Below are positions 1 through 64,000 of a DNA stretch of 64,000 bases, in pieces. This DNA comes from an uncultured virus (IMG/VR IMGVR_UViG_3300042429_000720) (taxonomy: Duplodnaviria; Heunggongvirae; Uroviricota; Caudoviricetes), in IMG/VR virus record IMGVR_UViG_3300042429_000720, one strand, 5' to 3'. A program made the translations under genes and the position numbers. Position 1 is the stretch's first letter. Each line of letters begins with the position of its first letter. The notes below the pieces were generated by a model, which saw only the letters and a program-made list of their open reading frames with translations, had not been told where the DNA came from and did not search any database.

Positions 1-480
1 CTACTCAAGGTATTCAAGGTGTACAAGGTACAACAGGTACTGCTACTCAAGGTATTCAAGGTGTACAAGGTACAACAGGTACTGCTACTCAAGGTATTCA
101 AGGTGTACAAGGTACAACAGGTACTGCTACTCAAGGTATTCAAGGTGTACAAGGTACAACAGGTACTGCCACCCAAGGTATTCAAGGTGTACAAGGAACA
201 ACAGGAACAGCAACTCAAGGTATTCAAGGTATTACCGGAACTGCCACTCAAGGTATTCAAGGAACAACTGGTACTGCCACACAAGGTATTCAAGGTACAA
301 CAGGAACTGCCACACAAGGTATTCAAGGTACAACTGGTACTGCTACTCAAGGTATTCAAGGCATAGAAGGTTCCCAAGGAATTCAAGGAACAACTGGTAC
401 TCAAGGAACAACAGGTACCCAAGGAACAACAGGTACTCAAGGTACGACAGGTACTCAAGGTGTACAGGGTATTCAAGGTC
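1..480 (+). repeat. Coding tandem repeats of 42-bp and 33-bp units (collagen G-X-Y)
   Basis: GTACTGCTACTCAAGGTATTCAAGGTGTACAAGGTACAACAG repeated in tandem, followed by 33-bp variants. Confidence 0.9.
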
Positions 481-1793
481 CGGGATTTTCAACTATATCA
501 GGAGCGGTTAACAACCGAGTTTTAACTTCAGACGGAACCTCTAATGCAGCAGTCGCAGAACCAGGGTTTACTTTTGACGGAGCAAAACTACTAGTAAGTG
601 CATCTTCAGCTGAAATACTTAGAGTAGTAGGATCAGGTTCAACTGCCAACACTACCATCTTTGCAGTAGACGGGAACAACGGAAGACTATTTGAGATAAG
701 CGACGATCTTTCAAACTCTTTATTCTCAGTAAACACAATTGCCGGCTTGCCGGTAATCGAAGCATTTGCTGATAATACAGTTAAGATTGGTAAGTTTAAT
801 CAGGAAAATATTATTGCGGCAGGTGACACTCAGATTAGCGGATCAGTTAGACTTGTCTCACTTCCCACAGCTGCAGATACCAACATAGTAGTATTCAATA
901 CCTCCACTAAGGTTATTGGGTACAATACTTCCTTAAGCTTGCAAGGTGTTCAAGGAATTCAAGGTACTACCGGTACTGCTACTCAAGGTATTCAAGGTAT
1001 CACCGGTACTCAAGGAATTCAAGGTATAGAAGGTACTCAAGGTATTCAAGGAACAACCGGTACAGCAACTCAAGGCATTCAAGGTATAACAGGAACTGCC
1101 ACTCAAGGTATTCAAGGTATAACAGGAACTGCCACTCAAGGTATTCAAGGTATAACAGGAACTGCCACTCAAGGTATTCAAGGTATAACAGGAACTGCCA
1201 CTCAAGGTATCCAAGGAACAACTGGTACTGCTACTCAAGGTATTCAAGGTATAACAGGAACTGCCACTCAAGGTATCCAAGGAACAACTGGTACTGCTAC
1301 TCAAGGTATTCAAGGTACTACCGGTTCTGCTACTCAAGGTATTCAAGGTATAACTGGTTCAACTGGCCCGGTAGCAGGTTCTGCTAACCAGGTAGTATAC
1401 AAGGACGGATCTAATAACCCAGCCGGTAGTGGTAACATGACCTTTGATGGGACTACGTTAACTGTTGCTGCACTATCAGAATCTTCTGCATTAAAATACA
1501 AGGAAAGTATTTTAGCTTTATCATCTTCTTTACAATCTCTGAAAAGCGTACAAGGTGTATCCTTTATGAGAAAAGGAGAAGATAGAAGACAGATCGGATT
1601 TATAGCAGAAGAAGTACACAAGACCTTCCCAGAACTAATACAGTACAAGGACGGAGAAGTAGACAGCGTCTACTACCAGCGTATGACAGCTGTCCTAGTA
1701 GAGGCAGTTAAGGAACTAAGTGAAAAAGTTGAACAGCAAGAACTAATGATTAGTAACCTTATTGCAAGAGTAACTAAATTAGAAGCTAAGTAG
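1..1793 (+). CDS. Collagen-like tail fibre protein with C-terminal intramolecular chaperone (peptidase S74-like); 5'-truncated by the window
   Basis: Frame 3 is open from position 3 through the 747..1793 track ORF. G-X-Y repeats (QGIQGTTGTAT). C-terminus SSALKYKESI...IGFIAEEV...VYYQRMTAVLVEAVKEL plus coiled coil is typical of S74 chaperones. Confidence 0.85.
   Translation, partial: TQGIQGVQGTTGTATQGIQGVQGTTGTATQGIQGVQGTTGTATQGIQGVQGTTGTATQGIQGVQGTTGTATQGIQGITGTATQGIQGTTGTATQGIQGTTGTATQGIQGTTGTATQGIQGIEGSQGIQGTTGTQGTTGTQGTTGTQGTTGTQGVQGIQGPGFSTISGAVNNRVLTSDGTSNAAVAEPGFTFDGAKLLVSASSAEILRVVGSGSTANTTIFAVDGNNGRLFEISDDLSNSLFSVNTIAGLPVIEAFADNTVKIGKFNQENIIAAGDTQISGSVRLVSLPTAADTNIVVFNTSTKVIGYNTSLSLQGVQGIQGTTGTATQGIQGITGTQGIQGIEGTQGIQGTTGTATQGIQGITGTATQGIQGITGTATQGIQGITGTATQGIQGITGTATQGIQGTTGTATQGIQGITGTATQGIQGTTGTATQGIQGTTGSATQGIQGITGSTGPVAGSANQVVYKDGSNNPAGSGNMTFDGTTLTVAALSESSALKYKESILALSSSLQSLKSVQGVSFMRKGEDRRQIGFIAEEVHKTFPELIQYKDGEVDSVYYQRMTAVLVEAVKELSEKVEQQELMISNLIARVTKLEAK
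942..1360 (+). repeat. Coding tandem repeat of 33-bp units (GTATQGIQGIT)
   Basis: Near-identical GGAACTGCCACTCAAGGTATTCAAGGTATAACA units. Confidence 0.9.
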
Positions 1794-1794
1794 T

Positions 1795-2832
1795 ATGGCA
1801 ATTTTACAAGCATCCACAGTTAATAGTTTAAAGTTCGGAAGAGGTAATAGTGCTTTAGTATCTAATACCGCTTTCGGAGTTAACTCTTTAATTAGTATAT
1901 CTTCAGGAGCCTGCAATACAGGCTTTGGGTACAACACCCTAAACAACAAGTCCACAGGAGGATGCAATACTGCTTTTGGTGCTCAAGCTCTCGCTTCCTC
2001 TAATAACTCTAAAAATACCGGCATAGGTAGATTAGCAGGATTTAATGTCGGAGGATATGCCGGTGGAACTCATATCGGAGCTCAGGCTGGAAGATATGCT
2101 GATGAATGTACTGTAACTATTGGATTTCAGGCCGGCTACTATAGCGGAAACTATGCAGTTTCAGTAGGACACCGAGCAGGGGTCAGTCTATCCGGAGGTA
2201 GCGTAGCAGTAGGGTTTAATGCTAAAGAAAACGGAGGAGGAGGAGCCACTCTCACAGTACTATCTTCAAGAGCAGGACAGTACAACACTACAGGAGATCT
2301 CGCTACTCTAGTAGGATTCTACACGGGAAGATTTCTAGGAGGATCAAACTTTGATCTGCATGTAGGATGGTATGCCTACCAGCACAACGGGTACGGAGTA
2401 AGCTGTCAAAGCTCAATAGGAAGATATCAAAACAATATCTGTAACTGTATATATACCAGCTGGAATAACGTTTCAGACTGTAGAGATAAAACAAATATCC
2501 AGCCGTTAACTAATCTAGGACTTAACTTTATACGTAAACTTAACCCTATTAAGTACAAATGGGACAACAGAGAGAAGTACGTAAATCAATGCGGTTTCGA
2601 ATACGGAGTAAAAGATGGAACTTTAAAACAAGATAAAGTACACTATGGATTTTTAGCTCAAGAGTTAGACTTTGCAGCTAGGTCTGTAGGAGAAAAATTT
2701 GATGCTATCTCCCACGATACTTTCCGGGACCAGTATACGGTTAACTACCTGGATATGGTTGCGAGTCTTACCAAGGCTCTGCAAGAGATCAACAACGATT
2801 TAGATTTAATAGAAGCTCAACTGAACTCTTAA
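1795..2832 (+). CDS. Tail fibre/adhesin with NTAxG beta-roll repeats and S74 chaperone (paralog 1)
   Basis: NTAFG/NTGFG repeats; SDCRDKTNI...GFLAQE chaperone motif. Confidence 0.75.
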   Translation: MAILQASTVNSLKFGRGNSALVSNTAFGVNSLISISSGACNTGFGYNTLNNKSTGGCNTAFGAQALASSNNSKNTGIGRLAGFNVGGYAGGTHIGAQAGRYADECTVTIGFQAGYYSGNYAVSVGHRAGVSLSGGSVAVGFNAKENGGGGATLTVLSSRAGQYNTTGDLATLVGFYTGRFLGGSNFDLHVGWYAYQHNGYGVSCQSSIGRYQNNICNCIYTSWNNVSDCRDKTNIQPLTNLGLNFIRKLNPIKYKWDNREKYVNQCGFEYGVKDGTLKQDKVHYGFLAQELDFAARSVGEKFDAISHDTFRDQYTVNYLDMVASLTKALQEINNDLDLIEAQLNS

Positions 2833-2833
2833 T

Positions 2834-3874
2834 ATGGCTACATTTGCAAGTTTTGCTAACGCTAACTCAGTCTGCGCCTCAAGAGGCGGCGGTAACTGTA
2901 TAAGTAATACTGCTTTTGGATTTGAAGCTTTGAAAAACAACAGCACCGGGTACTGCAATACCGCTATTGGAAGACTAGCACTATACAATAACTCTACAGG
3001 TAACCGCAATACAGCTATTGGCTTTGCTGCACTAACAGCTAATTCATCCGGACTATGTAACACAGCCGTCGGAGCTTTTGCAGGGTACCTTATGACAAGC
3101 AGCAACCTAACAGCCGTTGGTTATATGGCTGCAAGAAACGCTGTAGGAGGCTCTAACACCATGGTCGGTGCTTTTGCAGGATGTAACGTAACCACAGGAG
3201 TTTCTAACGTATTAATAGGTGCACGTGCTGGATGCAACCTACAAGGAGGTTCTTGTAACGTAGGTATAGGCTTCGGCGCACTTGGATTATCTACCGGTAA
3301 TGGTAATGTAGCAATAGGTTGTAACGCACTTAACAACATATCTTCCGGAGGCTGTCACATCGGAATAGGATGGAGAGCTAATCTTTGTTCAACCTCAGTC
3401 AACTGTACTATAGGTGTAGGAGAAAATTCAAACCCTCGTAACTGTGTAGGACATACAGCCTGGGGGAGTAGTAGTCTAAACTATAACGGCGTAGCAGCAG
3501 CATGGACTAATGTATCGGACTGCAGAGATAAAACAAATATCGAAAACCTAGATAATAAATTAGGTTTAGATTTTATTCGTAATCTAGACACAGTCTCTTT
3601 TAACTGGGATTACAGGGATAGGTACGTCCAAAGATGCGGATTTGAATACGGTACAAAAGACGGTACTTTAACCAGTCCTAAAAAATCATACGGATTTATC
3701 GCCCAGCAAATGAAGCAACTCACAGACAGTCTTGGGACTACCTTCGAAGCACTTCGTTACAACGAAGAAAAAGATGGATACAGACTATCTTATGCTGATA
3801 TGATAGCACCTCTTGCAAAAGCTGTACAACAGACCGCTCAGAGATTAGAAACCTTAGAAGCACTAGCAGTATAA
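2834..3874 (+). CDS. Tail fibre/adhesin with NTAxG repeats and S74 chaperone (paralog 2)
   Basis: NTAIGxxAL repeats; SDCRDKTNI...GFIAQQ. Confidence 0.75.
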   Translation: MATFASFANANSVCASRGGGNCISNTAFGFEALKNNSTGYCNTAIGRLALYNNSTGNRNTAIGFAALTANSSGLCNTAVGAFAGYLMTSSNLTAVGYMAARNAVGGSNTMVGAFAGCNVTTGVSNVLIGARAGCNLQGGSCNVGIGFGALGLSTGNGNVAIGCNALNNISSGGCHIGIGWRANLCSTSVNCTIGVGENSNPRNCVGHTAWGSSSLNYNGVAAAWTNVSDCRDKTNIENLDNKLGLDFIRNLDTVSFNWDYRDRYVQRCGFEYGTKDGTLTSPKKSYGFIAQQMKQLTDSLGTTFEALRYNEEKDGYRLSYADMIAPLAKAVQQTAQRLETLEALAV

Positions 3875-3875
3875 T

Positions 3876-4904
3876 ATGGCATCTTTACAACAATCTACAG
3901 TTAATAGCTTCCGCTTTGGTAGAGCAGCAGGTAATCAATCTCAAACAGCCGCTTTTGGCCGATATGCCGGCAACAGTACCAACAACTACGCAACCCTGGC
4001 AGGATACCGATCAGGAATTAATAATACTAGTTATAGTGCTTTTGCAGGAGCAAGAGCCGGGGAATTTAACTACAACGTAAGTAATGTAGGTATAGGCTTC
4101 TGTGCTTTTAATGGATCAGGAAACCGCTACCAAAACACAGCCGTAGGACAGAGAGCACAGCGTGCTGCTACAAGCGGCCGTCATAACGTTGCTATAGGTT
4201 CATTTGCTTTTGATGGAGGTTCAACCAACGTACAGAGTATAGCTCTAGGGGTAAATGCCGGTAGATGTGCTAACGCCGATAATGCCCTATTCATTGGAGT
4301 AGATGCAGCATGTAACACCACAGGAACTGAAAATACCTTTATCGGATTTAGAGCAGGTAGATGCAACACAGGCGGTGTACAGAACACAGTAATAGGATTC
4401 TGTGCTGCTTATTCTTCAAACCTAAACAGAACTGTAGTAATTGGAACCAACACTTCTGTTTCAGCTAACTGTCACATGGTGTGGGGCGGTTCAAGCAATA
4501 ATGTCGATAACTGTGTATGGGGCGGCTGGTCATACTTCTCAGACGCTAGAGATAAGACGGATATTACTCCCTTAACCTGTAAGACAGGACTACAGTTTAT
4601 TAAGAAATTAAGACCGGTAAGCTTTAATTTCGATAACAGAGAAAACTATGTTCGTGAATGTAATTTTCCTTACGGACAAAAAGACGGTACATTAGCTGTT
4701 GCTAGAAAAGATTATGGATTCATTGCACAGGAAGTAAAACAGGCACTTGAAGAATTAGAGATTACAGACTTTTCAGGACTAGGCTACACTGAAAGTCAAG
4801 ATGCTTACCGTATCACCTATGCTGAATTTATAGCACCTTTAACTAAAGCTATTCAAGAACTTGATGAAAGAACACAAGCTCTTAAACTTAAAGTTGGAAT
4901 TTAA
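3876..4904 (+). CDS. Tail fibre/adhesin with NTAxG repeats and S74 chaperone (paralog 3)
   Basis: NTAVG/NTFIG repeats; SDARDKTDI...GFIAQEV. Confidence 0.75.
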   Translation: MASLQQSTVNSFRFGRAAGNQSQTAAFGRYAGNSTNNYATLAGYRSGINNTSYSAFAGARAGEFNYNVSNVGIGFCAFNGSGNRYQNTAVGQRAQRAATSGRHNVAIGSFAFDGGSTNVQSIALGVNAGRCANADNALFIGVDAACNTTGTENTFIGFRAGRCNTGGVQNTVIGFCAAYSSNLNRTVVIGTNTSVSANCHMVWGGSSNNVDNCVWGGWSYFSDARDKTDITPLTCKTGLQFIKKLRPVSFNFDNRENYVRECNFPYGQKDGTLAVARKDYGFIAQEVKQALEELEITDFSGLGYTESQDAYRITYAEFIAPLTKAIQELDERTQALKLKVGI

Positions 4905-4939
4905 CATTTAGTTTCATATATTAATTAAAAACAGATCGT

Positions 4940-5200
4940 ATGTCAGACCAAGTCACAACTGCTATAACCAATGCTCTAAGCGTAGCGACTCTGCTTAATA
5001 AGCTAGTTACAGGGGTAATTGATCCCTCTGATGATAGATTAAGCAGTTCAAATGTTTTTGAAAGAAAAACTTACGTTATTCGTAATGTAGGCCACCTTAA
5101 GAGACTTATGTCTCAGACATGGTTTACAAATGCCTTAACTATCGAACAGTTCACAACCCTCAACGACGCTATTGTAGCCGGAGAAGATTATATAGGATAA
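4940..5200 (+). CDS. Hypothetical protein
   Basis: 86-aa ORF in gene-dense context, downstream of a promoter-like motif. Confidence 0.6.
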   Translation: MSDQVTTAITNALSVATLLNKLVTGVIDPSDDRLSSSNVFERKTYVIRNVGHLKRLMSQTWFTNALTIEQFTTLNDAIVAGEDYIG

Positions 5201-5204
5201 TATT

Positions 5205-6026
5205 ATGGTAAAAAAAGTTATGTACAATAGCTCGATGCCTCGAGCCGGATCTACACTCATTCAAAACATTTTAGGACAGAACCCTGACCTATACGTTACT
5301 CCTACCTCAGGAGTATTTGACTTCTTATACAACGCACGAACCATCTACTCAACCAGTCCAGAAGTTAAAGCCCAGGATGCTGAAACTATGGAAAAAGCCT
5401 GGAAGGGTTACTGCAAAGGAGCGGTTCACGGATACTTTGAAGCTATTACCGACCGTCCATACGTAATGGATAAATGCAGAGGATGGTCAGGTGAATATAA
5501 CTTCCTCAAGTTCTTTGACGAAAATCCCAAGATTATCTCTATGATTAGAGATCCTAGAGCAGTTTATGCTTCTATGGAAAAGAAATACCGAGCAAATCCT
5601 CAGATTGAACACGGAATCTTAAACTGGGCAGATCTAACAGGCACTACAACCGACAAGAGAATAGTACACTGGTCTAATACAGTACCCATCGGACCGGTTA
5701 TGGACCGAATCTACCAATCCCTGCTAGAAGGTACTCACGAAAATGTACTTTTTATTAAGTTTGAAGACCTTACAACCAGCCCAGACCGTGAACTAAAAAG
5801 AATCTACGAGTACTTAGAGCTACCACACTACAAGCATGACTTTAATAACGTAGAACAGCTTACCTACGAAGATGACAAGGTATGGGGAGTGTTTGGAGAT
5901 CACAAAATTAAAAATAAAATAGAGCCGGTGAAAGAAGACTATAAGGAAATCTTAGGACCAACCGGCTGTCAGTTAATCACCGATAACTACCAATGGTTTT
6001 ATGATGCTTTCGAGTACAAAATCTAA
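5205..6026 (+). CDS. Sulfotransferase family protein
   Basis: PAPS-binding motif SSMPRAGSTL; IRDPRAVYAS; KFEDL. Confidence 0.85.
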   Translation: MVKKVMYNSSMPRAGSTLIQNILGQNPDLYVTPTSGVFDFLYNARTIYSTSPEVKAQDAETMEKAWKGYCKGAVHGYFEAITDRPYVMDKCRGWSGEYNFLKFFDENPKIISMIRDPRAVYASMEKKYRANPQIEHGILNWADLTGTTTDKRIVHWSNTVPIGPVMDRIYQSLLEGTHENVLFIKFEDLTTSPDRELKRIYEYLELPHYKHDFNNVEQLTYEDDKVWGVFGDHKIKNKIEPVKEDYKEILGPTGCQLITDNYQWFYDAFEYKI

Positions 6027-6063
6027 GAGAGTTTAACTATATTTATAAGATATAAACACTAAT

Positions 6064-6447
6064 ATGGCTTACCACCTACTTTCAAATCGTCCGGTTATCT
6101 ACGATGCCGTAACACAGGCAACTTCTTCGTTAGTATTAATTGCTAACCAGACTATCTACGTAGACCCCACCCACAACATGCCTGGTGACTCTTTCGTTAC
6201 CCTTAACGGTATAGTCTTTGTTAACTATACCTCTCAAAACCCGCTTGGTATCAACCAAACTCGTTTAGTACTTCCAGTCGACGAATGGAACACTTACTAC
6301 GAGTCATTGACTTACCCGGCCGGAATGACAGGTCAGTACGCCAAGCACGTTTACGCTCACCTAAACTACACCCTAGAGAACGTTCCTAATATGTTTGGAT
6401 TAGCAGTAGGTGACTGGACTCTAGTATCTACTTCAGGGAGTCTTTAA
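6064..6447 (+). CDS. Hypothetical protein (late-promoter motif upstream)
   Basis: 127-aa ORF preceded by TATTTATA at 6040. Confidence 0.6.
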   Translation: MAYHLLSNRPVIYDAVTQATSSLVLIANQTIYVDPTHNMPGDSFVTLNGIVFVNYTSQNPLGINQTRLVLPVDEWNTYYESLTYPAGMTGQYAKHVYAHLNYTLENVPNMFGLAVGDWTLVSTSGSL

Positions 6448-6483
6448 GTAATAGACAGCTTGCTGTCTTAAAATAGTTTTAAT

Positions 6484-7389
6484 ATGAAAGCAGGTTATCA
6501 AGGGAAGGATAAGTACCTGGTCTGGCACATTGAAGGCGGACTGGGTAAAAACATAGCAGCTACATCGCTGCTTTCCTCCATTAAACAGACATATCCCGAC
6601 CGTAAGATTATTTTGGTGGTTTCTTACCCGGAAATCTTCTTGAATTTCCCGGAAGTAGAGAGAGTATACCCGGTAGGCAACACTCCGTACTTCTATCAGA
6701 ATTATATCGAAGATAAAGATACATTAGTATTCCGCCATGAAGGATACTTCCAGAATGGACACATCCAGAAAGAGCAGCATATTATCAAAAGCTGGTGTGA
6801 ACTTCTAGGACTAGAATATACCGAACAAAAGCCGGTGCTTTTTCTGAACCTGGTACAGAAGAGATTTGCCAATGCCTGGAGACGAGAGAAACCAGTAATA
6901 GTGATTCAAACCGGAGGAGGTCCCTTAGAAGATCAGCAGGTTTATAGCTGGACTAGAGATATTCCGCCAGCTATCTCAAACCTACTGGTACAGCACTACT
7001 CCAAAGACTACCATGTAATTCAGATCTGTAGGAGTGAAAGAGAAGCTATTCCGGGTGCAGAAGCAATCTACCAGCCTCTATCAAACTTTGAACTGTTGAC
7101 AGTTCTAGCAGCTTCAGAAAAAAGAATCCTTATAGATTCATGCTTACAGCACGCTGCAGCTGCTTTCAATCTACCATCTACCGTGATGTGGGTAGGAACA
7201 TCTCCTAAAGTATTTGGATACGATCTACATACAAATATTCAAGCAAGCCCTCCTAAGTTTGCTCCTAAGCTAATTAATTCGTATCTTTTCGATTATTCTT
7301 TTGACGGAGCAGCTATTCAATGTCCTTACGAAAGTCCGGATGAGATTTTTAATATAGCTGATATTATTAAAGCAGTAGATGGAAATTAA
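6484..7389 (+). CDS. Glycosyltransferase, GT9 (heptosyltransferase)-like
   Basis: N-terminal GGLGK motif; C-terminal IDSCLQHAAAAFNLPSTVMW resembles the GT9 DSGxxHxAAA motif. Confidence 0.75.
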   Translation: MKAGYQGKDKYLVWHIEGGLGKNIAATSLLSSIKQTYPDRKIILVVSYPEIFLNFPEVERVYPVGNTPYFYQNYIEDKDTLVFRHEGYFQNGHIQKEQHIIKSWCELLGLEYTEQKPVLFLNLVQKRFANAWRREKPVIVIQTGGGPLEDQQVYSWTRDIPPAISNLLVQHYSKDYHVIQICRSEREAIPGAEAIYQPLSNFELLTVLAASEKRILIDSCLQHAAAAFNLPSTVMWVGTSPKVFGYDLHTNIQASPPKFAPKLINSYLFDYSFDGAAIQCPYESPDEIFNIADIIKAVDGN

Positions 7390-8365
7390 TTTTGTAAAAA
7401 GGGTTATTGAAGCAGGAGGAATAATCCGCCCTCTGCTTGTACCGGCCGAGTACACCGAAGGAACAGGACTATGCAACCCCTCAGTCTACATTGATGGAGA
7501 TAGGATTCTAGTGAACCTACGTCACGTACAGTACAACCTCTACCATAACGAAGGCCGTAAAGAGTTTCATAGCCGTTGGGGACCCATGACTTACATGCAT
7601 CCTGAAGACGACTTAAAGCTACGTACGATCAACTATCTATGCATTTTAGATCAAGAGCTCAACCTTGTTAAGGGCAGTAAAGTAGACACCTCCCGACTGG
7701 ATGTAACCCCGGTCTGGGATTTTATCGGGCTAGAAGATGCTAGAGTAGTAAGATGGGATAATAAACTCTACCTAATTGGTGTTCGAAGAGATACCAAGAC
7801 CAACGGAGAGGGTAGAATGGAATTTAGCGAAGTAGTAGAATACGAGGACGGAGTAAAGGAACTGTCCCGTACCCGAATCGAACCTCCTAGTGATCCGAAT
7901 TCATACTGCGAGAAGAACTGGATGCCGATCATTGACCAGCCTTTTAGGTTTGTAAAATGGAGCAATCCTACCGAAGTAGTAGAAGTAGATCTTGCAACAA
8001 AATCAAGCAAGATTATCCATCAGAGTCAAAACTACCTACAAGGTTACCGAGATTTTAGAGGAGGTTCTCAGGTCATTCCTTGGGAAGGCGGTTACATCAC
8101 TGTTACCCACGAAGTAGATATGTGGTATAACGAAGTAGGTAATAAAGACTGTCACTACTACCACCGGTTCTTGGTTTGGGATAAAGACTGGAATCTTGTT
8201 AAGATATCAAAAGAGTTTAAATACTTGACCGGTCACGTAGAATTTACCTGCGGGATTGCAGAATACCAGGGAGATATCCTCATTACTTTTGGATTTCAGG
8301 ATAATACTGCGTATATTTTAAAAACTCCTAAGAAAGTTATACAAGATTTTATAGATGGACAGTAA
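7379..8365 (+). CDS. Beta-propeller glycoside hydrolase/phosphorylase-like protein (GH130/GH43 clan-like)
   Basis: CNPSV, GLEDARVV, EKNWMP, RGGSQ, VEFTCG, ITFGFQD motifs. Confidence 0.65.
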   Translation: MEINFVKRVIEAGGIIRPLLVPAEYTEGTGLCNPSVYIDGDRILVNLRHVQYNLYHNEGRKEFHSRWGPMTYMHPEDDLKLRTINYLCILDQELNLVKGSKVDTSRLDVTPVWDFIGLEDARVVRWDNKLYLIGVRRDTKTNGEGRMEFSEVVEYEDGVKELSRTRIEPPSDPNSYCEKNWMPIIDQPFRFVKWSNPTEVVEVDLATKSSKIIHQSQNYLQGYRDFRGGSQVIPWEGGYITVTHEVDMWYNEVGNKDCHYYHRFLVWDKDWNLVKISKEFKYLTGHVEFTCGIAEYQGDILITFGFQDNTAYILKTPKKVIQDFIDGQ

Positions 8366-9602
8366 TTTACAAAAAGCGATTGAGACATTTATACAATCTC
8401 CAGGAGATCCAGGTGTAAATTTTCTTATCGGGTACGAATACGACATAAGAGGTCAGATTGCTGCCGCTCTATCCTTTTACTTACGAGTTGCTGAAACTAC
8501 AACCGATAAAGATCTGCAGTATGAATGCCTGCTTCGTAACTTCTTAAACATTAATAAGCAAAAAGAACGTAAGCATTCTGCCACCGGACAACTTCTGCAT
8601 GCTATTTCCGTTCGTCCGGACCGTCCGGAAGGTTACTTCCTCCTCAGCCGGTACTACGAACGTGAGCAAAAATGGCAGGAATGCTATACAACCGCCTGTA
8701 CCGGTCTGCAGTTTATCAAGCATGAGTATCGTTCACTAGTAACCGATGTAGAGTACCCGGCAGAGTACGCTCTCTATTTCCAAAAAGCAGTTTCGGCTTG
8801 GTGGATTGGTAAATGCGATGAATCAAGAGGTATGCTGCGCTGGATCATGGACAGTTACTACATGAGTGACTTATTCGCAAATGTTACTAGAGATAATATC
8901 ATTAAACTCAAAGGAGAGTTATTCCCAATCACCCCGTATACTAAAGAACAGCACCCGGAACTTAAATATAAATTCCCAGGATCTGAAAAGATTGAAAAGA
9001 ATTTTGCACAAGCCTACCAGGATATGTTTGTGCTAGCAGCACTGAAAGGTAAAAAGAACGGAACCTACCTGGAGATTGGATCAGGAGATCCTCACCACAA
9101 CAACAATACCGCTCTTCTGGAAGAATCCTACGGATGGAAAGGAGCATCAATTGATATTGATCAGGCAGTGACTGATAAGTTTAAAGCTGCTAGGAAAAAC
9201 CCGGTATACTGCCAGGATGCAGTAGCCACCGACTATAGAGACTTCCTACGCAAGATAGATCTAGGAAAGGATATTGATTTCCTACAGCTTGACTGCGACC
9301 CGGAGTACAATACCTACGCTATCCTAGAAGCTATACCGTTTGATGAGTATCGATTTGCAGTAATTACCTATGAGCATGATTACTACTACGACTCTACAAA
9401 AACCTATAGAGACAAGTCTAGAAAGTATCTGCAAGAGAAAGGATACGAACTTTTAGTAACTAACATTTCGGTAGATAAGAATAGTAGTTACGAGGATTGG
9501 TGGGTTCACCCACAGCTTATTGACCCTGAGACTATCGAATTAATGAAGAATACTTGCGATAAAACCAAGCAAGCTCAGGATTACATGCTAGGAAAACTCT
9601 AA
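8355..9602 (+). CDS. TPR-like N-terminus fused to FkbM-like SAM methyltransferase
   Basis: Helical repeats followed by AQAYQD, YLEIGS..NNT, IDFLQLDCD, ITYEHD, EDWWV. Confidence 0.7.
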   Translation: MDSNLQKAIETFIQSPGDPGVNFLIGYEYDIRGQIAAALSFYLRVAETTTDKDLQYECLLRNFLNINKQKERKHSATGQLLHAISVRPDRPEGYFLLSRYYEREQKWQECYTTACTGLQFIKHEYRSLVTDVEYPAEYALYFQKAVSAWWIGKCDESRGMLRWIMDSYYMSDLFANVTRDNIIKLKGELFPITPYTKEQHPELKYKFPGSEKIEKNFAQAYQDMFVLAALKGKKNGTYLEIGSGDPHHNNNTALLEESYGWKGASIDIDQAVTDKFKAARKNPVYCQDAVATDYRDFLRKIDLGKDIDFLQLDCDPEYNTYAILEAIPFDEYRFAVITYEHDYYYDSTKTYRDKSRKYLQEKGYELLVTNISVDKNSSYEDWWVHPQLIDPETIELMKNTCDKTKQAQDYMLGKL

Positions 9603-9639
9603 CACCTTAAGGCGCCGTCCTATTTATAAAGAAAAAAGA

Positions 9640-11322
9640 ATGGCGTTTTCAAGCAATCCACAGATACAAAGAGATGGGCTTATTCTGAATCTCGATGCTG
9701 CTGACCTAACATCAGCCCGGACCGTAAGATCAGTTGAAGTTATGGTCGTTGGCGGAGGCGGAGGCGGTGGTATGGATATGGGCGGTGGTGGAGGCGGCGG
9801 CGGAGTGCTTTACGACCCTAACTACAAAGTCACCCCGGGTGTAGGCATCACAGTCACTGTAGGAGCTGGAGGCTTCGGAGCACCAGCAGGCAATGGCGGT
9901 TACAGAACCGATGGAGCAGGTCCGCAACCGAACAGTCACCAATTCACTATCTCAGCAACCAACGGATCCGATTCAGTATTTGGAAACTTAACTGCAAAAG
10001 GAGGAGGATTTGGAGCAAGCTCATACTACGGATACACTCCAAATTCAGGTATAGGAGGTTCAGGAGCATCCGGAGGAGGATGTTCAGCATACACTCACGG
10101 AGGAGAGCGGTACGTTGATACAAACAATATTGTAGGTCAGGGATATCCGGGCGGGAACTCCGGTAATCCGACTACAGGTGCCGACGACCATTGGTCAGGA
10201 GGCGGCGGAGGAGCCGGAGGAAGAGGTACTAGTGGACCAGGTCACGTTGCTCCTAGCGGTAACGCCGGCCACGGAGGTCCTGGGATTCTTATATCAAGAA
10301 TGAGTCCTTACTACTACAGCGGCGGTGGAGGCGGTTCTTGCTACTCCGGAACCAAGGGCGGCGACGGCGGGCTCGGAGGAGGAGGAGGCGGAGCAGCTGG
10401 TGGAAACGGAAACACTGTAGGGTTTGGAGATACTAACGGCAGGAATGCCGGCAGCAATGGCGGATTAGGTAATCAACAGCCAGGAGGTAACGCAGGAGCT
10501 AATACCGGAGGTGGAGGCGGAGGAGGATCTCACTACAACGCCAACAACAAAGGAGGAGAAGGGGGTTCAGGAATTGTAATTGTTCGTTACAACGGACCTC
10601 AAGCAGCTACAGGAGGAACTTATTCTTTTTCTAATGGAGTATCGTTTCATACCTTTACCTCTAGCGGTACTTTTACCCCTTATGGTTCAACTCAAGACAC
10701 AGTCTGGTACGATACCTCAGGAAATGGACACCATGCAACTTTATACGGAGGATGTACTTTTGAAACTATTAAAGGAGTACCGAGTGTAAACTTAGATGGA
10801 ACAAGTGACTGGATTGGTAATACAACACTAACAGGGGGATGGTCAGATTTTACATTAGAGTTAATGTTCTACCATAATGGCTTAGACCAGGGCGGCTCTT
10901 ACGGTGTTTTATCAATGGGCGCTAATGGTAACTACGGCCCAATGTTCTACTGCCACGGTTCCTGTATGGGATCTCACTACTTCCCCGATAGTCCTAGCGG
11001 GGCTTACCCCGGCGGTATGGGGTATTGGAGTAATGATACTTGGAATATTTTTACATGGGTATTTAAAAATACTGTTACGGATAACACTACCGGAGATCTT
11101 AAAACCTACATAAACGGAGCATACAACTCAGGAACTTCTAATTATAATTTCCACAATAGTGGCATGGGTAGAGGATCTAACGGATACGCATTAGGAACAT
11201 ATAGTGGAGGAGGATCCCTGTACAGAGGTGCTTTTGCTATATTTAGAGTTTATAATAGAGCTTTATCTGCTACCGAAGTTGCAAGAAATTATTCTTTGAT
11301 TAAAACAAGATTTGGACTATGA
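9640..11322 (+). CDS. LamG/concanavalin-like virion protein with inserted glycine-rich domain
   Basis: GLILNLDAA start; VVGGGGGG...GGSGIVIVRY glycine-rich module; YNRALSATEV end. Confidence 0.75.
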   Translation: MAFSSNPQIQRDGLILNLDAADLTSARTVRSVEVMVVGGGGGGGMDMGGGGGGGGVLYDPNYKVTPGVGITVTVGAGGFGAPAGNGGYRTDGAGPQPNSHQFTISATNGSDSVFGNLTAKGGGFGASSYYGYTPNSGIGGSGASGGGCSAYTHGGERYVDTNNIVGQGYPGGNSGNPTTGADDHWSGGGGGAGGRGTSGPGHVAPSGNAGHGGPGILISRMSPYYYSGGGGGSCYSGTKGGDGGLGGGGGGAAGGNGNTVGFGDTNGRNAGSNGGLGNQQPGGNAGANTGGGGGGGSHYNANNKGGEGGSGIVIVRYNGPQAATGGTYSFSNGVSFHTFTSSGTFTPYGSTQDTVWYDTSGNGHHATLYGGCTFETIKGVPSVNLDGTSDWIGNTTLTGGWSDFTLELMFYHNGLDQGGSYGVLSMGANGNYGPMFYCHGSCMGSHYFPDSPSGAYPGGMGYWSNDTWNIFTWVFKNTVTDNTTGDLKTYINGAYNSGTSNYNFHNSGMGRGSNGYALGTYSGGGSLYRGAFAIFRVYNRALSATEVARNYSLIKTRFGL

Positions 11323-11450
11323 CACCTGAAATTTTTGAATTAGGAACCGGACAAGCTACTATCTTTTTAGTTGCTTATGTACGTAATGGAAATCCTATAG
11401 GAGCTTTCCCGACCCGGGAACAAGCCGAAGAATTTTTAGCCAGCCTATAA
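11319..11450 (+). CDS. Small hypothetical protein (43 aa)
   Basis: ATGA overlap with the upstream stop; fills the gap to the next gene. Confidence 0.5.
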   Translation: MTPEIFELGTGQATIFLVAYVRNGNPIGAFPTREQAEEFLASL

Positions 11451-11451
11451 C

Positions 11452-13572
11452 ATGGGATCATCGTCCGGACCTAGGAATAGCCTAGCAACCAGCCTAGCGT
11501 TTGCTTTAGATGCAGCAGACACCAATACTATTACTCGCTGGTCTACTTTTAAAAACATGTCGTCATGGGGATTAGGATCCGGCGGAGCATCGGGATATTC
11601 TCAAAACGGAAATACTAACGAAAACGAAAGAGTCTGGGGTACAGACCCTTGGGGGAATAATGCTATCGTCTGGGAAACAAGAGCAAGCGGCGATGGCAAC
11701 GCCGACGGCGGATGGAACGCTGACGGGTTTGGTATAGATAATACAAAACTTTATAGAACTTCCGTATGGGTTAAGAGAACCTCTAGTACAGGCGGCGGAA
11801 CATTTTACCTGGGTACAAACGGCGGCGGACAATGCGTATTAAGATTATCAGACGGAGGAGAGGAATGTAACCCATACTGGCATTGTGGCGGAGCTGGAGG
11901 TTTAACTCAAAATCAGTGGTACTTAGTTGTAGGACATTGTTTCCCGTATACTTATAATAGCTCAGCCGGCCACCCGGATACAGGGTTTTGGACTGTTGAG
12001 AACGGAGGTCAAAAAGTAGGCGGTATAAACGGATGTAACATCGGCAACGACTGTAAATCAGGTCCTTCTACGACTTCTCTTAATCATAGAACTTACCACT
12101 ACTACTGCGGGGATAGTACAACCCGTCTACAGTTTTATGATCCTAGAGTAGATCTAGTAGACGGTACTGAACCTAAAATTAGAGAGCTTCTAAAAGGACC
12201 AGCAGGCGCCACTCGAAACCCAGCCGGCCCCTACGCCCTTGGAGAGCTTGTAAACGGAATACAGTGGAGTCCAAGTAGAGGAGGAAGCTTTGTCTTCGAT
12301 GGTACAAATGATTACATACAGTTGACCTCACATGCTTCAAAAGTAGTACCGGCAGGAAGCCAGGTAACAGTAGAGATTGTAAATTACGGAGATGAAATTA
12401 GAAGCTCTTCTGTTATAGCAGGGTCTCATAACGGTTCAGATCAGAGCTTTAATATTCACCTACCCTGGTCAGATGGTAACATCTACTGGGACTGTGGACA
12501 TCCTTTTAACCGTAACTATAAGTATGCAGGTAACGAAGTACTAGGTTGGCACCACTGGGTATTTACAAAAAATGTAAGTACCGGTATTATGAATATATAT
12601 AGAGATGGAGTACTATGGTCTACAAACTCAGGTCAGACTTCAGCTATACCTACTTACACTTCTATGGTTATAGGAGCATACACTAATAATGGATCTTCTA
12701 CAAACTATTACCATAAGGGAACTGTACCGGTACTCAACACGTATAACCGGGAACTAACAGCAGCAGAAATTGCAGAAAATTATAAGAACTATGCTAAGAG
12801 ATATCCTCACAATATCACCATAGGAACTCAAAACTACCCTGCCTCTTCAGCTTCGGATATTAAAACAGCAAACCCAGACGCCCAGGACGGTATCTACTGG
12901 TTTACAATAGGAGGATCGACCTTCCAGGCACCAGTAATGTTTCATGCCGGTAAAGGTATGATCTGTGTTATGAAAGGAGGAGGAGGAAACGGATTTCTTC
13001 CAGATAATGCCCTATGGGAGAATAGCAGCACTCAAAACACATCAGACTTTGATTTAAATAGTAACGTAGCAAGTAAATATGCAAGCTACCATACAGTTCC
13101 TCTATCGGAATTTTACTTTAAACTAGGAGCTACAAACTACCCAGTAACGTTTAGGTTAGCAACTGCTGCTTCTAGTATGCTAGTAGCCCAGCAACGAAGC
13201 TGGAATGATTCCGGAAACAGAAGCACTCCTCACTACGGAATGAATCAGGACTACAGGACAGTCCAAGGCGCTGACGCAGGTATTACTGCTACTATGGGAA
13301 CAGAAATCTATATGTACGGAATGGATCTTAAACACGAAGGTCACTACGGAGGCGGTGCTGGAAACTCAGGCGGTAGAATCAGAGCAGGAAGTATTCTGGA
13401 TGAAAGCACAGGGAATACAGGAGCTTTAAGCTACGGTACAGCCGGCTCAGCTTTCGGTATAGGAGTTAACGGAGGTAACCCGTTAAAAACAGCAGTTGTT
13501 GGATATGCAGGATGGTCTGAATCTTCTGTCTATGCTTCTACTACTCAGTGGAGCTTATGGGTGGTGTCCTAA
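11452..13572 (+). CDS. LamG-like virion protein with additional C-terminal (fibrinogen-like start) domain
   Basis: LAFALDAA, FDGTNDY, YNRELTAAEI, then ASSASDIK...DGIYW. Confidence 0.7.
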   Translation: MGSSSGPRNSLATSLAFALDAADTNTITRWSTFKNMSSWGLGSGGASGYSQNGNTNENERVWGTDPWGNNAIVWETRASGDGNADGGWNADGFGIDNTKLYRTSVWVKRTSSTGGGTFYLGTNGGGQCVLRLSDGGEECNPYWHCGGAGGLTQNQWYLVVGHCFPYTYNSSAGHPDTGFWTVENGGQKVGGINGCNIGNDCKSGPSTTSLNHRTYHYYCGDSTTRLQFYDPRVDLVDGTEPKIRELLKGPAGATRNPAGPYALGELVNGIQWSPSRGGSFVFDGTNDYIQLTSHASKVVPAGSQVTVEIVNYGDEIRSSSVIAGSHNGSDQSFNIHLPWSDGNIYWDCGHPFNRNYKYAGNEVLGWHHWVFTKNVSTGIMNIYRDGVLWSTNSGQTSAIPTYTSMVIGAYTNNGSSTNYYHKGTVPVLNTYNRELTAAEIAENYKNYAKRYPHNITIGTQNYPASSASDIKTANPDAQDGIYWFTIGGSTFQAPVMFHAGKGMICVMKGGGGNGFLPDNALWENSSTQNTSDFDLNSNVASKYASYHTVPLSEFYFKLGATNYPVTFRLATAASSMLVAQQRSWNDSGNRSTPHYGMNQDYRTVQGADAGITATMGTEIYMYGMDLKHEGHYGGGAGNSGGRIRAGSILDESTGNTGALSYGTAGSAFGIGVNGGNPLKTAVVGYAGWSESSVYASTTQWSLWVVS

Positions 13573-13587
13573 TTATAATAGCAAACT

Positions 13588-14775
13588 ATGTTCTTCTCTC
13601 CTAAAACATCTGCCGACGGTCTGGTATTTCATTACGATACCGGTAATACTGTACGTTCGTATCTGGGAGAGCCGACGGTTAATTTGCTATACAGTGCCGG
13701 CGCTTATAACCTTATAGACGGAGCTACTGACATATACGGTAGATGTACTAGAACTGATCTAGGCAACGGAAAGTACAGGTTTGTAAATAACGGAACAGGA
13801 GTTAGTACTGTCAGAGTTTATACCAACCAGGGGGATTTAATAAACGGAGCAACATATGCATGCAGTGTATACTACGAAAATTTAGTAGGTGGTATAGGCA
13901 TAGACTGGTGTGATACCGGCATAACAGGTTTAAACTATTCAACTAACGTATCAGGGAGGCTAGGTGGATACGGTACCCGGGGTACGTACGACGGACCTTA
14001 CTATTTTCTGGATATTAATTTTGATTCCGGAGGAGCTGTAACTTTATATAATCCGCAGGTTGAATACAAATCACACGTTACCCCCTTTGTAGCCGGAACC
14101 CGATCAGCAACCCAGGGATTAAAAGACTTGACAGGAAATAAGACAATCGACCTATCTACTGTATCATTTGACTCAAATGCTCAAATGACTTTTGATGGAA
14201 CTGACGATACTCTTGATACCGGAATCCCCTTGACTACCCTACCGGCTCTTTCAAACTTCACTATTGAATGTACGGTAAAGATTGACGCATATCCTACAGC
14301 TGCACCTCCTAACTTTTACAACAACACTACTAGAGCTGGGGTTTTAGTAGGAGCTACATACTACAGCGGAACCGCTCTATACTGGTACGGAAATAGTTCC
14401 GGTACAGCATGTACAATCTACGGCTATATCAGGGGAGCAGATGCTTATAGAAATACTGCAGGGTTTAATCTAACACCAGGTCGCTACCATCATTTAGTAC
14501 TGGTAAATGATTACTCTGGAGGAACTATAAAACTTTATGCAAACGGTACTTTGAATGGATCAGCTACTACCGCCACTCAGGAGTATAATCCTAGCCTGAC
14601 CCCATCCGCTGGCAATATCGGAATCAGCAAAGCTCAGGTAGACGGCGGTGGCGAATCGGTATACTCTTACCTACCCTGCCAGGTACCGTCTGTAAAGATT
14701 TTCAACCGAGCATTAACAGCCGACGAAGTGGCAAGAAACTATAACGCGATTAAATCACGTTTTAACATAGGATAA
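13588..14775 (+). CDS. LamG-like virion protein
   Basis: GLVFHYD, FDGTDD, FNRALTADEV. Confidence 0.75.
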   Translation: MFFSPKTSADGLVFHYDTGNTVRSYLGEPTVNLLYSAGAYNLIDGATDIYGRCTRTDLGNGKYRFVNNGTGVSTVRVYTNQGDLINGATYACSVYYENLVGGIGIDWCDTGITGLNYSTNVSGRLGGYGTRGTYDGPYYFLDINFDSGGAVTLYNPQVEYKSHVTPFVAGTRSATQGLKDLTGNKTIDLSTVSFDSNAQMTFDGTDDTLDTGIPLTTLPALSNFTIECTVKIDAYPTAAPPNFYNNTTRAGVLVGATYYSGTALYWYGNSSGTACTIYGYIRGADAYRNTAGFNLTPGRYHHLVLVNDYSGGTIKLYANGTLNGSATTATQEYNPSLTPSAGNIGISKAQVDGGGESVYSYLPCQVPSVKIFNRALTADEVARNYNAIKSRFNIG

Positions 14776-14776
14776 G

Positions 14777-15517
14777 ATGGGAATTAGAAGAGGACCGAAT
14801 ATTATAAGAGAAGGACTGGTACTATCCCTGGATGCCGGTAATGTGAGATCTTATCCGGGATCTGGAGCTACCTGGTATGATGTGAGCGGGAACGGTAATA
14901 ACGGAACTATAAGCAATGGAGAATTTGTTACCAGTCAAAGATACTTAAGAAATTCTGGAAACGTATCTAACTTTTTTACAATTAGTATTCCACATAGTAC
15001 TAGCTTAAATTCTGCACTTACTACAACCACGGGCGGATGGACTATTGAAGAAATTATCTGGACTAATTCTGTAGATTATCCGGAAGCAGACGGAGGTAGT
15101 GTAGCCAGTGATATAGCTTACGGAGGAGGCGCTACTGGATTTGATTGGAACCATGGCAATGGTTTAAATTCTGTAAGATTTGGTATGAGCAGTAACTCAG
15201 GAGGATCCTACGAAGACGATGTGTACATTTCAACAGGAGTTATTAACCAGACTAACACCTGGAGAGCTCGTACAATGATCTGGAACAGAGGAGCTAGTCA
15301 GGTAGGACTTTATATGGACGGAATTTACATGGGTGCTGCAAGTACTCCTAACACTGCCGGAACCGCTGTGTATGATGGAGGAGGAATAGTATTCGGAAGC
15401 CTGTACGGATGGAAACATTACGGAAGACGAGCTAGTATTAAACTATACAACCGAGTACTCACAGCCTCAGAAATTCTACAGAACTACAACATGACTAAAT
15501 CTAGATTCGGTAAGTAA
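14777..15517 (+). CDS. LamG-like virion protein without insert
   Basis: GLVLSLDAGNVRSYPGSGATWYDVSGNGNNG, YNRVLTASEI. Confidence 0.8.
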   Translation: MGIRRGPNIIREGLVLSLDAGNVRSYPGSGATWYDVSGNGNNGTISNGEFVTSQRYLRNSGNVSNFFTISIPHSTSLNSALTTTTGGWTIEEIIWTNSVDYPEADGGSVASDIAYGGGATGFDWNHGNGLNSVRFGMSSNSGGSYEDDVYISTGVINQTNTWRARTMIWNRGASQVGLYMDGIYMGAASTPNTAGTAVYDGGGIVFGSLYGWKHYGRRASIKLYNRVLTASEILQNYNMTKSRFGK

Positions 15518-16644
15518 TGGCAAGTAGAATATCCCCGTACGTAGATAATACCGGACTGGTGTTTGCTTATGATCTAGCGAATATCAAGCGTTCGTATTTA
15601 GGAGAGCCGACGGTTAATCTTGTAATTTCACCAGACGGTAATGCTAATGTTATCACGTCTGATATCCCCCCTCAAACTAACGTTATCGGGTTTGCTCAAT
15701 ATAGCAGTGGCTATTTTGTAAACCCTAGAAATACTACAAATACTGCAGCTACAGGTAAAACCTTTACCTACTCAGTGTGGATGCGATCTAGATCTGCTAC
15801 CTCTAGTACCTACCTAATGTATGTATACACAGGAACCGGTCCTGACGGTGGGTGGTGGTATTTTGGTGACGGACCTCTTACTCAAGACTGGAATAAGTAC
15901 TCTTATAGTAGGAGTGATATGACCGGTACAATCTCTCAGGTTACAGTATACCGGTACAATCAACTAGGTACGATCGATATCGCCGCCCCACAGATTGAAG
16001 AAAAAACACATCCAACCCAGTTCACCGCCGGAACCCGTTCCGTCACCCAAGGCCTCAAAGACTTAACCGGCAGATCAACCATCGATCTAACAAATGTATC
16101 ATTTGATGCAAATGCTCAAATAACTTTTGATGGTACGGATGACCACATACTGACTTCTGAAAATATAACACTAAACGGATCTCAGACATTTGAAGTTATA
16201 ACAACAATCTCCGGAGGACCACAATCCCCAGCAGGTATAATCTCAAATCACGATTATGCTAATACAAGTAATTTTGGACTTAACCATATAAGTAGTAATA
16301 GAATAGGAATATCTATAGGATACACAGACAATACTAGAGAATATGATTCCAAATATACAACATATGCCGCTACTATAGGGACTCCTTTTCATCTTGTAAT
16401 GACCTTCGACCAGCCTTCAAATACAGTTAAACTATATGTTAATGGTGCCTTAGATTCTACTTTTGTTTTAACTAAAACTGTAAAATTTACAAACAGACCA
16501 ATAGTATTAGGAAGATGGGACTACCAATACAATTACTACTACTTTAACGGTAAAGTACCAGTAGCTAAAGTTTATAACAGAGCACTACCAGCCTCAGAAA
16601 TCCAGCAAAACTTCAACGCAATCAAAGGACGTTACGGTCTCTAA
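15517..16644 (+). CDS. LamG-like virion protein
   Basis: GLVFAYD, FDGTDD, YNRALPASEI. Confidence 0.75.
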   Translation: MASRISPYVDNTGLVFAYDLANIKRSYLGEPTVNLVISPDGNANVITSDIPPQTNVIGFAQYSSGYFVNPRNTTNTAATGKTFTYSVWMRSRSATSSTYLMYVYTGTGPDGGWWYFGDGPLTQDWNKYSYSRSDMTGTISQVTVYRYNQLGTIDIAAPQIEEKTHPTQFTAGTRSVTQGLKDLTGRSTIDLTNVSFDANAQITFDGTDDHILTSENITLNGSQTFEVITTISGGPQSPAGIISNHDYANTSNFGLNHISSNRIGISIGYTDNTREYDSKYTTYAATIGTPFHLVMTFDQPSNTVKLYVNGALDSTFVLTKTVKFTNRPIVLGRWDYQYNYYYFNGKVPVAKVYNRALPASEIQQNFNAIKGRYGL

Positions 16645-16656
16645 ATATTTATAGTT

Positions 16657-17877
16657 ATGGCAATAGCAGCAGGCTTCAGCAAAACAGTCACCGACGGACT
16701 CATACTCGGGTATGATACCGCAGATACTATCAACAGCTTTAGAGGTCAACCAACCATCAACAAGTTCGCACTCCCGGGTACAGCCGGACCAGGCCCAGCC
16801 TCAGACAACAACGTTGGATTTGAAGTAAACGGAAACGGTACGTTTGTGAGACTGGGTTGGGGGCAGATGATAGGGGACTACCTCACACAGCCCGGGGACG
16901 TAGTCTACAAGTACACTCTAGGATCGAATGGATGTCACTACCACGGCAATGACCTAGCAATACCCGGTGGAACCTATGCAACCTTCACGATGGATTACTA
17001 CGTAACTCCTGATGCTACAGGCTTTCCGGAAAACTCAACTCTACTTGTTTTTGAAAACGCCTTAGGAGGATCTACTAATGTAAACTCGGAGGTAGGTGTT
17101 TGGCGCACCCTCACTTTTACTTCCGGTCCAACAGGCGGAGCCGGCACCCTTAGAATGCTAGTCTACCCGGGAGGCTGCGGACCCCGCATGGCATCAAGCG
17201 GTACCCTTTACATGAAAAACCCAAGAGTTGAATACAGGGCATACAGTACAGCCTTTGTAAACGGTGAAAGAACAGCAACTAGAAGTTTATTGGATGTAAA
17301 GAACAGTTTTACTTTCGACGTTTCGAATGCTTCATTTGTTTCACCCGGTAATATGGAGTTTGACGGCACAAACGATTCGATTACAGCAGCCTGTAGCGGG
17401 GAGATGTATTGCCTGGAGATGGTGCTGTACAACAACAACGCTATTCCCGGGAACGACACCGCTATTGGAGGACCTTCAACCTACCAGACTCCTATTTCAT
17501 GGAACGGAACTAGTAACGGAGTCCACCTAGGAGCATGGACAGGTGGATTTAGTAATGAAGCAATACATATCTGGAACGGAGGAGGTGCGACCTCTACACA
17601 AACTGCCCGTCCAGTAGGGTACCACCACGTACTGTTTAACTGGAATGGAAGCAGCTACGATATTTGGGTGGACGGAGACAAAGAAATTACATACCCGTTA
17701 AGCGGAACCACTCACGCTTCCAGAGTCACTATAAGCTCAGCCCTCAGAGTAGGAGGGGATCCGGACAATTACTTCTTTAACGGAAAAATACCAGTAGTTA
17801 AAACGTACAATAGAGCTCTGACAACCTCAGAGATTCTACAGAATTTTAGCACTTATAGAGCCCGGTATAAGATATAA
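16657..17877 (+). CDS. LamG-like virion protein
   Basis: GLILGYD, FDGTND, YNRALTTSEI. Confidence 0.75.
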   Translation: MAIAAGFSKTVTDGLILGYDTADTINSFRGQPTINKFALPGTAGPGPASDNNVGFEVNGNGTFVRLGWGQMIGDYLTQPGDVVYKYTLGSNGCHYHGNDLAIPGGTYATFTMDYYVTPDATGFPENSTLLVFENALGGSTNVNSEVGVWRTLTFTSGPTGGAGTLRMLVYPGGCGPRMASSGTLYMKNPRVEYRAYSTAFVNGERTATRSLLDVKNSFTFDVSNASFVSPGNMEFDGTNDSITAACSGEMYCLEMVLYNNNAIPGNDTAIGGPSTYQTPISWNGTSNGVHLGAWTGGFSNEAIHIWNGGGATSTQTARPVGYHHVLFNWNGSSYDIWVDGDKEITYPLSGTTHASRVTISSALRVGGDPDNYFFNGKIPVVKTYNRALTTSEILQNFSTYRARYKI

Positions 17878-17909
17878 GATATTGATATTTATAATTAAAC
17901 TAAAAAACC

Positions 17910-18257
17910 ATGAGTATGTTTGAAAACAGGCGCTGGGTGATCATCCCGGTCACCGAAGTAACCAACATCGACTTCAGTCAAGTAATGGAATCTTCCCCTG
18001 AAAGCCTCCGGCATTCGGTAGACGGTTCTAAGACCTTCATCAAGTATGAAATCAATATCATACCCCAGGACATCACCCACACCTTTACCGACATTGAAAC
18101 CGGTGAGGAGAGGACCTCTGTGACTCTGGCCGGAACTTACGGCCGTCCGGACTTTCTGGACTACGACGTAGTAACGGAATATAATCATTCTGAGATTCTA
18201 GCAATCCTAGCTACCGAAGAGTGGACTGCCCCTAGAACTGAAGGAGCACCAATTTAA
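17910..18257 (+). CDS. Hypothetical phage protein accompanying the fibre genes
   Basis: 115-aa ORF after a late-promoter motif. Confidence 0.65.
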   Translation: MSMFENRRWVIIPVTEVTNIDFSQVMESSPESLRHSVDGSKTFIKYEINIIPQDITHTFTDIETGEERTSVTLAGTYGRPDFLDYDVVTEYNHSEILAILATEEWTAPRTEGAPI

Positions 18258-18270
18258 TATTTTTTAAGTT

Positions 18271-18435
18271 ATGGAATCAAAAGGACTCGGCGATTCAATC
18301 GCAAAAGTAACACAGGTAACAGGAATTGCAAAGGCTGTAGAAACAGTAACTCATGCAGTCGGTATTCCGGACTGCGGATGCAAGAAAAGACAAGAGCAAT
18401 TAAATAATCTCTTCCCTTACAGTACTACAAAATAA
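18271..18435 (+). CDS. Small hypothetical protein (54 aa, GLGD...CGC motif)
   Basis: Translated by hand: MESKGLGDSIAKVTQVTG...DCGCKKRQEQLNNLFPYSTTK. Confidence 0.6.
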   Translation: MESKGLGDSIAKVTQVTGIAKAVETVTHAVGIPDCGCKKRQEQLNNLFPYSTTK

Positions 18436-18472
18436 CACGTATTTTTAACGACTTGCATGCCATGCACACACC

Positions 18473-18494
18473 AGAGGGTTTCGGCCCTCTTTTT
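18473..18494 (+). terminator. Intrinsic terminator
   Basis: AGAGGGT-TTCG-GCCCTCT followed by a T-run. Confidence 0.75.
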
Positions 18495-18518
18495 CTATTT
18501 ATATAAAACTTTCCCCAC

Positions 18519-19526
18519 ATGGCTTTAGGAGACAAAAAATCTGGATTACAACCTAGCTCTGTACAGGCACAGCAGTACAGACTACAGTTCTCTAATCTAA
18601 CATCGAGAGCAGCCCGTACCATTACTAGCGGACAGGCTGCACAGCCTATCAGCAGACCTGCTGTCTCTACGCTAGCACCACCTCCGGCCGGCCCAACTAC
18701 AGGCGGTTCATCACAAGGATCAGACACCTCACAGGGTTCCGGAACAACACCTTCAATTTTTAAGAAGGCAGCATTCTTCGACGGAGCAACTGCCCTATCA
18801 GCTTCCCTAGTAGGAGGTAATGAGGCAGGTACTGGAAGAGCTGCTAACAACCAGATTGAAATTGCACTAGTATTCAAACCGGTACTTTTCTCAGACAACA
18901 CCCGCCGTACAATCTTTCATACCTACAGTGGAAGTGCAATGAGTCAATCTTTAGAACTTTATACAATAGGTCCTACTCTCTATTTAGAGATGACTCACGA
19001 CGTAACTACCTTAAATGGACAAACAGTACCTTATACCTGGTATACAAGCACAGATCTAGGCTGGGCTAAGGCAGCTGGATATGCTGAACATACAACCAAT
19101 CAGTATACCTATTATGCAAATAGAATGAACCCAATATACGTCGCTTCTACTTTTGTTATATTGAAAGGGAATATAATGACTTTTGGAGGAGTAGGAAACA
19201 AGACAAGCTTCCCAATTGAGATAAACCCAAATTTTAATACTACCAATAATACACACTTCTATATTGGAGGATCTCCAGCTAAAAATAGTTATTTCTCAGG
19301 CTCTATTGCTTCTATTACGTTTACAAGCGGTAGCTACCTTCCTAACCAGACCTGGGGAGATATAGCATTACGCGATAAACCTGCAGAAACAGCAACCCCT
19401 CAACTAAGGACCTATACATTCAACAACGCTGTAGTAGAAACTACAGGAAGTCAGGCTAGGTATTCACGTCCTCTAATGGTAGTAACCGGAAGCTTGACCT
19501 ACGTCGATGGCTATTTGAGAAACTAA
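18519..19526 (+). CDS. Hypothetical virion protein, possible divergent LamG-like domain
   Basis: FDG...IGG...YFSGSI pattern; late-promoter motif upstream. Confidence 0.5.
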   Translation: MALGDKKSGLQPSSVQAQQYRLQFSNLTSRAARTITSGQAAQPISRPAVSTLAPPPAGPTTGGSSQGSDTSQGSGTTPSIFKKAAFFDGATALSASLVGGNEAGTGRAANNQIEIALVFKPVLFSDNTRRTIFHTYSGSAMSQSLELYTIGPTLYLEMTHDVTTLNGQTVPYTWYTSTDLGWAKAAGYAEHTTNQYTYYANRMNPIYVASTFVILKGNIMTFGGVGNKTSFPIEINPNFNTTNNTHFYIGGSPAKNSYFSGSIASITFTSGSYLPNQTWGDIALRDKPAETATPQLRTYTFNNAVVETTGSQARYSRPLMVVTGSLTYVDGYLRN

Positions 19527-19580
19527 TGGTTTGTACTAAAGACACATATTTATATTAAGATCAATTAACCTTTCATCAAA

Positions 19581-21308
19581 ATGGCAGAAAGAATTTTATC
19601 ACCAGGCGTTTTTTCAAGAGAGAATGACCTGTCTTTCGTAACCCCAGCTGCTGCTGAAATTTCTACAGCGCTTGTAGGACCTACCGCAAGAGGTCCTGTT
19701 AGCATCCCGACTGTAGTTCGTTCATATGGCGAGTACTTAAACGTATTCGGTGGCTCATTCAAATCAGGTAGCGACTACTACTCACACTTCACTGCATTAA
19801 CTGCCGAGAAGTATTTCGAGCAGGGCGGTACAAGCCTTCTAGTAACCAGAGTATCTGACCAGTCGTTCTCTCCTGCTACTGCTACTGTAGCAAGTGCTAG
19901 TACAACGCTCTTCACTCTTGCTACTATCGGCGAGGGTACGATCATGAACAACAGCGGTAGCGTAGGCAGCAACAACGCACTTGGTACAGGTTCAGTAGAT
20001 AATGTAAGATGGGAGATTACTTCTGCCAATTCTTCTCTCGGTACTTTCTCGCTTGTAGTTAGAAGAGGTGACGATAACGAAAGAAATAAAATCATTCTCG
20101 AGTCTTACTCTAACCTATCTCTTGACCCTAAATCACCAAACTACGTTTCTAAGCAGATCGGTGATATGTACAAAACAGTAGGTGTAGACGGAGCTGTATC
20201 AATCAACGGAGAATACCAAAACGCTTCTAAGTACGTTTACGTAGACTCTGTAGCAGTTAAGACCCCAGATTACTTTGATAACAACGGTACTGCTAAATCA
20301 GCCTACACTCCATACTTCGCTGCAGGACTAGCAGGAGCTTCTGGTTCAGCTCACGGTTCATTCACAGGAGCAACTGGTACCCTATTCAACAACGTAGCTG
20401 CAGCATTCGGATCATCAGCTCCATCTGCAACAGAATCACAAGGTATTGATCCTTCTAATAGCAGTGCTTACGCTCTTGCTAAACTAACTCTAGGGAACAG
20501 AGACGAGTACAAATTCAACGTACTTCTAACCCCAGGTATCTACGATAGCGTACACTCTTCACGAGTAGGGGCTTTTGTAGACCTTGCAGAAGAAAGAGGA
20601 GATTTAATCTATATTCTTGACACCGTTCCTTACGCAGGTACATTAACAGGTGCAACTACTCAAGCTTCTGCACTTAACAGCTCATTCGCAGCCACTTACT
20701 GGCCTTGGGTTAAAGTTAGAAGTCAGGAACTAGGAAGAGACATCTGGTCTCCAGCCTCTACAGTATTAGGCGGTGTATTTGCCTTCAACGACAAAGTAGG
20801 TGCTGAATGGTTCGCACCAGCAGGCCTACTAAGAGGTGGTATCCCAGGCGTGACTATGGCAGCAAGAAAGCTTTCTCAATCAGACAGAGACACTCTTTAC
20901 TTAGCCAAAGTTAACCCACTTGCTACATTCCCAGGAACAGGAGTAGTTGCTTACGGTCAGAAGACTTTACAGACTAAGTCTTCAGCTCTAGACAGAGTAA
21001 ACGTAAGAAGATTACTTATCAACCTTAAGAACTTCATTGGTGATCAGGCTAACAACCTAGTATTCGAACAGAACACAATCACAACTCGTAACAGATTCCT
21101 TGCTCTAGTAAATCCTTACTTAGACACAGTAGTACAGCGCCAAGGCTTGTACGCTTACAGAGTTGTAATGGACGACACCAACAACACTGCTGACGTTATC
21201 GATAGAAACCAGTTAGTAGGTCAGATCTTCATCCAACCTACCAAGACTGCGGAATTCATCGTACTTGACTTCGTAGTTCAACCTACAGGAGCAACATTTA
21301 ACGTATAA
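19581..21308 (+). CDS. Tail sheath protein
   Basis: SPGVFSRE start; WFAPAG; RVNVRRLL; QPTKTAEFI. Confidence 0.95.
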   Translation: MAERILSPGVFSRENDLSFVTPAAAEISTALVGPTARGPVSIPTVVRSYGEYLNVFGGSFKSGSDYYSHFTALTAEKYFEQGGTSLLVTRVSDQSFSPATATVASASTTLFTLATIGEGTIMNNSGSVGSNNALGTGSVDNVRWEITSANSSLGTFSLVVRRGDDNERNKIILESYSNLSLDPKSPNYVSKQIGDMYKTVGVDGAVSINGEYQNASKYVYVDSVAVKTPDYFDNNGTAKSAYTPYFAAGLAGASGSAHGSFTGATGTLFNNVAAAFGSSAPSATESQGIDPSNSSAYALAKLTLGNRDEYKFNVLLTPGIYDSVHSSRVGAFVDLAEERGDLIYILDTVPYAGTLTGATTQASALNSSFAATYWPWVKVRSQELGRDIWSPASTVLGGVFAFNDKVGAEWFAPAGLLRGGIPGVTMAARKLSQSDRDTLYLAKVNPLATFPGTGVVAYGQKTLQTKSSALDRVNVRRLLINLKNFIGDQANNLVFEQNTITTRNRFLALVNPYLDTVVQRQGLYAYRVVMDDTNNTADVIDRNQLVGQIFIQPTKTAEFIVLDFVVQPTGATFNV

Positions 21309-21339
21309 GCTATTTATAATTAAATAATCAGACAGCAAA

Positions 21340-21825
21340 ATGCCAGTACTAGATCCAAACGAAATCATGTTCACCGCCTTCGAGCCGAAGGTAGCTAACA
21401 GGTTTATCATGTACATCGATGGAATTCCATCATACTTGGTTAAGAGTGCAACTTCACCTTCATTCACTGATGGTGTTATCAAGCTTGACCACATCAACAC
21501 TTACAGAAAAATCCGTGGTAAAAGAGAGTGGCAGAACATGACTCTAAACCTTTACGATCCAATCACTCCCTCAGGTGCTCAGGCAGTTATGGAGTGGGCT
21601 CGTCTAGGATACGAATCAGTAACTGGCCGTGCTGGATACTCAGACTTCTACAAGAAAGACGTAACCCTAAACGTACTAGGACCTGTAGGTGATATCGTTG
21701 GTGAATGGATCATTAAAGGTGCATTTGTAGTCTCTTCTAACTTCGGTCAGTATAACTGGTCTACAGAAGATGCCATCAACGTTGAGCTGCAGCTTGCAAT
21801 GGACTACTGCGTATTGAACTTCTAA
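21340..21825 (+). CDS. Tail tube protein (T4 gp19-like)
   Basis: Follows the sheath; 161 aa; NRF...W..MTL.LYD...EW.IKGAF pattern. Confidence 0.9.
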   Translation: MPVLDPNEIMFTAFEPKVANRFIMYIDGIPSYLVKSATSPSFTDGVIKLDHINTYRKIRGKREWQNMTLNLYDPITPSGAQAVMEWARLGYESVTGRAGYSDFYKKDVTLNVLGPVGDIVGEWIIKGAFVVSSNFGQYNWSTEDAINVELQLAMDYCVLNF

Positions 21826-21847
21826 ACCCCGCCCTGTCAAACAGCGC

Positions 21848-21875
21848 AAGCCCGGTCTTTATGGCCGGGTTTTTT
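21848..21875 (+). terminator. Intrinsic terminator after tail tube
   Basis: AAGCCCGGTC-TTTAT-GGCCGGGTTT followed by a T-run. Confidence 0.85.
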
Positions 21876-21911
21876 ATTTTCATATATTTATATATAAATT
21901 AATAAAGTTAT

Positions 21912-22658
21912 ATGGAGTCAAAATTTAAGTTACCTACTGAAACAGTAGAACTTCCTTCAAAAGGTTTGCTATATCCCGAAGGTCATCCTCTAGCCGCCGG
22001 CAGTATTGAAATGAAATACATGACCGCAAAAGAGGAAGACATCCTAACCAACCAAAACTACATTAAGAACGGTACGGTTATTGATAAGCTCCTACAGTCG
22101 ATGATTATAACGGAGTTTAATTATGACGATTTGCTTATCGGTGATAAAAATGCTATCATGGTAGCTGCTCGTATCCTTTCATACGGTAAGGACTATGAAT
22201 TTAATTACGACGGATATCCTCAAAATGTAGATTTATCTACAATGGAGAATAAAGAACTTGATGAAAGTCTTTACACAAGAGGACAAAACGAATTTACTTT
22301 TACACTACCTCATACCAGCAACGTAGTTACCTTCAAAGTACTTACTCACGGTGACGAAAAGAAGATTGACCAGGAAATTAAAGGTCTACAAAAGATTAAC
22401 AAAGATAATATCTCAGAAGTTACTTCCCGTCTTAAGTACCTTATCACATCCGTTAACGGATCCTCAGATAAGAAAGATGTTAGAGACTTTGTAGAGCAGG
22501 GATTACTTGCTAGAGATGCAAGAGCACTCAGAGAAGAGTACACCAGAATAAGTCCGGATATCAACCTTAAGTTTACTTATACCGACGGTACAGGTGCAGA
22601 GAAGGAGGCTGCCCTGCCAATCGGAGTTAACTTTTTTTGGCCTGACGCCGCACTATAG
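21912..22658 (+). CDS. Baseplate hub/tail assembly chaperone (T4 gp26-like)
   Basis: ELPSKG, MTAKEEDIL, DKNAIMVAARILSYG; lies between tube and tape measure. Confidence 0.75.
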   Translation: MESKFKLPTETVELPSKGLLYPEGHPLAAGSIEMKYMTAKEEDILTNQNYIKNGTVIDKLLQSMIITEFNYDDLLIGDKNAIMVAARILSYGKDYEFNYDGYPQNVDLSTMENKELDESLYTRGQNEFTFTLPHTSNVVTFKVLTHGDEKKIDQEIKGLQKINKDNISEVTSRLKYLITSVNGSSDKKDVRDFVEQGLLARDARALREEYTRISPDINLKFTYTDGTGAEKEAALPIGVNFFWPDAAL

Positions 22659-22911
22659 AACCTCGGTATTTAATCAAATCCATGAGATTGTATTTCATGG
22701 CAATGGAGGGTATACTTGGGAGACCGTTTACGGAATGCCGATCTGGCTTAGAAAGTTTACCTTTGAAAGTTTGAGAAAATACTACGAAGAGAAGAAAGAA
22801 GCAGAAGAAGAAGCTTACAGTAAAGCTAAGGGAATTGAGAAAGCAGCCCCTACAGTTGCTAAGCCGAACATAAAACCTGCTACTTACTCTACAAAGGTCC
22901 CTAAAAACTAG
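22594..22911 (+). CDS. Overlapping ORF, probable frameshift extension of the tail chaperone (gp51-like)
   Basis: Overlaps the upstream gene across a T7 run; YGMPIWLRKF motif; no ATG before the conserved-looking part. Confidence 0.55.
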   Translation: MQRRRLPCQSELTFFGLTPHYRTSVFNQIHEIVFHGNGGYTWETVYGMPIWLRKFTFESLRKYYEEKKEAEEEAYSKAKGIEKAAPTVAKPNIKPATYSTKVPKN

Positions 22912-22931
22912 GGACTTTCTATTTATAATAT

Positions 22932-25157
22932 ATGGCAGACGAAACTCCAAACATAGATCAGCAGTTTATCGACAGAGCTTCGGAGATTAAATCAATCTTC
23001 GGAGATATTGTTAGTTCTACTGCTAGTTTGAATCGTGCTTTGCGAACAGCTGGAGAAAGTACTACAAATATTGGTTCCACCTATAGAGGACTTATAGCTT
23101 CTGCCAGTAAAGTAGCCGAGCTACAGGAACAGGCTAGACGAAGTAGCGAAGGCACTCAAAAAATTCTACAAGAGAAGTCAAAGATTCAAAATAAAGAAAG
23201 AGAACTTACAGCAGAGATTAATAGATTAACTGCTACTGCTGTAAGACAGACTGGGCAAACTAGGGAAAATACACTAAAACTTGCTGAGAATCTTTCTAAC
23301 GCTAGAAATGAGACTAGAGAGCTCGAAAAACTCTACCAGGAACTAGCTGATGAAGCTGCTCGACTGGATAAATCAACCCAGTTCTTCGGAACTCTTAGCA
23401 CGTTCATCGGTACTATCCCAGGACTTAGAGCTTTTGCGGGACCTTTCAAGCAAGCCGAAGAAGCTGCAAGAAGGACAGTAGCAGCAGGCAAGTCGTCCGC
23501 CGAAGGATTTGCTGCCGGAGGAAAAGCTCTTGCTTCGAGCTTTAAGGAAATGCTAGGACCTGTTGCTGTGATCACAGGACTGGTAAAAGCTTTTCAGATG
23601 CTTGTACAGCTAGGATTCCAGGTAAGTAAGCAAGTTACTGAAATCGGGAAGTCAATGGGACTTTCGGAAGAGCAATCAAGACTCGTCAGAGATAATTTCG
23701 AAAGCATAAGCATAACCTCAGGAAATGTACTAGTAAACACTAATAGCTTATTTGAAGCACAGACACAATTACAGGATTCTTTAGGAGCTTCCGCAAGATT
23801 TACTAGAGGTCAGTTGGAAGATCAGATTATGCTGACCAAGCAAGTAGGTCTGCAAGCTGAATCAGCACAAGCTATTCAGGAGTTTGGACTTGCTAACGGT
23901 AAGACTGCAGAAGAGAATCTTGCAGCGATTGTAGGACAAACAGCCTCTCTTGCAAAACAAACAGGTATACAGCTTGATAATAGAAAAGTTATCTCCGATG
24001 TTGCTAAAGTAGAAGGTCAGTTAAGACTTATCTACCAAAATAACCCCGGACTTATTGCTAAAGCAGTAGTACAGGCCAAGCAGCTAGGCTTAACAGTTGA
24101 GCAGACTAAAAAAGCTGCTAAAGGTCTGCTAGATTTCGAGCAATCTATTGGAAATGAGTTAGAAGCAGAATTACTAACCGGTAAAGACCTTAATCTTGAA
24201 AGAGCTAGAGCACTAGCACTACAGGGTAAGACAGTTGAAGCAACAGCCGAAATTGCCCGCCAAGTAGGCTCTGCAGCTGAGTTTGGAAGAATGAACGTAC
24301 TTCAGCAAGATGCCTTTGCGGACGCTGTAGGACTATCAGCAGACGAACTTGCTAACTCCTTAATACAGAGAGAAAACCTAGCTAAGCTAGGAACTCAGAC
24401 TAGACAGGAAATTGAGCGTGAAGCAGAAGCTTTAAGAAAAAGAGGAGAGGTAGAAAAAGCAAACCAGCTTCTAGCCTCAATAGGTAACGAAGAAGAAGCT
24501 TTAGCTGCTCTAAAAAGAGTTGACGAGCAAGCTAAATTTAATGCAGCTGTTGAAAAACTCAAATCACTGTTTGCTGATCTAGCAGAACCTATTTCTAGAA
24601 TTGTCGGCCCACTAGTCGGAGCTGTAGACTTCATGATGAAAGGTTTCCCGCTTATTGCAGGAGCAGCCGGAGCAATTGCCACAGCATTAGCACTCTCTGC
24701 AACCAGGGCAGGATTTTTAGCTATTCAAACATCAGTTGTAGCAATTCAGACAGCAATCGCAGCAGGTTCAGCAATTACCCTAGCTTCTGCTACAACCCTT
24801 GGAATAGGACTTGTCTCTATTGCAGCAGGCATTGCAACAGGTATGGCTGCTTTAAATCAAGCTCAAGAAGGAGCTGCTCAAAGTGCTGAACAAGCAGGGC
24901 CTAAAGTAGCTCTAGCGAAAGGCGGTATTGTAACCAAGCCAACCACAGCGCTTGTAGGTGAAGCAGGTCCTGAAGCTGTTGTGCCGTTAGATAAATCCTT
25001 GAATACTACAAGCAAAGGAGTAGAGAGTAGATTAGACGCACTAATTGCTGCAGTATCAAAAGGTGGTAATGTTTACATGGATACCAATAAAGTAGGTCAG
25101 GTAAACAACATGCTAGGTTCTTATTCATACACAATGGGTAGCGCACAACTTGGATAA
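22932..25157 (+). CDS. Tape measure protein
   Basis: Long Ala/Gln/Glu-rich helical protein with hydrophobic segments and a C-terminal GGIV...VGEAGPEAVVPL motif. Confidence 0.85.
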   Translation: MADETPNIDQQFIDRASEIKSIFGDIVSSTASLNRALRTAGESTTNIGSTYRGLIASASKVAELQEQARRSSEGTQKILQEKSKIQNKERELTAEINRLTATAVRQTGQTRENTLKLAENLSNARNETRELEKLYQELADEAARLDKSTQFFGTLSTFIGTIPGLRAFAGPFKQAEEAARRTVAAGKSSAEGFAAGGKALASSFKEMLGPVAVITGLVKAFQMLVQLGFQVSKQVTEIGKSMGLSEEQSRLVRDNFESISITSGNVLVNTNSLFEAQTQLQDSLGASARFTRGQLEDQIMLTKQVGLQAESAQAIQEFGLANGKTAEENLAAIVGQTASLAKQTGIQLDNRKVISDVAKVEGQLRLIYQNNPGLIAKAVVQAKQLGLTVEQTKKAAKGLLDFEQSIGNELEAELLTGKDLNLERARALALQGKTVEATAEIARQVGSAAEFGRMNVLQQDAFADAVGLSADELANSLIQRENLAKLGTQTRQEIEREAEALRKRGEVEKANQLLASIGNEEEALAALKRVDEQAKFNAAVEKLKSLFADLAEPISRIVGPLVGAVDFMMKGFPLIAGAAGAIATALALSATRAGFLAIQTSVVAIQTAIAAGSAITLASATTLGIGLVSIAAGIATGMAALNQAQEGAAQSAEQAGPKVALAKGGIVTKPTTALVGEAGPEAVVPLDKSLNTTSKGVESRLDALIAAVSKGGNVYMDTNKVGQVNNMLGSYSYTMGSAQLG

Positions 25158-25159
25158 TT

Positions 25160-26392
25160 ATGCCGTTAATTAATTTACAAACCAACCTCAAGTCTCTTTC
25201 GTACAACGGAAACGGTCCGTACGTACAGAAAGATATTAACAATCCAGGTAACCCAGCATCAGGGTATATTCAAGGCAGGGTTGACGACACTACTAGAATG
25301 CTAAGACTTTTAGCAGATAAAGGTGCTGTATTTACAGGCAAGCAAGCCCTACTGCTAGCAAGTACAAAAGGTCTAGGAGCTATTCCTCAAGCAGCAAACA
25401 TCCTAGCTAACATCATAGCACAGGTTCCTGTAAACGGAACAGGTACACACTTCCTACCAATTAGTGATTCAGCTTACTATACCGGGGTAACTAATGCAAG
25501 TTCAAGAGCATTGCAAGGCGGTGCTATCGGAACACCCTCAGGCAGGCCCTATAATAGACCTAGCCGTGCTGTAGATAGAGTAAGTGCCTACCAAAGAGCT
25601 AGCTTTACATCCGACCTAGGAGAGTATATCGACTATACACCCGGATTTGAATATACAAGACCTACAGAAGCTATTTTAGATGTCCAATCTAAATCAACAA
25701 TAACAATTAATAGTTTCAAAGGTTCAGGTTCTTTAGATACTAGATACGGTTTTGCAGAAGCTAACAAATCCGATAAAGTAGGCTTACAGGATATCGATAA
25801 CGAAACCTTAAGCGATTCAGTTCCTATTAAGTTTACCCTTTACAACGGAACAGATATTACAGCTACCCTAGTATTTAGGGGATTTATTGAAAGTTTATCA
25901 GACGATATGTCCGGTAACTGGGATAATATTCGCTATATTGGTAGAGCAGAAGAACTATACAGCTACTCAGGCTTCTCTAGAGGAATAAACTTAAGCTTCC
26001 AAATACCGATATTCAGCTCTCAAGAACAAACTCCTGTACTAAATAAAGTAAATGCGTTGAAATCAGCAGTACTTCCTAAATATAAAAATAACCTACCGGT
26101 TGCTACATTCTGCAAACTTAGAATAGGAGATTTGATTGGGGATGATACGACTTATGTAGTATTGACAGGAGTTAATCAGACTATAGAGAACGATGTACCG
26201 TGGAGTGTAGGAAGCGACCTCTTACTACTACCGCAGCTGCACAAACTCTCAGTTAGTATGAAAGTACTTCACAAAGATATTCCTCAAGTTTGGAGTCCAT
26301 TAGTAGGTAGACAGTTTTTAGGACACGACACAGCAGCACAGCAATTTAGAAATCAGCTTAGTACTGCATTATCTGTTTTTTATAAGACATGA
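25160..26392 (+). CDS. Baseplate/tail tube initiator-like protein
   Basis: FRGFI..LSD....W....YIGRAE..YSY.GFSR motif; position after tape measure. Confidence 0.6.
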   Translation: MPLINLQTNLKSLSYNGNGPYVQKDINNPGNPASGYIQGRVDDTTRMLRLLADKGAVFTGKQALLLASTKGLGAIPQAANILANIIAQVPVNGTGTHFLPISDSAYYTGVTNASSRALQGGAIGTPSGRPYNRPSRAVDRVSAYQRASFTSDLGEYIDYTPGFEYTRPTEAILDVQSKSTITINSFKGSGSLDTRYGFAEANKSDKVGLQDIDNETLSDSVPIKFTLYNGTDITATLVFRGFIESLSDDMSGNWDNIRYIGRAEELYSYSGFSRGINLSFQIPIFSSQEQTPVLNKVNALKSAVLPKYKNNLPVATFCKLRIGDLIGDDTTYVVLTGVNQTIENDVPWSVGSDLLLLPQLHKLSVSMKVLHKDIPQVWSPLVGRQFLGHDTAAQQFRNQLSTALSVFYKT

Positions 26393-26694
26393 GTAGATAC
26401 AATTCCATACCTGTTACCAAGACCGACGACGGAACTGAATACAAACAGACTACTGTTTATGTAGCACCGGCAGCATCTACTCAAGACTACTACGTAATTA
26501 CTACGGTAGGAGATCGCTTTGATATACTAGCCAAGCAATTCTACGGAGATTCAGATCTTTGGTGGATTATCGCTAGTGCAAACCCGCAAGTTAGAAAAGA
26601 CACTTTATTTATCGAACCAGGCCTACAGCTGAGAATACCTTCACAGGCAGGTCTAGCAGAAGAGCTTTTTAGAAAAGAAAATAGAGAAAGATAA
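26389..26694 (+). CDS. LysM-like baseplate protein (gp53/tail X-like)
   Basis: GDRFDILAKQFYGDSDLWWIIASAN...GLQLRIP. Confidence 0.8.
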   Translation: MSRYNSIPVTKTDDGTEYKQTTVYVAPAASTQDYYVITTVGDRFDILAKQFYGDSDLWWIIASANPQVRKDTLFIEPGLQLRIPSQAGLAEELFRKENRER

Positions 26695-29648
26695 TGGGAG
26701 TTTTAAGAATTGGTGATGCATTTGATAAAGGTGTCTCTGACAGTATTGAACTAAGACAAGCAGTACTAGCTCAGTCTTCAGAATTCAATGGAACTGTTTT
26801 AGATCCTCAATCTAGAATTAAGTATGTTAGTTCTAGAGTACCCTGGGTACGTCTAAGCTCCTCAGTATCTGTTACTCCTAATTCTTCAAAAGCTCAAATT
26901 TTCGGTAAGACAGGTACCGAACTTGCAAGAACAAATGTATTAGAAGGGTATAATCCCAATAATGATCCTACCGATCTAGCAGCAGGATATCAAAACACCC
27001 CACAGTTCGGTATCCGTCCAAAACCCGGTATTACTCAGGTCAGTATAAAAGCTCACCAGAGATTCGGTACCCTGAGAACAGCTAGCGTACAGTTTAAATG
27101 CTGGTCAGTAGAGCAGCTTGAGATAATGGACGTGCTCTATATGAGACCGGGGTATACAGTCCTTCTGGAGTTCGGTACAAGTACCTACGTAGATTCAGAT
27201 GGAAAAGTGAAGACGGACATGGTTCCGTTAAACCTATACGATAATTCTAAGAAGTGGACTAAAAACTCCTTACTTAATGCGATCGAAACTAGAAAAAAAG
27301 ATTACAACTACCAGTACGATGCTATTTTTGGATTTGTTAAAAACTTCTCTTGGAGTTTAAATCCTGATGGAAGTTACGAATGTACAACTTCCATTATTAC
27401 ATTTGGAGAGATTATCGAATCATTAAAGTCAACGTTTACCTTCCCTTCTACCGCAAACAGAGAACAGGCACAGGAAGATGCCAAGAATAGTAGAAACAAT
27501 TCTTTTACCGGCGGCCCGATAGGAAGTCTATTAGATAACTACTACTCAGAAAAGACAGTACTGCATTACGCTCTTACAACGCTAAAATCCTGGGCAGTAA
27601 GTGCAGCTGTAGTTTTTACTAATGCGGGTGGAGGAAACGCTCAAACAATTTCCGATAGAGCAGAGTACCTCTCTTTACCTAAAAAAGAAAAGCAAAAAAT
27701 AGCTTTTAAAGCAGGTAAGAAGGTTAAAGATTATGCTGATACATTAGCAGAAGAAGGAGAGAATATAGCAACAGGTATTCAACTATCTGCTCCTGATCTA
27801 GACGGACTTCTACAGGATGAAATAACTACATTATCCTCCACCGATAAAAGCATTCCCCAGCGAGAATTTAAATTAGATGTTCTCAATACTTTAGTAGATC
27901 AAGCTCCTTCCTACGGTAAATACATACTCGTTTCTACTAACATCACAGACCCTTCTCATTTTAAGCAACCTACCGATAGAGATCCTGTCTACATAAAACT
28001 AGATACTTTCTTGACTATCCTAAATAAGCTAGCTCTTAAAAGCGGAGCTGATAATATCGTTACTTTTGATATAGACGAATCAGGCTACCGCAGGTACCGT
28101 TCTTTTGACTTACATTTTTCTGTTGACCCTAAAGTATGTTTTATTCCTCGGAGTACTATGCAACTGCTTTTGGGAATAGCAGAAGATTTTAAAGCTAAGG
28201 ACCCTGACCTAGACACACCGTTAATCAGAAGTATCTGGCTTAACCTAGATCATATCCTACAGGTATACGATAGTAACTTTAGCAACAGTACTAATAATGA
28301 AGTTTCTATTTACGAACTAGTAATGAGTATTATGAAAGATGTTCAATCAGCTTTAGGGCAGATGAATGCTTTCGATATTGATTATGATGAAGCTAGAGCA
28401 GTATACAGGATTGTAGACCGTAACTATATTCGTATTGATCCTACCCGTCCTAAGATCGAATTACTAGGAAATAAGTCCATAATCCGAAATGTATCTTTAG
28501 AAAGTAAACTCTCTCCTAAGATTACAACCATGATTGCAATCTCGGCTCAAGCCGGTGCGGAATCTCTAGGAATGGAAGCAACAGCCTTCTCACAGTTAAA
28601 CGAAGGACTTATAGATAATATAATCCCAGTTAAGGCTGACTTCACTTCAAAAGTAGTACCGATTGAAGGTGTAGAAGAAATTGAACTAGCAGGAGGAATC
28701 CCGTATAAGGTACTGAGATATTACGACGAAGTTTATAACCTGGGCAGAATTGTTGTAGAAGAAGATCCTGAAATAGTACGACAAACATACATGGAGTTTA
28801 TCAATAGAGTTTCAGCAAAGACCGGTCGACAGGCTTCTTTTGTGATTCCGTTTGAATTAGGATTCACTTTAGACGGAACATCAGGAATGGTAATCGGAAG
28901 TAGTTTCGATATAAACCCTAATATACTGCCAGCTCCTTATAAAGTGAATAAAGATAAAGCTGCTGTAGCTTTTCTACTTACCGGAGTTGAACACACTATT
29001 AACCCGACCAGCTGGACTACCTCTTTAAGATCTCAGATGTTTATTTCTGAAGGTAAAACAGGTACGTACTTTACAGTAGGAGTAGCAGATGTACTAGACA
29101 CTGCTAGAAAACAGGTTAAGCAGATAAGCTCTCCTTCTAGAGATCTTACCACTACTAGAGCTATAGAAGATCTGCATCCTAAATTTAGAGACAAAATTAC
29201 AGTACTTTTGACCCTACTTGAGAGAGATGGACTAAACACAGGAGTTGCCGCCACAGAATGGCAACCTACTATCGGTAACGGATATAGAAGCGTTTCAGAT
29301 CAGGCTCAGAAATATAGAGAAGGTAAGAGCAAGGTTACTCTTGGGTTTCATAACGTAGTTGTAGGTACTTCAGATAATCCACGAAGAGCATCTTTAGCTG
29401 CTGATATTATAGACAGGAGGTATTCATGGAATCAGGTAAACGGATCCTACGATATTCCTGCAGAGTTCTTTAAAGCTGTTGGTAAATACGCCAAGCAGCT
29501 AGGACTAGAATGGGGAGGAGATTTCGCACAAACTGATCCAACTTGGAAAGAATATGGGATGGGCTGGGATGTTGCTCACGTACAATATGCTGGAAAAGAT
29601 AGAGCTACTCTAGTAGCAGAAGCAAGAAAAATTCACGGATTAGACTAG
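26694..29648 (+). CDS. Baseplate hub-like protein with C-terminal M15-family peptidoglycan peptidase
   Basis: C-terminal LHPKFR...GYRS..DQ...H...AADI...WGGDF...DVAHVQ; hub-like FLLTGVEHTI..W.T segment. Confidence 0.7.
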   Translation: MGVLRIGDAFDKGVSDSIELRQAVLAQSSEFNGTVLDPQSRIKYVSSRVPWVRLSSSVSVTPNSSKAQIFGKTGTELARTNVLEGYNPNNDPTDLAAGYQNTPQFGIRPKPGITQVSIKAHQRFGTLRTASVQFKCWSVEQLEIMDVLYMRPGYTVLLEFGTSTYVDSDGKVKTDMVPLNLYDNSKKWTKNSLLNAIETRKKDYNYQYDAIFGFVKNFSWSLNPDGSYECTTSIITFGEIIESLKSTFTFPSTANREQAQEDAKNSRNNSFTGGPIGSLLDNYYSEKTVLHYALTTLKSWAVSAAVVFTNAGGGNAQTISDRAEYLSLPKKEKQKIAFKAGKKVKDYADTLAEEGENIATGIQLSAPDLDGLLQDEITTLSSTDKSIPQREFKLDVLNTLVDQAPSYGKYILVSTNITDPSHFKQPTDRDPVYIKLDTFLTILNKLALKSGADNIVTFDIDESGYRRYRSFDLHFSVDPKVCFIPRSTMQLLLGIAEDFKAKDPDLDTPLIRSIWLNLDHILQVYDSNFSNSTNNEVSIYELVMSIMKDVQSALGQMNAFDIDYDEARAVYRIVDRNYIRIDPTRPKIELLGNKSIIRNVSLESKLSPKITTMIAISAQAGAESLGMEATAFSQLNEGLIDNIIPVKADFTSKVVPIEGVEEIELAGGIPYKVLRYYDEVYNLGRIVVEEDPEIVRQTYMEFINRVSAKTGRQASFVIPFELGFTLDGTSGMVIGSSFDINPNILPAPYKVNKDKAAVAFLLTGVEHTINPTSWTTSLRSQMFISEGKTGTYFTVGVADVLDTARKQVKQISSPSRDLTTTRAIEDLHPKFRDKITVLLTLLERDGLNTGVAATEWQPTIGNGYRSVSDQAQKYREGKSKVTLGFHNVVVGTSDNPRRASLAADIIDRRYSWNQVNGSYDIPAEFFKAVGKYAKQLGLEWGGDFAQTDPTWKEYGMGWDVAHVQYAGKDRATLVAEARKIHGLD

Positions 29649-29649
29649 T

Positions 29650-30246
29650 ATGTACCTGCCTAAATTTAAAGTAACAGAACCTCAGTACACTTACGGAGAT
29701 GAATATGAGCTATCCACTACAGGACTAGTTTATACAGGCTTTTATTTTAAAAGCAGTACCGGACAAGCCTATACCGGTAAAGCACCGGGAGACGGTGAAA
29801 ACACGCTTTTAAATGTGAGTAGAGATTTTAGAACAGATTTTGAACGAGACCAGCCCTACCTAACGGACTATGATGTACTTGTAAACGATCCTAATTTATT
29901 TGCTTTAAGAAAAACTTTACCTTTACCTCCTCACTATCCGATGCCTTCTACACAGGAGAGTGCAATCATGCGATATTTTGCAAAAGAGAAAGTAACTGGT
30001 CAAATTATTGAGATTTCAAAATCTACATACCAAGCATTAAAAAAGAAATCCACTCTTTACTTTCATCCAGGTTACGATATTCTTGAAATGATGTGGATTA
30101 TTCAAGGATCTGTTGAAGATACAACAAGTGGTGCTTATATTATACCGGGAATTAAATCAAAAAACAGAAAACAGCTAGAGCAAGCTGAGAAGACACTACC
30201 CGGTATATCAGCAGTATTAACCGACTTAGCACAGTTTGCGCAATGA
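29650..30246 (+). CDS. Hypothetical protein
   Basis: 198-aa ORF ending the tail operon. Confidence 0.6.
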   Translation: MYLPKFKVTEPQYTYGDEYELSTTGLVYTGFYFKSSTGQAYTGKAPGDGENTLLNVSRDFRTDFERDQPYLTDYDVLVNDPNLFALRKTLPLPPHYPMPSTQESAIMRYFAKEKVTGQIIEISKSTYQALKKKSTLYFHPGYDILEMMWIIQGSVEDTTSGAYIIPGIKSKNRKQLEQAEKTLPGISAVLTDLAQFAQ

Positions 30247-30286
30247 AACTTCTTTCGTATATTAGGAAAGGTTATGGAAATGGGTT

Positions 30287-31627
30287 ATGTTTTATATCGT
30301 CGAGAGTCAAGAGCAGTTTAACTACCTACAAGCCCTTGGTAGACAAGGTGGCTATGTCGAGATCGTTTCAGGTAACGACTACTACCATCCTATACTTAAT
30401 ACTGCTGTTTGTGTTTACGTACGCCCTAACCAACACGACTCCGGATACATTATTCCCGTAAATCATTCCGAAGGAATTAACGTACCTAAAGAACGCATAC
30501 AGCAGTTATTAAACTGCTTTACTACCCTATATACGTTTAATAAGAAGAACTTCTTATATCATTTCTCTCACGGTAATATCAACGATATTAACCTGATGTA
30601 CTCTATGGCAGAGTACGAGAGTTTGGAACTACCGAACCCTCCTCAGGTTATAAGCTGGTACTATAATCATTACAGGGATAAGCCCGACCTAAACTCTATC
30701 ATCCCTATCTCTAAATTATTTGAGAGATGTGAGAGAAATTACAGATCCCTAGAGGAAGTCATTACCGAGTATAGTTATATACTGGAGCTACCGGCCTGGG
30801 AGTTCTACAACCGGTTAACTACCGGAGTTTTTTATTTAGCTGAACAATCTGGAATTAGAATTATTTATGACAAATTTATTGAAAAGTTTACTCCTGCGAA
30901 TCCAAAATTTAGCATTTCAGATAACATTTGCTTTACTAGCTACAATCTGTATAATCCCACTAGCCGTCCTACTTCTGCCTTTAATAGTGTTAACTTCGCC
31001 GCGATCCCCAAAAAAGACGAGTACCGAAAATGCTTTATCCCGCGTAGTGGACGATTTGTAGAGTTTGACTTTGACGGCTACCACATCCGTCTGATTGCAG
31101 AGATTCTAGGATACGAGTTTACACCTGAAAGTGTTCATACCCAGCTAGGACGTCTGTACTTCAATAAAGAGGAATTAACCGAAGACGAATACCGTCAATC
31201 CAAGACCAATACCTTCCAGATCATGTACGGAGGTGTGCCGGACAAATGGCGTCATATCGAATTCTTTGATAGGGTATCTATTTACACTACCCAGTTATGG
31301 AAGGAGTTCCTTGAGAACGGAGTCGTATATGCTCCTATCTCCAAGAAGCCCTTTTATAGTACCCTAAAGGATATGAATCCTCAGAAACTTTTTAATTATG
31401 TCATCCAGAGCTTGGAAACTAGCCGGAACGTTCTTATATTAAAAGAGGTGCTAAAGTACCTCCAAGCCAAAAAAACAAAGGTTACGTTATATACTTATGA
31501 TGCTATCTTGTTTGACTTCTTCCTTGAGGACGGTAAAGAGACGTTAGAGAATCTAAAGAAAATCCTAGAACAGGGGGGAAAATATCCTGTTAAGTTTAAG
31601 TTTGGCAATAATCTAGTTTTAGACTAG
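30287..31627 (+). CDS. Short family A DNA polymerase-like protein
   Basis: Motif A EFDFDGYHIRLIA; motif B SKTNTFQIMYG; motif C-like YTYDAILFD. Confidence 0.75.
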   Translation: MFYIVESQEQFNYLQALGRQGGYVEIVSGNDYYHPILNTAVCVYVRPNQHDSGYIIPVNHSEGINVPKERIQQLLNCFTTLYTFNKKNFLYHFSHGNINDINLMYSMAEYESLELPNPPQVISWYYNHYRDKPDLNSIIPISKLFERCERNYRSLEEVITEYSYILELPAWEFYNRLTTGVFYLAEQSGIRIIYDKFIEKFTPANPKFSISDNICFTSYNLYNPTSRPTSAFNSVNFAAIPKKDEYRKCFIPRSGRFVEFDFDGYHIRLIAEILGYEFTPESVHTQLGRLYFNKEELTEDEYRQSKTNTFQIMYGGVPDKWRHIEFFDRVSIYTTQLWKEFLENGVVYAPISKKPFYSTLKDMNPQKLFNYVIQSLETSRNVLILKEVLKYLQAKKTKVTLYTYDAILFDFFLEDGKETLENLKKILEQGGKYPVKFKFGNNLVLD

Positions 31628-31642
31628 TAAATTATATTTATA

Positions 31643-32098
31643 ATGGAAGTTAAATTCCCACCTATATCCGGTTATGACTTCGTCAGTGAAACCTTAACCT
31701 GGAATGACGACATGAGTAATAAACTGTTCTGTACCTTTACCACAGAAGAACATCTTGAAGAACTAATCTCTACGATCAGTAAGAGGTATACTATTCTATA
31801 TAGCAAGATTTTTGTACTCCATGCAAAAAGCAACGATGAGTTTATTTGCACTTATAACGTTGACTTTAACAACGTTGCTAACTTTTTAGATAATACGATT
31901 TTGGTTCATCGTAAAAAAGAATCTAACACCCTTTACACTATCAACGCCCTTAACACGCTCATCAAAGAGCTGAATGACGGGTACCTTGACCCCAGCTACA
32001 AAGTAGACTGGAACGACTACCGCAACTGCATCTTGCTGACCCGCGGTAATGAACTAAAACGAATCAATACCAGACTCCACAAAATAGTTGAGCTGTAA
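31643..32098 (+). CDS. Hypothetical phage protein (true start may be downstream, e.g. MSNKLFCTF)
   Basis: ORF containing VHRKKESNTLYTINALN; late motif abuts the first ATG. Confidence 0.65.
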   Translation: MEVKFPPISGYDFVSETLTWNDDMSNKLFCTFTTEEHLEELISTISKRYTILYSKIFVLHAKSNDEFICTYNVDFNNVANFLDNTILVHRKKESNTLYTINALNTLIKELNDGYLDPSYKVDWNDYRNCILLTRGNELKRINTRLHKIVEL

Positions 32099-32163
32099 GT
32101 TGGATCGTAAAGGTTTTTTTCTTAAATTAGTTATGTAACAGTTATTAATCAGTTATTATTATT

Positions 32164-32985
32164 ATGGATTTATCCCTCATTAAACAAAAGATGTCCGCCA
32201 TGCAGAGTGGCGGTCGTCAAGAACGCGAAAAAGTAGACTACGAAAAGATCTTCTGGAAGCCGGCTTTCGGCAAGCACCAGATCCGAATCGTACCGGCTTT
32301 CGACAATCCAGCTTATCCTTTCAAGGAGCTGTATTTCCACTACGGTATTGGAAAATACCCAATGATTGCTCTTACCAATTTTGGAGAGCAAGATCCAATC
32401 GTTAACTTCGTAAATGAACTTCGTAAGACTTCCGACAAAGACAACTGGTCTCTGTCAGGAAAGATCTCCCCTAAGATGCGAGTTTTCGCACCAGTAGTAG
32501 TACGAGGTGAAGAAGACAAAGGAGTTCGTCTATGGAGCTTCGGTAAGGAGGTTTATAAGACTCTCTTACAGCTTGCAGAAGACGAGGAGATCGGTGACTA
32601 CACCGATGTTGTCAACGGATGGGATATGACTCTAGAGCTTACCCAAGGTAACCCTTACCCTTCGACATCAGTACGTATTCGTCCTAAGCAGACTCCTCTT
32701 TCTGATGATAGCTCAAAAGTAGAGTCATGGATTAAAAATCAGCCCGTAGCTGTTGATTCATTCTCTAAGTACGATTTTAACTTTATTAAAAAGCAGCTGG
32801 AAAGCTACTTATCAGGCGGAGAAGAGACTGCTGAAGAATCAGCACCAGCTCCTATCCAATCAGCTCCTGCTGCCGTCCAAGCACCTAAGCAGTCGTTTAC
32901 TCTTGAGAGTGTAGTCGCAGAGAAGAAAGACGCAGTAAGTCAGTTCGACGATCTGTTCAAGGATACTGACGACCTACCTTTCTAA
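32164..32985 (+). CDS. Single-stranded DNA-binding protein (gp32-like)
   Basis: FWKP...IRIVP, acidic C-terminal tail DDLPF; replication context. Confidence 0.8.
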   Translation: MDLSLIKQKMSAMQSGGRQEREKVDYEKIFWKPAFGKHQIRIVPAFDNPAYPFKELYFHYGIGKYPMIALTNFGEQDPIVNFVNELRKTSDKDNWSLSGKISPKMRVFAPVVVRGEEDKGVRLWSFGKEVYKTLLQLAEDEEIGDYTDVVNGWDMTLELTQGNPYPSTSVRIRPKQTPLSDDSSKVESWIKNQPVAVDSFSKYDFNFIKKQLESYLSGGEETAEESAPAPIQSAPAAVQAPKQSFTLESVVAEKKDAVSQFDDLFKDTDDLPF

Positions 32986-32987
32986 GG

Positions 32988-34076
32988 ATGGCTAAAAAAG
33001 GCATTTCTGAAGTCGCTCAAGCAGCGATCAAGAATAACTTCGACCTCGGGAAGTTTAAGAAGAACAAGGGACTAGCATCTGCTAGCGTTAAGTTCAAAGA
33101 GCAGAGATGGATTCCTCTATCTAAAGCTTTCCAGGACATCACTTCGATTCCTGGCATCCCTCAAGGTCACATCACGCTTTTGCGAGGTCATAGTGATACT
33201 GGAAAGACTACCGCTTTGCTAGAAGCTGCAGTAGCAGCCCAGAAGATGGGAGTACTTCCAGTATTCATTATCACGGAGATGAAGTGGAGCTGGGAGCATG
33301 CCCGGGAGATGGGTCTGCAGTTCCAAGAGGTTGTTGATAAGGACACCGGAGAGATCATTGACTTCGAAGGTTTCTTCCTTTACGTAGACCGAGGCAACAT
33401 CAATACTATCGAAGACGTATCAACGTTTATTCTCGATCTAATTGATGAGCAGAAGAAAGGAGAACTACCCCATAACCTTTTGTTCCTGTGGGATTCAATC
33501 GGTTCGGTACCATGTGAGCTATCAGTTCGTTCTAACAAGAACAACAACGAGTGGAATGCCGGCGCTATGAGCACCCAGTTCGGTAATAACGTCAACCAGA
33601 AAATCCTCCTATCTAGGAAGGAAGGTCAACCTTACACCAACACTCTAGTTGCTATCAACAAGGTTTGGACTATGAAACCCGGCATGCCGATGGAACAGCC
33701 CAAGCTTCAGAACAAGGGCGGTATGGCGATGTGGTATGATGCTACTTTGGTAATCACTTTTGGTAACATCACCAACTCCGGCACCAGCAAGATCAAGGCT
33801 ATCAAAGGAGGTAAGCAGGTAGAATTTGCCAAGCGTACTAAGATCCAGGTAGATAAGAACCACATCAACGGTATCACTACCCGAGGTGCGATCGTCATGA
33901 CTACTCACGGCTTCTTAGAAGACGAAAAAAAAGCAATCGATAATTATAAAAAGGAACATTCCGACTACTGGCTCACGACCCTCGGTTCAACCGATTTTGT
34001 GCTGGTAGAGGAAGGCAGTATGGAAGAGGACATCCGAGACATCGGAATAGAGTTCGGCCTTAACATGGAAGTGTAA
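32988..34076 (+). CDS. RecA/UvsX-like recombinase
   Basis: Walker A GHSDTGKT; Walker B WDSIGS; GG motif; KNH near the C-terminus. Confidence 0.85.
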   Translation: MAKKGISEVAQAAIKNNFDLGKFKKNKGLASASVKFKEQRWIPLSKAFQDITSIPGIPQGHITLLRGHSDTGKTTALLEAAVAAQKMGVLPVFIITEMKWSWEHAREMGLQFQEVVDKDTGEIIDFEGFFLYVDRGNINTIEDVSTFILDLIDEQKKGELPHNLLFLWDSIGSVPCELSVRSNKNNNEWNAGAMSTQFGNNVNQKILLSRKEGQPYTNTLVAINKVWTMKPGMPMEQPKLQNKGGMAMWYDATLVITFGNITNSGTSKIKAIKGGKQVEFAKRTKIQVDKNHINGITTRGAIVMTTHGFLEDEKKAIDNYKKEHSDYWLTTLGSTDFVLVEEGSMEEDIRDIGIEFGLNMEV

Positions 34077-35095
34077 TGGGTAAGTACGACGATATACTGG
34101 CTAAGATCCAGGTATCGGAACCCAGAAGACTTAATGATAACATCCTAGTTATCGACGCGATGAATACCTTTATAAGGAATTTCACGATGATTAATCTTAT
34201 GAATCCGCAAGGCTCCCATGTCGGGGGTCTTGTTGGGTTCCTTAAGAGCTTAGGATTTCTAGTTAGGACTTTTGATCCCACCCGGATTATAATTGTCTTT
34301 GACGGACCCGGCTCTACAGCCGCCCGGAAGCTAGTCAACTCAGACTATAAAGCCAACCGGAACCTTAGTCGGATCACCAACTGGGAGATGTACGACAACA
34401 AGGATCAGGAGTACGCTTCTATGTCCGCACAGATCGAGCGACTGGTCGAATACCTGCATATGCTACCGGTAGACCTGCTTGCGATCAACAAGGTAGAGGC
34501 TGATGACGTGATTGCTTTTATAGCTAAGGAATTTAGTCAGAGCAAGGTCACGATCGTATCTTCGGATAAGGACTTCATGCAGGTTGTCAATGATAACGTC
34601 CGGGTCCACTCCCCTATAAAGAAGAAAAACTACGGACCTGCAGAGGTGCTAGAGGAGCAGGGTGTTCTCCCAAGCAATTACTTGATTGTAAAATCATTGC
34701 TAGGAGATAATTCCGATAACCTACAAGGTGTTAAGGGGCTAGGAATAAAGGGTGTCCTCAAACATTTCCCGAACCTCGCCACTATCCCTAACACCGACCT
34801 AGACTATGTTTACGAGGTGTGTGAAGAGGGTGTGCAGAAGACTAAAATCCTTGCAAAGATCCTAGAACGTAAGCACGTAGTAGATCAAAACTACGGACTG
34901 ATGAATCTCATGGAGCCACAGTTGTCAGACACCCAGATTAGTATTATATTAGATGTCCTAGGATCGCCCTGCCAGCAGTTAAATGCAACAGCATTTATGT
35001 TAATGCTCCAGCAAGACAACATCCAACATGGGATTACGAAAAACACAGAAAGTTGGTTAGAAACCTTCAGATACATCTTAACAGTTAAAAAGTGA
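34076..35095 (+). CDS. 5'-3' exonuclease / flap endonuclease (RNase H-like, PolI N-terminal type)
   Basis: IDAMN, VFDG, YKANR, EADDVI, SSDKD, GDNSDNLQGVKGLG. Confidence 0.92.
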   Translation: MGKYDDILAKIQVSEPRRLNDNILVIDAMNTFIRNFTMINLMNPQGSHVGGLVGFLKSLGFLVRTFDPTRIIIVFDGPGSTAARKLVNSDYKANRNLSRITNWEMYDNKDQEYASMSAQIERLVEYLHMLPVDLLAINKVEADDVIAFIAKEFSQSKVTIVSSDKDFMQVVNDNVRVHSPIKKKNYGPAEVLEEQGVLPSNYLIVKSLLGDNSDNLQGVKGLGIKGVLKHFPNLATIPNTDLDYVYEVCEEGVQKTKILAKILERKHVVDQNYGLMNLMEPQLSDTQISIILDVLGSPCQQLNATAFMLMLQQDNIQHGITKNTESWLETFRYILTVKK

Positions 35096-36456
35096 CACTA
35101 CAAAAACTCAGTCAATACGGTAAAGGTTTTCAGATTAAAGTACTGGGTTCACTACTTACTGATAAAACATTCCTACTCAATGTTAGGGATACTATTATCG
35201 AAGAATACTTTGATGCTGATTCCCATAAATGGATCATCAAGAATACTTTATCGTATTTCGATAAGTACCATACTACTATCTCGCTAGATGTTCTAAGGAT
35301 CGAACTTCAGAAAGTTGAAAACGATGTCCTTAAGACTGCTATCAAGGAAGAGCTTCGAAACTCTTACCAAGCCTCCCAAGAAGACCTAAAGTACGTCCAG
35401 GAAGAGTTTAATACCTTCTGCAAAAATCAGAAGCTTAAGCAAGCACTTATGGATAGCGCCGATCTGCTTAATGCAGGTGACTACGACTCTATCCGAGGAA
35501 TGATTGAGGCTGCTTTAAAAGCAGGTATGGATAAAAATATCGGTCATGAGTACCTTAAGGATATCGAGAGCCGATACCGAGAAGACTACCGACCGACTGT
35601 CTCCACCCCCTGGGCTACCATCAACCAAGCCATACAAGGGGGGTGGGGACCCGGAGACCTCGCTATCATCTTCGGTAACCCGGGTGGCGGTAAATCTTGG
35701 ATGATGGTTGCTGCTGGTGCTCATGCAGTCCAGCAAGGCTTCAACGTCGTCTACTATACCCTAGAGCTAGGAGAAGACTATGTAGGTAAGAGGTTTGACT
35801 GCTACTTCACCGGCTACAGTATCGACGAAGTCAATAAGCATAGACCCGAAGTAGAGAAGATCGTTAATGGCTTGAAAGGAAAGCTTATAGTTAAGGAGTA
35901 TGCTCCTAAAGCAGCTACCGTTACTACTATCAAGTCCCATCTTCAGAAATGTACTGATATGGGTCATAAGCCTGATCTAGTGATAATCGACTACGTTGAC
36001 TATCTCCGAGCTCCCTCCCGGAAGTACGCTGAACGTAAAGACGAAATCGATGACGTATTTGTTGCCGTAAAAGGGTTGGCTAAGGAGCTAAAAATTCCTA
36101 TCTTAACACCATCACAGGTTAACAGAATGGGTGCTAAAGACGACGTTATTGAAGGCGATAAGGCTGCCGGATCTTACGACAAGATGATGGTTGCAGATAT
36201 TGCAATCTCGCTTTCACGTAAGAAAGAGGATAAGGTCAACGGTACCGGCCGGGTACATATCATGAAAAACCGCTACGGTATGGATGGTATGACTTACGGT
36301 GCTAAGGTCAACACCAATAACGGACACATCGACATCTCAGAAGATATACATCTCGAAGAAATGCCAACTGCCGCACCTACCTCAGTTAGCGGAGTTGATA
36401 CCCTGGACCGTAAACTTTTAGCAAATAAATTTTTCGAACTACAGGCAAAAATATAG
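35092..36456 (+). CDS. Replicative DnaB-like helicase
   Basis: GNPGGGKS, TLEL, IIDYVD, SQVNR, KNRYG. Confidence 0.92.
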   Translation: MTLQKLSQYGKGFQIKVLGSLLTDKTFLLNVRDTIIEEYFDADSHKWIIKNTLSYFDKYHTTISLDVLRIELQKVENDVLKTAIKEELRNSYQASQEDLKYVQEEFNTFCKNQKLKQALMDSADLLNAGDYDSIRGMIEAALKAGMDKNIGHEYLKDIESRYREDYRPTVSTPWATINQAIQGGWGPGDLAIIFGNPGGGKSWMMVAAGAHAVQQGFNVVYYTLELGEDYVGKRFDCYFTGYSIDEVNKHRPEVEKIVNGLKGKLIVKEYAPKAATVTTIKSHLQKCTDMGHKPDLVIIDYVDYLRAPSRKYAERKDEIDDVFVAVKGLAKELKIPILTPSQVNRMGAKDDVIEGDKAAGSYDKMMVADIAISLSRKKEDKVNGTGRVHIMKNRYGMDGMTYGAKVNTNNGHIDISEDIHLEEMPTAAPTSVSGVDTLDRKLLANKFFELQAKI

Positions 36457-36541
36457 CCCCGAGCCGTATTTATAACACACGGCCCGAGGGATGAACCCCG
36501 AGGGCTGTTTTTGTCTAACCATCTATCAAATATATAAAGAT

Positions 36542-37525
36542 ATGAGCATCCTTCAAGAGCGTATCGTCTACAAACCCTTCGAATATCCCCAGGCCTACGA
36601 GTACTGGTTAAAGCAACAGCAAGCCCACTGGCTGCACACCGAAGTACCCATTGCCAACGATATCACTGACTGGAAGTCAAACTTAAAGGATCACGAAAAG
36701 AATGTAATAGGAGGAATCCTAAAAGGCTTCGCCCAGACCGAGACTGTGGTAAACGATTACTGGACCGGACTTGTTACTAAGTGGTTCCGCAAGCCCGAGA
36801 TCATTATGATGGCAACTACGTTCGGATCATTCGAAACTATCCATGCCGAGGCTTACTCTCTATTAAACGAGGAGTTAGGTTTAGATAACTTTGCCGAATT
36901 TATGGAGGACGAAGCTACTAAGAATAAGATCGAATCGCTAATGAAAGTTCGTGATGGTCACAACGGAGCTATCGACTATACCGAAGTTGCAAGATCTTTA
37001 GCCATCTTCTCAGCATTCACCGAAGGAGTAAATCTATTCAGCTCTTTCGCCGTACTGCTTTCTTTTAAGATGAGAAACAAGCTAAAGGGTGTTGGTCAGA
37101 TCGTTGAATGGTCAGTACGTGATGAATCTCTTCATTCGGAAGCCGGGTGCTGGTTATTCCGTCAGCTGATCAAAGAGCATCCTGAGCTTAAGACTCCGGA
37201 GCTTGTTAGCGAGATCGAAAAAGCTGCTTTGATGGCTTTGGATCTAGAGTTTAAGTTTATCGATAAGATCTTTGAGATGGGTGATCTAGAGAACTTAAGC
37301 AAAGACGAGCTTAAGAACTTCATCAAGCACCGGGTAAATACCAAGATGGGTGACCTGGGATTAAAGCCTCTTATTCCTTCTTCAGAGATTGACAAGGGAG
37401 CACTGAAGACTATGAAGTGGTTTGATATGGTTATCGCCGGCAAGCAGCACACAGACTTCTTTGCTAGCAGAGTAACAAACTACTCAAAAGGTCATATGGA
37501 GTGGGATTCAAGCTCTATCTTCTAA
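36542..37525 (+). CDS. nrdB: Ribonucleotide reductase class Ia beta subunit
   Basis: ETIHAEAY, EGVNLFSSF, RDESLH, DFFA; start placed at the in-frame ATG 36542. Confidence 0.95.
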   Translation: MSILQERIVYKPFEYPQAYEYWLKQQQAHWLHTEVPIANDITDWKSNLKDHEKNVIGGILKGFAQTETVVNDYWTGLVTKWFRKPEIIMMATTFGSFETIHAEAYSLLNEELGLDNFAEFMEDEATKNKIESLMKVRDGHNGAIDYTEVARSLAIFSAFTEGVNLFSSFAVLLSFKMRNKLKGVGQIVEWSVRDESLHSEAGCWLFRQLIKEHPELKTPELVSEIEKAALMALDLEFKFIDKIFEMGDLENLSKDELKNFIKHRVNTKMGDLGLKPLIPSSEIDKGALKTMKWFDMVIAGKQHTDFFASRVTNYSKGHMEWDSSSIF

Positions 37526-37526
37526 G

Positions 37527-38048
37527 ATGGCTTCTCACAGTACTTTATTAGTTCCTTTAATTAAGGAGATGCTTGTCAAAGAAATTGGAGAAGCAAACAT
37601 TCAACCTCTGAAGTGGACTCAAGTAGCCCTAACTAGGTACAAATTCCTAGTAGATGTAGGTGACTTTACTGAAGTAGTAACGGTAGATTTCGACAAACTT
37701 ATAGAACCCGAGACTAAACAGTTTTACCTACCTCAGAAATACAGAGACCTAGAAGATGTATACAACGTAGGATATGCTGTATCGGGAACTGAACTTCAAC
37801 TAGCTAAATCTGATTTAAAGACTTTACTTACAATCTTATCAACAGTTGTAGATATCGTAAAGGACTTTCTAGATAAGAACGATGTAGACGGGTTATACAT
37901 AAGAGGTACAGCTAAGGATACAGACAGTAAAGATACTTCTCAAAAATCTAACCTGTATCAAGCTTTTATCAAAAAACAGTTGCAACAGATTATCGATTTC
38001 GGGTTTGATACTTACAGAAACGGTTTTATATTAGTTAAAAGAAAATAA
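37527..38048 (+). CDS. Hypothetical protein between nrdB and nrdA
   Basis: 173-aa ORF with no nuclease motif recognised. Confidence 0.6.
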   Translation: MASHSTLLVPLIKEMLVKEIGEANIQPLKWTQVALTRYKFLVDVGDFTEVVTVDFDKLIEPETKQFYLPQKYRDLEDVYNVGYAVSGTELQLAKSDLKTLLTILSTVVDIVKDFLDKNDVDGLYIRGTAKDTDSKDTSQKSNLYQAFIKKQLQQIIDFGFDTYRNGFILVKRK

Positions 38049-38049
38049 G

Positions 38050-39765
38050 ATGAATAATAGCATTTACGTAGACTCCTCTCAGTGGGAGGCAGGGAAGGAT
38101 TTTCCCGAATGGATGAACGATATGTCTCTAGCAACTATCTCGAAAGGATACTTGCTGCCAGGCGAAACCCCGAAGAAAGCCTACCAGCGTGTTGCTAACG
38201 CTGTAGCGGCTAGACTTAAGAGACCGGACCTAGCTCCGAAGTTCTTTAAATATATGTGGAAGGGATGGTTAAATCTAGCTTCTCCCGTGCTTTCAAACAC
38301 AGGAACAGAAAGAGGTCTACCTATCTCATGCTTTGGTATCGATACACCCGATAGCATTAGAGGAATCGGGCTTACAAATGCAGAGCTAATGCGACTCTCC
38401 TCACTGGGTGGTGGTGTAGGTATCGGATTATCTCGTGTTAGAGAAAGAGGAACACCTATCACCGGCAACGGCTACTCAGAAGGAATCGTGCCCTGGGCTA
38501 AAATCTACGATTCAACTATTATCGCCACTAACCAAGGAGCCGTTCGCAGAGGAGCTGCTTCGGTAAACCTAGACATTAATCATGGAGATATTAAAGAATT
38601 CCTCCAAATTAGGAGACCTAAAGGAGATCCCAACCGTCAATGTCTCAACCTACATCAATGCGTGGTTGTCGATGACGAGTTTATGCGCAAACTTGAAAGA
38701 CGAAACCCAGAAGCAGTCGAACTCTGGGTCGAAATCCTTAAGTCAAGAGTAGAGACGGGAGAACCTTATATCATGTTTAAGGATAATGTCAACAACGACA
38801 ATCCTACAGCCTACGTTAAGAACAACTTAGAGGTATCGATGACTAACATCTGTACCGAAATTACTCTTCATACCGATGAAGAACACTCGTTTATCTGCTG
38901 CTTATCTTCGGTAAACCTAGCCAAGTACGAGGAATGGAAAGATACAGACTTGATTGAGACTGCAATCTACTTCCTGGACGGAGTAATGGAAGAGTTTCTT
39001 CACAAGACCGACGGAAAGGATTCGCTGATCCGTTCACATCGTTCAGCTAAGAAAGGACGTGCAATCGGACTAGGGGTACTAGGCTGGCATACTTTCTTAC
39101 AGCAAAAAGGCTTACCATTCAACTCAATCGCTTCAACGGGCTGGACCAATACAATCTTCTCACAAATCAGAACTCAGGCCGAAGCAGCTTCGAGAAAATT
39201 AGCCATCGAATATGGAGAACCCGAATGGTGCAAAGGCACGGGAATGCGCAACACGCACCTGCTTGCGATTGCGCCGACTGTTTCTAATAGTACTATTTCC
39301 GGAGGTGTATCTGCTGGTATTGAGCCGATACCTGCCAACATTTATACGTTCAACAGCGGCAAGGGTACGTTCATTCGTAAGAACCCGGTGCTGGAAGCGT
39401 ACCTAGAGGAGAGAGGTCACAACACCGAAGAGGTATGGGATCAGATTATCAGAGATAGAGGTTCTGTAGCAGGTCTACCGGACGATATTATTTCAGCTTA
39501 CGATAAGGAGATCTTCTATACTTTTACCGAGATCAATCAGCTAGCATTAGTAGAGCAGGCTGCTATCCGTCAGAAGTATATTGACCAGACTCAATCACTG
39601 AATCTGTCATTCGATCCTACCGATTCTCCTAAGTTTATTAACCTGGTACACCAGACAGCTTGGAAGCTTGGCATCAAGACTCTTTACTACCTACGTACCG
39701 ACTCAGTTATTAACGGGGATATTGGTAGCCGTACTTCAGAAGATTGCCTTTCTTGTGACGGCTAG
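38050..39765 (+). CDS. nrdA: Ribonucleotide reductase class Ia alpha subunit (no ATP cone)
   Basis: SPVLSN, ISCF, GGGVG, TNICTEI, APTVSNS, KTLYY, C-terminal CLSCDG. Confidence 0.95.
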   Translation: MNNSIYVDSSQWEAGKDFPEWMNDMSLATISKGYLLPGETPKKAYQRVANAVAARLKRPDLAPKFFKYMWKGWLNLASPVLSNTGTERGLPISCFGIDTPDSIRGIGLTNAELMRLSSLGGGVGIGLSRVRERGTPITGNGYSEGIVPWAKIYDSTIIATNQGAVRRGAASVNLDINHGDIKEFLQIRRPKGDPNRQCLNLHQCVVVDDEFMRKLERRNPEAVELWVEILKSRVETGEPYIMFKDNVNNDNPTAYVKNNLEVSMTNICTEITLHTDEEHSFICCLSSVNLAKYEEWKDTDLIETAIYFLDGVMEEFLHKTDGKDSLIRSHRSAKKGRAIGLGVLGWHTFLQQKGLPFNSIASTGWTNTIFSQIRTQAEAASRKLAIEYGEPEWCKGTGMRNTHLLAIAPTVSNSTISGGVSAGIEPIPANIYTFNSGKGTFIRKNPVLEAYLEERGHNTEEVWDQIIRDRGSVAGLPDDIISAYDKEIFYTFTEINQLALVEQAAIRQKYIDQTQSLNLSFDPTDSPKFINLVHQTAWKLGIKTLYYLRTDSVINGDIGSRTSEDCLSCDG

Positions 39766-39789
39766 TCTATTTATAATAAATCTTTTCGT

Positions 39790-40158
39790 ATGAAATTAAG
39801 CGATATCATCCTAACAGAAGGAGTTAACCCTAGGGAATTAGACAAGTACATCGAAGAACTTGTAGAACTCCTTAAAGACGGTAAAGAAGTTCAAGTACCG
39901 GCCCCAGGCGGTTCCGTAAACGTCTTGAAGCAAGATAGAGTGCTACGAATGTTTCTATTCGATAGAATTAATACTTATGTAAAAGAAAAAGGCGATGCCC
40001 TTGCAGGTATTGAAGGAATCAAAACAGATTCTATGACAAAAGCACCTTACCTCGCTTTTAAACTTTCAGATAAAGAATTAGAAGCTCGAAAAGATCGCGA
40101 TCAGGGAATGCGAGATTACATAGCCGGCGAACGAGAAGCCGGACGCTCAATAGATTAA
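39790..40158 (+). CDS. Hypothetical protein (late-promoter motif upstream)
   Basis: 122-aa ORF starting MKLSDIILTE. Confidence 0.6.
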   Translation: MKLSDIILTEGVNPRELDKYIEELVELLKDGKEVQVPAPGGSVNVLKQDRVLRMFLFDRINTYVKEKGDALAGIEGIKTDSMTKAPYLAFKLSDKELEARKDRDQGMRDYIAGEREAGRSID

Positions 40159-40163
40159 AAGAG

Positions 40164-40186
40164 AAGGGCCTTGCGGCCCTTTTTTT
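40164..40186. terminator. Probable bidirectional intrinsic terminator
   Basis: AAGGGCC-TTGC-GGCCCTT followed by a T-run, between convergent genes. Confidence 0.85.
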
Positions 40187-40394
40187 ATTTCTGTTTATTC
40201 TGATCATTTAAAGCTACCATTTGAGCATATTGCTCTCTGGTAAGCTCCCTGGAAGTTACAATCACCACTTTATCATCATAGATGTAGGCGACACGGGTAT
40301 GGCTTGGCTTTTGAGTGCCAACTGAGACTGCTCGTGGGGTTGAACATGACACCATCAAGGTCAACCCTGAAAGGAAAAGGAGTACTTTTTTCAT
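40185..40394 (-). CDS. Small putative lipoprotein
   Basis: MKKVLLFLSGLTLMVSC lipoprotein-type signal peptide. Confidence 0.65.
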   Translation of the reverse strand: MKKVLLFLSGLTLMVSCSTPRAVSVGTQKPSHTRVAYIYDDKVVIVTSRELTREQYAQMVALNDQNKQK

Positions 40395-40438
40395 GGGTCT
40401 TAATATTATATTAATATATAGTTAAACTTCTCTTAAAC

Positions 40439-40690
40439 TTGGAGAAGTTGTATATTAAGTTTTTTCTTCTTATCTTTATCGAAATAAAAATGGTTATGAC
40501 TAGAAAAGAACTTTTAGAGTACACCCGATCTGAAAAGCTTGATAAGCTCTTCATACTGGCAAGTCAAATGGATACTCTCGCTTTTAAGAGTGTTGAACAG
40601 CTTGAGAGCCTGATAGCTCAAAAGGCTGAACTAGAGCGAGAACTCGGTCGATTGGACGAGCGTCTGGCTAAGTTAAACGAAGAAAAATAA
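40439..40690 (+). CDS. Hypothetical coiled-coil protein (start likely about 40490)
   Basis: ORF following a promoter motif. Confidence 0.5.
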   Translation: MEKLYIKFFLLIFIEIKMVMTRKELLEYTRSEKLDKLFILASQMDTLAFKSVEQLESLIAQKAELERELGRLDERLAKLNEEK

Positions 40691-40692
40691 TC

Positions 40693-41250
40693 ATGTTTTA
40701 CATCTACGACAAAAACCAACTTCAGTTTAAGAAACTGCTGCGTACTAAAGTAGGCGTTACTTTAGGAATGATACTGGGATTATCTCTAGCAATCTCATAC
40801 GGCATCGGACGATTTACTTGGATTAATAATTTGTCCGAATACGAGAAGAACATTCTTCTTATTAATATGAAACAAACTCCCTTCACTGAGGACGAACTAG
40901 TTGCTCTCATGAAGGATTTAGGAATTAAGTTTCCTCACATTGTACTGGCTCAATCCAAGCTTGAGACCAATAACTTCCAGTCGGGTATCTTCCGGGAGAA
41001 TCACAACCTGTTCGGAATGAAAGAAGCTCGGGCTCGAATCAGTACTGCCCGCGGTACCAACCGCAATCATGCTTACTACGACACTTGGGAGAGTTCGGTC
41101 TACGACTATGCTTTCTACCAATGCCGATACCTAAGTGCTATTGGAACAGAAGCTCAGTACTACAGCTACCTGTCCGGCAGCTATGCCGAAGATCCTCACT
41201 ACGTAGCTAAAGTAAGAAAGTTAGCTGAAAAGTTGAAAGAGAAGTTTTAA
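40693..41250 (+). CDS. Membrane-anchored glucosaminidase (GH73/FlgJ-like) peptidoglycan hydrolase
   Basis: N-terminal TM; AQSKLET, NHNLFGMK, YAEDPHY. Confidence 0.8.
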   Translation: MFYIYDKNQLQFKKLLRTKVGVTLGMILGLSLAISYGIGRFTWINNLSEYEKNILLINMKQTPFTEDELVALMKDLGIKFPHIVLAQSKLETNNFQSGIFRENHNLFGMKEARARISTARGTNRNHAYYDTWESSVYDYAFYQCRYLSAIGTEAQYYSYLSGSYAEDPHYVAKVRKLAEKLKEKF

Positions 41251-41281
41251 GTTCGTATCTTTATAAAGTTAAATCAAGGTT

Positions 41282-41698
41282 ATGCAACATAAATTAAAAC
41301 GTTTTACCCAGCGAGTAGGCATCGGCCTATTCCGTTTGATAGACCCTTCTAAGTACCAGGCTCCTAAGAATGAGTACGAGGTAGAAGCTCTAGCAATTTG
41401 CAAGCGACTAGCTTGTAGAAAGTCCAGTACTTTACTAATGTCTCCGATTTCAGGCAAGCGCTACATCCGCAGTAAGGATAATCAGATCCACGTTATTATC
41501 GAAGGACATTTGATTACTATCGTAAATCACTCCTATAGTTACGTTATCCCGGTAGAGGGTAAATCTCATGAACGTCTTATCCGGATGTTTGATATGGAGG
41601 TAGAGGCTCGCCGCAATGTAATGGAAGCTGAAATTCGAGCTAACATCAAACACTCACTGTCTAATATTTACCAGGCCCTGATCAATGAACAAGTTTAA
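41282..41698 (+). CDS. Hypothetical protein
   Basis: 138-aa ORF after a promoter motif. Confidence 0.6.
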   Translation: MQHKLKRFTQRVGIGLFRLIDPSKYQAPKNEYEVEALAICKRLACRKSSTLLMSPISGKRYIRSKDNQIHVIIEGHLITIVNHSYSYVIPVEGKSHERLIRMFDMEVEARRNVMEAEIRANIKHSLSNIYQALINEQV

Positions 41699-41993
41699 AC
41701 GTTTACAACTGACCGGTACTTTGGTACTAGCCTCACCGGCTATCTTAGTATCCTTAGCAGTGATGGCTTTTTACTTTCCTAGCTATCCTCAAGAAGATCT
41801 TGCAGAATCTATCGAAGCATCAGCTCCAGAGGCTGTTAAAGCAGATACCGTGATCGTAGTTAAGGAAGTAGAGAAAGTAGCACCACCGGCCCCGGTAGTC
41901 AAGAAACCGGTTGCAGTTCCACCGCCTCCTCCTCCTCCAGTCGTCAAAGACACGGTAAAGAAAGTTACCGCAGAGTTGGATACAGCTAAATAA
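41685..41993 (+). CDS. Proline-rich membrane-anchored hypothetical protein
   Basis: N-terminal TM; poly-Pro tract. Confidence 0.55.
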   Translation: MNKFKRLQLTGTLVLASPAILVSLAVMAFYFPSYPQEDLAESIEASAPEAVKADTVIVVKEVEKVAPPAPVVKKPVAVPPPPPPPVVKDTVKKVTAELDTAK

Positions 41994-42098
41994 GTTTATA
42001 TCTTTAAGTATTATTAAAAAAAAATATGTTTGCACTAGGAATAATCGTAATTGTACTTCTACTAGCTATTTTAGGGAAGATGCCTAAGACTAAGTAAA

Positions 42099-42785
42099 AT
42101 GAAAATCACATTCATCAGCGACACTCACACTAAACACAGGGAAATCAATAAAGATCTTCCTGGTGGTGACTTGATCATTCACGCTGGTGATTTTATGAAT
42201 TCAGGTTATGAGTCACAAGACGTAGCTGATTTTGTTAACTGGTATAGTTCATTGCTTACAATGGATTACAAACACCGAGTGTTTATTGCTGGTAATCACG
42301 ATCGAATGTTTGAAGATTATCCTAATTTAGCTAAAGAGTTGATGGATGCCTACAGTGGTGGATTGATTTACTTAAAAGATCAAACTCACGTTATTGATGG
42401 GGTAAAAATTTATGGTTCACCTTGGCAACCAGAATTTTGCGATTGGGCTTTTAATTTACCTCGTAATGGTGTTGAATTGCAAGAAAAATGGAATGCAATT
42501 CCAAACGACACTGATATTTTAATAACTCATGGTCCTCCATTTGGACATTGTGATGTTACCCCTTCGGGTAACCTAAATGTAGGCTGTGAGTTACTCAGGG
42601 TTCGAGTAGATGAAATCAAACCTAAAATTCACGTGTTTGGACATATCCATTCAGGTTATGGTTACAAATTCCATAATGATACCCACTTTATCAACGCTGC
42701 TGTGTTAAATGAGCGTTACAAATACGCAAATAAACCTGTTACTATTGACTGGGATCCTGAAACAAACGAATTAGAATTTATTTAG
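42099..42785 (+). CDS. Calcineurin-like metallophosphoesterase
   Basis: SDTH, HAGD, AGNHD, THGPP, FGHIH. Confidence 0.92.
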   Translation: MKITFISDTHTKHREINKDLPGGDLIIHAGDFMNSGYESQDVADFVNWYSSLLTMDYKHRVFIAGNHDRMFEDYPNLAKELMDAYSGGLIYLKDQTHVIDGVKIYGSPWQPEFCDWAFNLPRNGVELQEKWNAIPNDTDILITHGPPFGHCDVTPSGNLNVGCELLRVRVDEIKPKIHVFGHIHSGYGYKFHNDTHFINAAVLNERYKYANKPVTIDWDPETNELEFI

Positions 42786-42787
42786 TT

Positions 42788-43372
42788 ATGAGTCAATTTG
42801 AATTTTTAAAAATACTTAACTCCCCGTTTAAGATACCTCGAGTTAAGTTTTATATTGGTAAGGTAGCTATTGGTACACCATATTTTCATCCACGCAAATT
42901 GGTTAAACCAACCCCTAAAATGGCTATGGATGAAGCTATAAGGGAATTAGCACGTAGGGAGAAGTGGAATAACGCAAATCCCGATGTTCAATTTAAACAA
43001 GATATCAAACCACTTGATGAAATGTATAAAGAAAAACTACGTTACCGATTCCCAGTTCCTAAAAAGATTGGATTTGATTTCGTAGGATTGGGCTATAAAA
43101 CTAAATGGAGTGAAACCGATTACAGACACGAATGGAATCCTATTTGGTCTTTTGTATTTTTTAAATACCAAATTGCTCTAGTATTTACTTCTCCAGAACG
43201 TGAGTGTGTCTCTCAATACTGGGAGGCTTGGTTGTACTATCAGTACCATACTAAAGGAAGTAAGCAAGAACGTATTAAACAGTGTAAGAAAGATTACCCC
43301 CAAAAATATACTATCAATAACATTGATGGTGGTATTAAAAAGGTTGATTACTATGATATTATTTTAAAATAA
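42788..43372 (+). CDS. Hypothetical protein
   Basis: 194-aa ORF. Confidence 0.6.
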   Translation: MSQFEFLKILNSPFKIPRVKFYIGKVAIGTPYFHPRKLVKPTPKMAMDEAIRELARREKWNNANPDVQFKQDIKPLDEMYKEKLRYRFPVPKKIGFDFVGLGYKTKWSETDYRHEWNPIWSFVFFKYQIALVFTSPERECVSQYWEAWLYYQYHTKGSKQERIKQCKKDYPQKYTINNIDGGIKKVDYYDIILK

Positions 43373-43374
43373 AA

Positions 43375-43521
43375 ATGCCTAAATATCTTAAAACCGCATT
43401 TGTGAGAGAACTAGAACAACAGGTTAGAAGAGGTGAACTTTCACACACCCGAATGCTTGACTTAATCCAAGATGAGGTAATTAAAAATTATACCGAAACC
43501 TTTAACACCAACGAGAAATGA
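43375..43521 (+). CDS. Small hypothetical protein (48 aa, ends TFNTNEK)
   Basis: Translated by hand; its stop overlaps the next ATG (ATGA). Confidence 0.5.
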   Translation: MPKYLKTAFVRELEQQVRRGELSHTRMLDLIQDEVIKNYTETFNTNEK

Positions 43522-43761
43522 AAACACTAACATTTGTAATTGCAGACCGCCTAGACGAATTAGCTGGAGAGTGGTCTAAACACACCGCACAGTGCGAGGC
43601 ATTGATGATGGCAGCGAAAGAGGTTGCGACATTTGAACAAGAGGAAAAAGATCGAATGGTTGACTTTGCCTACAAGTATGGAAACTTGACCCTTCAACAG
43701 ATTTCTGATGCTTTTGACAATGAATATAAAAACGAGAATCTTTGACACCAACGAGAAATGA
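43497..43761 (+). repeat. Direct repeat pair (25 bp, 2 mismatches) at gene junctions
   Basis: AACCTTTAACACCAACGAGAAATGA at 43497 and AATCTTTGACACCAACGAGAAATGA at 43737. Confidence 0.85.
43518..43745 (+). CDS. Hypothetical protein
   Basis: 75-aa ORF bracketed by the direct repeats. Confidence 0.55.
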   Translation: MKTLTFVIADRLDELAGEWSKHTAQCEALMMAAKEVATFEQEEKDRMVDFAYKYGNLTLQQISDAFDNEYKNENL

Positions 43762-44111
43762 GCAAACTCAAACAAACTAAAATTCCAATGACATTAGAAG
43801 ATAATGTTATGAAGGTTGCTCTTGAACAAAATGTAATTGAAAACGAATTCAATTGGAAATTAGTTCGTGAACGAGACGGACTAACCAATCAATCTAAAGA
43901 AGTAATGTGGGTTGAGTGGAATGAAGATAGAACATTTAAAGCCCGACACGATAAACCAGCAATTGGTTATTCATTGATTATGTCTCCATTCAACCAGTTT
44001 TTTACTTGGCAAACAACTCCCATTACAGAGGTGTTGGAAAAACGAGAAAATTTTCTTAAATTTAAGACTAAGAACTCAGTATACGAATTGTGGAAAAAAG
44101 GAAACGATTAA
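43758..44111 (+). CDS. Hypothetical protein
   Basis: 117-aa ORF ending FKTKNSVYEL. Confidence 0.6.
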   Translation: MSKLKQTKIPMTLEDNVMKVALEQNVIENEFNWKLVRERDGLTNQSKEVMWVEWNEDRTFKARHDKPAIGYSLIMSPFNQFFTWQTTPITEVLEKRENFLKFKTKNSVYELWKKGND

Positions 44112-44401
44112 CTCGAGAACAAAAAAAAGACAAAGCAATCATTGATCTAATCAATCAAATGTTTATTATTGCTGGTCATAATGTTACCTATGATGATATT
44201 GTAGGTGTAAAGGATTGGTTTAGAGAATACACAATGACTGTTGAACAGGGTGAAGAATTTAAAAAATGGGGTAAAAAATACCTTATGAAGGAATTACGCG
44301 AATCAGCTAAATCAGCAGAACGTGAAATGTCGTGGTTTAATCTACAATGGGGTTTGACTTACAGTAACTGGGAAGATTATCATAAACTAGATAAAAAATG
44401 A
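44090..44401 (+). CDS. Hypothetical protein
   Basis: 103-aa ORF. Confidence 0.55.
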   Translation: MEKRKRLTREQKKDKAIIDLINQMFIIAGHNVTYDDIVGVKDWFREYTMTVEQGEEFKKWGKKYLMKELRESAKSAEREMSWFNLQWGLTYSNWEDYHKLDKK

Positions 44402-44551
44402 AAATCGAACGCTACCATCAATCCTACGAGTTTTTTATAACTCCTACAATCAAATACACTTACGATAAGATACTATTTGGTTTTAAATGTGTAGATTTTA
44501 TTTGGGGACGTAAAGGTTTTTCCGTATCTTGGGGACATAAGAAATAATGTT

Positions 44552-44803
44552 ATGACAGAGGAAATTTTTGAAAAATTGGGTTTTGAACGTGTTGATGTGT
44601 CTGCTGAAGAAGCAGGAGATGAACGTGGGTTTTACTACTACTCTATAGATATTGGTGACATCTGTATTATGTCAAATTCAGATGACGAAGCAGCTAAGGA
44701 TGGTTGGGAATGTTCTATCTTTGATTCAATGACTCTTAAAATTAAAGGTTCAGGTGATTTAGAGGATTTGGTTCGTATCATTCGAAACAATACCAATGGT
44801 TAA
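44552..44803 (+). CDS. Hypothetical protein
   Basis: 83-aa ORF after a promoter motif. Confidence 0.55.
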   Translation: MTEEIFEKLGFERVDVSAEEAGDERGFYYYSIDIGDICIMSNSDDEAAKDGWECSIFDSMTLKIKGSGDLEDLVRIIRNNTNG

Positions 44804-44962
44804 GAAAAAACAGGTAGCAGAAAAGTGGGTTGTGATTGATTCAGACGATCACATCTACCACTACCCTACTTTCCTAGCTGCACTAAAGCACCCAGGCAGT
44901 AGAGTAAGCATAATGACAGACGAGTATTATGAAACAGCTTATAGAGAAATTACAGCTAAGAC

Positions 44963-45247
44963 ATGAAAGAACCAGCAAAGCCGGTATCAGGATTCACGGA
45001 TACATTTTTATCTAAACTAAAAGAGCAATCTTTCACCATAGTCCTTATGATAGGTATTATTTGGTATCAAGGTAAACTGATGGAAGAAAGAGTTAATTAT
45101 TGGCAAAAGCTATATGAGGACCAGAAAGCTTATATAGAGCAAACAGCAAAAGATAATAAACAACTTATGTTAGACCGGATTGAATATCTTCAACAGCAAA
45201 ACGACAAGTATGCTGAAGATGCAATTAACGAATTAAAAACAAAATAA
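44963..45247 (+). CDS. Hypothetical membrane/coiled-coil protein
   Basis: One TM segment followed by a coiled coil. Confidence 0.55.
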   Translation: MKEPAKPVSGFTDTFLSKLKEQSFTIVLMIGIIWYQGKLMEERVNYWQKLYEDQKAYIEQTAKDNKQLMLDRIEYLQQQNDKYAEDAINELKTK

Positions 45248-45324
45248 ATTATGGAATGGTTAAAAGCAGGATTTCTTATTTTATTTGCATTATTCTTTTT
45301 AGCAAATATTTTTCATCACTTTAG

Positions 45325-45591
45325 TTGGGACTTAGGATAATGGACGAAAATAAATGGCATTACGTAATCATGTACCTAACATTCTTTAGCTTAGGTATGA
45401 TAACAACTGCAATAGCAATCACACAAGGATTCTTCCAAGAGTTTATTTTTGTACTGCTTGCAGGAGTACTCTTCTTAGTATTCTCTCTAGCCTACCACTA
45501 CGTTAGAGGAATTGACTACATGGAGGAATTCCATCCAGACTACAAAGGAGAGGATATGTACGATGAAGGAGAAACTAAATCCAAACTTTAA
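45325..45591 (+). CDS. Hypothetical two-TM membrane protein
   Basis: Two hydrophobic segments and an acidic tail. Confidence 0.5.
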   Translation: MGLRIMDENKWHYVIMYLTFFSLGMITTAIAITQGFFQEFIFVLLAGVLFLVFSLAYHYVRGIDYMEEFHPDYKGEDMYDEGETKSKL

Positions 45592-45808
45592 GTTCAGATC
45601 CGGCAAATACGCCGGCTGGACCATTAGGGATGTATTTGATACAGCACCCGGGTACCTAAACTGGATATACCAAAACAAACCCGAAATGCTTAAAGGTGCA
45701 GAAATTAAATCAGCACCCAAGCCTGAACCCAAAGTTGCAGATTCGGAAAAAGGTAATTATCTTTACAACAAGAACATTAGACCGGCCACCTACGACGAAG
45801 CATTTTAA
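45563..45808 (+). CDS. Hypothetical protein with FxxGKYxG motif
   Basis: FRSGKYAG...PGYLNW; start moved to the in-frame ATG 45563. Confidence 0.5.
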   Translation: MKEKLNPNFKFRSGKYAGWTIRDVFDTAPGYLNWIYQNKPEMLKGAEIKSAPKPEPKVADSEKGNYLYNKNIRPATYDEAF

Positions 45809-46059
45809 GAATGGTTGAAGTTATTAAACATACCCTAGGCTTTTGCGGTGAGCACTGGCACCTAAATCTATTTAATATTATAGCAACGGGTGTTGGCTCC
45901 TTGCCGGTTATTTCGTATATTAAGTATAACTTAAAAAGGATATGGAAGCACTAGTTTATTTACTCCAAGGCATGGCTGCTACTGCTGGCGGACTTCTCGT
46001 ATTTTACGTAGTGAAGTTTCTAGTTGAGGTAGCTCAAGGTAAGCACAGAAGTTAAGATT

Positions 46060-46095
46060 TATAGGGTTTGCCTATACCCTTATAATACCTGGCAG
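46060..46095 (+). promoter_or_regulatory. Candidate H-type pseudoknot leader RNA upstream of queC
   Basis: AGGGT/ACCCT stem; loop TGCC is complementary to GGCA at 46091-46094. Confidence 0.4.
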
Positions 46096-46113
46096 TTATA
46101 AATTATATTTAAA

Positions 46114-46989
46114 ATGGCAAAACACGTTGTAGTTTCGTTATCTGGAGGAATGGATTCCTCAACACTCTTGCTTAGAGCATTGAGTGAATTTGATACTGTA
46201 ACAGCAGTATCGTTTGACTACGGTCAAAAACACCGAGTAGAGCTTGAACGAGCTCAAGACCTGGTTAACTATTTGAATCTTAGAGCTGATGAGACTAAGT
46301 ATAAAAGCGATGTAGCTGAAGTTATTATGCATCACTTTCCTAAAGTTAACTACCAGTTAATTAAACTTGACGGCTTGAGTCAACTACTAAACTCGGCTCT
46401 AGTAACTGGAGGTGATGAAGTACCGGAAGGTCACTATGCTGCCGAGAACATGAAAGCTACCGTAGTACCTAACCGAAATAAAATCTTCAGTTCAATCACC
46501 CAGGCAATCGCTTTATCTATCGCAAATGAAACAAAAGAAGAATGCTCCATCGCTCTCGGTATCCATGCCGGAGACCATGACATCTACCCAGACTGCCGAC
46601 AGGAGTTCCGCGACGCCGACGATCATGCGTTTCGTATGGGTAACTGGGATAACGATCGGGTATCTTATTGGACTCCTTACCTGGAAGGTAATAAGTTTAC
46701 TATCTTAGAAGATGGAGAGAAGTTATGTGAGGAACTAGGACTTGAATTTGATGAAGTCTATAAGCGCACTAATACCTCTTATAAACCCATTAAGTGGTAC
46801 AGTCGCAAAGAAACCAATGCATACGAATGGTACTCAGACTACAAATCAGCTTCTTCAGTAGAACGAGTTGAAGCATTTATCAAGCTAGGGCGTCCTGATC
46901 CTGCACCTTATGCTGACGAGACTGGCCCTGTGACCTGGGAGCACGTTGTGACCGAAGTATCTAAAGTACTTGAATCGCATACAAAGTAA
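46114..46989 (+). CDS. queC: 7-cyano-7-deazaguanine synthase
   Basis: SLSGGMDSST, FDYGQKH, VVPNRN, YPDCR. Confidence 0.93.
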   Translation: MAKHVVVSLSGGMDSSTLLLRALSEFDTVTAVSFDYGQKHRVELERAQDLVNYLNLRADETKYKSDVAEVIMHHFPKVNYQLIKLDGLSQLLNSALVTGGDEVPEGHYAAENMKATVVPNRNKIFSSITQAIALSIANETKEECSIALGIHAGDHDIYPDCRQEFRDADDHAFRMGNWDNDRVSYWTPYLEGNKFTILEDGEKLCEELGLEFDEVYKRTNTSYKPIKWYSRKETNAYEWYSDYKSASSVERVEAFIKLGRPDPAPYADETGPVTWEHVVTEVSKVLESHTK

Positions 46990-47013
46990 AAGGTAGTAAT
47001 ATCTAAGAAGGAG

Positions 47014-47032
47014 GAGGGCATTTGCCCTCTTT
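47014..47032 (+). terminator. Probable intrinsic terminator after queC
   Basis: GAGGGCA-TT-TGCCCTC followed by TTT. Confidence 0.6.
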
Positions 47033-47050
47033 CCTATTTATATATAAGTT

Positions 47051-47326
47051 ATGGCAGATAAACTACTAAAGTTACTACAGCAGCAGGAAGCTCGCCTAGG
47101 AGGTTCTCCTAAGCCACGCTACCTAGAAGCTATGGTAGCAACCCGTGGTACGGTAGCAGATGTTGTATTCATGCGACAGCTCGAACCAGTATCTAGTGTC
47201 TTCCAAACTTATAATGTCGCTGTTAACGGAACTAATCTTATACCAAGAACCGTTTACAGCGGTACTCCAGAACGCTACCTGTTTATAGATTATCTAGAAG
47301 AAGATTATTTAGATCCGCAATTTTAA
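47051..47326 (+). CDS. Hypothetical protein (late-promoter motif upstream)
   Basis: 91-aa ORF. Confidence 0.55.
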   Translation: MADKLLKLLQQQEARLGGSPKPRYLEAMVATRGTVADVVFMRQLEPVSSVFQTYNVAVNGTNLIPRTVYSGTPERYLFIDYLEEDYLDPQF

Positions 47327-47337
47327 CTAAGTAAAGA

Positions 47338-50300
47338 ATGGCTATCATATTAAGGCAAAATACTGCTACAAATACCGGTAAAGGAAGTAGGCTTACCTTT
47401 ACTGAAATGGATAGCAATCTAGAATCTTTCTATATTTCTAGTTCTTTTGCGAATAACACGCTCATACTTTACACCACCGGTAGCGTTAGTCATTCCGTAG
47501 ACTTAAGCTCTTTCGGAGGAAATGTAGATTCAGGCTCATTTATGGCATCGGCATCCGCTGCCGGAGGTGTAATTACTTTTGAAAAAGTAGATGGAAGTAC
47601 ATTCGATGTTACTGTTACTAATGTAGCATCTGCTTCTAAAGTCAATATTACAAATACTAGTAGCAGCCAGGGTTACTACTTAGTTTTTGCAGAAGCTACT
47701 TCAGGTCACCAAGATCTTAGAGCAGATTCCTCTATTGTATATAATCCGGATTCAAACACTCTGCAGACAGCAAACCTAATACTTACAGGAGACCTTACAG
47801 TACAGGGAACTAGAACAGAGCTTCAGGTTACTGAACTTAATGTAGAGGATAAGCTCATCACAGTCGCCTCAGGATCTACTACCTCAGCTCAAGCAGACGG
47901 AGCCGGTATTCAAATCGCCGGCGCAAATCAATCTGTTACTTGGGATCATACTAATTCACGTTTAAAAACTTCCACTGATTTAGGAGTTACAGGTACCCTG
48001 AACGTCTCTACAGTAGCAACAGATAACGCACTTACAGACTTTGTTGTACTTGCCGGAGACGGAACTTTAAAGAAAAGAACTTCTATAGTAGGAGCTCAGG
48101 GCGTACAGGGTACAACAGGTACTCAAGGTATTCAAGGAATAACCGGCACCCAGGGAACCCAGGGTACTCAAGGTACTCAGGGCACCGATGGCTTACAGGG
48201 CATTCAAGGTATAACAGGTACCCAGGGTACTCAAGGTATAACAGGTACCCAGGGTACTCAAGGTACCCAGGGAACTCAAGGTATCCAAGGAATTCAAGGA
48301 ATAACCGGCACCCAGGGGGTACAAGGTACAACAGGTACTCAGGGCACTGACGGCTTACAAGGTATCCAAGGTATAACAGGCACCCAGGGGGTACAAGGTA
48401 TTACAGGCATCCAGGGAACTCAAGGAACTCAAGGCACCCAAGGAACTCAAGGAGCCCAGGGTATAACAGGTACTCAAGGCATTCAAGGTGTTACCGGAGT
48501 ACAGGGTACAGACGGACTACAGGGTACTCAAGGTATTCAAGGTATTACAGGCACACAGGGTACTCAAGGTATACAAGGTACTTACGGCGTACAGGGCGTT
48601 CAAGGTGTACAAGGTACCGACGGTTCTTTTGGTGGAGCTACCTTTGACTACACTTTCGACTCCACTACTACTTCAGGAGATCCAGGGCAAGGAAAAATTA
48701 GACTAAGTAATTCTAACGAAAATACATCTACGCAGATGTATATTGATGATTTGGATGATTTTGGAAATGATATTTCCTCATTCATGCAAACCATTGACAG
48801 CGTAACCTCTACAGTTAAAGGTTATGCTAGAATAGCTAATCGTACCGACGCTACTCAATATCTATTATTTCAGATTTCAAACCTGACAGACAATACAGGT
48901 TGGTGGACTATAGACATTACAAACCAGGCTTCTTCAGCTACCTCTCCATTCACCAATCTGGAAGATATAACAATATCATTTATAACTACCGGAGATAAAG
49001 GTGACACAGGTCCTCAAGGTGTTCAGGGAACTACCGGCACCCAGGGCACCAACGGTACTCAAGGTATTCAAGGTATTACTGGAGCTCAAGGTATTCAAGG
49101 CACGACAGGTACTCAAGGTACTGATGGAACTCAAGGTATACAGGGTATTACTGGTACAGGCTTACAAGGTATTCAAGGTACTCAAGGTACTAACGGTACT
49201 CAAGGCATACAAGGTATTACCGGAGCAGGTACTCAAGGTATTCAGGGTACAACAGGTACTCAGGGTAACAACGGTACTCAAGGTATCCAGGGTATTACCG
49301 GAGCCGGAACCCAAGGCATCCAAGGAATAACCGGAGCACAAGGTACCGATGGTACCCAAGGTATTCAAGGTATTACCGGAGCTGGAACTCAAGGAACACA
49401 AGGTACTACCGGAACTGCTACACAAGGCATCCAAGGTACTCAGGGAACGACAGGTTCAGCAACCCAGGGTATTCAAGGTATTGATGGTAACCAAGGCATT
49501 CAAGGTACTACAGGAACTGCTACACAAGGTATTCAAGGAACACAAGGTACCACTGGAACTGCTACACAAGGTATTCAAGGTACTACTGGAACTGCTACAC
49601 AAGGTATTCAAGGAACACAAGGTACCACTGGAACTGCTACACAAGGTATTCAAGGTACTACTGGAACTGCTACACAGGGCATACAGGGAACACAAGGTAC
49701 CACTGGAACTGCTACACAAGGTATTCAAGGAACACAAGGTACCACTGGAACTGCTACTCAAGGCATCCAGGGCATTATTGGAAGCCAGGGTATACAAGGT
49801 ACTACTGGTTCCGCTACTCAAGGCATTCAAGGAACACAAGGTACCACTGGAACTGCAACTCAAGGTACACAAGGTACCCAGGGCACAACAGGAACTGCAA
49901 CTCAAGGAATACAAGGTACTACTGGTTCCGCTACTCAAGGTATTCAGGGAACACAAGGCACTACCGGAACTGCCACACAAGGTATACAAGGCATTCAAGG
50001 TACTATCGGAACTGCTACTCAAGGCATTCAAGGAACACAGGGCACTACCGGAACTGCTACACAGGGCATACAGGGAATAACAGGCACTCAAGGAACCGAC
50101 GGTACTCAAGGAATCCAGGGTATTACCGGAGGTCAGGGTACACAAGGTACCACTGGAACTGCAACTCAAGGTATTCAAGGTATAACAGGTATTCAAGGTA
50201 CTCAAGGAATTCAAGGTCCTTCAAACCCAAATGCTATAAGCGTAGATATAGCTAATGCTACAGGGGATGTTGAGTATAGAAGTCTATTAATTGATGCCTC

Positions 50301-51771
50301 GGGAAATACAGGTGAAACATTATATGCTACCAGCTCTTTTATTTATAATCCAACCTTAAATAGATTATCTATTGGGGATGATCCTAATAGACAAATTTAC
50401 CTTTGGGGAGGTTCTCCCATTGTAACGGGCAGTACTGCCCTAGGTTTCTTTACTTTAGGAGACAATTCAGGCAATTATAATACAGCTGTAGGATATTTTT
50501 CTCAAAGAACAAACTACGGTAGAGAAAATACTACTTTAGGCGCTTTTACTTTAGAGCTCCCAGCCGCTGGTGAAAGTGTAGAAAGTATTAAAAATACTGT
50601 AGTAGGATATGGTGCTTTGCGAAATACTGGGGATAGTACAAATACTCTAGCTGTAGCTATAGGATATAATGCATTAGGAACTGGGGGATCTAATAAAGAT
50701 ATTGCTATTGGTAACAGTGCTTTAATTGCAGGAAATACTGTCCCAGCAGGTACTGGTAAAAATATAGCCATTGGAGATAATGCAATGGCTGGAGGAATTG
50801 CAAGTGATGGTGGTAATAATATTGCTATAGGAACTAGCACTCTCAGTACTCTTTTAGGCAACGTATCTAATAATATAGCTATAGGTAATTTAGCCGGTAG
50901 TAGTGTATCTAGTGGAGCCGATAATGTTTTCTTAGGTGCGGATGCAGGCAGAACTGTATCTACTGGAACTCATAATACTTTTTTAGGTACTGAAGCGGGG
51001 GAACTTGTGACTACAGGTATTACGAATACTTTTGTAGGTAGGAGCGCCGGAGTTTCTTTTACAACAGGTAATAATAATGTTGTAATTGGTGGGTTTGGTG
51101 GAGCTGCTACAGGATATGTTTCACAAAATTCAAATATTTTTATATCAGATGGAGCTGGTCAAGTAAGAATTTTTGCTACAGGTTCTACAGGTAATATTGG
51201 TATTGATACATTTACTCCAGCTTTTAAGGTAGATGTAAACGGTACTTTAGGAGCTGAATTATCTAGTACTTCTGATAATTCTAATATAGTATCTTGGAAT
51301 AGTGCTACAGATGAAGTACAGTACATTCCCAAAATAAGCGTAGATACTAACGCATATAATCCTAGTGGGAGCGGTGGAGTTAGTGATAAGACTTATCTGG
51401 TATTAAATGACGGATACAGTATTGATAACGAGATAGAGTACGGATATTTCGCCCGCTCGTCACTGGTTAACTCTCCTCCTACAACCTATACAGTTCTCAC
51501 TGTCCCTCAAACCACATACCACTCAGTAGTAATAGACTACACAACCTCAGATTCATCTTATGCGTTTACTAGATCGCAAAGGTTTATTTGTCATTGGGAT
51601 AACGGTAGTGGTATTTTCTATACTAATTCTGGAGCTCCAGATTTGGGATCTATAAATGCCTCTCATATACTAACTGGTGTTATCTCTGCCGGTAATATTC
51701 AAATAAGGTTAACTAATTACCTTTCAGGTGGTAGAATTATAGGAGATTATAAGCTCTTTAAGAAAATATAA
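47338..51771 (+). CDS. Large collagen-like virion fibre protein with NxAIG beta-roll repeats
   Basis: KGSRLTFTEMDSN start; two long G-X-Y tracts; NIAIG/NTFLG repeats. Confidence 0.85.
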   Translation: MAIILRQNTATNTGKGSRLTFTEMDSNLESFYISSSFANNTLILYTTGSVSHSVDLSSFGGNVDSGSFMASASAAGGVITFEKVDGSTFDVTVTNVASASKVNITNTSSSQGYYLVFAEATSGHQDLRADSSIVYNPDSNTLQTANLILTGDLTVQGTRTELQVTELNVEDKLITVASGSTTSAQADGAGIQIAGANQSVTWDHTNSRLKTSTDLGVTGTLNVSTVATDNALTDFVVLAGDGTLKKRTSIVGAQGVQGTTGTQGIQGITGTQGTQGTQGTQGTDGLQGIQGITGTQGTQGITGTQGTQGTQGTQGIQGIQGITGTQGVQGTTGTQGTDGLQGIQGITGTQGVQGITGIQGTQGTQGTQGTQGAQGITGTQGIQGVTGVQGTDGLQGTQGIQGITGTQGTQGIQGTYGVQGVQGVQGTDGSFGGATFDYTFDSTTTSGDPGQGKIRLSNSNENTSTQMYIDDLDDFGNDISSFMQTIDSVTSTVKGYARIANRTDATQYLLFQISNLTDNTGWWTIDITNQASSATSPFTNLEDITISFITTGDKGDTGPQGVQGTTGTQGTNGTQGIQGITGAQGIQGTTGTQGTDGTQGIQGITGTGLQGIQGTQGTNGTQGIQGITGAGTQGIQGTTGTQGNNGTQGIQGITGAGTQGIQGITGAQGTDGTQGIQGITGAGTQGTQGTTGTATQGIQGTQGTTGSATQGIQGIDGNQGIQGTTGTATQGIQGTQGTTGTATQGIQGTTGTATQGIQGTQGTTGTATQGIQGTTGTATQGIQGTQGTTGTATQGIQGTQGTTGTATQGIQGIIGSQGIQGTTGSATQGIQGTQGTTGTATQGTQGTQGTTGTATQGIQGTTGSATQGIQGTQGTTGTATQGIQGIQGTIGTATQGIQGTQGTTGTATQGIQGITGTQGTDGTQGIQGITGGQGTQGTTGTATQGIQGITGIQGTQGIQGPSNPNAISVDIANATGDVEYRSLLIDASGNTGETLYATSSFIYNPTLNRLSIGDDPNRQIYLWGGSPIVTGSTALGFFTLGDNSGNYNTAVGYFSQRTNYGRENTTLGAFTLELPAAGESVESIKNTVVGYGALRNTGDSTNTLAVAIGYNALGTGGSNKDIAIGNSALIAGNTVPAGTGKNIAIGDNAMAGGIASDGGNNIAIGTSTLSTLLGNVSNNIAIGNLAGSSVSSGADNVFLGADAGRTVSTGTHNTFLGTEAGELVTTGITNTFVGRSAGVSFTTGNNNVVIGGFGGAATGYVSQNSNIFISDGAGQVRIFATGSTGNIGIDTFTPAFKVDVNGTLGAELSSTSDNSNIVSWNSATDEVQYIPKISVDTNAYNPSGSGGVSDKTYLVLNDGYSIDNEIEYGYFARSSLVNSPPTTYTVLTVPQTTYHSVVIDYTTSDSSYAFTRSQRFICHWDNGSGIFYTNSGAPDLGSINASHILTGVISAGNIQIRLTNYLSGGRIIGDYKLFKKI
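48091..50220 (+). repeat. Collagen-coding repeats in two tracts (about 48091-48620 and 49001-50220)
   Basis: CAAGGTATTCAAGGT and GGAACTGCTACACAAGG units. Confidence 0.9.
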
Positions 51772-51782
51772 TATAAAACAAC

Positions 51783-52469
51783 ATGGGTAAATTTCAAGCA
51801 ACAGAAGGTATAACATCTATAGGAGCTGCTGAGTTTTCTTCTAGCCTGGCAACTACTACAACCGGAACTAGTATCTTTAATAACGATACTTTTCTAAGAG
51901 ATAATACATACTTCTCAGGTTCTACTTTTATAGGTCCGGCTGCTGCTTCTTATATGTCTAGTACAGACTGGGATAACCTAGCAGGGACAGTACTAGGAAC
52001 TACAACAGGAGGTAGAATAGGGTTTATGTACCCTTTTAACATATTTTCAGGTGGCAGACGAATTTATTTAGGAGCAGGAAACCAAGTTATAGGAAGTACT
52101 TCAGGATTAGGTTGGGATAGGTTAAACGGAGGATTGTGGGAGTTTTATATCAATAGCGTGAGCACCACAATAGACTTAGATACTACAACCTTAGCTACAG
52201 CAGGTATGAACTTTGCTAGCTTTACATTCATTACTACCCAGCAAAATCCAGTAGGTCTTAGAGCTAGAGCGGTTTGGGCAAGTGGTGCTGCATGGACTAC
52301 TCGTTGGACCGGGACAGTTTCTACTGCTAACTATGCCTACGAGAACACTGTAACTATGACATCTAACGTATATGCTTCGGATAAATACCCAGACTACACA
52401 GGAATTACTCACGTAATTGTAGACTCCTCAGATAGAAGAATTACACTACACTCAACTAACTGGTCTTAA
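51783..52469 (+). CDS. Hypothetical virion-associated protein
   Basis: Thr/Ser/Gly-rich 228-aa ORF after the fibre gene. Confidence 0.55.
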   Translation: MGKFQATEGITSIGAAEFSSSLATTTTGTSIFNNDTFLRDNTYFSGSTFIGPAAASYMSSTDWDNLAGTVLGTTTGGRIGFMYPFNIFSGGRRIYLGAGNQVIGSTSGLGWDRLNGGLWEFYINSVSTTIDLDTTTLATAGMNFASFTFITTQQNPVGLRARAVWASGAAWTTRWTGTVSTANYAYENTVTMTSNVYASDKYPDYTGITHVIVDSSDRRITLHSTNWS

Positions 52470-52480
52470 ATAATCAAGCT

Positions 52481-52669
52481 ATGTCAACTAATACGATATA
52501 CCAACTAAGTTTAAAAGATTGGCCAATAGGATCAGATGGTCAAATCAATAAAAATCACACAGATATAGTCACCTTTTCTTCTATAGAAGAAGCTAATGCT
52601 TTTATTGAAGCTAGCGGTTCAGAAGGAACATATAATATACAGGCCTTTATAGTAAAAACAGCCGAATAG
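52481..52669 (+). CDS. Hypothetical protein
   Basis: 62-aa ORF. Confidence 0.5.
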   Translation: MSTNTIYQLSLKDWPIGSDGQINKNHTDIVTFSSIEEANAFIEASGSEGTYNIQAFIVKTAE

Positions 52670-52700
52670 TTGTAGATTCAACTATTTATTCTTATATTGT
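52670..52700 (+). promoter_or_regulatory. Bacteroidetes-type promoter (TTG-N20-TATATT)
   Basis: TTG at 52670-52672 and TATATT at 52693; same spacing at about 11 other sites. Confidence 0.7.
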
Positions 52701-52702
52701 AT

Positions 52703-52735
52703 AGGTGTCGTAGCACCACCTTAAAAAAACACTAA
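52703..52735 (+). ncRNA. preQ1 class I-like riboswitch aptamer
   Basis: P1 AGGTG/CACCT, loop TCGTAGCAC, tail T-A7-C-ACTAA; upstream of ORF-queD-queE. Confidence 0.75.
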
Positions 52736-52736
52736 T

Positions 52737-53012
52737 ATGGCAAAAAAGCAGTTATTGACTGAACCGGTCCTTCCTAAGGACAGTATTATCAATCCCGAAC
52801 TCTACCACAAGGTAAAAGGGACCAATTCTAAGATTGATACCAAGTTTAAGCACTTGGAGAAGATGCCTGATCAAAAATGGCATCAAATTATTTCTTTTAT
52901 TAAATCTGGCGTTCGAATTGTAGGCTACGGAATCATTCCTTTTGATTTGGTAGCAGCTGCAATCGTTCTTATATTTAGTGAAGTAATCGGTATTATTGAA
53001 GAATTAGTATGA
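52737..53012 (+). CDS. Small membrane protein preceding queD
   Basis: Hydrophobic C-terminal half; ATGA-coupled to queD. Confidence 0.6.
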   Translation: MAKKQLLTEPVLPKDSIINPELYHKVKGTNSKIDTKFKHLEKMPDQKWHQIISFIKSGVRIVGYGIIPFDLVAAAIVLIFSEVIGIIEELV

Positions 53013-53473
53013 GCACATTTAGATCAACAAAAGTATTTGATGGTTACTCAACAGTATTCCGTCAATGGAAAGCCGAAGGAACACACTGCAGATTCCTTCA
53101 CGGCTATGGAGTAAGTTTAAAAGTATGGTTCGAAGGTGAACTTGACGAACGTAACTGGGTATGGGATTTCGGAGGTATGAAACGTGCTACTGGAACTATT
53201 GACGGTATGAATCCTAAAGCATGGATGGATCATATGCTCGACCATACTACAATTATTGCAGAAGATGATCCGTATCTTTCTTACTTCCAGAATATGTACA
53301 CAGAAGGTATGATTCAATTACGAGTTATTCCAGCTACTGGAGCAGAGCGTTTTGCAGAGTATTTCTACAATAAACTGAATACATTTATTCAAGAAGAAAC
53401 AGATAATCGTGTTAAAGTAGTTCAAGTTGAATTTCGTGAGCACGAAAAGAACACAGCATTTTATAAAGGTTAA
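53009..53473 (+). CDS. queD: 6-carboxy-5,6,7,8-tetrahydropterin synthase
   Basis: CRFLHGY, WVWDFG, LDHT, GAERFA; adjacent to queE. Confidence 0.88.
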   Translation: MSTFRSTKVFDGYSTVFRQWKAEGTHCRFLHGYGVSLKVWFEGELDERNWVWDFGGMKRATGTIDGMNPKAWMDHMLDHTTIIAEDDPYLSYFQNMYTEGMIQLRVIPATGAERFAEYFYNKLNTFIQEETDNRVKVVQVEFREHEKNTAFYKG

Positions 53474-53475
53474 TT

Positions 53476-54258
53476 ATGCCATTAGGAAGAATAGAAGATT
53501 ATAGTAAAGTTCTACCGATTGTAGAGCTTTACACTTGCATCCAGTCAGAAGGCAGCCGTGCCGGCCGTCCTACTGTTGCAGTCCGTACTACAGGCTGTAC
53601 CCACCGCTGCTACTTCGGAGAAGGCGGATGGTGTGATAGCTGGTACACTTCAATCCATCCGGAGAAAGGTAAATACACTTTCCAGGATATTATCAACATT
53701 TACGATCAGAATCCTGAAATTAAGGAGATGATGCTGACGGGCGGTTCACCGACCATGCACCCTAAGCTTGTAAATGAACTAACTCACTTTGCAAATGAAA
53801 GGCAAATTATCATCACAATCGAAACAGAAGGGTCTGCTTTCCTCGAAACAGATCATCCTATTGGGCTTATATCTTTCAGCCCTAAATTTAGCAACAGCGT
53901 GCCTGTACTTGGGACTACTACACCTCTTGGGGATATTGTAGACGAGAAACTTATCAAGACTCACAACCGTTACCGTCTCAATAAAGAGTCGATTGCTAAG
54001 TCAATGACTTACCATTCGGACTACCATATGAAGGTAGTAGTAAACCCAGTGGAGGACCCTCAGACATGGGCAGAGATTAAGTCTTTCCTAGATGAACTAC
54101 AGGTACCTAAGCATAAGATTTGGATCATGCCTCCGGGGGATAATCGTCAGGAACTTATCCGAGTTTACCCAGCGGTAATTCAATGGTGTACAGACAATAT
54201 GTACAACTTCACCGGCCGTGAACACATCATTGCTTTTGATACTAAAAGAGAAGTTTAA
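53476..54258 (+). CDS. queE: 7-carboxy-7-deazaguanine synthase (radical SAM)
   Basis: IQSEG..AG.P...VRTTGCTHRC..CDS, LTGGSP, IETEG, SPK. Confidence 0.9.
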   Translation: MPLGRIEDYSKVLPIVELYTCIQSEGSRAGRPTVAVRTTGCTHRCYFGEGGWCDSWYTSIHPEKGKYTFQDIINIYDQNPEIKEMMLTGGSPTMHPKLVNELTHFANERQIIITIETEGSAFLETDHPIGLISFSPKFSNSVPVLGTTTPLGDIVDEKLIKTHNRYRLNKESIAKSMTYHSDYHMKVVVNPVEDPQTWAEIKSFLDELQVPKHKIWIMPPGDNRQELIRVYPAVIQWCTDNMYNFTGREHIIAFDTKREV

Positions 54259-54612
54259 TGTCTTTCGTCATTCTTAAGCATACTAGCATCCAAGGAACCC
54301 CTCGTACTATCATCGTGAATGATAGCGAGGGTATTGCTATGGAATTTGAATCTGCAGATGCTGCTTTGAAACTAGCAGAGATCTTTCAAGCCAATACTAC
54401 CTCAGGAAATATTTACGAAGTAAAACAGTTAAAATAATGCCACACGGATATCTAGCAAACCTACATCAGTTGTGGGCTCTTGGCGTTCTTGAGCCAGCAG
54501 GCGTTATCGCCGCTATACATCCTTACGGGTACAAACTAAACTACCTTACCTTAAATGGGATCGGAGTAGGAAAAGAAAACGAAAGGTTTGAGTTCAAGTA
54601 CAGAGAATAGTA

Positions 54613-54804
54613 ATGACATTAGGACAGGTTATAACAGTAGGAGATGATTGGTACCAGGTTATTAGAACAGTTAGAGAAGGTCGTGAATGGGATGTTGAAC
54701 TTCTTAAACAGTACTGGTTTTGTTCGCATACCTTCCGTAAGGATGGTTTACTCTATTTTTGCCGAGCGATTGAAAAAGTTGAATTTGAAGAAATAACAGA
54801 GTGA
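54613..54804 (+). CDS. Hypothetical protein
   Basis: 63-aa ORF; two further small ORFs at 54258-54437 and 54437-54610 fill the gap. Confidence 0.5.
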   Translation: MTLGQVITVGDDWYQVIRTVREGREWDVELLKQYWFCSHTFRKDGLLYFCRAIEKVEFEEITE

Positions 54805-55475
54805 TTGCAATACTAGGAGGAACAGGGTTGCTGGGAAAAGAGTTACAAAAGCTAGATTCTTCCTTAGTCTGTACGGGCCGGGAAATTGATATTACTAACT
54901 TTAAAGAAGTCTTCTACTACCTTAATAAAGTAAACCCGGATACTGTAGTCAACGCAGCTGCAATAACAAATTCCATAGAGGTTTCTGAGAATCCTATTCC
55001 TGCTATAGACGTTAATATTATAGGTGCTGCTAATATAGCTAAGTACTGTCAGCAATATGGTAAGAGATTGGTATATATTAGCACAGACTACGTCTATCCC
55101 GGAACTGGTAACCATGTAGAGGATGATGCTCTATACCCAAATAACGAATATGCGTGGACTAAATTAGGGGGAGAATGTTCTTCTAGATTGGTGAAAGATC
55201 ATTGTATAATTCGTACTAGTTTTGGAAGTAGAAAATTTCCTTATCCTGCTGCATATATAAATTTATTTACAAGTAAAGAATACGTAGGTGTGCTTGCTCC
55301 TCAAATCTTAAAAATTATACAGAGTAAACTTAACGGAATTGTAAATGTAGGAGGTTACAGAAAAAGTTCATATATTTACGCATCACAGTACAGCAAGGTT
55401 GACAAAATTCAATTAGAACATAGTAAAGATTTTAGCCTAAACACAGCAAAATATAATGAGAATTTCCCAGAGTGA
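54801..55475 (+). CDS. RmlD-like NAD(P)-dependent sugar reductase
   Basis: GGTGLLG, NAAA, ISTDYVY, YAWTK, IIRT. Confidence 0.85.
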   Translation: MIAILGGTGLLGKELQKLDSSLVCTGREIDITNFKEVFYYLNKVNPDTVVNAAAITNSIEVSENPIPAIDVNIIGAANIAKYCQQYGKRLVYISTDYVYPGTGNHVEDDALYPNNEYAWTKLGGECSSRLVKDHCIIRTSFGSRKFPYPAAYINLFTSKEYVGVLAPQILKIIQSKLNGIVNVGGYRKSSYIYASQYSKVDKIQLEHSKDFSLNTAKYNENFPE

Positions 55476-56688
55476 TTCATGCCCGATAACCGGAACTTCA
55501 GAAAGACTTAAGTACTTTTCTCTAGGCGAAATGCCGCTTGTTAATAATCTTGCCGATACTTTAGAAGAATCTTTAACCTGCAAAAAGATTCCTTTAGAAC
55601 TAAACTATTTTGCAGAATCAAAACTTACTGCTTTAACTACTTTTGTAGACAGTCAGTCTTTGTTTAGTAACTACCTTTACAAGTCTGGAGTTAACACTCC
55701 CTACATTTCTCATAGTAGAAAAATGTTCAAAGATGTACGGAAGCTCTTACAACTTAAAGACCAGGACCTTATTGTAGACATTGGAGGTAATGATGGAACA
55801 CTTCTTAAAACTTTTCGAGAAACTTCTAAAACATCCCTACAGTACCTAAATATTGATGGTTCTGAAAACATCACACAGTACTCTAAAGAACAGGGAATTA
55901 ATACACTCTGCGAGTTTTTTAATGAAGATACCCCTACCCGAGTTAAAACTTTAGCCAAAGTTGTTGTATCCACAAATGTTTTTCAACATTTACAGGATAC
56001 TAATTCTTTTGTTAGAGGGGTAAAAAAACTTCTACAATCAGACGGTGTATGGGTACTAGAATTTCCGTACTGGCTTCATGATATGAAGACCAAGCAATTT
56101 GACCAGGTGTACCATGAGCATATGTACTACTACACAGTTACTCCGCTAGTAGCAATGATGCAAAAACACGAGTTGGAAGTTTTACGAGTAGTTCCTCAAA
56201 AAATACATGGAGGTACTTTGCGTCTAATCATAGGGCATTTAGGAGGTAATCAACACCTAAAAGATAGTAGTGTAGAAGTTTACCTAAAGAGAGAATCTAA
56301 ACTTACACCCAAGTTCTACCAGCAGTGGGGAGCAAAAATTAAACAGCATTTGGTATCCTGTGAGAGTGAACTAAAGTACCTAAAAGGTAAAGGTAAGACC
56401 CTGGTAGGATTTGCTGCAAGTGCTAAGGGATGTGTCTTTCTAAACAGTGCCGGGATAGATTGTAAAGTACTTGATTTCATTATCGATGATACTGATATAA
56501 AACAAGGCAAATTTATGCCGGGTACCGGACTAGAAATTAAAGGGAGAGGAGATGTAGATTTTGAACAAATTGATTACATTCTTATACTCTCTCATAATTT
56601 TAGTGATCATATCATAAAAAGTCTTAAAGACGAAGGATATGAAGGTAAGTTTGTTGTGTGTTTACCTTCTTATAAAGTACTATCATGA
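55456..56688 (+). CDS. NDP-hexose C-methyltransferase-like protein
   Basis: LGEMPLVN, DIGGNDG, FDQVYHEH, IHGGTLR, FAASAKG, KQGKFMPG. Confidence 0.85.
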   Translation: MRISQSDSCPITGTSERLKYFSLGEMPLVNNLADTLEESLTCKKIPLELNYFAESKLTALTTFVDSQSLFSNYLYKSGVNTPYISHSRKMFKDVRKLLQLKDQDLIVDIGGNDGTLLKTFRETSKTSLQYLNIDGSENITQYSKEQGINTLCEFFNEDTPTRVKTLAKVVVSTNVFQHLQDTNSFVRGVKKLLQSDGVWVLEFPYWLHDMKTKQFDQVYHEHMYYYTVTPLVAMMQKHELEVLRVVPQKIHGGTLRLIIGHLGGNQHLKDSSVEVYLKRESKLTPKFYQQWGAKIKQHLVSCESELKYLKGKGKTLVGFAASAKGCVFLNSAGIDCKVLDFIIDDTDIKQGKFMPGTGLEIKGRGDVDFEQIDYILILSHNFSDHIIKSLKDEGYEGKFVVCLPSYKVLS

Positions 56689-57461
56689 ATTCAATCCCAG
56701 TAATAGGAACAGCAATTGTAAACACGCCCTACTGGCTATACCGGCTGATTGCTAGTGTAGACTACCCGGTGGATAACTTTGTTATCTTTAATAACAACGG
56801 TCGAGGAGAAATCACAGAAGAGCTTGACAATCTAGCTAAACTCTCTCATAAGTTTATTAAGAAAATTACAGTATGCCACTTACCTGCTAATCTAGGTGTG
56901 CCTGGAGCATTTAACCTTATTATAAAAAGTTATATAAATTCTCCTAGCTGGTTGATAGTAAACTACGATGTAGCTTTTGGACCAGGCTTCTTAAAAGAGA
57001 TGGCAGAGAAAGCTTCTGACCCGGAAGTAGGAATGGTACATGGTAAAGCAGGTGATTTTGATTTACCGAGCTGGGATGTATTCCTAATTAAAGACTGGGT
57101 AGTACAGCAGTACGGACTCTTTGACGAAAACTTAACCCCAGCTTACTGCGAAGATGCAGATTATTTTATGAGATTTGTGCATAGGCCTATAAAAGTAGTA
57201 AAGCAGCTAGACAGTATTTATTACCACGGCCCTGGTGTAGATTACTACGAACACGGAAGTCAAACCAAAAAAGGAGAACCTGCACTAGCAGCAAAATTAG
57301 ATCAGGTTAACGAAATAAATTTTGAATATATGTTTAAAAAGTGGGGTGAAGGTTGGAGATGGGTAAACCCACTACCTACACCTTTTGATATAGAAGGAAC
57401 TCCTATCTCAACAACTACTTTTGATTTAGAATTTGTACGCAAAAAACATTTAGGCTTTTAA
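56685..57461 (+). CDS. Glycosyltransferase family 2-like
   Basis: NLGVPGAFN, IVNYDV, GLFDENLTPAYCEDADY. Confidence 0.8.
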   Translation: MNSIPVIGTAIVNTPYWLYRLIASVDYPVDNFVIFNNNGRGEITEELDNLAKLSHKFIKKITVCHLPANLGVPGAFNLIIKSYINSPSWLIVNYDVAFGPGFLKEMAEKASDPEVGMVHGKAGDFDLPSWDVFLIKDWVVQQYGLFDENLTPAYCEDADYFMRFVHRPIKVVKQLDSIYYHGPGVDYYEHGSQTKKGEPALAAKLDQVNEINFEYMFKKWGEGWRWVNPLPTPFDIEGTPISTTTFDLEFVRKKHLGF

Positions 57462-57462
57462 T

Positions 57463-58137
57463 ATGGACGAATATACTTTATACGACGCTGAACCGGATTC
57501 ACAGTGGGGAATCATTACAGGAAATTTAGCACAACACAACCCTCAGCAGAATCCACGATTCTGGGTGGTTGATAATTTTTATAAGAATCCCGACCAAATT
57601 AGGGAGTACGGTCTCTCGCAAGTATACTTTGAGGGGGAAGGAGCAGTGGGTTGGAGAACCCGTAAGCAGTTCCTTTTTGATGGACTCAAAGAGCAGTTTG
57701 AAAAAATTACAAACAAGAAGATTTTAGATCATACCCCGGAAGGAACCGGCTGGTACGATGTAGGTATTAACGGACGCTTCCAGGCCTGTGAAGCAGGAAC
57801 TAAGACGGTATTTCACTGCGATAGCCAGCAATGGGCTGCAGTTCTCTATCTAACTCCAGATGCTCCTCCCCAGAGCGGTACTAGCTTCTACCGACATAAG
57901 GAGACTAAAGTTAGACATAGTTCTGAGATTGCTTGGGGTACCGGGGAAGAACTGGCCACATTTAATCAAAAGACCTTTGTTGATCCTACTCCTTTTGAGA
58001 GAGTAGATACAGTTGGTAACGTTTATAACAGGCTTGTTATTTTTGATGGAAAGCTTATTCACTCCGGTAATGATTACTTTGGATGGGATATTCCTTCTAG
58101 CAGGTTCTTTCAAATTTTCTTTTTTGATGTTGAGTAA
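57463..58137 (+). CDS. 2OG-Fe(II) oxygenase-like protein
   Basis: VVDNFY, HCD, AVLYLTP, GTSFY, NRLVIFD...H, R-x-x-Q. Confidence 0.75.
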   Translation: MDEYTLYDAEPDSQWGIITGNLAQHNPQQNPRFWVVDNFYKNPDQIREYGLSQVYFEGEGAVGWRTRKQFLFDGLKEQFEKITNKKILDHTPEGTGWYDVGINGRFQACEAGTKTVFHCDSQQWAAVLYLTPDAPPQSGTSFYRHKETKVRHSSEIAWGTGEELATFNQKTFVDPTPFERVDTVGNVYNRLVIFDGKLIHSGNDYFGWDIPSSRFFQIFFFDVE

Positions 58138-58492
58138 AGTTTTTTTAATTGACATCGACGGTACAATCTGCGATGATATCAAGAACGAAGAAAGCCACCT
58201 GTACCCGGCCGCTAACCCTTTGCCCAATGCTAGGGATATTATCAATAAATGGTACGATGAAGGTAGCGTAATTACTTTCTTTACTGCCCGAGAATCCAAA
58301 GATAGAGCAGTAACAGAGGAGTGGCTTCACCGCCACGGTTTCAAGTACCACGGGCTTGTAATGGACAAGCCTAGAATTAAAGATGGACAGGAGTATGTCT
58401 GGATTGATAACAGGAAAGTTAGAGCAATCACCTATCTTGGTACTTGGTCCGAACTAACAGAAGTAGATGCAAGAATACAAACCTTTCAGTAA
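58127..58492 (+). CDS. HAD-superfamily phosphatase-like protein
   Basis: IDIDGT, FTAR, MDKP, WIDN; start moved to the in-frame ATG 58127. Confidence 0.8.
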   Translation: MLSKVFLIDIDGTICDDIKNEESHLYPAANPLPNARDIINKWYDEGSVITFFTARESKDRAVTEEWLHRHGFKYHGLVMDKPRIKDGQEYVWIDNRKVRAITYLGTWSELTEVDARIQTFQ

Positions 58493-59487
58493 TGAACAAC
58501 TTAGATAAAGCATACCAGGCACTCCTACAGGACATCCTAGATAACGGAGTGAAAAAGGAAGACAGAACAGGTACTGGAACTATCTCAGTATTTGGTCGTC
58601 AAATTAGACATAAAATGTCCGAAGGTTATCCTTTGCTTACTATCAAGAAAATGGCATTCAAGACTATGGTAACTGAGTTACTATGGTTTTTGAAAGGAGA
58701 TACCAATATCAAGTATTTGGTTGAGAATGGATGTAACATATGGACTGGGGATGCTTATAAGAATTATTCAAGTAAAGTTCAACCATGGGAACCTCATTCA
58801 GATCTGAATCATTTCATTGAACGAATCAAAACTGATGATAAGTTTGCTAAGAAGTGGGGTGAATTAGGTCCAATTTACGGTAAGCAATGGAGAGCATTTG
58901 ATGAAGAGGAATGGGGTGGTATAGACCAAATCCAAAACCTAATTAACGACCTCAAAACAAACCCAGACTCAAGACGATTAATGGTTACAGCTTGGAATCC
59001 ATCCTATCAGCATCAAATGGTTCTTCCGCCTTGTCATTATGGATTTCAAGTCTATACTCGTGAATTACATTTGGATGAGCGAATTGACATTTATAATGGT
59101 GATAGAATTCCCATGAATCAAAGTAGCGATTATTTTCACGAGCATATGGATGCTTACGGTATTCCTCGTAGAGCAATCTCTTTAATGTGGAATCAACGTT
59201 CAGTAGATACATTCTTAGGTTTACCTTTCAATATTGCCTCTTACGGACTATTGCTTGAAATGATTGCTAAAGAAGTAAACATGGTACCTGACGAATTGAT
59301 TGGTAATTTAGGAGATGTTCATTTGTATTCAAATCACATTGAACAAGCAAAAGAACAAATCACTAGAAAGCCAATGACATTACCTACAGTAGAGATAACA
59401 GAACTAAATTTGTTGGAAGGTAGTGTATCGGTAGAACTAAAAAATTATATTCACCACGACCCAATTAAAGCACCTTTATCAAATTAA
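58492..59487 (+). CDS. thyA: Thymidylate synthase
   Basis: DRTGTGT, ELLWFL, GPIYGKQW, SRRL, LPPCH, QRSVD.FLGLPFNIASY. Confidence 0.96.
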   Translation: MNNLDKAYQALLQDILDNGVKKEDRTGTGTISVFGRQIRHKMSEGYPLLTIKKMAFKTMVTELLWFLKGDTNIKYLVENGCNIWTGDAYKNYSSKVQPWEPHSDLNHFIERIKTDDKFAKKWGELGPIYGKQWRAFDEEEWGGIDQIQNLINDLKTNPDSRRLMVTAWNPSYQHQMVLPPCHYGFQVYTRELHLDERIDIYNGDRIPMNQSSDYFHEHMDAYGIPRRAISLMWNQRSVDTFLGLPFNIASYGLLLEMIAKEVNMVPDELIGNLGDVHLYSNHIEQAKEQITRKPMTLPTVEITELNLLEGSVSVELKNYIHHDPIKAPLSN

Positions 59488-59489
59488 TT

Positions 59490-60083
59490 ATGAAAAAACT
59501 AATACTACTATTTTTATTTCCTATCTCGCTGTTTGGACAGCTCCGTGATAGTGTTTACTTTAATAACAACAATTTTATTGTTAACTACTCCGAAACCCTA
59601 GAAGGACCTCGTTCGATACGTTATACAGTGCTTTGTCCGACCGGCACAGCTTCAAGATCGGGTATGGAGTTCTACAAGGAGAAAAAGATTCACACCTCAG
59701 ATCACAAAGACTATGAAGCAAACGAATGGGATAAAGGGCACATGGCCCCCGCGGCATCTTTTAATTGCAATCGTGATATGCTATACGGTACTTTCACCTA
59801 TGTCAATTCTAGCCTTCAACAACAAAGTCTAAATAGAGGAGTTTGGAAAAAACTCGAAGTAAGAGAAAGAGAATTAGCTACATCAGGACCAGTACGAGTT
59901 TTTATCCGAGTTGAATACCCTACTACTCCTGTTAGAGTTACAACCGGTGCTGCTATACCTTTAGGGTACTATAAGGAAATAAAAGTTGGAAATAAGAGAG
60001 AATGTTACTATTTTAAGAACGTAGCCCCGTCTACTTCGGACTTGGAGGCTTTTAAATGTACTTGCAAAAACGTTATCCAATGA
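59490..60083 (+). CDS. Secreted DNA/RNA non-specific endonuclease (NucA/EndA-like)
   Basis: Signal peptide; DKGHMAPA; LNRGVWKKLE. Confidence 0.85.
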   Translation: MKKLILLFLFPISLFGQLRDSVYFNNNNFIVNYSETLEGPRSIRYTVLCPTGTASRSGMEFYKEKKIHTSDHKDYEANEWDKGHMAPAASFNCNRDMLYGTFTYVNSSLQQQSLNRGVWKKLEVRERELATSGPVRVFIRVEYPTTPVRVTTGAAIPLGYYKEIKVGNKRECYYFKNVAPSTSDLEAFKCTCKNVIQ

Positions 60084-60988
60084 AAAAATTACTAATTCTA
60101 CTAACCCTAGTATTAGGGTTTACCTCAAGTGCATCACACCTCCTAGGAGGCGGTATAGGAGTATTTCAAACCAGTAAAGATTCTACCTCTGTAGGAGTAT
60201 GGCTGGTCTCGGATGCTCAAGGGTTTCCAATGCCAAACTCAATCAATGTTGAGAAGTGGGAGATGAACTCGGTAGGATGGTACGTTCAAAACGGAGCTAT
60301 CTCACTCTCTAAAACTACCTCTGCGACCTTCCAAGGACACATCCTTACCAACTATACTTCAGAGTACCTGGATCTAGATTCTAATAAGTACCGGTTTATT
60401 TATAGGAACTGCTGCTGGGGCATGCTAAGTAATTCTACCAGTTCTATGAACTCAGAATTTATTATTTCAGCTGATTACTGGCATATCGCACTTAACTCAA
60501 CTCCGTACGTTAGACTGCCTTTTATTATTAACCAGCAGACAGGTACTCGCAATACAATGAAACCGATCTGGGGAACAAATGCATTCTTAGTTAATCCTGA
60601 TACCTGGGATAATACGTCCATTACGCAGACAGACCTGCATTCAGGTTATGCTAACGGAGTATTCGTACCTCAAATTCATACTGAGATTCCTATGTATGTA
60701 AGTAATGACAGCATTAGCTGGGTACCTGGTACTCTTGGCAGATACGCAACAGGGTTTGAAATTAAAGATATGCGAAATGGACAGGTCATTGGCATTCAAC
60801 GAGCACAGTGGACTTTTCTGGTAGTTCCCTCTACTATAGGTATAGAAGAAAATATTAAAGATTCTCAGACACAGTACCTGGTATATGATTGGTACGGCCG
60901 GATTGTAGGAGATAAGTCAGAAGGGTTGAAAGGACTTTACGTAGTAAGGTACAGTAACGGTGAAGTAGAAAAAGTACTGTGCAACTAA
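60080..60988 (+). CDS. Secreted protein with T9SS-like C-terminal tail
   Basis: Signal peptide then ASHLLGG; RNCCW; C-terminal YDWYGR...GLYVVR...KV. Confidence 0.55.
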   Translation: MKKLLILLTLVLGFTSSASHLLGGGIGVFQTSKDSTSVGVWLVSDAQGFPMPNSINVEKWEMNSVGWYVQNGAISLSKTTSATFQGHILTNYTSEYLDLDSNKYRFIYRNCCWGMLSNSTSSMNSEFIISADYWHIALNSTPYVRLPFIINQQTGTRNTMKPIWGTNAFLVNPDTWDNTSITQTDLHSGYANGVFVPQIHTEIPMYVSNDSISWVPGTLGRYATGFEIKDMRNGQVIGIQRAQWTFLVVPSTIGIEENIKDSQTQYLVYDWYGRIVGDKSEGLKGLYVVRYSNGEVEKVLCN

Positions 60989-61386
60989 TCAACACCCACC
61001 CGATCAAGAAATCAGACCTAGGCTTCCACGGAAATCTCTTCGGTGGAAAGCTTATGGCCTGGATCGATGCGGCAGCAGCCTCTTATGCAATGGAGGTGTG
61101 TCACAATCGCAGAATGGTTACCGTCTGCATTGATAAGTGTGTGTTTAAGAAGCCTGCAAAGGAAGGGTCTCTGCTAAAGATATACGGGGATACCCTACAT
61201 ATCGGCACTACTAGCGTAACGCTTTACCTGGAAGGAAGAAGCTTTAACGTCTACACCCACGGTGAGGATGTAGTGCTGAGTACCAACATTACCTTTGTCC
61301 GCATTGACGAAGAAGGAAGTGCTATTCCAATTTCAGATACAGTAAGAGAAAATTTAAAAAAGTATTTAGATGCAAAGTCTATTTGA
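60979..61386 (+). CDS. Hotdog-fold acyl-CoA thioesterase
   Basis: GNLFGGKLMAWID, VTV, FKKP, GTTS, TFVRID. Confidence 0.88.
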   Translation: MQLINTHPIKKSDLGFHGNLFGGKLMAWIDAAAASYAMEVCHNRRMVTVCIDKCVFKKPAKEGSLLKIYGDTLHIGTTSVTLYLEGRSFNVYTHGEDVVLSTNITFVRIDEEGSAIPISDTVRENLKKYLDAKSI

Positions 61387-61882
61387 TATTAAAGAGATCG
61401 AAATCCAGACTAAAATCCTTGCCAAGAAGATTTCAGCTGAACACCAAGGAGACAAAACTCCCGTTGTAATGGTAGGACTGTTGAACGGAGCATTTATGTT
61501 CTATGCAGACCTGGTACGCAATATGGGCATTGATGTGGAATGTGACTTCATGAGAGTTAAAAGCTACACAGCCCAGTTCAAGCAAGGAGATATTAAGATT
61601 ATTAAAGATCTCGAGACTCCTATCAGAGGAAAGCACGTGTACCTGGTAGACGATATCTACGATACCGGCTCTACTATGAAAGCATTAATTGAGTACCTAG
61701 AGGTAAAAAAGCCCGCCTCTATCTCAATTGTAACTCTACTCCGTAGAGAAACCTCTCCAATCCCGGATCAAGCCTTCTACAAGTACCATGCATTCACCAT
61801 CAAGGATGAATGGGTAGTAGGATTTGGAATGGATGACGAAAAAGGTTATTCAAGAAATCTCAATGGAGTATTTGCTCTGTAA
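61370..61882 (+). CDS. hpt: Hypoxanthine-guanine phosphoribosyltransferase
   Basis: LLNGAFMF.ADL, LVDDIYDTGST, WVVGFGMD. Confidence 0.9.
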   Translation: MQSLFDIKEIEIQTKILAKKISAEHQGDKTPVVMVGLLNGAFMFYADLVRNMGIDVECDFMRVKSYTAQFKQGDIKIIKDLETPIRGKHVYLVDDIYDTGSTMKALIEYLEVKKPASISIVTLLRRETSPIPDQAFYKYHAFTIKDEWVVGFGMDDEKGYSRNLNGVFAL

Positions 61883-61901
61883 GAGAAGTTTTCGTATATT
61901 A
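61872..61901 (+). promoter_or_regulatory. Bacteroidetes-type promoter (TTG-N20-TATATT)
   Basis: TTG at 61872-61874 and TATATT at 61895. Confidence 0.7.
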
Positions 61902-61905
61902 AACA

Positions 61906-61938
61906 AAGGTGTTCGAAGCACCACCTTAAAAAAACAAT
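61906..61938 (+). ncRNA. preQ1 class I-like riboswitch aptamer
   Basis: P1 AAGGTG/CACCTT, loop TTCGAAGCAC, tail A7-C-AAT; immediately upstream of folE. Confidence 0.75.
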
Positions 61939-61941
61939 TAT

Positions 61942-62652
61942 ATGGCAGATAAAAAACGTTATGATGTAGAGTTAGCTCAAGCCGGCTTTGCCAACGGTAT
62001 TTCCTCTCAACTGGCAGAGAAATTTAACATGCATAAGATGAACGATATCTCTCTTACCGAACAAGAGAAATACGTTATTATTGAAAGAGCAGCTAAAGCA
62101 TTCGGTGAGTTTCTCGATGCATTAGGAGTTGATTGGAAGAACGATCCTAACTCTTCAGATACTCCACGTCGTGTAGCAAAAGCTTATGTAAACGATTTAT
62201 GGTACGGCCGATTCAATCCTATGCCTGCTATCACAGCCTTCCCTTCAGATGGTTACGACGGCATTGTATTTGAAGGAAATATTCCTTTGACTTCGATGTG
62301 TTCACATCACCATCAGACCATTACCGGTCGAGTTCATATCGGCTACATCCCCTCTAAGGACGGAAAGGTAATCGGGCTTTCTAAACTGAATCGTATTGTA
62401 GAGCATTTCGGCCGTCGAGGAGCTATTCAGGAGCAGCTTACTGTTGCTATCCATAACGCAGTTGATACTGTGTGTGAAGGTAACCTTGGAGTAGCTGTAA
62501 TGATTGAGGCAGGTCATAACTGTGTATCATGCCGAGGCACCAAGCACGCCGGTGCATCAATGAAAACATCAAAGCTTTCAGGCAGCTTCCTTGAAGAAGA
62601 TTCAGCCCGTGCAGAGTTTTATGAATTTGTAAAAGGATACGCATGCAAGTAA
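61942..62652 (+). CDS. folE: GTP cyclohydrolase I
   Basis: TPRRVAKAY, SMCSHH, GLSKLNR, IQEQLT, HNCVSCRG. Confidence 0.95.
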   Translation: MADKKRYDVELAQAGFANGISSQLAEKFNMHKMNDISLTEQEKYVIIERAAKAFGEFLDALGVDWKNDPNSSDTPRRVAKAYVNDLWYGRFNPMPAITAFPSDGYDGIVFEGNIPLTSMCSHHHQTITGRVHIGYIPSKDGKVIGLSKLNRIVEHFGRRGAIQEQLTVAIHNAVDTVCEGNLGVAVMIEAGHNCVSCRGTKHAGASMKTSKLSGSFLEEDSARAEFYEFVKGYACK

Positions 62653-63137
62653 AATTTGTTGACGAAGTAGAACTATTTAATTCTACCTTCGGTAAGCCGA
62701 ATAACTACACCCCTATCATTCCTAATGATAAGAAGCTTACAGACTTTGTTGTTAACTTTATTAAAGAAGAAACCGATGAACTCGCCGAAGCAATCGAAAA
62801 TAAAGACATCGTGGAAGTGTTGGATGCTATTTGTGATCTCCTGTATGTTGCCGTGGGCAATGCTACTATGGTCTTTGGCCTCAAAGATAAGTTAGAGGCA
62901 GCTTACGCTGAGGTACAGGCATCGAATATGTCTAAGAGCTGTGAGACCTACGATGAAGCAATGGAAACTATCGATGCTCATTATAAAGACCATGGTACTT
63001 GTTACACTCGCCAGGTGGGAGATCGATGGGTTGTATACCGTGAATCGGACGATAAGGTAATGAAGTCAATCAATTACTTTGCTCCTAACCTAGAGCAATT
63101 TTTTACCGAAGAAGAAATTAAAAACTCCAAGCAATGA
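62643..63137 (+). CDS. MazG-like/all-alpha NTP pyrophosphohydrolase
   Basis: EETDEL...EVLDAICD, EVQASNMSK, KVMKS. Confidence 0.8.
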   Translation: MQVKFVDEVELFNSTFGKPNNYTPIIPNDKKLTDFVVNFIKEETDELAEAIENKDIVEVLDAICDLLYVAVGNATMVFGLKDKLEAAYAEVQASNMSKSCETYDEAMETIDAHYKDHGTCYTRQVGDRWVVYRESDDKVMKSINYFAPNLEQFFTEEEIKNSKQ

Positions 63138-63322
63138 CACCCCAGCAGCTAATCGATCAAAATAAAACCTTCTCAGAAGAGTTGCAGCAATGGATTGTAC
63201 CTCTTATCTTTGTAGACGAAGCTCTTCAGATGAAAACTGCCCAGGATGTAGATGCTAGTATGAAGAGACTTGAAGAAGTAATGCAAGACCTCAACACAGT
63301 AATTAGCAAGATAAATGATTAA
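63134..63322 (+). CDS. Hypothetical protein
   Basis: 62-aa ORF. Confidence 0.5.
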   Translation: MTPQQLIDQNKTFSEELQQWIVPLIFVDEALQMKTAQDVDASMKRLEEVMQDLNTVISKIND

Positions 63323-64000
63323 AATTGCCCATGAGTCTCCAAAAGCTATTTTTAAAGAGATTCAAGAACTTACCGACTACGACTACGCTCTAGTTCACCT
63401 CTTTGAAGAGGATCCTGAATACCTTCAGAAGTTTAAGGATGCTCTGGCAGCCGGCCGAGAAGTTATTCTAGATAATTCTATTTTTGAGTTAGAAGAAGCT
63501 TTTGATGCTAATCGTTTTGCTTACTGGATTAACGAACTTAAGCCAACCTGGTACATCGTTCCTGACTCGTTAGAGAATGTAGAGAAGACTATGTCTAATA
63601 TGGCAGAATGGAATATACACTATGCTGATAAAGTTCCTGCAGAATGTAAGAAGATTGGAGTAGTACAGGGAAAGACTTACTCTCAGATAGTCAATTGCTA
63701 CGAATACATGGTCAGTATAGCCGAAGTAGATATGGTGGCAATCTCTTTCGATTACAGTTATTTCCAAGAGAAATTCCCTCATCCTAACAAATACGTTAGC
63801 TGGATGCTAGGCCGGGTACAGTTGCTAGGTCGAATGCTTAAAGACGGAGTTATTAATCCTGACGTACCTCACCACCTTTTAGGTTGCGGACTACCTCAAG
63901 AGTTTCAATTCTACCGAGAGGCTAAGTACGATTGGATTTACTCCCTAGATACTTCCAATCCTGTGGTTCACGGACTGAAGGAGATTTACTACAAAGACCA
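63315..64000 (+). CDS. TGT-fold protein, probable DpdA-like DNA 7-deazaguanine transglycosylase (3'-truncated, absent from the ORF track)
   Basis: Translated by hand: MIKIAHESP...VILDNSIFEL...IVPD...GVVQG...HHLLGC...SLDTSNP; matches the TGT-like D-x-S/G, PD, H-x-LG, SxD pattern; lies in the folE operon. Confidence 0.7.
   Translation, partial: MIKIAHESPKAIFKEIQELTDYDYALVHLFEEDPEYLQKFKDALAAGREVILDNSIFELEEAFDANRFAYWINELKPTWYIVPDSLENVEKTMSNMAEWNIHYADKVPAECKKIGVVQGKTYSQIVNCYEYMVSIAEVDMVAISFDYSYFQEKFPHPNKYVSWMLGRVQLLGRMLKDGVINPDVPHHLLGCGLPQEFQFYREAKYDWIYSLDTSNPVVHGLKEIYYKD

What the first reader, a model, noticed from the sequence alone, without database searches (positions are those of the whole stretch)
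61872..61944. Second preQ1-I-like aptamer before folE, with identical geometry: a riboswitch regulon
Seen: AAGGTG-TTCGAAGCAC-CACCTT-AAAAAAA-C-AATTAT-ATG, 9.2 kb from the first copy. It has the same stem, a variant loop and the same upstream TTG-N20-TATATT promoter. In both copies the A7 run lies at exactly -14 to -8 from the ATG. I saw this element only before deazaguanine genes. Established: Bacteroidetes translation initiation relies on upstream adenines rather than SD pairing. Inference: ligand binding sequesters the A-rich initiation region, giving an SD-independent translational OFF switch on the first committed step (FolE) and possibly on the coupled MazG-like and DpdA-like genes.
Basis: partly seen in the sequence, partly recalled or inferred. 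Interest (0 to 1): 0.9.

Follow-up and report, generated by a model that had tools for sequence, protein, structure and literature searches.

The report
Phage miniature preQ1-like riboswitch before folE
A Flavobacterium-type phage carries two copies of a very small preQ1-riboswitch-like RNA, one just before folE and one before queD-queE, so it probably senses the modified guanine base it makes for its DNA and turns down its own supply genes, although ligand binding has not been tested.

Summary
A hairpin, A7 run, C and ATG with the same spacing lie before folE (61908-61944) and before a small ORF-queD-queE operon (52704-52739). Each follows TTG-N20-TATATT.

A covariance model built from relatives finds only these two sites in the 173-kb phage genome. 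Of 80 IMG/VR folE loci, 29 carry the element, all with perfectly complementary 4-bp stems of four types. A stem-blind pattern scan found 35 more instances, each before folE or a queD-queE operon where enough downstream DNA was held. The loop (UCGNAGNAC) and tail (A-run, then C) resemble the T. tengcongensis preQ1-I type II aptamer, but P1 and the loop are each shorter.

Rfam's PreQ1 model misses the family. The folE copy scores 21.8 bits against a cut-off of 39, and 0 of 20 relatives match.

There is no Shine-Dalgarno sequence. The A-tract covers positions -12 and -13, which enhance initiation in Flavobacterium johnsoniae.

Best reading (about 0.7): a diverged preQ1-I-like translational OFF switch pair giving feedback control of 7-deazaguanine supply for DNA modification. 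Ligand binding, the transcript start and regulation are untested.

This scan reported the same class on other genomes. My literature searches found no published description.

The parts
61872..61902 (+). Promoter-like TTG-N20-TATATT(AA) before the folE copy
   Evidence: Read. The same TTG-N19-21-box arrangement was found upstream of 30 of 47 unique relatives. It only partly fits the Bacteroidetes -7 element TAHHTTTG (PMC6847099). No transcript start has been mapped.
61908..61911 (+). P1 5' strand (GGUG), folE copy. The two A residues at 61906-61907 could add two A-U pairs in this phage only.
   Evidence: 156 of 156 cells are paired and 2 of 4 pairs covary; 29 of 29 stem-blind finds have complementary stems.
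61912..61921 (+). Loop UUCGAAGCAC, comprising L1 (UUC), the P2 5' strand (GAAG) and L2 (CAC). C61921 is the putative ligand-specificity C.
   Evidence: The family loop is UCGNAGNAC; this copy alone has an extra U. Compared with the Tte loop UCGCAGUAAC taken from PMC10639078.
61922..61925 (+). P1 3' strand (CACC), folE copy
61926..61935 (+). L3-like tail UUAAAAAAA followed by the C at 61935, which is invariant by construction of the searches and could pair with loop G61918 (P2)
   Evidence: The A-run followed by C is present in all 47 unique relatives, but the pattern used to find them required it.
61942..62652 (+). folE (GTP cyclohydrolase I, 236 aa), the first gene behind the switch
   Evidence: Pfam PF01227, E 9.2e-44. 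PHROG 2197.
62643..63137 (+). MazG/PRA-PH-like nucleotide pyrophosphohydrolase, overlapping the folE stop by 10 nt
63315..64000 (+). DpdA-like gene. It runs off the window and is 276 aa in the genome.
   Evidence: PHROG 19058. DNA similarity to the gene annotated as DNA guanine transglycosylase DpdA in Flavobacterium phage vB_FspM_immuto_2-6A. The match to Pfam DpdA is only weak, E 0.15-0.2.
52670..52700 (+). Promoter-like TTG-N20-TATATT(GT) before the first copy
52704..52730 (+). First copy of the aptamer-like element: GGUG, loop UCGUAGCAC, CACC, UU, A7, C
   Evidence: R1 score 57.9 bits
52737..53012 (+). Conserved small ORF (91 aa) directly behind the first copy. Its stop overlaps the queD start.
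   Evidence: The family has invariant P, D, K, H, Q, S, F, K, S and R residues and ends in EELV. No Pfam or PHROG family matched.
53009..53473 (+). queD (6-pyruvoyl-tetrahydropterin synthase family)
53476..54258 (+). queE-like radical SAM gene
46126..46788 (+). queC match (genome place C1:45043-45705), with no aptamer in front of it
   Evidence: PF06508, 126.6 bits. One search shows no R1 hit there.

Best explanation
The 5' leader of folE, and a twin leader before small ORF-queD-queE, is a diverged, shortened relative of the class I preQ1 riboswitch aptamer. It has a 4-bp P1, a 9-10-nt loop holding U (L1), the G of P2 and the specificity C, and then an A-rich L3 followed by a C. When the phage-made free base (preQ1 or preQ0) accumulates, it binds in the pocket, the A-tract docks into the P1 minor groove, and the C with the next few bases pairs with the loop. 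The whole leader, up to 4-12 nt before the AUG, then becomes a compact pseudoknot. Flavobacterial ribosomes do not use Shine-Dalgarno pairing. They depend on an unstructured leader with adenines near -12/-13, -6 and -3, so the fold hides the initiation region and lowers translation of folE. The overlapping reading frames suggest that the mazG-like, small and dpdA-like genes are lowered with it. The result is feedback control of 7-deazaguanine supply for DNA modification.

Shown: the element, its structure by covariation, its exclusive gene context, its likeness to the Tte aptamer, and the lack of a Shine-Dalgarno sequence. Inferred: ligand identity, OFF logic, translational rather than transcriptional action, and coupling to downstream genes.
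For: (1) Recurrence beyond chance: there are two copies in the window, with 0.05 expected.

(2) Specificity: R1 finds only these two sites in the 173-kb genome at E<=10, and one site, before folE, in the whole 160-kb immuto phage.

(3) In 80 loci chosen by FolE protein similarity, 29 carry the loop plus A-run motif, and 29 of 29 have four complementary stem pairs. The CM hits the same 29.

(4) Stem types among the unique elements are GGUG/CACC, GGAG/CUCC, AGUG/CACU, UGAG/CUCA and UGUG/CACA, the first four also among the FolE loci. On A2, 156 of 156 cells pair, two pairs covary (AU 19, GC 15, UA 5; UA 28, AU 11), and 0 of 500 shuffles reach the covariation score.

(5) The loop is more conserved than the stem. 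That is expected for a binding pocket and is the reverse of a protein operator.

(6) A pattern scan of IMG/VR that did not require a stem gave 80 loci with flanks. Of these, 36 have complementary stems, and 35 of those are AT-rich with an ATG close behind. ORF sizes and Pfam on 20 of the 35 place them before FolE-sized or FolE genes or in a queD/queE operon; two 197-aa-ORF loci (L150, L154) end before any queD, and three held too little downstream DNA. Six contigs carry both copies.

(7) Likeness to Tte preQ1-I, whose sequence was read in PMC10639078: L1 is UC in both. The P2 strand is GCAG in Tte and G(U/A/G)AG here. An A precedes the specificity C, which is the type II preference stated in PMC8752633. 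The tail is A-rich and followed by CA.

(8) Rfam's PreQ1 is the best of four weak hits for the folE copy (21.8 bits, E 0.017 in 201 bases).

(9) No Shine-Dalgarno sequence is present. Positions -12 and -13 lie in the A-tract in 39 and 43 of 47 unique elements, and A-12/A-13 stimulate translation in F. johnsoniae (PMC6847099).

(10) The spacing from promoter box to P1 varies from 3 to 20 nt, while the spacing from aptamer to AUG is tight. This ties the element to the start codon.
Against: Rfam's RF00522 does not accept the element. There are no gathering hits in the window. The scores are 21.8 and 10.2 bits against a cut-off of 39. None of 20 relatives hit at E<=10, and two typical relatives gave no hit even in 81-base searches.

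P1 has only 4 conserved pairs and the loop is one base shorter than in Tte.

P2 beyond the G-C pair is not supported: the next pair (loop N with tail position +4) can form in 30 of 47 sequences, against about 26 expected from composition.

Thermodynamic folding gives no significant signal (z -0.5 to -2.4). In the window copies it prefers a hairpin shifted by 3 nt that buries the specificity C.

Under the F. johnsoniae rule (transcript start 4-5 nt after the 8-nt -7 element), the first copy would start inside P1.

Of the 80 FolE loci, 51 lack the element, as do the immuto queD operon and the 12.5 kb searched around phage phiST's queD-queE-folE genes. The control is therefore dispensable.

Rows from the pattern scan were kept because their stems pair, and A2 is fitted to the model, so the 100% pairing is partly built in. 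The unbiased figure is the 29 of 29.

There are no ligand or expression data.
Confidence: 0.7

Rival explanations
1. It is a riboswitch of the same fold, but tuned to another 7-deazaguanine of the phage pathway rather than preQ1. Candidates are preQ0 only, 7-carboxy-7-deazaguanine, or a further modified base.
For: The aptamer is shorter than all characterised preQ1-I RNAs (L2 is one base shorter, P1 has 4 bp) and is invisible to Rfam's model. The phage encodes QueC, QueF and a formyltransferase next to dpdA, so several free bases could accumulate.
Against: The positions that resemble the Tte pocket (first loop U, specificity C preceded by A, last A of the tract, and the G-C pair) are unchanged. 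Nothing in the sequence points to a different ligand.
Confidence: 0.12
2. It is a conserved leader hairpin followed by an A-rich initiation region, with no small-molecule sensing. It could be an mRNA-stabilising 5' hairpin or the binding site of a phage or host RNA-binding protein that times expression of the deazaguanine genes.
For: The hairpin sits at the very 5' end of the predicted transcript. A-rich leaders are the norm in Bacteroidetes. Rfam's threshold is not met. P2 is unsupported.
Against: A stabilising hairpin would not need a near-invariant 9-nt loop, nor one so like the Tte preQ1-I loop. The element is confined to two operons of one pathway, which is the pathway of the preQ1 ligand.
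Confidence: 0.13
3. It is a DNA-level operator: an inverted repeat bound by a dimeric repressor just downstream of the promoter.
For: It is an inverted repeat GGTG-N9/10-CACC next to a promoter-like box.
Against: The half-sites vary freely by compensatory changes, while the asymmetric spacer and the one-sided A-run followed by C are conserved. Distance to the promoter box varies from 3 to 20 nt, whereas distance to the ATG is tight. The element always lies on the sense strand.
Confidence: 0.03
4. It is a chance resemblance with no function.
For: The Rfam hit alone is weak: E 0.017 in 201 bases, which would be about 5 over the whole window.
Against:: recurrence, covariation and a fixed gene context across dozens of phage contigs.
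Confidence: 0.01

Closest known systems
preQ1-I riboswitch, type II, Thermoanaerobacter tengcongensis translational aptamer (covered by Rfam RF00522)
   Same: A hairpin followed by an A-rich tail. L1 is UC. The P2 5' strand is G-N-A-G. An A precedes the specificity C, the tail ends in an A-run followed by CA, and the element sits directly before the start of a queuosine-precursor gene. The Tte sequence was read in PMC10639078 and the type rule in PMC8752633.
   Different: P1 has 4 conserved pairs rather than 5. The loop is 9 nt rather than 10, although the folE copy here has 10 through an extra U in L1. L3 is shorter in most relatives. No Shine-Dalgarno sequence is sequestered; the AUG follows 4-12 nt after the C. 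Rfam's model scores it at 21.8 bits or less against a cut-off of 39. It controls phage genes for DNA modification, not tRNA queuosine genes.
Canonical preQ1-I in a Flavobacteriaceae genome (G034, locus L247) before a Vut_1/YhhQ-type transporter
   Same: The host phylum is the same, the AUG follows the aptamer closely without a Shine-Dalgarno sequence, and the gene belongs to the preQ pathway.
   Different: That RNA scores 50 bits on RF00522, has a 12-nt loop with U before the specificity C and a CUAA tail (type I-like), and precedes a transporter. It was found in only 1 of 151 genomes searched. The phage variant (R1) was not found convincingly in any of the 151.
folE leader of Flavobacterium phage vB_FspM_immuto_2-6A (MW353175.1)
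   Same: The same element (GGAG, loop UCGUAGAAC, CUCC, AUAAAAAC) lies 33 nt before folE and behind TTG-N20-TATATT. The gene order folE, mazG-like, dpdA, formyltransferase, kinase-like, queF is the same. R1 scores it at 59.1 bits.
   Different: It is not annotated in that record. That phage has only the folE copy and none before queD. Its stem differs from the window's by a compensatory U-A to A-U change.
Earlier reports of this scan on other genomes (e1-5743791, e1-8003811, e1-6143351, e1-6076195)
   Same: They describe the same pair of miniature preQ1-like hairpins before folE and queD-queE in Flavobacterium-type phages.
   Different: They concern other DNA. They are AI notes and not independent evidence. 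I re-derived the claims here from this window and from my own searches.

Membership tests
preQ1-I riboswitch (Rfam RF00522) | Covariance-model score at or above the curated gathering score (39 bits) | tested here: not met
   There are no gathering hits in the window. The folE copy scores 21.8 bits and the first copy 10.2 bits. None of 20 relatives hit at E<=10, and there was no hit in 81-base searches of a GGAG-type and an AGUG-type relative.
preQ1-I riboswitch (Rfam RF00522) | P1 helix supported by compensatory changes | tested here: met
   29 of 29 stem-blind finds are fully complementary. On A2, 156 of 156 cells pair, 2 of 4 pairs covary and 0 of 500 shuffles reach the score. Five stem types occur. 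Only 4 pairs are conserved, against 5 in Tte and Bsu.
preQ1-I riboswitch (Rfam RF00522) | Pocket nucleotides: U opening the loop, specificity C closing it (preceded by A in type II), an A-rich L3, and a loop G pairing with the C after the A-tract | tested here: met
   All four are present in both window copies and in the 47 unique relatives. Part of this was required by the search patterns. The type rule comes from PMC8752633. That these bases contact the ligand is recalled from the solved structures, not read in a call.
preQ1-I riboswitch (Rfam RF00522) | P2 pseudoknot of about 4 pairs between the loop and the 3' tail | tested here: inconclusive
   Only the G-C pair is constant. The next pair can form in 30 of 47 sequences, against about 26 expected. 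All four loops with G at that place have C or U opposite, but they represent about two lineages.
preQ1-I riboswitch (Rfam RF00522) | Expression platform that hides a Shine-Dalgarno sequence or forms a terminator | tested here: not met
   There is no Shine-Dalgarno-like sequence between the aptamer and the AUG; one relative, L031, has GGAG. There is no U-run terminator. The AUG follows 4-12 nt after the C.
preQ1-I riboswitch (Rfam RF00522) | Location in the 5' leader of preQ/queuosine pathway genes | tested here: met
   The genes behind the two copies are folE and small ORF-queD-queE. The context is the same in relatives.
preQ1-I riboswitch (Rfam RF00522) | Selective binding of preQ1 or preQ0 and ligand-dependent gene control | not testable with these tools
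   No binding or expression data exist. Metatranscriptome contigs only show that folE 5' sequence from 61914 onward occurs in RNA libraries.
Phage 7-deazaguanine DNA-modification cluster (DpdA type) | FolE, QueD, QueE and QueC (with or without QueF) plus a DpdA transglycosylase in one phage genome | tested here: met
   FolE, QueD and QueE. QueC. QueF and a formyltransferase. The DpdA-like gene rests on PHROG 19058 and DNA similarity to the annotated immuto DpdA; its Pfam DpdA match is only E 0.15-0.2.

The most novel reading that the evidence does not exclude
These phage leaders are a distinct miniature subclass of preQ1-I aptamer, about 28-33 nt, with a 4-bp P1 and a 9-nt loop, invisible to Rfam's model. 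In this reading it works without any Shine-Dalgarno sequence. Ligand binding folds away the very adenines (-12/-13) and the start-proximal bases that Bacteroidetes ribosomes need, and a two-switch regulon (folE operon plus queD-queE operon) lets the phage match synthesis of its DNA-modifying base to demand during infection.
Probability: 0.55. Interest if true: 0.75.

Novelty: new variant of a known kind. Interest (0 to 1): 0.62.

Why it matters
If the RNA binds preQ1 or preQ0, four things follow.

- Phages would be shown to regulate DNA hypermodification chemistry by metabolite feedback, and not only by timing of transcription.
- It would give a natural example of a riboswitch acting on Shine-Dalgarno-independent initiation. 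This is directly testable with the F. johnsoniae reporter system of PMC6847099.
- It would be among the smallest natural aptamers, which is useful as a compact switch for Bacteroidota engineering.
- It would show that Rfam's PreQ1 model misses a whole phage-borne branch, so riboswitch censuses of viral metagenomes undercount.

The element is also a handy marker for deazaguanine gene clusters in uncultured phages.

Tried and rejected
1. Third Rfam PreQ1 hit in the genome (C1:119428-119470, 19.8 bits). By eye it is a 5-bp hairpin with a GGAA loop followed by an A-rich leader. R1 does not hit it. Rejected.

2. A descriptor hit at C1:70285 (AGTC, 10-nt loop, GACT, TTAAAAC). It lies at the end of a small ORF after groEL and has no R1 hit. 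Chance.

3. R1 in 151 Flavobacteriaceae-family genomes gave one hit at 28.8 bits. It lacks the loop motif. Chance.

4. R1 on 27 FolE loci from bacterial and archaeal assemblies gave one hit (L216, 33.5 bits, 3-bp stem) on a 61-kb contig of a metagenome-assembled genome. Not followed up.

5. Around the Cellulophaga phage phiST queD-queE-folE operon the best R1 score was 22 bits, before an unrelated gene. That phage lacks the element in the 12.5 kb searched.

6. RNA evidence. Four lake-water metatranscriptome runs gave one short contig each (151-232 nt) over folE. The leftmost starts at 61914 and none covers 61500-61913. Contigs cannot show a transcript start and DNA may be present in such libraries, so this is not used as evidence.

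7. Thermodynamic folding gave no significant z-scores.

8. A P2 register using CUA/UAG, as in Bsu, is present in the first copy and a few relatives, but at variable distance. It is not a family feature.

9. Literature searches. 'preQ1 riboswitch'+phage gave 41 papers; the 20 listed were not relevant by title or abstract. riboswitch+7-deazaguanine+phage, Dp-1+riboswitch+queuosine, preQ1+riboswitch+Bacteroidetes, DpdA+riboswitch with 0 papers, and riboswitches+'viral genomes'+preQ1 also found no description of this element. The library lacks most subscription journals. The 2011 Dp-1 genome paper, which I recall may mention riboswitches, could not be checked.
Full report
**What is in the sequence**

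The folE leader reads TTG (61872-61874), 20 nt, TATATT (61895-61900), AAACAAA, GGTG (61908-61911), TTCGAAGCAC (61912-61921), CACC (61922-61925), TT, A7 (61928-61934), C (61935), AATTAT, ATG (61942). The first copy, 9205 bases upstream, reads TTG (52670-52672), 20 nt, TATATT (52693-52698), GTATA, GGTG (52704-52707), TCGTAGCAC, CACC, TT, A7 (52723-52729), C, ACTAAT, ATG (52737). The shared 18-mer occurs only at these two places in the window, even when 3 mismatches are allowed. The number expected by chance is 0.05.

**Genes**

The window is part of a 173,415-base virus record. By DNA similarity its nearest cultured relative among the phage records searched is Flavobacterium phage vB_FspM_immuto_2-6A.

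Behind the second copy lie four genes with overlapping stops and starts:
- folE (236 aa)
- a MazG/PRA-PH-like pyrophosphohydrolase
- a 62-aa ORF
- a DpdA-like gene

Just beyond the window follow a formyltransferase, an AAA_28 kinase-like protein, QueF and a family A DNA polymerase-sized ORF.

Behind the first copy lie a conserved 91-aa ORF, queD (start overlapping that ORF's stop) and queE. QueC is at window 46126-46788 and has no such leader. The phage therefore encodes a full preQ0/preQ1 pathway plus a DNA transglycosylase.

**Is the element real and specific?**

I built covariance model R1 from 17 leaders, using only the 4-bp stem as structure. In the phage's own genome it finds two sites at E<=10, the two copies, at 58.2 and 57.9 bits. 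In the whole immuto genome it finds one, before folE.

Of 80 IMG/VR loci fetched by FolE protein similarity, 29 carry the element directly before folE. One of them, L006, is identical here to the window. The other 51 have other leaders. A search of those 80 leaders for the loop and A-run alone, ignoring the stem, found the same 29, and all 29 have four complementary pairs.

Of the 80 loci that came with flanks:
- 44 have non-complementary flanks and unrelated, often GC-rich, contexts. This is roughly the level of chance matches I had estimated beforehand.
- 36 have complementary stems.
- 35 of those 36 are AT-rich with an ATG within a few bases.

Pfam on 47 downstream ORFs from 20 of these 35 loci, with ORF sizes for the rest, places them before one of four arrangements:
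- FolE, then a MazG-like or cupin gene
- the conserved small ORF, then QueD and QueE
- QueD directly (2 loci)
- a 197-aa ORF, followed in L112 by an 80-aa ORF and QueD, and in L150 and L154 by small ORFs and a thioredoxin where the fetched DNA ends before any QueD

Three further loci had too little downstream DNA to tell. Six contigs carry both copies.

**Structure**

Across 47 unique elements the stems are AGUG/CACU (27), GGUG/CACC (9), GGAG/CUCC (5), UGAG/CUCA (5) and UGUG/CACA (1). On the model-fitted alignment A2 (39 sequences), all 156 cells pair. Two of the four pairs change on both sides. No shuffle of 500 reaches the covariation score, and sliding the partner destroys pairing. That alignment is fitted to the model and many rows were kept for their pairing, so the unbiased support is the 29 of 29.

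The loop is nearly constant: UCGUAGCAC (27), UCGUAGAAC (11), UCGGAGCAC (4) and a few others. The folE copy of this window is the only one with an extra U. A variable, covarying stem around an invariant asymmetric loop and a one-sided tail is the signature of an RNA pocket, not of a protein operator.

**Comparison with preQ1-I**

The Tte aptamer sequence printed in PMC10639078 (Methods passage) has P1 CUGGG/CCCAG, loop UCGCAGUAAC and tail UUAACAAAACAAGG. The phage family has P1 of 4 bp, loop UCG(U/A/G)AG(C/A)AC and tail (A/U)UAAAAAC-A. L1, three of four P2 bases, the AC that closes the loop, the A-tract and the following CA all coincide. L2 is one base shorter and P1 one pair shorter.

PMC8752633 (Introduction and one Results section read) states that type II sequences (Tte, Bsu) prefer A before the specificity C, while type I prefer U there and CUA in the 3' platform. 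By that rule the phage elements are type II-like.

Rfam's model does not recognise them:
- nothing reaches the gathering score in the window
- 21.8 bits for the folE copy
- 10.2 bits for the first copy
- nothing at E<=10 in 20 representative relatives, nor in 81-base searches of two typical ones

The folE copy scores best only because its extra U restores the UUCG of the Rfam consensus. P2 beyond the G-C pair is not supported statistically. I therefore describe it as preQ1-I-like and probably homologous, but not a demonstrated member.

**Mechanism**

There is no Shine-Dalgarno sequence, and the AUG lies 4-12 nt (mode 6) after the C that follows the A-tract. In F. johnsoniae, mRNAs lack Shine-Dalgarno sequences and initiation is tuned by secondary structure and by upstream adenines. 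A-3 and A-6 help, and in the EF-Tu leader, which has an A-run from -14 to -10, single changes of A-12 or A-13 cost about 30% and multiple changes 50-90% (PMC6847099; abstract and passages).

In the window both A7 runs span -14 to -8. In the family, positions -12 and -13 fall inside the A-tract in 39 and 43 of 47 elements. In known preQ1-I RNAs the A-rich L3 docks in the P1 minor groove (described for the Can RNA and likened to Tte and Bsu in PMC8752633). A ligand-stabilised fold would therefore remove the initiation-enhancing adenines and leave only a few free bases before the AUG.

Coupling to downstream genes rests only on overlapping reading frames.

**Caveats**

- Under the F. johnsoniae promoter rule (8-nt -7 element, then 4-5 nt, then the start), the folE transcript would begin at 61907 or 61908, just keeping P1. 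The first copy's transcript would begin at 52705 or 52706, inside P1.
- The boxes here (TATATTAA, TATATTGT) fit that consensus only in part. The box-to-P1 spacing in relatives ranges from 3 to 20 nt, so the rule may not apply. The start must be mapped.
- Minimum-energy folding of the window copies prefers a hairpin shifted by 3 nt (GGUGU(U)/(A)GCACC), which buries the specificity C. This alternative is possible in the xGUG/GCAC variants (about three quarters of the 47 unique elements) but not in the GAAC-loop variants (11 of 47). It is therefore not a family feature. It could act as a ligand-free state in some members.
- Metatranscriptome contigs gave no usable evidence.

**Hosts**

In 151 genomes sampled from the family of a Lacinutrix assembly (Flavobacteriaceae), R1 gave one chance-like hit. 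RF00522 passed its cut-off once (50 bits), at a canonical type I-like aptamer before a Vut_1 transporter, again without a Shine-Dalgarno sequence. The phage variant was thus not found in the host-family genomes searched.

**Novelty**

Six literature searches found no description of a riboswitch on phage deazaguanine or DpdA genes. The library lacks most subscription journals. Earlier notes of this scan describe the same pair on four other genomes. One of them led me to PMC8752633.

I rate it a new variant of a known kind. It is interesting for its size, its invisibility to Rfam, its Shine-Dalgarno-less platform and its role in phage DNA modification. No experiment yet supports it.

Noticed in passing
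window 52737-53012: The first gene behind the queD-side aptamer is a conserved small protein (65-107 aa in 11 phages). It has invariant P, D, K, H, Q, S, F, K, S and R residues, a hydrophobic C-terminal half and a nearly invariant EELV end. No Pfam or PHROG family matched. It is always placed between the aptamer and queD, so it may belong to the deazaguanine pathway.
   Followed up: partly
window 61908-61922 and 52704-52718: The minimum-energy fold of both window leaders is a hairpin shifted by 3 nt (GGUGU(U) with (A)GCACC). It uses the putative specificity C. This fold is possible in the xGUG/GCAC variants but not in the GAAC-loop variants (11 of 47). It could be a ligand-free competitor structure in some members.
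   Followed up: partly
L112 1228-1821; L150 602-1195 (- strand); L154 1228-1821: In three contigs a 197-aa ORF replaces the small ORF directly behind the aptamer. It has only a weak CarS-like Pfam match, below that family's cut-off. It is followed by small ORFs and then a thioredoxin or queD. These aptamers have the UCGGAG loop and lie only 3 nt from the TATATT box, behind a G-rich inverted repeat.
   Followed up: partly
L247 (G034:C41:20088-20132, - strand): A canonical preQ1-I aptamer (RF00522, 50 bits) in one of 151 Flavobacteriaceae-family genomes. It lies directly before a Vut_1 (YhhQ-type) transporter gene, with no Shine-Dalgarno sequence before the AUG.
   Followed up: partly
window 54801-58137: Between the two switch-controlled operons lie an RmlD/epimerase-like gene, a C-methyltransferase (Methyltransf_14), a family 2 glycosyltransferase and a DUF6445 protein. 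A 347-aa thymidylate synthase homologue, a non-specific nuclease, a thioesterase and a phosphoribosyltransferase follow. This may be a second nucleotide- or sugar-modification module.
   Followed up: no
G000:C1:63004-64996 (L257 1005-2997), just beyond the window: A formyltransferase, an AAA_28 kinase-like gene and a two-domain QueF follow the dpdA-like gene, in the same order as in Flavobacterium phage vB_FspM_immuto_2-6A. I recall, from no call, that a formylated preQ1 base was reported in that phage's DNA.
   Followed up: no
G000:C1:119428-119470 (L003 1501-1543): Rfam PreQ1 gives 19.8 bits here. The sequence is a 5-bp hairpin with a GGAA loop and an A-rich leader before an unannotated ORF. 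R1 does not match it. It shows how A-rich Bacteroidetes-type leaders can mimic the preQ1 tail.
   Followed up: partly
L031 1447-1491: One relative has a U rather than an A before the specificity C (loop UCGAAGUUC), and a GGAG between the aptamer and the AUG. It is the only Shine-Dalgarno-like platform seen in the family.
   Followed up: no
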